A DNA stretch of 64,000 bases from Chrysemys picta bellii. Its lineage: Eukaryota. Shown one piece after another: positions 1 through 64,000 of the stretch (position 1 is its first letter; each line of letters starts with the position of its first letter). Made by a program: the position numbers and the translations under genes. The notes under the pieces were generated by a model. It ran no database searches and was not told the DNA's origin. It saw nothing but the letters and a program-made list of their open reading frames with translations. The stretch covers positions 129,890,001-129,954,000 of the forward strand of contig NC_088793.1 of assembly GCF_011386835.1 (NCBI RefSeq). Reading direction: 5' to 3'.

Positions 1-167
1 AAAAGAAGGAGGCGGTGCTGACGGACTGGATGCTTTGAAGAACAAGCCCCAACTCCACAGTATGGTGGCCAAGAGCCTTTGTCAGAATGCATCAGGAAAA
101 AACTACATCATCTTCACTGGCCCTAGCATTACCAGCCTGAACCTTTTTGAAGAGTTTGAGAAGCAAG
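1..167 (+). CDS. PGBD5: PGBD5 internal coding exon, truncated by the window start
   Basis: The frame from nt 2 reads [55 protein letters not shown], matching recalled vertebrate PGBD5. The exon ends CAAG|GTTTGT, a phase-1 donor at 168. Confidence 0.96.
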
Positions 168-1470
168 GTTTGTGACAGCTGATCCACTGACCATTCATGC
201 CGAAAGGCTTATAAATATCCTGCTGCCAGAAGTCAGCAAATAACCCAAAGTGTTTTTGATTGAGGCTTTATCTCCTCGCATAGCCATGAGCAGCCAAGCC
301 AGAGAAATCCTAAGGGTAACTTAGTCTGTTCATTACAAGGGGACCTGCAGAGGTTATTTAAACTGAGCTTGAGTTTTCCTTTGAGTCTTCATCATGTAGA
401 AAGAAGGCTATTTTTAAAAAGGGGTGGGGGAAGAAATAGGAGCGCTCTGATTTTTTTTCTCTTTTACCTTAGGAATTTAGACTCTGGTTATTCCTGGGTT
501 TTTCTCTGGAGGACTTCTTGGGGGGTCTTCTATATGTGTGGGAGTTCTTACTTGTGAAAAAAGGGTGTGGGGGAAGGGGGAATGTGCTGAGTCTTTACCT
601 AAGGCAAGGTCTACCCTAGAAACTTTAGCCAGTATAATGTCATTTGGGGAGCAATTTTTTTTTAAATGCAAAAGCCTTATGGTAGAGACAGTTGCTAGCA
701 AAGCACTCTTTTTCCCATATAAGCTGCACCTACACTAGAAGGGTTTGCCTATGTAGCAATACAGGCATAGGTATAGACTAGAGTTAGACCCAAGTGTGCG
801 TTAATCTGTGGTGTTAAATAGGTGTTGTACAAGTGATCTGAATTTCAGATGTGATGAGCATTCACAGCTCCCATTGAGTGCAGTTGTAGTCATAGATGTT
901 CCCACTCTGAAAATCAATCCCAAAGAGTTTAAAACAGTTACTGAACATTCACTCTCCCACGAACTGGTCAGCTTAAACTCTTCTCCAGTGATGCAACTTT
1001 TTCACTAGTTCTCCAGTCACCAGGATCTTCCATTGTAAACAAGATTTGAATTTCTAGCATCAAGAAGCATTTCCTTTGTAGATGAACACTTCACACCTTT
1101 CCGAAAACAAATAAAAACAAACCAAACAAACTGAGGCCACAAGCTCATTTTTTCCCCTCCTATGCTGTTCATCTTTGGGAGCCAAGTTCTGTTTTCAGCA
1201 CGGCTTCCACTGACAAAAGTCTACATCCATGTGGGACATTCAAGAATGGAATTTGGCCCACAATGTAGAAATAATTGGATTATTTTGATTCATACTTAAA
1301 AGGAAAATGACAGTGATTGGTTACAATACTTTAGCTACCTAATGCCTTCAATCTTGCCCTCAGCTCAGTGCATGCACACAGGTCTGCCATCATGGAGCAC
1401 AATGCAGGATTGGGTTGTAAATTATTTTACATACACTGTAAACACCCACAGAGCACTTTGAAATACATTC

Positions 1471-1489
1471 ATATATATATATATATATA
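1471..1489. repeat. (AT)n microsatellite
   Basis: Read directly from the sequence. Confidence 0.9.
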
Positions 1490-2821
1490 GACGTAATTAT
1501 GGGTTCTCTCAATACTTTAAATATAATGGCCACATGGTCAACAAGTCAAGAATATTTATATTACACTGGAGTTTTCCCTCTAATGACTGGAGAATATTCC
1601 TTCTGAATTTTTTTCATAAAATGTTATGGCTGGCTGCCTACAGGGCCATTATATTTCTAGCATTATAAAAGCCATTTGATCAAATGTCTAGTTATTATGC
1701 ATGAGAACCCAAATATTCCAGTGTGTCTAATTCGTAAGCCATTTCAGTTGAAATAAGGGGTTACTAGATCCTTAGACCTAAAACTGTGACTTTTGGAAAA
1801 TGATCCTTTATGCTGACAGATTTGTGAAAGAGAAAGAAGGGGATAACATTCTCCACTGTGTCTCTGGAATCACAGTAGAAAAGAATCCTGGCTACTGAAC
1901 CACCACAGTATTTCTTTCTCACAGGTAACTCCGATTACCTACAGTAGTTAACTACTCACAGGCATTGCACTGGAGAGAACTCAAATTACCAACTGTTAGC
2001 AGGTAGCGGACACTAAATGGCTTCTAGAGATTCAAAGTTAGGTACGTTATCTGATCAAAAATGAAAACCCTGTGCAACGTTCAGTTCCTGGTTCATGTTT
2101 TGTTATGTGGCTCCATGCGATTTTGTGATCCATGACAACTGCTTCCTCTGCATTCCATTCACTAGCAGAAATGATAGTGGGTCTCGATTTGGGAACTTAA
2201 TTTTGGGAGACTCAGAGCAGATTTACTAGCTTTTTGGTAAATAGCTTGGGTACGCCTTACAAAGCAGGTTGCAGTGGGAACATTGACACACTGTGTTAAA
2301 CAGGGACATGGGATTGTTTGGCTTTTATGTTTTGGGTGATAAAGGCTAGCTCACTGGCTTGGCAGGGCATATTGAATTGGAAGTAAATCAAGAGCCCTGG
2401 AGGAGACTGTGCATCCTGACCCTACCCACAGAGCCAGAGGTAGGGTACTATAGTCAGCACTTGCTGTGATCCCGCAGCGTTAGCTGTGAAATTTGGAGCA
2501 GAGCAAAGATTTGCTAGTGGAAGGCCTAGCATCCCCCATAGAAAACAATTCTCCTGGTGTGTCCCAATTTCATGCATTCAGGCCGAACAGTAGCATCAGG
2601 TTGATCAGTACTCCTGGCTAACAGAGCAATGCTTAGTTGGGGAATTAAAGCCACACAAGGATAAAAATGCAACTAAGAATGAGAGTGTCCTGAGAGAACC
2701 TGAGGAACCTGCTTCACTATAGAGGATGAGAGCAACCTTGCAAAATTAAGATACATTCCTAGCATATTGGATTAACTTTTTTTGTTCTAGAGAAATTATA
2801 GTGCCTGGGCTAGAGCTGAAT

Positions 2822-3028
2822 GAATAATAAATAATAATGATAATAATATATGGAGATATACCTATCTCATAGAACTGGAAGGGACCTGAAAGGTCATAGA
2901 GTCCAGCCCCGTGCCTTCACTAGCAGGACCAAGTACTGATTTTGCCCCAGATCCCTAAGTGGCCCCCTCAAGGATTGAATTCATAACTCTGGGTTTATCA
3001 GGCCAATGCTCAAACCACTGAGCTATCC
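2822..3028 (-). mobile_element. Tortoise Pol III SINE (tRNA-derived head, CR1-like 3' tail)
   Basis: The reverse complement begins GGATAGCTCAGTGGTTTGAGCATTGGCC...GAATTCAATCC (A and B boxes) and ends in a CR1-like tail (ggtcccttccagttctatgag) with a (TAT/TTA)n stretch. Confidence 0.85.
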
Positions 3029-3905
3029 ACTGAGAGGTGGAGAAAAAAAATTCGACTCAAAGGAATTTCTATTCATCCATCTTTGCAATGCTTTCTGTGA
3101 ATCTTTAACATGGGCAGTGGGGAAAGATTTGAACCAAGACTTTTTAACCAAAAAACCCCCAAACAAACTAGTTATTAGGTACCTTAGTAGTTGGGTGCCT
3201 GAACTGACATCTTGACAGGGCCTGATTTTTCTGAAAGTGCTGGTCACCTGTCCTCTGAAAGTCAGAGCCTTTAGGATTCCCTTCCATTGGAATCCAAAAG
3301 TGTAGGCACCAATAAATAAAATCACTGTTCACTTTTGGAAAACTTTGGTCAAGGCTTTTGTGGAGACTTCGCTAGAAAATTACCTCCCCCGTCTGTTTCA
3401 TAACTACAATAGTACTGTTCTGAAATTAGTAATAACCTTAATTGTATCACCACAAAGTGTTTCTGTGAATATAAAAGGATGTCTGCAGCACTCAATTCCA
3501 AAGAACTCATTAGGTTTGGACCATGGGCTTCTTCTGAAAAATAAGAACGTCCTCTCTGACTGTTTCTAAAACCAAACTCTATGTAAGCCTACTTTATGCT
3601 CCATGGTCATAAAGATAGTTATATAAGTTTCTGGTTTCCAAGTAGAACAGGAACCAGGTATTAAAATGACACAGGAAATGCTATTCTGTGAGGAGTTTCA
3701 GATGTGACTAGAAGTAGAGATGCCAGAAATTTTATGAGAGCCTGTCCATGAGTGAGCTTGAATCTCACCAGAAGTTTAGATACTGCTGTTTGTGAACTGA
3801 ACCACTGAACTGGTTGAGATTCCGTACCTAAGCACAGATTTGTGGGCTGCTTTTTTAGTTTGAAATAGAAATGATAGTTGGAATGGGCCCTGTATGAATG
3901 AAGCC

Positions 3906-4042
3906 CATAGGTGCTGGAACTAGGGGTGCTGAGGGTGTTGCCACACTCCCTGGCTTGAAGTGGTTTTCATCATATACAGGGTTTACAGTTGGATTCAATG
4001 GCTCTCAGCATCCCCACTATAAAAATTGTTCCAGCACCCCTG
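3906..4042. mobile_element. hAT-type MITE (137 bp)
   Basis: TIRs cataggtgctggaac / gttccagcacccctg. Perfect 8-bp TSD atgaagcc at 3898-3905 and 4043-4050. Confidence 0.9.
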
Positions 4043-4097
4043 ATGAAGCCCTCTTACATTTCCCTCTGAAGCAAGAATGTTACCATTGACTTATGAG

Positions 4098-4411
4098 TAG
4101 GGCCCTACCAAATTCAGTTCATTTTGATCAATTTGACAGCTAGAGAGTTTTTTAATTGATCAATTTCAAGTTTTCAGCTGTTTACGTCTGAAATTTCACG
4201 GTGTTGTAACCGTGGAGGTCCCAACCCAAAAGGTGGTGAGTCTGATCTGCCCCATTTCTCCCGCACAGCAGCCCTGCAGGGGAAGGACAAGTCCTGTCCC
4301 TCCCCAGCCTGGCAGGGACTTGCAGCAAGGGGGAGGTCAGATTTCACAGGGAAAGGCTTATTTCACAATCTGGGACACGTTTTTCATGGCTGTGAAATTG
4401 GTAGGGCCCTA
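4098..4411. mobile_element. hAT-type MITE
   Basis: TIRs tagggccctaccaaattca / tgaaattggtagggcccta. TSD cttatgag / cttatgac (7/8). Confidence 0.88.
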
Positions 4412-7006
4412 CTTATGACTGGGGACCAGTCAATCAGACTTCTTTTGAATTCTGTAAAACTTCATTTTCTTCTGGGCTGTAATAAAACATGCTAAGCGTT
4501 TAATTAAATTTGGACCACACCATTGTGCCAGATGGGCTTAATTTTTATTGCTGCTATTGCCATAGTAACTGGTTGTTTTAAATTACAACTTTTAAAAACC
4601 TCCACAAATTACATATGCCATCCTCTGCAAGTGGTGATACTAAATCTGCAGCTATCATATTTGTCACCACTTTGTGTTATGTAAGGAGATGCTTCATTAT
4701 TTTTTCTTGAGAGATGTGCAAGATGGTTCCTATTATCTTGTGAAAAGAGCAAAACAGCTGCTTGAGTCTTTTGCAAGCTTACATGAGCTTAAGAAAAGGC
4801 TGCACTTAATTACCTCAGCAATCCTAAGAACAGTAATGTACTGGCTAGAGCGGCTGTGTACTACTGCCCTCTGCTGAAGAGAATTAAAATGGCCTTTCAG
4901 TGAGTCATAGACCCTATATTGCTAACAGCTAAAGGAAATTCTTCTCTAGGTTCAGGGATTGTGCTTTTGGAGCAGGAGGATCAGAGTTCTAATCCTGCTG
5001 CTTCAGTGACATTCTCAATGGCACAGTGACAACTAAAATGGTAGGTGGTCACAGACTTGTTAAAGAAAGTTTCAGAGATGGTGGTAGCAAGAGGGTTTTT
5101 AGCACATATTATATGTATACTTGTCCCACCTCAGTGCAGAGATCTCTTGTCAATTCCCTCCCAGCCATTTCTATGATTTGAAATTCCACTGGTTGAGATC
5201 AGAATTGGCAGATCACACAGGATCCATTAGACAGCTCCTCCCCTAAAATCAAATAGCTAAGTTGATGTGTTGGTTTTCCATTCTGACATTTAAAAAGCTC
5301 ATGTCTTCTAATTGAAGAGCCACTGCTTCAGTCTTATTGCTGGGGCAACAGGAACAATTATATTTTTATGTAAAAATGTAATGCAGCTGTAATTTTTTTT
5401 TTTTTTAAGTTATAGTTCTGTGGTCTCCCAGCCTGTGGTTTTTTTTCCGGGTTTTATAGAGCACTGTTCGGGAAATCTCAAGTACCAGTTGCCAATTGTT
5501 TGCTGCTCTTGGATCAGTTCATGAGCACTATTGATTATTTGTATTACCATAGCACCTAGGAGCTCTAGTGAAGGACCAGGACCCCACTGCACTAGGTGCC
5601 GTATAAACAGAACCCCCCCACACACAAAAGACTGTTCCCACGCCAAAGAGCGTACAGAATACCAGAAGGACAAAGGCAGAAGAGCCGCATAGTATGTAAC
5701 AGCCTCTATTCCCCCTTGATCAAGTGGTTTGATTTTTAATATTCTTTATTTGCTGAAGGATGATAGTTCAATAAGTAGATTTTAGACTCTAAAATTTAGG
5801 TCAGTGTTCTCAGTTGACAGACCTATTTTGTTTTACCTGAAATAGCAGCTTTGGGCTGCTGTAGTTTAAGTGGAGTACACAAACTTAAGTGGATCAGTCT
5901 AAGTATAATATACACACAGATGTGCGCGCTCTGATTCCCTTCATATAGTCAAAACAAAGCCTAGACGGTTGGGGAGGAGATTTGGATTTAAGATTTCCTG
6001 GATTTTGTAAAGCTCACATCAGGACGAGGACATTGCTTCGCAGTATAGAGTATCTCAATACTGAAAGATTTGACTCTTGGCCAAAACTGGATTTGATCCT
6101 TTAATCCAGTTGATCAGCTGTTTGATTTGGGGATTTCTTTGACTAAATTTCCTATGCAGAGTATCTCTCTTCTCACAGCAAGAAATTCTATTACTATATG
6201 CTCTTTAAATTAATCAGATGAATGGAAGTTTTAACAATCTGATATTTTTCTGATCACATACACATACTCAACACAAGCCAGGCACTGTCATTATTAATGT
6301 GTGTTAAATGATTTGGTTATTCTGACATGGCTGCATTGATTGCTAGAGTGAGACATGTCTGGGTTTCACAACATATGAATTTACTCATTGGTCCGTTTGT
6401 CATGGTTGAACGAGGGTAGAATTGATGAGCGTTGATAAGATTGTACTGTAAGGAAATTGTAGGCTGAGTTGTCCTCTGCTAGCACCAAAAGCTGTCAGCC
6501 ATAGGCACTAGGATTAAAAGCACCATGGGGGGTCATTTCAGACAACTTAAGGAGGCCAAAGCCTTTTTTCCAATTTATCAGCGTAGTTAAACATGGAAGA
6601 AAGTACATCCTCCACTACTGTGTCGAGTCTAATGCTAAATGCCCAAAGCAATGTGGCCTCCTCCCTGGGAGTAAATTTCACAACCTAATAGATTTCATTG
6701 TTGGGAAGTTCAGCTACTCAGCCTATATCATACCCCTGTTTATCATATTAAAATCACCTGGAGAACTGGCTCTCTGGACTTGTGTATTGAATGCATTTCT
6801 TCCTGGAGCCTGGAAAAAAGAAAAAGAAAAAAGTGGTCCAGGATACCACAGGGAAATCCTCGGCCATTGGCCAACCTATGTATCTACTGGCTTAGTTTTA
6901 GGACCAGTTCTTCTTCCGGTCAAATAGGTCAGACAGCCCCACTGTCATTTATGCCTAAACCTATAGGATGGTTTGCTGATGGGAATTTATTCTCTTTCAT
7001 GTGCAG

Positions 7007-7204
7007 AGATTTATTGCTGCGGATTGCTGAGTTCCAGAAAAAGTGACTGCACAGGCCTACCTCCATCAATGCTGCATAACCCAGATGCGCCTCAGTCCAG
7101 AGGGCAGTACAGAATAAAGATGAAGGGAAACATGTCCCTGATCTGCTGGTATAACAAAGGGCATTTTCGTTTTCTCACTAATGCCTATTCTCCAGTTCAA
7201 CAAG
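7007..7204 (+). CDS. PGBD5: PGBD5 coding exon (198 nt, phase 1/1)
   Basis: Acceptor tctctttcatgtgcag|AG and donor CAAG|GTGAGC. Translates (E)[65 protein letters not shown]. Confidence 0.96.
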
Positions 7205-9099
7205 GTGAGCAGTCAGCAGTATCGCTACCTGTACTGTGACCATGTTTTTCAAAATAGGTGACAAGACAAGATAGGACACTTGGGAAGTTTGATAACCCCA
7301 GACAAGAAGCTTGATAATTATCCTAGATAAACCGTAGCATTAATGATAATTTCCATTGCGTTTGCTCTTGTCCATAAGGTACTAGTTAATCTACATTAGC
7401 AGTGGCTAAAAGTGTTCTGTCTGCAACGGATGTCTTCTGTGCATAAAGGTTAAAAAAAGCTTACTAATGCTGCCAGCTAATAGTTACTCTTTTAGCTGGC
7501 ACCGTAGAGAGCTGTTCCTTTTTGGTGTTATACATATCCCAGCTGACCTATGGTGGTGCAGAGAGTTGTAATGGAGGTTAAAATCCTATATGTAACAAGG
7601 TGTCTCATGAGATAATTGCATGATAAGTCTTTGTAAAGAGGAACTCCTAAATGCATAAAATATTTTGGACCAATAAGAACCATACTGAGTATAAAACTCA
7701 GTGACCAGATTCTACAATTAGTTTCTCCTATGGATTTAAAACCCATTCATCACATACAAATGGCTTTTGGCAAGAGCCTTCCCATTGCATACTAAACTGA
7801 TTGTGCAGCTGCTGAAAAGAAAACCAGAACAGCCAAAAATATATTTGAGAGTAGTTTAGATTAAGAAACTATTCACAAAGACTCAGCTGAAATTGATCTT
7901 ACTATGAGAGGGGTTTTTTTTTTAAGGGACTCAGATTTTTAGGCATAATGTAAGTTTTGAAAAAATATTTACAAAACCCAACATAAAAGGACATTTTAAA
8001 AGAATAGTTTGTCCATTTAAAATCTCTTGTAGTTCTATTGTCCAAAGTGAGTAAGATACAAAAATCAAATTATAGTTGAAAGACTTATGTATTTACAAAT
8101 TTAAGGTGCTACTGCTTACAAAGGTAACTTGGTGCTTAAACCACATTCTCAAAAACGTGTACAGAATTTAAGGTATTCAGGTGCCAGTCATAGAAGTGAA
8201 GTGTTGCATAGCCACACATTTGACTAAATCTCACGGGAATTGGGGGGTCATTTATCAGAACTCACCACACATCCTAACCTTTATACGATGAGCTAGGGAA
8301 CTGGACACTACTTGGAATGCTATTATATGTCACAAGAGAACATTGGATTTAACTAAAAAGAGACGCAGATAACTTGAAAGGGTTGGTATCATAGGGCCTG
8401 ATTCTAAAAAACACATGAGAAAGAAGTTACATATGAGTAGTTCAATTGAAACCCATGGAATTAAATAAAGTTACTGTATGTTTGCAGAATCAGACACCAG
8501 CAGTACAGAATTAGAGCCTTTCGAATAAGACCTTGAACTTAATTCAATTTAAAATTTAACAAGCTAATTTATGGTCATTATGTTGTCTGCTTTTTGCATA
8601 TTAGCTAGTTTGGACAATGCAATTGGAGTAATTAAACCAAAGTCAAGTCAATGAGCGTCACCTGGTTCTCATGCACTAGCACAAAGCTGCTTTCTTTGGC
8701 TACAATTACTAAAAACAAGTTTCAGAAAAGAAAAATGTATTTGTTTGTAAAGGTGGTGGTGACTATTAAGCTTTACAAACAAAACAAACTGGTTGAATGT
8801 CCCTTTAACAGAAGCAGAGCAGACACACAACAAATTTTACACCTGGGTGTGAAAATCTGCACCCATCTCAGCGTAGTCACACACTGGTACGTAGATGAGG
8901 CCAGAACCTCAGCTGGTATAAACTCATGTAGTTCCATTTACAGAACAGGATAATGGTTTACAAAGTTTAGCCTGTATGGTATGCAAAATCTTTGAAGTAC
9001 ATGTTTACTAACATGCTTCACCTGGATTCTTGATAAAGAACATTAAACAAATTGTTTTCTCTTAATCTGCTACTATTTGAGATATAGGCTAGGGAGAAA

Positions 9100-9600
9100 A
9101 GATAAAGACTTCAGTTGAGATTTGAGAAAGGAGGGAGATTTAGTGAGACTGGTAGAGGGCCAGATTGCCAGGTGGTATAAATTGGAATCTCTCAGTTGAA
9201 GTGAATGTAGCGATGCCAGTTTATGCCAACTAAGGCTCTGGCTCAAGAAGTCTCTTTCCAATGTCCGGGGCACAGAAGAGAAGTCTTTCACACACTGTGG
9301 CGAGACTGTAGTAAAGCCAATGTTGAGCACATGGATTGAGTGGGGAAGGAAGGAGAGGGAGAGAAGTCAGTGATGTTGTAGACGGGAATAAGCAAATGGA
9401 AGGGAGTTTTGAACTGGAGCCTGAGATGAGTGGGGGCCAGTGGAATAGTTTGACAATGGAGCCATGTTGTCACAGCTTTTTGCGTGTAAAAGTGGGCAGC
9501 AGCTTACTGCACCCAGGGGGACTTGAGAAGGAAGTTGCTATAGTGAGGACAAGAGCAAGTTGAGGCATGGATGAGGATTTCAGCAAAGGTGGAGGCAACA
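9100..9600 (-). mobile_element. Degraded L2-clade LINE fragment (3' part of the RT ORF)
   Basis: The minus strand with one frameshift gives H-W-P-P-x-H-L-R-L-Q-F-K, resembling the L2-clade HWLPxxxRIxFK motif. Boundaries are approximate. Confidence 0.55.
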
Positions 9601-9984
9601 AGTAATGACCTAGTTACTTACTTTACATAAAATAAAAACAGAGAAAGGGAATCTCACCTGTGTCCTGACTACAAACCCCACTCAAGTCTGGGGAGAGGCA
9701 TGGCGGAGAAGGGCTCTTCTCAAAACCAAGCTATGAATCCCATTTTTAGATGTAGCGTGTGACTTATGAAAGTTTTGGACCAGTTTGTCATAATACATGC
9801 TCATGATTGCTCAAGACTGAAAGCCTTTTGTTTACAGTACTGCACAAATAAGTAACTTGCGTATTCTGCTATCAGACGTGTTGTCTCCACATTAAGAAAC
9901 AAAACAAAATTCTGTTTCCTTAAATAAGTAGTTTAATGGGAGAAGTTTAAAAATTTACTGTCTGTATTATGTATCATGCCTTGG

Positions 9985-10430
9985 GGCTCCAGTGTGCTAG
10001 GTACTGCACAGTCAGTACTAAACAGTCCCAGCTCTGGAGAGCATACAACCTAAATAGACCAGACGGACGAACAGTGGGGGAAAAGGGATAGAACACAAAA
10101 CAGAGTGATGGGGTGCAAATGGCATGTTAGTGCCACAATTTTTGTCTGGGGAGAGGTGGTGATTATGGGTGTAACTTTGAGTGGGGTTTAGGTATTTTGG
10201 GAGTTAACTAAACAGATAGATAGGTGAAGAGAGGAGTCATTGAAGGGAGGGGGAAAGGGCAGGGGAGATGAAATTGAGGAATGCGGAAGGCAAATGGAGT
10301 GAGGCTGAGGTGACCACCAGATGATGGGAGGGGGCAGGAGGGGTTGGGGCAAACAACCAATCAGTGCAGGGCAGAGAACGACCAGCCTCAAAACTGTGGA
10401 AGTAGCCCGCTAGTATCATCAATCCAGCAC
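9985..10430. repeat. Old interspersed repeat, diverged partner of about 12490-13040; family uncertain (L2/MIR-like tail motif)
   Basis: Shared blocks include gtgctag...acagtccc...gag, and cagagtgatggggtgcaaatggcatgttagtgccac versus cagagtgatggtttgcaaacagcaggttagtgccat. The tail motif also occurs at about 5560-5660 and 60190-61005. Confidence 0.4.
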
Positions 10431-12675
10431 TCACTGTGAAGCTCCTTTTAAACAGTTTCTCCTGCTGGCTTGAGTCTTTGGCTGGCTGCCTCTTTGCATT
10501 GTCTTCCCTGCTTTCCCAAATGCTACACAAATGGGAGTAGGCAGAGGAGGAAAAAGTTACCGCATGGGTACTAGTGCCCCCAAAATAGGCTCTTCCCTGC
10601 ACAGCTCTGGGCCCAGAGGGTACTGTGGGGAGGAGCAGCCCTGGCTGGTTAAGTTAAATTAGTTCTCTGAAACATTTAACTCATAAAAGGGCCAGAACCT
10701 GAAAGTCTGGAGGAAAGCCGAATAATTTATTATAAAACAAACTGACTTCAGCAATTTACACCAGTTGAAGATTTTGGCCCTAAACGAGAATTCACTGATA
10801 TGTCTGGTGGGGAAAAGCGTTGTAGTAGAATTATGCTTCAGACCTTTCAAACTATGGAAATTCAGGTCTACGCATTTCCTTACATCACAGGACTTTGAGG
10901 ATTTGTTAGATGGATATCTGTACAGCACTTTGAACCCGCAGTGCTCTGTTCACCCCTATTGGTTCACACACCCCAATAACAGCCCCTGCACACTATGGAA
11001 GATGCAAGCTGCTCCTAGTATTACCAACCCACTGTTCAAAAATCATGAGTCAGGGATTGGCTAAAAGTCATGATTAAAAAAAAAAAAAAAAAAAACCCCG
11101 ATGGTTTTATTTGCCTTCTGGTGGCTGAGCTTTAGCATGCGATTGGGTCACATTTTCAAGCTTTTCTGTAACCACAGCTCACTTTTCCCCCCTTTCCAAT
11201 AAAAGCTGAGATTCTCACAATCACATGATGCCAGGAGCTGGAGCGTTAAGGGAAAACCACCACACACACTATCATAAGAGTTGTGATTAAAAAAAAACAC
11301 TAAAAATTTCACAAGAGTTGGCAGCACGGCCCACCTCTCTCCACAACCCAGGAAAGAACAAGCAGTGTTTGCAGCATAGTACTTCTTTGGGAGCTCCACC
11401 AGGGGAAGGGCTACATAGGAGCCCTGTTAGCAAAGACATCTATGGGGGGGGGGTCTCCTGAATGAGCACATCATCTGTGTATCCTGGCCATGCCACCTCT
11501 CAGCCAGTGCTATGTGCTGGGGCACTGTTGACCAGAGGGGTTCCCAGGGCAGTGCCAAAAAGTTTTGAGCAATTTGTGCCACCCCAACCTCCTTCTGGGG
11601 AACCTTGCTGGGCCCCCTCCTACCAATGGCTTGAATCAAGCCTGTGAAGTGCTATAAGATAAACCTATCCACATTCCAGAAATCGAAACAGTTTAACAGT
11701 CTATAATGGAAAATAAGAAGTAGTACATGGTGCCTATGTAGCTGTAATCACACATTTTTAGTGAAAGTGAATGGTGGAAGGCGAATCAAAGGAAATTCTA
11801 GAAGCCAAAAAAAGAGTCACCAAAAACACCTGCACTAAACAGATCTTATACTTTCCAACCTACTAGGGGAAAGACAGCCTTGTCTTCATACAGTCAACCA
11901 GATCTTTTAGGACAATTCCAGCAAAGAAAATAAAAACACCCTTACTGGGCATGTTGAGGGCAATAAGAAATATTGATTTCGTTAGCTTTAAGGGTTCCCC
12001 TCCCCTTTGCCCCCGCCCCCATGTTCTGGTTACACCTATTATGCATCATGCTCAACTCTATCATCATTTGGGACTCATTAAAATCTGTCACTCAAAGGCT
12101 TTAAATAAATAGTCATATGGATCAGTCATAAATGACACTTAGTATGTGCTGCGAGTCTTAGATTCAAAACAGGGCCTGCCAAGTAGGGTGTCATAGGGGG
12201 CATGTTAGAGATAATGGAGGGAACTGTACTTCTAGCCAAAGGAATTTAATTCTTGAGCCTGTAATCAAAACAGGAGTAACAATTTTGGTCTGGATGGCTT
12301 ATGAAGTAATTTAATGGTTTAGAAGATTCAGGAAAGACCAGAGAGCAGGGAGGAGTCTGGGATCTCATCCAAACTGAGACCGTGACTAAAAGTGGGACCA
12401 AGGCACCTTAATCCTGTGTGTCTCAGTAACTTCAGCCAAGCTGAGCTGCCTTCCAGGAGGAATGATGATAGTGCCTGGGAGACAGTGAAGAACAGGGTTC
12501 CATTGTGCTAGACACCATACAGAGTGAGAGAGACAGTCCCTGCTTCAAAGAGTTTACAGTTTAAATACACCAGACAGTCAACGCCTAAGGGAAAAGAATA
12601 GAACATACCTGCAGAGGGAACAGAGTGATGGTTTGCAAACAGCAGGTTAGTGCCATAGTTTCCCCCCCAAGGCGT

Positions 12676-12823
12676 GATTCATAGATTCCAAGACCAGAAG
12701 GGACCATTGTGATCATCCAGTCTGACTTCCTGTATAGCACAGGCCAGAGAACTTCCCCCCCCCCCCCCCCCCAATCATTCCTAGAGCAGAGCTTTTAGAA
12801 AAACATCCCATCTTGATTTAAAA
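12676..12823 (-). mobile_element. CR1 LINE 3' end fragment, inside the 12490-13040 repeat
   Basis: gattcatagattccaagaccagaagggaccattgtgatcatccagtctgac is the reverse complement of a CR1 3' tail. Confidence 0.7.
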
Positions 12824-13062
12824 GTGGGTCCTTGGGAGGGTATTTGGGGGGAGGGGGGTTTAGTTAGGAGGGGATACGTTTAAACAGGAAGACAAAAGCA
12901 GAGAAGACAGAGGGCAGGAAGAAGGGGAGCGCGGAGGCAAGGTGATGTGAAGGTGACGTGACTGGGAGGGAGGGAGATGGAACAAATAGCCAGTCACACG
13001 GGCTAGACCGGCCAGAAAACTGCAAAAAGCTGCCTGATGACATCAGTCCCCTGGAGTCGCTA

Positions 13063-13200
13063 GGGTTATGTCTACACAGCCCACAGCAGTGAGCCTTCCA
13101 GCCCAGAGTGACCATGCTAGGGAAGCTCATGTTAGCACTGTAAAAATAGCTGTGTAGATTGTGCTTGGAAGTTGCGGTTCAGGCTTTGAAGCCCCACCTC
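13063..13200. mobile_element. PIF/Harbinger-type MITE fragment
   Basis: Terminal motif gggttatgtctacac, related to the ggctatgtctacac ends at 16257 and 54685. Confidence 0.5.
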
Positions 13201-13479
13201 CCAGGTGGGTACCCTACCCAAAGGGCTAGAGAGTCATTCCTTCCTTCACACCTAGGCTCGCTCTCTCTGGCCCAATGACTATTTAAGTATTTATCCAGAG
13301 AGTGGAACAGTCACTGGGCCAGAGAGAGAACACAAGAGGGGGAATGGTTGTGTAGTCTTGTGGTTAAGGCATCCACCTGGGAGGCAGGAGACCCCAGGCC
13401 CAGTCCCCTCACTGTAATCATTGTTTCATTATTTAGTCACAGTGAAACAGCTTTAACAGGATGAGATTGGGGGAGCCCC

Positions 13480-24731: not shown

Positions 24732-27700
24732 ATTTAGTCCTTGGGGAACAGTGCAGAATTGGTGCGCTTTAGCTGATCTAATTTTAAAGTGTTCCTGTCT
24801 GTCAGGTTTCCTCCACGTTGCTTGGGAAACTGGTCTGTATGCTAACAGAGCTCCCTTTGGAAGCTTTTCCTGATAAGAAAATAAAGATAGACTTTTCTTA
24901 ATTTCAGCTGTTATATGCCCTTGGATCACATTAAATCCTACTAGTTCTTGGTCTACACCTCTCTAAGCAGTAGTTCATTCTGGAAGGCGAGAGGTCAGAC
25001 AGAGTTGACCATCTAATGTTTTTATTACTTTGCAAATGATACCATTTTACTTTGATATTTTAATTTTTTTTTTTTGGCAAAGACTGTACCTATTGCAGTC
25101 ACTGGGAAGCCCCAACAGTGCTTCCCAAGACAGATATCAGAGGTATCAAATCCACCAGTGCACTTTTTGAGGCAATATTTTCCATAAATGTGACTGCTGC
25201 CAGATGGGACCTTGTCATAGTCTGTTGTACCCCCATTCAGTCCTCAGCAGCTCTACTGAAACTATCATAAGATCAAAAAGGTAATATATCAATAGCACTC
25301 TTATGGAGTAATAACTGCTTGTATTAGATGTCAAGGTGGTTCATACAATGTGTAGTGTCAAAATGTCACAATGTAAACATCACTCTGCAGAAGTACTCAT
25401 TTAGTGTTACTGCGAACATGGCCCTTTGTTAAGAAGTATGGGATTGGGATGTACAGCCTGATTGTAGAGGTAAGAAATCTAACTCCTGGAGCTTGCTGGT
25501 CTAAAGGGGGACATGGTAACTGGTGAAGGGAACAAGGAATGGGAGAGATCAGTATTGGGGTTCCAAGCTTCCTTGATTAGCAGGTGGTGGAAGGATGCCT
25601 AGTGACATTCAAACCCGCGCTATGTCCCGGCCATGGCAGGTGCTCTAGGAGCCACACTCAGTCCTACAAGGACAGCAGGACAGATGAGCCCAGTGAGAGG
25701 CCGGGGGCAGATGAAGAACAGAGTATTCCAAGACCACGTAACTATCTAACTCTTGAGTGAGGAAAGGGGACTCAGAGGTTCAACATTTCTGCTGCATCTA
25801 TCTCCACATGTGAGAGTGTTCAGACTCCTCCTGGACAAACAGTTTTACACAGAGCATTTTGTCCTGTGTTCACTGGTCTCAAAGGGCAAAGAACAAAAAG
25901 CCTCAAGACAGTCAAGTTGGAGGTCAGTCACACTAGGGTCATCTATCCCAAATCCCAACCCACTTGCTGTCCAAGTAACTTTGTGGTATTGTCCTCCAAT
26001 TAATCGGTGTCCAAGTATGTGCAAAAAGTGACTAATGAAGAGCTCACACCTCACCACAACACTGAGGGAAGTTACTTGTTTGATGGTAAACAAGTTGCAG
26101 GTGACTGATTATTCAATTGGAATTAATTTTACAACTTGGTTTAGTTATTCTTGGGTCATACTCTCCAATTTACCAGCTAACTTTGAATCTGGTAGGGGGA
26201 ATACAGAGGTAAAAATATATTAGTAGAGTGAGAAGAGATGTTGGCTATTAAAGGGGAAAAAAAGGCACACTAAAAAGTGTTAGGCCCAACTCATCGCCTG
26301 TTGTAGGGCTACTGATGTCAATGATGGAGTTACATCTGGCATGAATCTGGCTCCCTGTATGGGGAAATCATCAATAGAATCCAGAAATAGTGATGCGAAA
26401 AGTAATATGAGCAGCACATTGCTGCATTTGGAAGAGATCAGATGACAGGATTAGAGGCTGGGAGTGCAGAGATCCCAGCTGTTCAGCTCCACTACCTGCC
26501 CTTCTGTTTTATGTTGTGGCCTTTTCCCAACCCCCTTATCACCCCCATATTTAAATAGAAAAGCCAGGGTTTCATATCTTTGACACAGCCAGGCATCCAG
26601 CTGCTCTAGCTACAGTGAAGCCATCGGGTGGCACTAGATGCCTCTGTTTGGACTAGAAAGGCAGATTGGCCATAGGTCTCAGAGTTACAACACCACTGAG
26701 TGTCTTAAGATAGTTTGAAGAGGAGAGTTAAGAGTAACAACATTGTAGTAATGGGAACAATAGAGATTCTTCAAGGGAGTCCTACAAGCTATAATTCCTT
26801 ATTGGTATGTTTTTTTAACCTGTGCAACTTACATTCCATCAAATGAAATGACTGTACAGAACACAAGGATAGTCCATAGTTCTGTAAGTGCAATTGATAC
26901 ACCACTGTTGTCAGTCTGTGCTCACAAACGATTGCATTTTAGTTGCAAACTTCCATTTTCTTCCCAAAACTAGAGTTCTATTGAAACTGTAAAGACCGTT
27001 GATTAAACGTACAGCGTGGTTTGTTCTCTCTTTGGTTTGAAACTTCTCAGAGCAATTTTATAATAGACATCTTTCAGAAAATGTGTGTGTGGCCCCTATG
27101 CATGGTAAGGCCCACAGCTGCATCGCTCAGTGTGGCGGGAAACTATTTTTGTGACAATGGTTTTTGTTCTACACAAAGGCACGCTTGCAATAAGTTTTTA
27201 CAAATTTTGTACACCATGAGCTAAATTCTGAGTTCCAAAATGTGAAGTGTGGCAACAACAACAACAAAATGGATTTATAGTATCACTGAAATCTTGTCAT
27301 GTGATTTTATTTCTTCAACAAAGTTTGAAATACAGTCAAAATATTACTGGCTGCCTCTTTGTGCCTCATTCTTTAATGGTGTTGGGGGAGGGAGGGAGAG
27401 AACAGTTGGTAGCATTTCCTGTCTCTTATTTGAAAGTGAATCAACAGAATCCCACCAACCGTACTCCATGCTCTCACTTTAAAATGATTATGACCCAAAG
27501 CCTGACATCCTTATTCAGTCTTTGCTCAGGCAAAACTCACTGAACTCCAGCGGATCTTTACCTGAGAAACAGCTGAGTAACAGAGGGCCTAATCATTCCC
27601 TAGAGGCCTACACACAGATCACCCCTCTCCTCCATAGGAAGGGGACTTGGCTGTCTCGACAGCCTCATTTTCCAGCTCTCCCAAGGACTTTCTCTGACGT

Positions 27701-28329
27701 CGAAGGACCTGAGAAGGAAACAAGTGAACAGAGGGACTCACATTGTCTCCTCACTGCCCCCACAGATTTTTTTCATTGAAAAATACTAGCCCATTGGTAT
27801 TATCATTGATCACCAGCTACTGGGACTTCCCTTTAAGAGGAGCACCAAGGGCAACCACTGACTGCATGAGCCCTGTGTCAGCATGGCTTTGGGTACCAGA
27901 AAGCTGGGAGTAAGGAAGCACCAGGGGCACAGAGCTTCCAAACAGACAGCCCAAGTATCCCATTGCCTGGGAGCCACAGGATGTGCAGGCCAGCTCCACA
28001 CCCCGTCCCACAAAGAGTGGAAACCCTGCTTCTCCCCTAGTGCAGGAGACAACTCAGGAAGAAAAATCCATGGAGATTAGGCTGTGGACAAGGGCCAAAT
28101 CCTGAGCTCCTACATCTATATGGAATTCTAATCCACGAAGGACGATTTTCTTTTGTCCCCATACTCCTGATTGCCTTACTACAGTACAGGTTTGTCCCAT
28201 ACAAAGTACAGCAACAGGCTGCGATTCATCCCTCAAAGCTTATGTAATGTCACCAGCTCCCCACCTCTTTCTTGTTGGGCTGATGTGAAGGTTCATGCCT
28301 CTCTGTGAGGTCACTAGCGGAGCAGTAAA

Positions 28330-28906
28330 GCTGGTCAGAATTCTGCACACACACACACGCCCCTTGGGAAAATTCAACAAAAAATTGGAAAAGTTTAATT
28401 TTCATCAAAGTTTTCCACAGAAATTTGACTTCTTGGGACATTGTTTGGGGAGGGGGGGAAGGGAGGGGAAGACTGGTGAACAGCAAGAACTTCTAGCTGA
28501 GAACTGAAAATTTAAATTAGGAAATGCCATCATGGTGCCTCATGCCCCCATTCTCCTCTACAGGACAGGCTCTCTGGCTAGACTATTTTTCACATGATGC
28601 ATTAAAGTTTCTCCTGTTGCTGAGCCACCATGGTGAATTATGGGAGCTCCTGGCAAAGACACTTCATGAGGGATGTAGTCCAGCAGGAGAACATGCTCCA
28701 TAGAGAAGAATGATGCCATGAGACACCTAAAACTACAGATCATATGAGGCACCATTTCTGCATCAAAAAAGTGTTTGGTTTTTAGGTATTTTAATAGCAA
28801 AAACAAAGTCCACATTTTCTACAGAAGCTAGACACTTTTCATGAAAATGTGTATTTAATCAGAAGCCCAATTTCCTTCAAAAAACCAGTTTTTTCAACCA
28901 GCCCTA
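28330..28906. mobile_element. Degraded non-autonomous hAT-like element
   Basis: Right end caaccagcccta (TAGGGCTGGTTG on -), with internal inverted segments. The left TIR is not recognisable. Confidence 0.45.
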
Positions 28907-29989
28907 CACCACACCTTTAACATGCTGAGGGAAAACCAAAGTCACAGGCCATTGTGAGGTTACCGGCTCAGCACCCCTAAATTGTTGGGCTATGAAGGTG
29001 TCAGAGGCCTATGCTTTGATATCAGCCAAACACCTCCTGGTCACAGGATTCAGGTCAACGTACAGGTCATTAGATTAACACTTCTAACTACCTGTTATGA
29101 TGGCAAGGGACACGTCTCTGAGGTCTAAAGGAGACAGTGTGGGTCTGTTCACTCAACCACCTACCAGAAATGGATCCTTGTTCCTTCTTTAACACCTATT
29201 GCCTTCTGGCTGCACCGCACACAGTGGCTTTTACAATGGATAGCTGAGACAGAACTCACCTTTTGGAGTAGAAAATTGTAGGGCCATTTAATATGCTAGA
29301 GGGGGAATAGCCATTAGCTGCAGTGGTAGCATAGCCATTTTCTTCTGGGCCAGTCAATCTTGGTTGCTATTATCTACTTGAACAGCTCTAGGAACAGGAA
29401 TCATTTCTCCAGAATTCCCTTGCTTACATTTTGCCATCATGATCGGAGAACTCTCCAAGTAGCCATAATGCTTCCCTGCCCTCTGTACCTTTTGCCAGTG
29501 ACATCAGCCAAAGACACATGTAATATTCTGCATCATCACAGATGGAAGAAGCAATGCAAATAATTTTTAAAATGCTAATTGAATAAAGTGAGGAATTTAA
29601 TTTGGGAAATTATGGAGTCCAGAATCTGATTAATACTGAAACACAGACGCATGCACAACCTCAGCACTGTCATTTAAACAATGCCATCCACTTATATCAG
29701 ACCAGGGGTCTGCGCTAACTCAATCTCCCATGAAATTTACCTTGAGAGAATTTTCAATTAATTTCCACAATTTAACATTTTGATTAAACTAAATTTAAGA
29801 TTCCCATTTGCATTGCTTTCCAACTTGATCCTCTTCTACTTTCCCATCTAGAGAGAGGGTTGGGAGTGGGGGGAGATGTCAAGGCACAGATATTGCAGAG
29901 AAAATATCCCTAAATATTAAAAGACTCAGGCACTTCTAAGTCACCTTTTATCCTAGGTTCTCACAGCACATGACATACATTAATGACTT

Positions 29990-30200
29990 AAGCCTCATAA
30001 AACCCTTGTTAGGCAGGAAATCTTATCTTCATTTGTACAGATTAGAAATGTGAAAGCACGGCCCAAATCCTCAAAAGGTATTTAGGTTCCTAATTTCCAC
30101 TGATTTAGTTAGGAGCCAAAACACCTTTGAGGAACTGGGCCTAAATTATTTGCCCAAGATTTCACAGTTGAGTTGTTGGAGAAGCCAGAAGGAGTATCAA
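29990..30200 (-). mobile_element. MIR remnant interrupted by a short palindromic MITE (about 30060-30142)
   Basis: CORE-like flanks surround ggcccaaatcctcaaaaggtatttagg...acctttgaggaactgggcc. A related MITE half is at about 18085-18157. Confidence 0.55.
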
Positions 30201-32116
30201 GATTTCCTGGCTGCTAGTCCTGGCTTCCATTCCATGTTGTTCATCAGGGCCGTACCTTGGGAATATGGATTGATATATAAGTAATAACAAATTACAAGAG
30301 CTATGTGTTGTTTAAAATCATATGGCTGGGATGAAAGGCAGAAGACATGGACGACTGAGTATGATGAACTAGGCTGACCACTTTTGGAGATGGGGATTTA
30401 GTTGTGAATTGAAGTTACACATGAAGCAAGATTTGAGGCCATGATTTTCAAAAGGTGAATCATGATGGCAAGTGCCTCAGTTTTGAGGGGATATTTTAAA
30501 GACATTTTACTTTCAGAGTGCAGGTGCTCAACACTTTTTAAGAATCAGGCCTCAAGGCTCCTAGCAGCCATGGTTAGTATCATGAAAATCATGACATGAT
30601 AATCTCTGCTTAGGAGAGGCCTGTATTCCAACCCCAAAGGGCACTGCAGATCCACAACAGAAGCACTGGCAGAATTTGGGGGTGGCTGGCAACTTCAGAC
30701 TGTTGACTCCCATACTGAGAGTGGATTCTGGGTCATCTGGGTGAAGCACAGGAACCCTGGTCAGCAGACCAGAAGGCACTTTGCCAGGAACACTTTCACC
30801 TGTCTCCATTCCACCCAGGAGCTTTCTTCTGTTTCCAACCTGTTGCCTGGGCTTCTCAGAGACATTACAGGTGGGAGCGGAGACATTCTCCCCAGAGAAT
30901 GGAGTGAAGAGTGAGCATTCACTTTCCTGTTCGGCTGCTTTGCATCATTGCTGCAGCTCTTAAGTGTTGGTAGAAACGAAAAGGAGATGGTGAGACGGCA
31001 TCAGCAGCCCGTTAGCTCTAAGACCAGGCCTCTGGGATGTCTCTGACTCTGGATATATAAAACTCACTGGATGCCCAGGCCTGTGTGGACGCTTTGCTAC
31101 AAGGTACCTGCCTCTTTATAGGGCTGATGTCTAAGCATGGGCCACCATGAGCCAACTGCCACACCCACCTTTGCCCTGACGAGACAAGAAGCATGAAATC
31201 CTTGGTGAGCAGCAATGTTTCTGCCCCCATTTCAACCAGGCAACATCTTGCTTGTTTGCATAGCAAACATGGTAAGTGACCTGCTGCACACAGCCAAGCT
31301 ACGGGGCTTGCTGAGGAGCTCCAAGGGTCCATAGCTTTATGAGGTCATTAGTGGAAAATGAAACAAGTCACTATTGTAAACCCCTGGTAGAACACATTGC
31401 TCAATGCCGGGCATGCACACAGTGAGGGAAACATAAGAAAACAATAACATGTATCCAGACATACTAAATGCGCATCCAGCTAGTCACCACGCTAGCTGTG
31501 AGCATTAAGCTTCGCTTTTCCTTAAAAAACTACAGAAATAAAATAAAGTGATAATCTGAATGATCTGGGCAGAAGTCAATCTAGAGCCTTCCAACTGATA
31601 GGTGCATATCCAGAATGGCCCTACATAACGTGTTCCCCCCACACTCAATCTCTGGTCCAATTTTCCACCACGCCATCTCCTCCATTTGTTCTTTGCAGTC
31701 TTTTGCCTTACTGTTCCCTTCACCCTTACTCTTTGCTTTCAACCTTCTCATGCTGCCTGCTCAGTCTAGGGCAGCATCCTGAACTTTTCTCCTCCAAACA
31801 CACACACCCCTCTCCAAATCCTTCCTTACCATTCCATTCTTCCAGCAATCCTCCCTACCTTACCATTCATAACCCCACCATCCAATTTACCTCACCACTT
31901 GTCCAGAAGTGGTTTTACGTGTGTCTGGGCCAGCTAGGAAGGTTGGTTTCCCTGTCCCAGAGTGCTATTGCTCCCACTGGTTACAGAAAATTGCTAGAGA
32001 GCCCTGTTTTCCCCTGCTCCTGGCCCCTCTAGTATTCAGGACTCAACTGTGGCCTCCCACAAGTGCGTATACTGACATAGGAGGTCAGTGATGGGGCTAG
32101 CATGTGAACAAAGGGA

Positions 32117-32265
32117 CTGTGTGCAGGGAGGTGGGTAGTTCAGGGTGCAGGCAGGGGGTAGCTAGGGGATGTGTGCAGGGAGGGAGGTAGTTCAGGCTGC
32201 AGGGAGAGGGGTAGCTAGGGGCTGTGTGCAGGGAGGGGGGTAGCTAGGGGCTGCGTGCAGGGACC
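32117..32265. repeat. G-rich minisatellite inside a hAT-like element whose right end is at 32782
   Basis: Repeated units of gtgtgcaggga...gggtagctagggg. The element ends gttgagaaccactg followed by gcctagaa. Confidence 0.6.
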
Positions 32266-32829
32266 CCTGTGCAGTCACTGTTCCCTGAGGGCTCTGCCAG
32301 TCTAGGCGGCTCTTACCGGCTGCGTGAACAGTCAGAGGGGGCTGGGAGTTGAGGAACAGCTGCAATACTGAGCACCAGCAGCAGCAGGAGATGGGGGAAC
32401 ACTGTGCCTGCCCTCTCCGTGGCACCAGCCAGAGCAGCAGCTGCCCCACAGTGCCCAGCTTCTGCTTCCTGCCTTCAACCTTGCAGGGGGCGGGGCTGCA
32501 GGGGCAGGGAGAGAAGGAGGTGGGGGTGTAGAGCTGGCCCCAGGACTGCCTGGCTCTGGGAAAAGCACTGCATTTTAGGGGGAGATAATGCCCCCCAGGA
32601 CTACCCAATTCCACCCCTTGTCTCAGGGCTTCTGCCCCGCAGAGAGCACCAGGGCTTGGGGCTCTGGGATTCTGCTCTGCGGCCCCCGGCTTCTGCCCCG
32701 AGGAGAGCACCGGTGCTTCGCAGCGCCCCCGAAAGGCTCATGGCCTCCCAAAGGGCTGCAGACCCTCTGTTGAGAACCACTGGCCTAGAAAACACGATCC
32801 ATGAGAAAAACTGGGGAAAAAATTGTGTT

Positions 32830-33190
32830 TGTTTAGTCTGGAGAGGAGAAGACATGATAACAGTTGTCATGTAGGTAAAAGCTGGTTATAAAAAGAAGGG
32901 TGATAATTGCTCTCCTTTATCACTGAGAATGGGACAAATAGTAATGAGCTTAAACTGCAGCGAGAGAGATTTAGGCTAGACATGAGGAAAAGCTTCCTCT
33001 CTGCGAGGATAGTTAAGCACTGGAATAAATTGCCTAGGGAGGTCATGAAATCTCCATCACTGGAGGGTTTTTAAGAACAGGTTAGACAAACACTTGTCAA
33101 GGACAGCCCAGATAATACTTAAGTCGCCTAGTCCTGTCCCCTGCAGTGCGGCAGGACTATCAAGGTCCCTACTTTTCTAGGATTCCATGC
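32830..33190 (+). mobile_element. CR1 LINE 3' fragment
   Basis: Contains gagatttaggctagacatgaggaaaagcttcc...cactggaataaattgcctagggaggtc...aggttagacaaacacttgtc and ends ttctaggattccatg. Confidence 0.8.
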
Positions 33191-33642
33191 TTATACAGAT
33201 TGGTCCCTTGCCAGCCCATTGAAAGAGATATGCCAAATGGCTAGTTTCCATTTTTTCCTACAAGCAGCTGTTTTTCCATCTTCATTTTACAGAATGAAAA
33301 AATGTACCGTGTGAAGATTTGCATGTCAAGCAGCTAGTATGCTGCTATCTTTCAGATTATGCATACTATCATATTTGTTGGTTGTTCAGGGATAGAGAAA
33401 TTCAAAAATCAAAATGGTTTGGAAAAATACGGTAGTCAATGTCTGTTTGTGAGCAGAACAACCAACATGTGCAGTCACATATGGAAGCTCTACAATTTGT
33501 GAAGGCTCATAGTGTCAGCAAGCACCACTAAAAATAAAATTGATTGATGCCATCAAAACTTCAGCTAGATTAGGTCTCCCCCTTCCATGGCCACCATGAA
33601 GTGCTGGAGAGCAACAATTGTGGTATATGCTTGAGTATCATT

Positions 33643-33762
33643 TAGGGTGACCAGATGTCCCGATTTTATAGGGACAGTCCTGATTTTGGGGTCTTTCTTA
33701 TATAGCCTCCTATTACCCTACCCCCTGTCCCGATTTTTCACACTTGCTGTCTGGTCACCCTA
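33643..33762. mobile_element. hAT MITE (120 bp)
   Basis: TIRs tagggtgaccaga / tctggtcacccta. Perfect TSD gtatcatt. Confidence 0.93.
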
Positions 33763-34688
33763 GTATCATTGAGCTACTTGCCAGACATGAGACAATTTTG
33801 GCAAACAAATCAGTGACACCAAGGGAATGAAATACTTGAGCAAGACAATTAATGATGAATTTAAGTCTTTTAGCATCAGAAAGCAGGAGGCACTTACTTA
33901 ATAGCTGCAAAGAAGCTAATTTTTTACTGTCATTGCAGACATCAGTACAGATTCGGAGTGCTCTGGGGCTCCAACACCCACAAAAAAAGGGTGCTCAGCA
34001 CCCGTAAGGCCAGATTAGTCTTTTGTGGGCCCTGGCACCCCGACCATGGCCCCACCCTTCTCTCTGCCCCAAAGCCCCATCCTCACTCAGCCTCTTCCTG
34101 ACCCCACTGTTCTTCCCTGAGGCCCTGCCCCCACTCAGCCTCTTCCCCCAAGGTACCGCCCCTGCTCCGCCCACAACTTGCATGGTGGGGGGGAGGCGGC
34201 AGAGAGGAGCATCCACTGGCAAAAACAAAAAAAAATCAGCACCTGTGATTACAGATGCAGTCTGCAAGCAAAAATGAGAAAATATCTTTCAGGCAAGGGA
34301 TGCAACATGTGGGTACCATACATCCATTGCCCAGCACATCAAATTAATGTAGTTTTGCTTCATGCTGCTGAAGATAACCTTCAGATCCAGACTGGCCTTT
34401 TCTTCACAACTTTTCAGGAAATATTTATATATTTTGCAGACTAATCATTGATAGGAAAAACTAATAATTAAATCTAACAATTATCCTTATCTTCAAACTG
34501 TACAGTCTCGCAAAGGGAAGAGGAACTTGATGATGTACTTCATGCCCATGAAGTTGACAGGATTGATGTAGTTGATGAAAGGAGACCTTTATATCTAAAG
34601 GCACTCTGTAAGATTAGCTGGGCAGTTCGAACGAAAGCCAGTGAGGCAAGGATACTAAATATTCACAGTATAATAGGAATGCCTAGAA

Positions 34689-35473
34689 CAGTGTTTCTCA
34701 AATGCGGCCACAGGGGCTTTTCTTGCAGTCACAGCCTCCTGGGCTGTAATTGGGGGTGGAGGGGTGTTGGCAAAGGCAGTGACTCCTCCCCTGGGGCTGC
34801 CTGCAGGGGTTGATTCCTACCCCCCTTCCGGAGCCACAAACACCGTAGGAACAGGCAACCAGTGTGAGTTCCCTACCTTCCCAGGGGAGGTGGGGCTCCA
34901 GCTTCAGGCTTCCGCCCTGGGGTGGTGGGCAGCAGGTTCTGGCCATGCAGCAGTGGGCTCTGTCCTCCAGCTGCAGGGTTTTGGGCGCTATCCCTGGACT
35001 CACCCCCTACCATCACTTCGACCCCTGCTGCCTCCTCCAGATCCCCATTGCCCCTGCCCCCTTCCCCACCTCCTCATCCAGGGATTAATTTGTCCCCCAG
35101 CTTGCTGAGGAGGAGTAAGTCTGCTGTGAAAAGTGATATTAACAAATATACAAATATCACTTTTCACAGTAGCAGACTTACTAGCTAGCAAGTCTTTAAA
35201 AAAAAATCAAAACATGCAAAGCACCTTATTTTTGTTTCTATTCTGTTTAGGTCCAGTAAAGAATAGAGACAACTGTACATTATTGTTATTGAGTCCGCAA
35301 AAAAAAACCCTACATAAATAAATTACAATGATATGGACACACATATATGTGCATATTTACTTGTTTTTCCTAAAGTTAATTAAGTATTTTAGGAAAAATT
35401 CGCAGAGCGGCCACCAGCAAGAGTCGGTAGCCGCCCTCTGAGGCCACCAAAAATTATGTTGGGAGAACTCCTG
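34689..35473. mobile_element. hAT (Buster/Charlie-like) non-autonomous element
   Basis: Ends cagtgtttctcaaa / ttgggagaactcctg. Perfect TSD gcctagaa at 34681-34688 and 35474-35481. Confidence 0.88.
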
Positions 35474-36355
35474 GCCTAGAAGATGAAACTGTTGCTGAAT
35501 GCAGGAGTAGCGAGGACATACATTGAGCAAAAATCAACCTGTCTTTGATGGCTTGGATGTTCTACCTCAGTCTGTTGGACCCCATGCGGCATGTTTGCTA
35601 ACCACGCTCTGACCCTTACATCTGCCCCTGTAACCATCTACGGTCTGCAGCAAAACTGAGCAATCATTAGTATTAAACGCTGCAAATCAAGTCTAACAAT
35701 CAAATCAGTAAAGTAAAATATAACCAGTTAGTTTAATCAGAAGATCATTCATAGCTTTAACCAGGAGTTGGCTCAATGCAATGCAGCACTGGAGAAGCGA
35801 TTACAATGCTTCTGAAATATATATTTCAGTTGGCTGTCATACAAGTTGCTGAATATCTATATTCCCAATGTTGGCTGAGGTTGATAAAGTAAACAGCAGC
35901 CAGACGGCTTTAATAAGTCATCAATATTTATGAGGATTCTCTTTTAATTGGGATGACTGCAACCAATTTCAAGCTTTTGTGCACTAGACCAATTTTAAAA
36001 GTAGCATTTACGCTGCACAGTGTGCTTCTGCCTTCGCTGATCTGATGGGTGACAGACAAGCAGAGGCACTCTGTCCAAAGACTTGAATGGTCCGATGGGA
36101 TCTAATTATTAGAGCGGAGAAGCTGCCACTCCTATTGTTAGACCCCGGCCAGTGCTAAATGTTTCTGTTGTTGCTTCCTGAAATGACACCCCCCCCCCCC
36201 AAGATCAGCAGCTGGGCTCTCTCAGTACAAAGGCCTTGGCTGCAGAATTGGCTCCTCTGGCAGCTCCTGAGAGTGAGGCTGGGGAACATGAGTGCACAAT
36301 GCAAAGGATGTTTAGGCTGACAGACTTGAGCCTTTGAATTTAGGGCTCAGTTGTG

Positions 36356-36639
36356 CAGGGACAGCTCTATGATTTTTGCCACCCCAAGCATGGCAGTCAG
36401 GCGGCCTTCGGCCTGTGGGCGGTCCACTGTTAACGCAGATTCGGCGGGGTTTCTGCGGGTGATCTGCAGGTCCTGTGCCTTCGGCGTACCCGCCGCCGAA
36501 GCCACGGGACTGGCGGACCTCCCGCAGGCATGCCACCGAAGGCTGCCTGACTGCCGCCCTCACAGCGATTGACACGCCGCCCCCACGGCTTGCCGCCCCA
36601 GGCACTCGCTTGCTGCGCTGGTGCCTGGAGCCGCCCCTG
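36356..36639. mobile_element. CpG-rich hAT MITE
   Basis: TIRs cagggacagctcta / tggagccgcccctg. Perfect TSD cagttgtg. Confidence 0.9.
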
Positions 36640-36727
36640 CAGTTGTGGCACTTAGAGCCAGATTTGCTCTGGGGGAAGGGGAAGGAAGTGCACCTGAGCA
36701 ATACTACCTGGAACCAGTATGTCTACT

Positions 36728-37082
36728 CATAGGCGCTGACTTCTGCTCCCGCTGGTGAGTGCTCAACCCCACTCTGTCCCCAGCCCCACCCCAACTCCGC
36801 CCCCTTCCTGCCCCTATTCCGACTCCTTCCCCAAATCCCCACCTCAGCCCCACCTCCTCCCCCTACCTCCCGGAGCGGCCAAACAGCTGTCTGGCAGTGG
36901 CTGGCGGGAAGCGCTGGGAGGTATGCAGAAGAGCGGGGACGTGGCACGCTCAGGGGAGGAGGCGGAGAAGGAGATGGGGGTGGGGGGAGAAGGGAACTTG
37001 GCTGCTGGTGGGTGCAGAGCACCCACTAATTTTTCCCCATGAGTGCTCCAGCCCCAGAACACCCACGGAGTCAGCGCCTATG
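36728..37082. mobile_element. hAT MITE
   Basis: Perfect 14-bp TIRs cataggcgctgact / agtcagcgcctatg. Perfect TSD tgtctact. Confidence 0.93.
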
Positions 37083-37253
37083 TGTCTACTGACTCCAAGG
37101 TCACAAATCCCCATTGAAGGGAGCTTGTCCACTCAGCAGCCATTACCTTATCTTTTGAAAAGGGGTAGCTTACCCTCCCTCCAGCACAGCTGTCTAGCTC
37201 CAATCTGTGAACATGAGGGAGAGGCCCAAGGCTGTACTCCATCCAAGCAAGGG

Positions 37254-37916
37254 TAGGGTTACCATTCGTCCGGATTTACCCGGACATGTCCTCCTTTTTG
37301 TGCTAAAAATAGCGTCCGGGGGGAATTTGTAAATCACTCAAAATGTCCGGGGCTTCCCCCCTCCCCGGCAGGGCAGAGCGAGCGACTGGGAGGGCTGCAG
37401 GAAAGTCACGGGCTGGACTCTGGAGCAGCTGTAGAGGAGCTCCTCCCCCCACCCCTGCGTTCTGAGCCGGCAGCTCCTCCCCGGCAGCCCGGCTCCAGCA
37501 GCAATGTGCAGGGCCAGGGACCGGGTTGTGTGTTGTGCTGGGGAGCGCAGCCACGTGTCTGGCTCGCACAGAGCCCAACACCCTGTTCTGAGCAGCAGGG
37601 TAAGGGGGCCAGGGAGCAGGAGAAGGGGCAGGGAGGTTCTGGAGGGGGCAGTCAAGAAACAGGGGAGGGGGGGTCGGGAGTTCAGGGGGGGGCTTTTTGG
37701 GGGGAGTGGAGAAAGTTTTGGGCAGTCAGGGTACAGGTAGGGGGTAGGGTCCTGGGGGGCAGTTGGGGGGGGGTCTTAGGAGGGGGCAGTTAGGGGACAA
37801 GGAACGGGGGGAGGGTTGGGGGCTCTGGGGGGGGCGGGAAGTGGGAGGGGCAGGGGCGGGGCTAGGGCAGGGCTCCTCCCGTCCTCTTTTTTGCTTGCTG
37901 AAATATGGTAACCCTA
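37254..37916. mobile_element. hAT MITE with a G-rich interior
   Basis: TIRs tagggttaccat / atggtaacccta. Perfect TSD agcaaggg. Confidence 0.93.
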
Positions 37917-38488
37917 AGCAAGGGCCTATGAGCAACACCAAACAACAGACTCAGGTCCAGCCATCCTCTCTCCTTTGTTTTTGATGTCTGCACACACCTG
38001 CCTGCTGAGCCTTCAGTCCCGCGTAGGAAAGTGAACCTCATGGGGTTAACTGGGTGATGCCAAGTATTATAGGTAAGAGCCATACTCCACTCCTCCTTTA
38101 CTGCCGCTTTAGCTAGTATGCGTTTTCCCTCTCTCAGCTCGTTATGTGGTTGAATAAAGCAGCCTGTTCCCAGCCTGCAGTACTGTAGGTGAAGTGTTTC
38201 TTGTTCACAGAGTGGTCCCCTGACAAATGTGGTGAGGAAGAAAAAGGTAAGAATGGCAATTTATGGGGAAATTGAGGCATTTAAACAGAAAATGAGGATT
38301 AACAGCAATACACTGAAAGATTAGGCCACCATTCCCTTGTAAATTAGATGACAGACAAGGACAAACAGAAAGCCATTTTCGCCAGCGCCTATGGCAGTAA
38401 AACTTACTCCCTCTTAAGGAGTTTGTTCTAGCCTCAGAAACCAGGCAATAAAAGTTCTGAAAACCTGCAAAAGATCTTAACCAAGCAA

Positions 38489-39190
38489 GGTAACAGGGTT
38501 CACTACTCACCACTTGCATGCCTTCTAGCAGCCCATCTGGGAATTAGCTCGCCACGGTTAGATGCCCCTTCCATAGTCACCTGTTGTCTCAATCATACCA
38601 TCCAGGACTCTGGGTGGTCTTCATCTTTGTGACTCAGCCCAGGTCACTTTAGTTCTCCCCTTCCAGGGAGATGTCAAGGTCTCTCTGGACAAGATGCTGT
38701 TCCAGGCAGGCCTGTGTTTTATGGCCAAGGCTGTGCCACTTCCCAGGGCTAGTAGGGAAAACCCAGCTCTGCCCTCTACTCCAGGTTCGAGACCAGGGAC
38801 CTATGGTCTACTTACACCCAGCCCTGGTTGCTACTTCCCAAGGATTTCTGCAGCTTCCTCTTTCAAACCTTTGCCACCTCTGGGTTTACCACCCATCTGA
38901 GCTTCCTCCACTCCCTGTGGCTATTTCTCCCTTTGGCTTCTTGGCAGGCCTTGATAATCTCTAACAAACCTCCCTCCCGTAAGGGAGTCACTGCAGACAC
39001 TTTCCCCCTGCAGCCCCTTTCTGTTCCTAGCCTGACAGAAGCCCTGCCTGTGCCAGCCCAGGTGAGCTTCATCCTTAATTAAGCATTATTGAGCCCTGGC
39101 TCCCCTCCAGGTGCAGCCTATGCAGTTAATTGGTCCATTTTAGCCTCCCTTAACCCCTTCAGTTCAGCTGCAGGGAAACACCCCATCACA
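38489..39190 (-). mobile_element. Solo LTR (probably Gypsy-type)
   Basis: On the minus strand it starts TGTGATGGGG and ends gtgaaccctgttacc (a degenerate ...CA). It is about 700 bp with LTR-like composition. No clear TSD. Confidence 0.55.
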
Positions 39191-39847
39191 ACCACTGCAC
39201 ACCAAAGCCAGATGTTGCTGTGAAACATTTCACACTAGAATGAGGGGGAAAAGGTGAAAGCGTAGCTGGGTATGTGGCAGAGTCAACAAGATGAACAGAG
39301 TATTGCTCATTTGGAAATGTCCTAGGGTCTACGTGGCAGGATAGATTTGTTTAAATTCTCTCATTAGTAATGCCACAAAGACAATTGCTGGCAGTGGGAA
39401 CTTAACCTGGTCCAAAGCTGTAGAATTAGCCAAAACGACGGCAGCAGCAGTGAAAAACTTGTAAGATTTGTACTTGGAATGCAGGGAGAATCAAACTGAC
39501 TCAATAAACAAAATGTATCACGGATTGGAAGGGACTCAGGCTCCTGAGGGGGTTTCCACAGTGGAGGAGCTCGTTTTGCATCAGTTTGTAAATTTAAAAC
39601 GGCCCAGTGTCATTAATGCCTAGAGATTGAACACTTAGCCAGCAAATGCAAAGGCAACTATCAAACGGCATCAAGTCCCTGAGGGCAGACCCCAAAAGAC
39701 CAGAGGCAAAGGAAGAAAGCAGGCGGCTTTTTATCTTGTGGGGGAGGAAGACAGAGGAGGAGGTGCACACTATGTACTGTCTAAAAGGGAAGAAAGTGGG
39801 ATCTTATGAAGTAATGGTAGAGTTAAACAGTCAGTACATATGGAAGT

Positions 39848-40125
39848 CAAGTATCAGGAAGTAGCCGTGTTAGTCTGTATCTACAAAAACAACAAGGAGT
39901 CTGGTGACACCTTAAAGACTAACCGATTTATTTGGGCATAAGCTTTTGTGGGTAAAAACCTCACTTCTTCAGATGTGTAGGGGGAACTGCAGAGGTAGCA
40001 TTGTACCACATCTGTGCCACCCAGATTTTATGCTGCATCTGAAGAAGTGAGGTTTTTACTCACGAAAGCTTATGCCCAAATAAATCTGTTAGTCTTTAAG
40101 GTGCCACCAGACTCCTTGTTGTTTT
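39848..40125. mobile_element. Penelope-like element remnant: two head-to-head termini around a 60-nt spacer
   Basis: Inverted arms 39886-39975 and 40036-40125 match at 86/90 nt and contain a hammerhead-type core. Flanking duplication agtacatatg(g/t)aagt at 39833-39847 and 40126-40140. Confidence 0.8.
40035..40075 (+). ncRNA. Minimal (type I, palindromic stem III) hammerhead ribozyme motif
   Basis: gcat-CTGAAGA-a-gtgag(gttttta)ctcac-GAAA-gc-TT^atgc. Stem I is 4 bp, stem II is 5 bp, and the palindromic AAGCTT replaces stem III. Confidence 0.7.
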
Positions 40126-40436
40126 AGTACATATGTAAGTAGATTTAGGGGCTTCAGCTACTGCAGTCGAATATACATATTAGCAGTGCCAAGCAGGACT
40201 GAGCCCACTAGTGAACGCAGGAGAGACCCTGCAAACCTACACCGGGGAACTCATCCATGTGGTCAGTTCTGTGCTTGTTGCTGTAAAATATAAAAGCCAA
40301 AAGAAAAAGTTCCCAGTTCCAGTGATCTGGGAACCAAGGCCAAATCTGTTAGGCAGATATTAGGGGAAGTCAGTCTCTGGCTGCCAATGAAAGATACAAT
40401 CCTGTGAGAGAGAGAAGAGACCCTGGTTATTTAAAA

Positions 40437-40783
40437 CAGAGGTTTTCAACCTTTTTCTTTCTGAGCCACCCCCCGCTATAAAACTCCACAGCCCACCTGT
40501 GCTACAATAACTGGTTTTCTGCATATAAAAGCCAGAGCCACTGTTGGGGGGTAGCAAATAGGGCAATTGCCCAGAGCCCCACACCACAGGGGCCCTCGCA
40601 AAGCTACATTGCTCAGGCTTCAGCTTCAGCCCAGGTGGTGAGGGTTAGGGTCCCAGACTTCAGCCCCATGCAATGGGGCTTTGGCTTTCTGCCCTGGGCC
40701 GCAGCGAGTCTAATGATGGTCCTGCTTGGTGCCCCGCCCTGAAACCTGCTCATAGCCCCCAGGCCCCTGATTGAGAACCACTG
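40437..40783. mobile_element. hAT (Buster/Charlie-like) MITE
   Basis: TIRs cagaggttttcaa / ttgagaaccactg. Perfect TSD atttaaaa. Confidence 0.9.
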
Positions 40784-42702
40784 ATTTAAAAGACTACATC
40801 CAGGATGCAAATTAAAGGGTGAGTGTAGTCAAGTTGTCATCAAGGGGTTAACTGGTTACTCAGAGTATTATGGGTTGGATCCATGCTCCACTCCTCCCTT
40901 ACTTCCTGTTTGATTACTCTGTTTCCCCCCCCCCCCCTTTTTATGTAGCTAAAGAAAGCAGCAGGTTCTCAGCCTGCCGTACTGTAAGTAAAGTGTTTTT
41001 CTTGTGCACCGAGCAATCTCTTTACAAAAGTCAGCTTTGCTGCTGCCGCTCCTGAGAAACACCCTTTTGCAGACTGTGGCTGTGAGCTCCTTTCAGAGCA
41101 GTGCAGGAGCGTGATGCAACTATCCATCCAGAAATCAGTGAAGCTGACAAGCCCCAAAGGCCTGTCAAATTCAGAATGGGAACAAACTGGAAAACAGAGA
41201 GGGGAAAATGAATATTTGGCAAATCTGTCTATCTCCTGATAAGCTTAGGGGGTTACTTCAAGCCATATCAGGTGCAACATTTTCAGATGAAAATGTGATT
41301 TTTTTTCCCAATTGTTGAGTCCCTTTAACTACAGCGCCTGCAGCATTTTATTGTGTGAGAAAGCTTAACCCCGTGTTACTTGGCTAATGAAAAGCAGTGG
41401 TGAATTGGATTTTTATTTCTTGCTGCTGCTGTCCTAGGAGCTTACATGTCATGATTCAAACAACTGGGCGTGAATTTGCAGCATTATCTTGTTAATAGGA
41501 ATGCAGCCCCTCCGGCAACAGGGTAGAGTCATCGCATGGATTTACTTCCAATAGGTGGGCACAAAGCCGCCTTTCTGCATTCAAAACAAGGAAATGCCTC
41601 ATATACAGAACGGGGGGGGGGGGGTGTGTGTTTTCCAGGCCAAACAGGATGGATCTGCCTATGCTGCCTGGCCCCCAGTGTCAGGTTTAGATGGGATGGA
41701 TTCTGTGCTCAGGGAGGGGCAGCACAGAATACAGCCCAGCGGGGAGGGGAGGGTGGGCAGAGGTAGCATTGTGCCACATCTGTGCCACCCAGATTTTATG
41801 CTGCTGAGGGGATCAATGTGTCTTTTCCCCTTCCCACCCCCAGCTCTAATTTACAGCAGCCTCCTGAGGGCTGCCTAGGGGCTGCTACAGCATGAGACCA
41901 TTGCCAACCCCAACTGTTCAGGAATCGTGCATCAGCCGTCTGGAAAGATAGTTAGATTGCCTTAAAAAGCACTTTAATGGCCCCTGTACACCGCCACCAC
42001 AGTGGCATACGTGGGCAGAGAGGTGAATGGGCCCCTCAGCCATATTTTCCACAGCAGCAGACACAAGGGACTAAGTCAACTGCCCTAATGATGGCTTAAC
42101 TCACCCCCAAACATCTCTTGTATAGGGGGAACTGAGCTGCTGTAGCTCCTCCCCACTTCCTGCAGCCAGTGCACAGGGAGCTGGGAAGGCTACCATAACA
42201 ACCACGGCTGCCAGAACAGCCCCTTGGAGTCACAAGCAACCCTTAGGCTGCTCTAAGTTGCTCTGTGGAGACTGTTCTGGAGCAGACTGGCCCTGGGTCA
42301 GTGGAGCACTGCAGTCCATGGTTACCTTTGCATGTGCCTGAGCTGACCGGAGTGCTACGTGGGGGTAACTTGAGACATGGCCAACTCAGCAGCAACACTG
42401 CGTTGCAGCTGCAGAAGAAATGCAGACTTGCCCACAGAAATGTGGCTTGGCTGACCGGAGTTGTTAAACTAGGGGAGGACTCCTCATTTGACAAGGTTTA
42501 ATCCAATCGTGTGGCAGCTGTGGGTATTCAGTACATCAAGTCCTATTTTCTCAGTATAGTGCCCATAGGAAGCAGTGTGTGTGTGTGTGTGGGCGCGATG
42601 CTGGGGAGTTACATTAGACCTGAGGAAGTGTAAGGTAAAAGCTGTTAGTCTCAGCCTGTACTAATGTGCGAAAATCAAATTGTTTTCACCAAAATGATAA
42701 AA

Positions 42703-43878
42703 GTAGTAGTATTTTTCAATTCACCTCATACAAGTACTGAAGTGTAATCTCTTTATTGTGAAAGTGCAACTTATAAATGTTGATTTTTTGTTACATTTTA
42801 TTTTTGAGTGCAGTTATGTAAAACTTTAGAGCCTACAAGTCCACTCAGTCCTACTTCTTGTTCAGCCAATCGCTAAGAGAAACAAGTTTGTTTACATTTA
42901 CGGGAGGTAATGCTGCCTGCTTCTGCTATGTCACCTGAAAGTGAGAACAGGTGTTCGTATGACACTTTTGTAGCTGGCATTGCAAGATATTTACGTGCCA
43001 GATGCGCTCAAGATTATTCCTCTTCATGCTTTGGCCATCGTTCCAGAGGACATGCTTCCATGCTGATGGCGCTCATTAAAAAATAATGCCTTAATTAAAT
43101 TTGTGACTGAACTCCTTGGGTAGAATTGTATGTCTCCTGCTGTTTTACCCTCAATCTGCATATATTTCATGTTATAGCAGTCTTGGATGAGGACCCAGCA
43201 CATGTTCATTTTAAGAATACTTTCACTGCAAATTTGACAAACTGCAAAGATGATACCAATATGAAATTTCTAAAGATAGCTACAGCACTTGACCCAAGAT
43301 TTAAGAATTTGAAGTGCCTTCCAAAATCTGAGAGGGACGAGGTGTGAAGCATGCTTTCAGAAGTCTTAAAAGAGCAACACTCTAATGCGGAAACTATAGA
43401 ACCCAAACCACCAAAAAAGAAAAACAACCTTCTGCAGGTGGCATCTGATTCAGATGATGAAAATAAACATGCTTTGGATCGTTATCTAGCAGAATCTGTC
43501 ATCAGCATGGACGCATGTTCTCTGGAATGGTGGTTGAAGCATCAGGGGACAATCTTTAGCACATCTGTCATGTAAATATCTTGCGGCGCCGGCTACAACA
43601 GTGCCATGCAAACGCCTGTTCTCACTTTCAGGTAACATTATAAACAAGAAGCAGGCAGCATTATCTTCTGCAAATGTAAACATACCTGTTTGTTTGAACA
43701 ATTGGCTGAGCAAGAAATAGGACTGATTGGACTTGTAGGCTATAAAGTTTGACGTTGTAGAAAATGTAGAAAACATCAAAAAATATTTAAATAAATGGTA
43801 TTCTATTATTGTTTAATCACACAATTTTTTTTAATCGCGTGATTAATCATGATTTTTTTAAATTGCTTGACAGCCCTA
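42703..43878 (+). mobile_element. Left-truncated copy of the palindromic hAT derivative, with transposase C-terminal remnant
   Basis: Remnant peptides KIATALDPRFKNLKCLPKSERDEV and LDRYLAESVISMDACSLEWWLKH resemble hAT/ZBED1-like C-terminal (dimerisation-region) sequence. It ends gcttgacagcccta and is homologous to 56020-57704. Confidence 0.85.
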
Positions 43879-45415
43879 CATTCAATAAAAAGATAGAAAA
43901 GCAGTTAATGGAAATCTATTATTCAGACATTTGAATTCAGCACTGAAAATGAATCGAGTCTCAAATGAGTATTTTGGAATACAGAATTGTTAAGAGAATT
44001 AATTAGATCTAAATGAGTATTTAATTTGTAATAGTTATATTTATTGGTAGTCAAGATTTTCAGAAATCAGCATAGAGATGGAACATCAGAGATTTCTCAT
44101 AGATGGAAGGAAGAACTACATAGATTATTCGGGGGAAGACTGAGTTTGATGTAGAGGCGGGATAAATTTGTATCAAATACTATACAGGTTACTTAATTAC
44201 ATTTTCACGCCAAGCAGTATGGGATACAATTCCACTTGGCAGTGTATATTAAATGTGATATACCGGTATATAGAAGTGGACATGGCCACTCTTTGCATAC
44301 AGTTTGAAAATGTAGAAAAATTGCAACTTTTTGTCTCATGTAATCCCTATGTTTTAATATAACTTCTAAATGAAAAAGAAAAGTCTCTTTTGTTTACTGT
44401 CATTTGACAGGGTTATTTGTTTTCACCCAAATATGAATATAGCTCAGTAATGTCTTCTATAAAGGTCTGTTTTTACCCACTGATATTACAGGATTCCAGT
44501 ACACAGAGGGATAATGATTTATGTCTCAGAGGTAGGGGTGGTTAAGATGGTGGCAGTGCTTAAATTCTGGTGTAGCCCCACAATCACCTAGCAGGGCTGG
44601 ATAGGTTAGGTGTCCATCTCCTCAGGGACCACATGGCTGTGTTTATATTTTCCCTCCAGCAAACTAAGGGCCCATGAAGGACAATGGGAGTTTTGCTATT
44701 TATGTCAGTGGGGACTGGCCCTGGGAACTCTGATTAGCAGTGCTGACTAGTCAATGAACAGCAAGGGTGTTCTCCAATTCACTCTGGACTTTGTCCAGAA
44801 AGTTCTCAGTGTGATGCCTTGGGGGGTGAGGGTTTTCCGAGGGGCCCAGCATTGGCGTGATTCCTGACCTGAGCTAGACCAACACTAAGCACTGTTGAAA
44901 GTCTCACCCCAAGTGAATGCCCCTGCAAGAGCTCCATCCCCGCCACTGTTATTCCCTCCCATTTGCCTCATTAGAGAACCTCATTTTCCCCACCTATCTA
45001 AATCTCTGCTGCTAGTGTTGCCAGATGCTGTTCTTCCCTGCTGGAAGAATCAGGGAAACCAGGTATGTTGGAGGAATGAAGCAGGACCCTGACCCTCCTG
45101 AAACTCCCAGCAGTAAAAGACTTTCATGCCCACAACAGCACTCTTTAGAGGCCACAGAGAGCCAGGAAACTGGTCCTGAAGAGGAAAATACACCCTCGAT
45201 AAGAGTTTCCTACAGGTTAACATTTAAACTCACTTACATATAACTTTTCTCCAGTGAAGACACCTGTAAAAAAAATTTTTTTTTTTTTTTTTTTAAAAAG
45301 ACACTCATGAAACAGTCAAATGGATCAAAGCATTTGGAAACAGCGGCCAGATTCTGGGTGCATGAAACCAAATAATTATAGCATCAACCACAATCTTATC
45401 TATAAAGTAATTTTC

Positions 45416-45421
45416 TTTATT
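45416..45421 (-). terminator. Candidate GALNT2 polyadenylation signal (AATAAA on -)
   Basis: tttatt on +. About 25 nt downstream on - the sequence reads gattgtggttgatgc, a GU-rich element. Confidence 0.55.
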
Positions 45422-46234
45422 TAAGTTAAAGTTTTCAAGGATGGTTTCCATCTATAAAATGAACAAAGTACAAGCTCTGTACAGCAGATTTCTTTTTAAA
45501 CCAACTGAAAAGACAATTTCCAAACTATATTTTGAAAATTTGCAAAACAAGCTCACATGTACCATCATTTTTGCTTTGAAGACTATAAGAAAAGATCTTT
45601 CAGAGACGACTCCATCACAATTTGATTCAGGGGTTCTTAGGAATTTTACCTTTCTTAAAAAGGGGCTCATAATAATCCTGATACTTTAAAAATAATTAAA
45701 TCACAGTAAATAACTTTGGCACACAGTCATGTAAACATATCTAACAAAAGGATACAACCTCTTTTCTGTTCTGCGCCCACGACACATACAGTGATGCTGT
45801 CTATTGTACAGCTCCAGACGCATCTGCATAGCTTCCATGGGGTTTAAAGATATATTTCTATTTCACAATATGTAGGATGACATTTAAAGACTTGGTTTGC
45901 AATCAAGATGGGGGGAGGGGTGGAATTTATAAAAATTAAGACTTTTTACTAATGATCTTGCTTAGAGGTAGAAATCAGAACAGTCAACCTTATCCAGACT
46001 CGTTCCTGATTTCAGTTAGCAGTAGCATGTCCATTTGCTAAGCTGCAAGTCACAGAGGGAAATGCAGCATAGTATGAATTTAGTGCACCTTTTAAATTCT
46101 CTTCTCTCAGAACAATTAGACCATAATGAATTTGCTGCTGAGATCAGTCTTCAAGAATTCAACGTTTATTCTCAAGAGTAGCAGCAATCCCCACCATGAC
46201 TGAATCACGTCCCTCTGCAAACTCAGCTAGTTTA

Positions 46235-46481
46235 GGCCTAATATACACGTAAAAGTTAGGTTGACCTAGCTACATTGCTCGGGGGTGTGAAAAACCGACA
46301 CCACAGAGACAGAGTTAAGCTGACATAAGCCCCAGTATAGACACTGCTAGGTCAATGGATCAATTTTTCTGTGGACCTAGCTAACTCCCTCTAAAGCAGA
46401 TTTGCTACAGTGACAGAAAAACCCCTTACATTGCTATAGCAAGTGTCTGGTTTCTGTTGTGCCTGTAGCATAGACAAAACC
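46235..46481. mobile_element. PIF/Harbinger-type MITE within the inferred GALNT2 3' UTR
   Basis: Degenerate ends ggcctaatatacac / gcatagacaaaacc, flanked by TTA and TCA. The interior resembles 16160-16257. Confidence 0.55.
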
Positions 46482-48514
46482 TCAAAGGGTGTGGATGGTC
46501 AGAAATTGAAGGCTGAAAAGTTGTTTATCCACTGCATGCCACCTTGAAACAGGCAAATGCCCAGGGTTTTTACTAGAGGAGATAAAAGGATTGAAGGGTG
46601 AAGGAAGAAGGAAGAAGAGAGAGATCCCTCCTCTTCATGTATTTGTAGGAGAGTTGGACAGAAGGGAGGAGCGCTGATTCAATCTCTTCCCCAAGTGTTC
46701 CTGGTACATCCAAAAGGACACCTGTGTAGATCCACAAATGCATGTTAAGCAACTCCAACTCATACATCAGACACATTTATGGGCCTCTTACTTCAATGTC
46801 TGTCACGCAAAGTAAAAACCATTTTGCATGGAGAGATTCCACTTACTGTACTAAATGCAGCCAGAAAGGAAAGTGCAGCTCATGACATACTCTACTCCCA
46901 GAGACTCAGAAAAAGGAAAAGAACACTGCCATAGTACGGTTTAGTAACAATATTTCTAAATCTCTCTTTATAATCAGCCCCTAGGCTGTTTGAGATCCAT
47001 TATCTTCCCAAACTAGATTTTACATTGCTCATCTCCAAGTTATCAATGCAGTGTTTATTATTGCCAGCACCAATTCTTTGTTTTGTTTTGTTTTATTTTA
47101 AAAACAAATGTTTCAGTGAGCTTTTAACAAATCATATAGTCTAGGCAAACATAAGCAAGTAGGTCAATGTTGGGGTCAAGTTAACTTTGACAGCATTGTT
47201 TTAACACAAAAATGATGTTAATTGGGCTGAAGCTGTAAATTGCATTTGTTCTAAGGTTAAAAACACCACTTGGCATCTGCTGGTACCCACAGTAGAGCCT
47301 GGATCAGTTTCAAAAATTCTGTTTGGAGGAATAAAAAAAAAAGTAGGATCCCCTATAGCAGGTTTATAAATTAAACAAGTGGAACTCTGCTGATCCTTGC
47401 AGATTAAAACGTATGATGATCTTGTGCTATCTGTATACAGTGATGCTACTATTCTGTCTTATCCTGACTCATTAAGAGAAAGAAATTAAGCTGATCAGGG
47501 TCGTGCTTAAAAAAACAAACTGTGCTGAACCCCGATGGCTGCACCTGTGAAAGAGCTGCACTGCTTATATAATTTTTTTTAATAAAAGAAAAAAGTATTT
47601 TAAAGACCAAGTACTAGAGAAATGTTCAACATAAATATCAAGTACAAGTTTACAGATACCCAGGGCACACGTACTGAATTCCCAGTCAGAAGAGACAATC
47701 CAAGCAATGATGTGTGCAGATCCATCAGTTTGTTCTGCTGTTTCCTCTTCCTCTTCTTGAGTTCCATAATCTCCACAGATAGTGAAGTGCTAAGAAGTAG
47801 GTCCAGTTTGCAAAGCAAAAGCATCCAGTGTTAGCATGGACATGACACACCTTCACACAGTTTTGTTCCCTCAACAGTCCAATCCTCTTTCCGGTTTAAG
47901 TATGTTAATCACTTGGTTGATAATTACAAGATGAGGAAAATTGATAAACAGTTGGGAACTGATAAAATATATATATTATATATATATGTATAATATATAT
48001 ATTTAGAGTCCATCATAAAAAAGTTCATATTCAAATATACCAATTACACATGGAAAAAACCTTCAAAATGACACTTCAGCTTCTGGAAACCACAAATGAT
48101 GATTTCTATGTAAATGGAGATTTCAATTTCTCCTAGCAGTTTATTTTCCCCAGTCTCCCTCCCCCCACCCTATTCCCCTCCCTCCTTCTGCGTGTTAAGA
48201 TCCATTTTCTACTGTACATCAATTGTTTCTAGGGATGTTAATCATCTGCTGTGCAAGTACTAAACTGAAGTCAGACAGGAACTGAGAAGTCTTTACACCA
48301 GAAGGGAACTTTGCTGCATACGTTCAGTGAGATAATTGCAGTGTTCCACGTCCCCTTGGTTCCCTTGTGTTCAGCTTTGTTCTCTCCTACTTTCAGACGA
48401 AGATGGAATACTGAGGTATATAAGTTCCGTGGAAAGTTTAAGAAATATATCAGTAATGCAATCAAAACTTTGCCCAATGTCTAGGAAACAAGATGGCGTT
48501 GTGTGTAAGCCCTT

Positions 48515-48670
48515 CTACTGCTGTAGATTAAGTGTGAATTTCCATTGTTGCGACAGAGAAGGATTGCAGACCTCAACAGTAAGACCGCCATTTTTGGCAT
48601 TTCGGCTGTCTAGACACAGATTACTGCCAACATGTCTCAGTTTAGAGTTGCTCTCAATTTGCTCCCATTT
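48515..48670 (-). CDS. GALNT2: GALNT2 last coding exon including the stop codon
   Basis: Acceptor ttttttttccag|AAA. Translates [51 protein letters not shown] then TAG. Confidence 0.97.
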
Positions 48671-49259
48671 CTGGAAAAAAAAATGAAGTAATGAGCTATC
48701 CAAGCGTGGATAAAAATGTGTTTCATGTTCTGCCTTCCTAGTTCTCCGTCCTCAAATCCCTCCCCGGCCTCTGTTTGTGGTAATTCTGAATACCGAGACA
48801 ATAGTTTAGATACTGTCCTTTAAAGACTTGTCCAAACTATCACAAGCTATGCTAAAGCAACCATTAATCCAGCTAATACTTTGCACTAGAAATGGAGGTT
48901 ACACTGAGTCATTTTGTCCAGCTCTCTCCTCAAATACATACAATCCCAATGCAGTGCCAGGTTAGAGGCCTGCAAAGCCTGCAGCTGTGGTCCCCCCGAC
49001 CTGCGGGACATAGAAATGTCAGCACTAACTTCAGTGCTCCCCCCCGCCCAATGTTTTAAAATTGTAAATCACAAGAACTGATCCCCAAGCGGGTCTTTCA
49101 GAGGTTGTGGAAACCATGGTCATAGATCCCTCAAATTTTTGGAACCCACCTAATTAATTTGTGGCTGTTAAAAGCAGCATTGTCCAGGGCAATGCTGAGG
49201 ACACTTGTCTGATTGACCAAGTATGGGACTAAGAACAAGGGACTCCTGTGTTCTATTTC

Positions 49260-49350
49260 TGGCTGACAGTTTCCCACTGTGACCCTTGTCAAGAACTCTC
49301 TTCCTTGGTTTCCCTATTTGTTAAAATAGGGATGATACTTGTCCTGCCTT
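49260..49350 (+). mobile_element. MIR/CORE remnant
   Basis: ctgtgacccttgtcaag...ggtttccctatttgttaaaatagggatgata. Confidence 0.55.
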
Positions 49351-49655
49351 TAAGGGTGGAGTTTGTGACAATGTTGGTAAATACTGTAACTAGAATGCCC
49401 ACAAACCCTCTGACAGATGGGGACCTAGCAGCTCGCAGCCTATTCAAAGAACTGACCTTTGCCAAATTTTCTTAAATATTGGCAACTGTGCAGAGATTCT
49501 GGCATAAGCAGAAGTGGTCTCCTCTCCTGGATGAGAAGACTGAGGGGGTTGGGCTGACAGAGGGAAGGGAGATATCTGAAGTTCTGACCCAAACATATTT
49601 TGTAAAACGAATCCATTAAGTTTGGTTGTACCCCCAGTTAACATTCTCACTAAAT

Positions 49656-62484: not shown

Positions 62485-62527
62485 ATTTATTTATTTATTT
62501 ATTTATTGAGAGAGAGAGAGAGAGAGA
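62485..62527. repeat. Compound (ATTT)n-(GA)n microsatellite
   Basis: Read directly from the sequence. Confidence 0.9.
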
Positions 62528-64000
62528 TTTCCCAGTTCTCACCACTTGTAGTCAGACTATTTAGTTATTTATTTTAAGGCCAGAAGACCACCCACAGAAC
62601 ACAGGACATAAAATCTCATCTAGTAATTCCTGCACAGAACCCACCCCTATGGTTTTGATTCCAGGTTGGATTCAAAATTGCAATGGTTGTAAATTTTTAT
62701 TCTAGTTTGGATGCAACTGAAATCTTGACATTTTGGCCCCAAAGCCTTGAAAAGACAGGTCGAGAGTTTATGGCACAACTGAACAAGTAGCTTAGAGTAA
62801 AATCTAACCCGGATCTGAACAATCCCTTGAGCTCTCCAACTTTTATGGAAGGTTCATTTTTAAAAAAAAGAGCCATTTATTAGAAAAGAATGAGGGTCTG
62901 GACACTGACTTTACAAATGAGGTTTAAGCCATAATTAACTGCTAATATCCAAAATAAATTAAGCCAATATTTTAAAAGTTTGACATGGTAAAGAATTACA
63001 GGTTAATAATGCTTTATTTACTGAAGCCTGGGGAATAGTATTTGTTGTAAGTTACCTATAAGCCTTCATTGAGGATCCTTCCACTAAAATTTAGCATTGC
63101 CATCTTGTGGTAAATTCAAGATGGTGACAGAACAAAGCTACAAAATGCCAAATGTATTAGCTGCTTGAGGACTTGCAGGAAGGTATGGGTAATCTTAAAA
63201 TTTCTAGTTAAGTTTCAAATGAAATTCATGCAAATCCTAAAACAAGAGACCCTAAAGCACATCCGTCGGTAGGTACAGGTGTGGGGAGTTGCAGGGAGAG
63301 GAACATCTGTTCAAATGAGACATCAGAGATCATTTTTGCCCAACTATAAGGGAAAGTAAATATCCCATGGCACTTTTTGAAAAGAAAAAAGGATAACTGG
63401 TCTCCTTACCATTATTATCCCTCTTTATAAGACAGGTTCTAATGTTTATGGGTCTGTGAAAGTTTTTACTGAGGGTATATTAGCTGCTGCTTTTGCCTAA
63501 AGAAAATAAATAAATCACTGTACTACCAGTATTTATCTCATTGTATTCTAACTTAAAGTGTTTTGGAACTCCTACAGCAAGAAATGTGCTACTGTATAAA
63601 AGCCACATACCAGTCTACAGTTGTTTAATAAGATTAGCTGTATGACAGATACTAGCTCACAGACCCTTAGATTTGACAGGTAGGGTTAGTAGTAGGATAT
63701 TGAGCATGGTGGTTTTATTCATTTAAAATCTTTGTCTGGTAAATAAATACAGCTCTGAAGATTTTCTATCCTACAGAAGAGATGAATGGAAATCAACCGG
63801 ATAGGTTGTATTCTCATGCCTGGGCTCTGACCAATGCCTCTAAAGTACCTTAAAATGTTTTCATCTGAAGACCTCAGTTAACCTATAACATAACTCTACA
63901 TGGGAGGATCACTTACTAAACTGGCAGTAAAAGTTTTGCACTGCACCTAGATTAAAGCTGCTCACAGAGCTAAGCATGCCACATAGGTGAAGCTAACAGC

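What the first reader, a model, noticed from the sequence alone, without database searches (positions are those of the whole stretch)
39833..42134. Twin-primed Penelope-type insertion bridged by a spacer stitched together from nearby host DNA
Seen in sequence: the 39848-40125 insert is flanked by a 15-bp duplication (agtacatatg[g/t]aagt, 14/15). It consists of two inverted copies of one retroelement terminus. Both arms stop within 1 nt of the same position, the 5' edge of the hammerhead motif. The 60-nt spacer (39976-40035) is not element sequence. Its 39989-40036 part matches 41757-41804 at 47/48 nt, and its 39978-39989 part (tagggggaactg) matches 42123-42134 exactly. The two pieces are joined in reversed genomic order across a 1-nt overlap. 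Established: Penelope-like elements use a GIY-YIG endonuclease, often leave inverted termini, and their integration mechanism is poorly resolved. Inference: both 3'-OH ends of a 15-nt staggered cut primed cDNA synthesis. The two cDNAs were then joined by copying DNA 1.7-2.1 kb away, via RT template jumps, Pol theta-type templated insertion, or capture of a small circle of 41757-42134. If general, this would be a distinct integration and repair pathway that shuffles local host sequence.
Basis: partly seen in the sequence, partly recalled or inferred. Interest (0 to 1): 0.75.

Follow-up and report, generated by a model that had tools for sequence, protein, structure and literature searches.

The report
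Penelope head-to-head insertion with borrowed filler
An old, dead turtle retrotransposon insertion is made of two end-pieces facing each other, and the 60-base bridge between them was copied from ordinary DNA about 2 kb away; the layout is the known Penelope pattern, and the locally copied bridge is a small clue to how such insertions are sealed.

Summary
A 278-bp insert (39848-40125) lies between a 15-bp target duplication (14/15). It consists of two inverted copies of one Penelope-like 3' terminus carrying a minimal hammerhead motif, separated by 60 nt. Of that spacer, 48 nt match single-copy DNA 1.77 kb downstream (47/48). Another 12 nt (15/16 when extended) match DNA 2.13 kb downstream on the same strand.

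Contigs from four turtle taxa (0.2-2.7% divergent) show the arms are a huge repeat family and the spacer source is not. In each taxon contigs reach one or both flank-arm junctions, so the insertion is present in all four and is old, not an assembly artefact. No empty site was found.

Other loci in these genomes join the arms at this same point with 0-4 nt between, so the long spacer is an exception.

What is modestly new is a filler templated in cis from about 2 kb away, with 1-3-nt microhomologies. The polymerase and the timing (at integration or later palindrome repair) remain unresolved. This scan noted similar fillers elsewhere in this genome; those notes are unverified.

The parts
39833..39847 (.). 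Left copy of the 15-bp target-site duplication (10 of 15 A/T)
   Evidence: D5 (14/15 against 40126-40140)
39848..39885 (-). 38-nt 3' 'tail' of the element, present only on the left arm. It is the outermost part of the cDNA primed from the + strand 3'-OH at 39847.
   Evidence: alignment. It matches the one-sided 30-40-bp tail of PMC8557442 and PMC3846280 and the two RT start sites of PMC11167929.
39886..39975 (-). Left arm: the element terminus in antisense orientation. Its hammerhead core is damaged (GAAA to AAAA at 39947).
   Evidence: (I1). Summed contig depth is about 1e6 against 20-50 for single-copy contigs.
39976..39989 (+). Filler piece 1: 12 nt identical to 42123-42134 (15/16 with 2 nt of arm overlap)
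   Evidence: D3; (only exact match of 12 nt or more in the window)
39989..40036 (+). Filler piece 2: a 48-nt copy of 41757-41804 (47/48). It overlaps piece 1 by 1 nt and the right arm by 1-3 nt.
   Evidence: D1. The k=31 branch signature in contigs of three taxa shows the copy is real (table 8).
40036..40125 (+). Right arm: the element terminus in sense orientation, without the tail. It carries an intact minimal hammerhead core at 40039-40071 (CTGAAGA, extra A, 5-bp helix II, GAAA, AAGCTT palindrome).
   Evidence: Motif features are as described in PMC4209133. The Rfam hammerhead models give no hit.
40126..40140 (.). Right copy of the target-site duplication
   Evidence: D5
41757..41804 (+). 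Source of filler piece 2: single-copy DNA 1.77 kb downstream, present in all four taxa examined
   Evidence: bin depth 56-146 against about 1e6 on the arms; contigs 5, 15, 16, 23, 24, 32
42119..42134 (+). Probable source of filler piece 1: single-copy DNA 2.13 kb downstream, same strand, 319 nt beyond the other source
   Evidence: (D3)

Best explanation
Shown:
- This is one ancient, non-functional insertion of a very abundant Penelope-like (PLE) 3' terminus.
- It has the family's normal head-to-head architecture: a 15-bp target duplication, two outward-pointing 3' ends, and a 38-nt tail on one side only.
- Its centre holds a 60-nt filler copied from single-copy DNA 1.77 kb (48 nt) and very probably 2.13 kb (12-14 nt) downstream, in direct orientation.

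Inferred:
1. The element's endonuclease cut both strands 15 nt apart.
2. Each 3' overhang primed reverse transcription, one from each of the two known start sites.
3. Both cDNAs ran to the same family-typical 5' boundary.
4. The two like-sense cDNA ends could not pair, so they were bridged by microhomology-primed, low-processivity DNA synthesis.
5. After 5' resection of the right-hand + strand, the exposed - strand served as template. The left cDNA's 3' end annealed by TG at 42119-20 and copied to 42134. It then re-annealed by G at 41757 and copied to 41804.
6. It finally annealed by (TG)C to the 3' end of the right-hand cDNA, which is the tip of that same - strand.
7. A host repair polymerase (Pol theta- or MMBIR-type) is the likeliest copier.
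For: - Structure and single event. The duplication brackets the composite and there are no internal duplications.
- PLE identity: the minimal hammerhead features match PMC4209133, and the tail and inverted layout match PMC3846280 and PMC8557442.
- Both-strand cleavage and extension, and two RT start sites separated by the tail: PMC11167929.
- The filler is not element sequence and not a repeat. It has a unique match in the window. Depth over the source is 56-146 against about 1e6 on the arms.
- Real and old: flank-to-arm contigs exist in taxa H, A and B on the left and H, B and D on the right. Contig breaks at exactly 41803/41775 in H, B and D are what a k=31 graph gives for the shared 31-mer 40006-40036 = 41774-41804.
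- Both sources lie on the same strand and the same side, within ordinary long-range resection distance, with 1-3-nt overlaps at all three joints.
- An L1 analogue exists: two-ended reverse-transcription products joined by end joining, with template switches and templated insertions (PMC11702581).
Against: - No empty site or spacer-less orthologue was recovered, so neither the timing of the filler nor the ancestral state of 41757-41804 is proven.
- A template 1.8-2.1 kb from the break is far beyond the usual tens of bp for Pol theta insertions (my own knowledge, not tested here).
- The 12-nt piece rests on a short match.
- In taxon A a contig crosses 41775-41803 unbroken. The spacer copy there may differ or be missing.
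- Nothing in the sequence identifies the polymerase or shows resection.
Confidence: 0.5

Rival explanations
1. Later repair of a palindrome. The insertion was first an ordinary spacer-less head-to-head palindrome. A later break at its centre (hairpin or cruciform cleavage) was then repaired with a templated insertion copied from nearby DNA.
For: -: dozens of contigs per genome join 39970-39976 directly to 40034 with 0-4 nt between. Spacer-less junctions at this exact point are therefore the common form.
- The insert folds as a 90-bp-stem hairpin (-101 kcal/mol, z = -18.8).
- Long palindromes are known to be unstable and to be revised at the centre (my own knowledge).
- Scan notes report templated-insertion scars unrelated to Penelope in this genome (unverified).
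Against: - It needs two events.
- Centre breaks usually delete some arm sequence, yet both arms keep the family-typical end to within 1 nt.
- Spacer-to-source divergence (1/48) is not lower than arm-to-arm divergence (4/90) in any significant way.
Confidence: 0.2
2. Template jumping by the element's own reverse transcriptase. After reaching the RNA 5' end, the PLE enzyme jumped onto local nascent RNA or single-stranded DNA fragments from 42.1 kb and then 41.8 kb, and finally onto the other cDNA.
For: - Template jumps were proposed for Penelope to explain captured sequences (PMC3846280).
- L1 shows template switches of the second reverse-transcription product (PMC11702581).
- Overlaps of 1-3 nt fit end-to-end jumping.
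- Both pieces have the same polarity, as expected from one transcript.
Against: - End-to-end jumping needs acceptor 3' ends, so it implies templates of only 12-16 and 48 nt.
- The region is intergenic and no transcript is known here.
- The reversed order needs an extra jump.
Confidence: 0.18
3. Capture of a small circle or rearranged fragment. A roughly 378-bp circular DNA or RNA spanning 41757-42134 was copied or ligated across its closure point, which gives the reversed order in one continuous tract.
For: The two pieces abut in the order 42134|41757 with a 1-nt overlap, as a circle junction would. The size is in the microDNA range (my own knowledge).
Against: - Only 60 nt of a 378-nt circle are present.
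- No direct repeat flanks the putative circle ends beyond 1 nt.
- No splice signals are present that would suggest a back-spliced RNA (read directly).
Confidence: 0.07
4. Not a real templated event: an assembly artefact, a spacer that belongs to the repeat family, two independent nested insertions, or chance similarity.
For: The 12-nt match alone is short. Two other weak matches to the spacer exist in the window.
Against: - 47/48 has E about 1e-18 in the window.
- Independent short-read contigs from four taxa support the flank-arm joints, and three show the duplicate 31-mer.
- The spacer bin lacks repeat-level depth.
- The only target duplication brackets the composite.
Confidence: 0.03

Closest known systems
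[quoted passage not shown] 2013, PMC3846280; Craig et al. 2021, PMC8557442)
   Same: Head-to-head inverted copies of the terminal repeat; a short target duplication around the whole unit; a 30-40-bp tail at one end only (38 nt here); a hammerhead motif in the repeat; a junction at a palindromic point (ATGCAT).
   Different: Only about 90-128 nt of the terminus is present and there is no ORF. The centre holds a 60-nt filler instead of a direct or overlapping palindromic junction.
Host or unrelated DNA captured between Penelope pLTRs inside target duplications in Adineta vaga (PMC3846280)
   Same: Non-element DNA lies between terminal repeats and the whole unit is flanked by one target duplication.
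   Different: The rotifer captures are 0.9-1.5-kb spacers or whole genes, mobilised in trans between direct repeats, and no nearby origin is reported. Here the filler is 60 nt, in two pieces, demonstrably copied from about 2 kb away in cis, and sits between inverted arms.
In-vitro both-strand cleavage and extension by the Anolis Poseidon PLE protein (PMC11167929)
   Same: It predicts cDNA primed from both strands and two start sites separated by the tail. Both are seen at this locus.
   Different: The in-vitro work does not address how the two products are joined. This locus is a natural end product of that unknown step.
L1 twin priming and complex two-ended L1 insertions (Ostertag and Kazazian 2001; PMC11702581)
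   Same: Both ends of the staggered break are extended by reverse transcription. A discrete 12-18-bp target duplication is retained. The inversion junction is resolved by end joining or microhomology, sometimes with template switches or templated insertions.
   Different: In L1 the second primer anneals inside the same RNA, so the inverted part is a more 5' segment. Here both arms are the same 3' terminus starting at defined start sites.
Templated insertions of break repair: Pol theta-mediated end joining and MMBIR/FoSTeS (my own knowledge; reviews PMC12426944, PMC11724301)
   Same: Short tracts copied from nearby DNA, several rounds of copying, and 1-3-nt microhomology at each switch.
   Different: The template distance (1.8-2.1 kb) and the 48-nt tract exceed typical Pol theta events. 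The broken ends here are cDNAs, not chromosomal ends.

Membership tests
Penelope-like element (terminal fragment / non-autonomous copy) | Minimal type-I hammerhead motif in the terminal repeat: CUGANGA, an extra nt before helix II, a G10.1-C11.1 pair, GAAA, and a palindromic helix III/loop | tested here: met
   Read directly. The right arm at 40035-40075 has GCAT / CTGAAGA / A / GTGAG-loop-CTCAC / GAAA / AAGCTT palindrome / ATGC. These are the features listed in PMC4209133. The Rfam hammerhead models give no hit, as expected for a motif without a stable helix III.
Penelope-like element (terminal fragment / non-autonomous copy) | Adjacent inverted 5'-truncated copy (head-to-head) | tested here: met
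   I1; (86/90 identical arms, 3' ends pointing outward)
Penelope-like element (terminal fragment / non-autonomous copy) | Optional 30-40-bp tail at one end only, equal to the interval between the two RT start sites | tested here: met
   38 nt (39848-39885) on the left arm only; PMC8557442, PMC3846280, PMC11167929
Penelope-like element (terminal fragment / non-autonomous copy) | Short target-site duplication around the whole unit | tested here: met
   15 bp, 14/15 (D5). Published examples are 8-10 bp (PMC3846280).
Penelope-like element (terminal fragment / non-autonomous copy) | An autonomous partner with RT and GIY-YIG endonuclease sharing this terminus | not testable with these tools
   There is no ORF in the 278-bp insert and no other copy in the window. 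The turtle genome cannot be searched here.
L1-type twin priming | The second primer anneals internally on the same RNA, so the inverted segment is a different, more 5' part of the element | tested here: not met
   Both arms are the same 90-nt terminal segment.
Pol theta-type templated insertion | Microhomology at every template switch | tested here: met
   TG, G and (TG)C at the three joints
Pol theta-type templated insertion | Template within tens of bp of the break; tracts mostly under about 30 nt | tested here: not met
   Templates lie 1.77 and 2.13 kb away and one tract is 48 nt. The typical range is from my own knowledge.
Capture of a small circular DNA/RNA | A filler continuous across a single closure point, with short direct repeats or splice signals at the circle ends | tested here: inconclusive
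   Continuity across 42134|41757 is met. Only 1 nt is shared and no GT/AG signals are present.

The most novel reading that the evidence does not exclude
Two-ended Penelope integration intermediates are regularly sealed by microhomology-guided copying of resected flanking DNA up to a few kb away. If so, these elements, with more than 1e5 termini per turtle genome, would be a systematic source of short cis duplications, including pieces of introns and exons. The size, side and orientation of the fillers would then record the otherwise unknown joining step of Penelope retrotransposition.
Probability: 0.25. Interest if true: 0.65.

Novelty: new variant of a known kind. Interest (0 to 1): 0.4.

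Why it matters
The last steps of Penelope-like retrotransposition are explicitly unresolved in the literature: how two cDNAs primed on opposite strands become one duplex insert (PMC11167929, PMC8557442). This locus is a natural end product in which the joint left a readable trace. That trace is two short tracts copied from one strand of one flank, with 1-3-nt overlaps.

One old locus proves nothing general. Turtle genomes, however, hold hundreds of head-to-head junctions of this family, and this scan has flagged several more with nearby-copied fillers. A census could therefore test a concrete joining model. The insertion itself has no sign of function.

Tried and rejected
- Orthologous empty site: the four runs laid (taxa H, A, B, D) all carry the insertion.
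- Other copies in public metagenomes: a 21-nt core pattern gave no hit. Bacterial, viral, plasmid and E. coli collections were not tried because they are irrelevant.
- Rfam: no hammerhead hit even at E up to 10 on 296 nt. The weak mir-452 and snoRNA hits only reflect the hairpin.
- Spacer as element sequence: rejected. Other family copies continue upstream of 40034 with a different sequence (loose-end consensus ending TTTCACTCCA), and the spacer bin lacks repeat-level depth.
- Two nested insertions: rejected, because there are no internal target duplications.
- Snap-back of a single cDNA: rejected. The second arm would then copy the tail and an inverted flank, whereas the right arm lacks the tail and is followed by a direct duplication.
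- Arms ending at the ribozyme cut: rejected. The predicted cut is after 40071, 36 nt inside the arm.
- Alternative sources for the first 13 nt of the spacer (26192, 339, 29318): chance-level, and they span the joint between the pieces.

Full report
**1. What is in the sequence**

The region was read directly and scanned for repeats.

- A 15-bp direct repeat (39833-39847 / 40126-40140, 14/15) brackets a 278-bp insert. The chance of 14/15 or better at one fixed register is 4e-8.
- The insert has two arms that are reverse complements of each other (39886-39975 and 40036-40125). They are identical at 86 of 90 positions, with 60 nt between them.
- Read in element sense, both arms start with CATCTGAAGAAG and run to ...CCTTGTTGTTTT. 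Both 3' ends therefore point outward, towards the duplicated target.
- The left arm continues for 38 more nucleotides (39848-39885). The right arm does not.
- The start of that extra piece (TGTAGATA) resembles the start of the target duplication (AGTACATA) at 6 of 8 positions. This is why the repeat finder extends the inverted repeat to 40133. It may mean that the right-hand primer was helped by a little base pairing (inference).

**2. What the arms are**

The right arm carries the features that define the minimal hammerhead of Penelope-like elements (PLEs). In order these are:
- a 4-bp helix I (GCAT...ATGC);
- CTGAAGA;
- one extra base;
- a 5-bp helix II closed by G-C next to GAAA;
- an AAGCTT palindrome in place of helix III.

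This is the motif described in PMC4209133, which states that such motifs occur in turtles. The left arm has the GAAA mutated to AAAA. Rfam's hammerhead models do not detect the motif. That is expected for a motif without a stable helix III, so the identification rests on direct reading.

Contigs of four public runs were laid on 39300-42500.
- Summed depth on the arms is about 1e6. Neighbouring single-copy contigs have depth 20-50.
- The arms therefore belong to a very large repeat family in all four taxa.
- The window holds no other copy.

**3. The architecture is the known one**

The literature describes PLE insertions as follows:
- 5'-truncated, often with an inverted 5'-truncated copy abutting head-to-head;
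- flanked by one short target duplication;
- carrying a 30-40-bp "tail" at only one end (PMC8557442; PMC3846280).

In vitro, the Anolis Poseidon PLE protein cleaves and extends both DNA strands. Reverse transcription starts at two internal sites, and the interval between them is the tail (PMC11167929). This locus shows all of these features. Both-strand priming is thus well supported here, but it is not new.

It also differs from L1 twin priming, where the second primer anneals inside the same RNA. Here the two arms are the same terminal segment.

**4. The shared inner end**

The arms end at the centre of an ATGCAT palindrome, inside the 5' strand of helix I. That is 36 nt upstream of the predicted ribozyme cut (after 40071; compare PMC11167929, where the cut lies 26 nt after the start of stem II). 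The end is therefore not a ribozyme-made end.

One search shows that the boundary is recurrent.
- In every run, several contigs from other genomic loci join 39970-39976 directly to 40034 with 0-4 letters between. For 39973 to 40034, the perfect palindrome, there were 7, 2, 8 and 2 contigs in the four runs.
- In taxon B the listed junction classes add up to a depth of several thousand, against about 40 for a single copy.
- Some junction variants have depths of tens of copies, so part of this may be amplification of already inverted units.
- Non-inverted copies continue upstream of 40034 with a different sequence (loose-end consensus ending TTTCACTCCA).

Two conclusions follow. The coincidence of the two arm ends is a property of the family: a preferred cDNA end, or pairing at the palindrome. 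The usual head-to-head junction has almost no spacer. Arkhipova et al. already noted that palindromes at inverted junctions are the rule. What defines this boundary remains unexplained.

**5. The spacer**

- Positions 39989-40036 equal 41757-41804 at 47/48. This is the only such match in the window (E about 1e-18).
- The source is not repetitive. Its depth bin is 56-146, about what two copies plus overlapping contigs give.
- The remaining 13-14 nt contain a 12-nt exact match to 42123-42134, or 15/16 including the last two bases of the arm.
- That is the only exact match of 12 nt or more anywhere in the 64 kb. It lies on the same strand, 319 nt beyond the first source.
- A chance match this good within 2.5 kb is expected about 0.001-0.002 times (arithmetic). 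The empirical rate in this window is 0.6%.
- Two weaker matches elsewhere (26192, 339) span the joint between the pieces and are at chance level.
- I take the 48-nt assignment as certain and the 12-nt one as probable (about 0.8).
- The joints share 2 nt (TG), 1 nt (G) and 1-3 nt ((TG)C).

**6. Real and old**

Logan contigs are built with k=31. The two copies share exactly 31 identical bases (40006-40036 = 41774-41804). That must split the graph so that one contig ends at 41803 and the next starts at 41775.

- This is exactly what is seen in taxa H, B and D (records 15/16, 23/24 and 32). Those genomes therefore hold the spacer copy with the same boundaries, including the A/G difference at 40005/41773.
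- In taxon A a contig crosses the site unbroken. This could be a single-base difference in its spacer copy, a simplification of the graph, or absence. It is left open.
- Contigs run from unique left flank into the left arm in H, A and B (to 39875-39877), and from the right arm into the right flank in H, B and D (from 40084-40103).
- Judged from mismatches in the listed contigs, the taxa differ from the window by about 0.2, 0.3, 2 and 2.7%.
- The insertion predates their divergence. This agrees with 4/90 differences between the arms and 1/48 between spacer and source.
- An assembly artefact is excluded. No empty site was found.

**7. Rejected readings**

- Two nested insertions: there are no internal target duplications.
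- Spacer as element sequence: wrong depth, and the family's upstream sequence is different.
- Snap-back of one cDNA: the second arm would copy the tail and an inverted flank.
- Direction of copying: a composite made from two separate places is more simply the copy than the origin. This still lacks an outgroup test.

**8. Mechanism (inference)**

The staggered cut leaves two 15-nt 3' overhangs, and each is extended by reverse transcription. The two cDNAs have the same sense and cannot pair except at palindromes.

I propose that 5' resection of the + strand on the right-hand end exposed its - strand for at least 2 kb. The steps would then be:
1. The 3' end of the left cDNA annealed there by TG and copied 42121-42134.
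2. It dissociated, re-annealed by G and copied 41757-41804.
3. It dissociated again and annealed by (TG)C to the tip of that same - strand, which is the right-hand cDNA.
4. Ordinary fill-in then completed the duplex.

This accounts for the direct orientation, the single side, the kb range, the distal-then-proximal order and the short overlaps.

The tract lengths and overlaps suit a low-processivity host repair polymerase, although the distance is large for Pol theta. Template jumping by the PLE enzyme, capture of a small circle, and later repair of a spacer-less palindrome give the same product and are listed as rivals. L1 offers a documented analogue of two-ended products joined with template switches and templated insertions (PMC11702581).

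**9. Novelty**

- Host or unrelated DNA between PLE terminal repeats inside target duplications is published (PMC3846280). Those cases are long spacers or genes with no stated nearby origin.
- I found no paper describing short fillers at PLE inversion junctions copied from DNA a few kb away. Searches cover only the library held here, so this is a limited search.
- Other readers of this scan have noted the same thing elsewhere in this genome: a 22-nt loop from 575 bp away, 27 nt from 3.5 kb, 33 bp, 139 bp from the same intron, 208 bp from 1 kb, and 451 bp of a downstream exon.
- Those are unverified notes that I could not check. They are leads for a census, not support.

**10. Verdict**

Timing and enzyme are unresolved, and there is no sign of function. 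Interest is 0.4.

Tools that failed or were closed are listed under Tried and rejected.

Noticed in passing
window 40370-40800: A second interspersed repeat. Summed contig depth is 17,000-107,000 in all four taxa, against 20-50 for single-copy sequence. Many contigs carry small indels at 40479, 40736 and 40853. The family was not identified.
   Followed up: no
window 40925-40947 and 41602-41624: A C13 run and a G13 run form a 23-nt inverted repeat (83%) that brackets 654 nt of single-copy DNA (I2-I9). Contigs of all runs break at these homopolymers. The origin is unknown. It lies between the insertion and the filler sources.
   Followed up: no
window 41692-41738: An 18-nt-stem hairpin (89%, 11-nt loop) lies 19 nt upstream of the 48-nt filler source (I5). 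It could be a pause site for a polymerase, or a coincidence.
   Followed up: no
window 39970-40040, seen in contigs of other genomic loci: Hundreds of copy-equivalents per genome join the two orientations of this terminus at the same ATGCAT point with 0-4 nt between. Some identical junction variants (for example with GGT or CT between) reach depths of tens of copies. This suggests that already-inverted units were themselves amplified (tables 5 and 5c).
   Followed up: partly
window 41652-42172, taxon A (run X1): One contig crosses 41775-41803 without the k=31 break seen in the other three taxa. Taxon A differs from the window by only about 0.3% and has the left flank-arm joint. Its spacer copy may carry a difference or be absent.
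   Followed up: no
window 39952-40059: The palindrome gives weak microRNA-precursor-like Rfam scores (mir-452, 23 bits against a gathering score of 70). This is a by-product of the hairpin and not evidence of a microRNA.
   Followed up: yes
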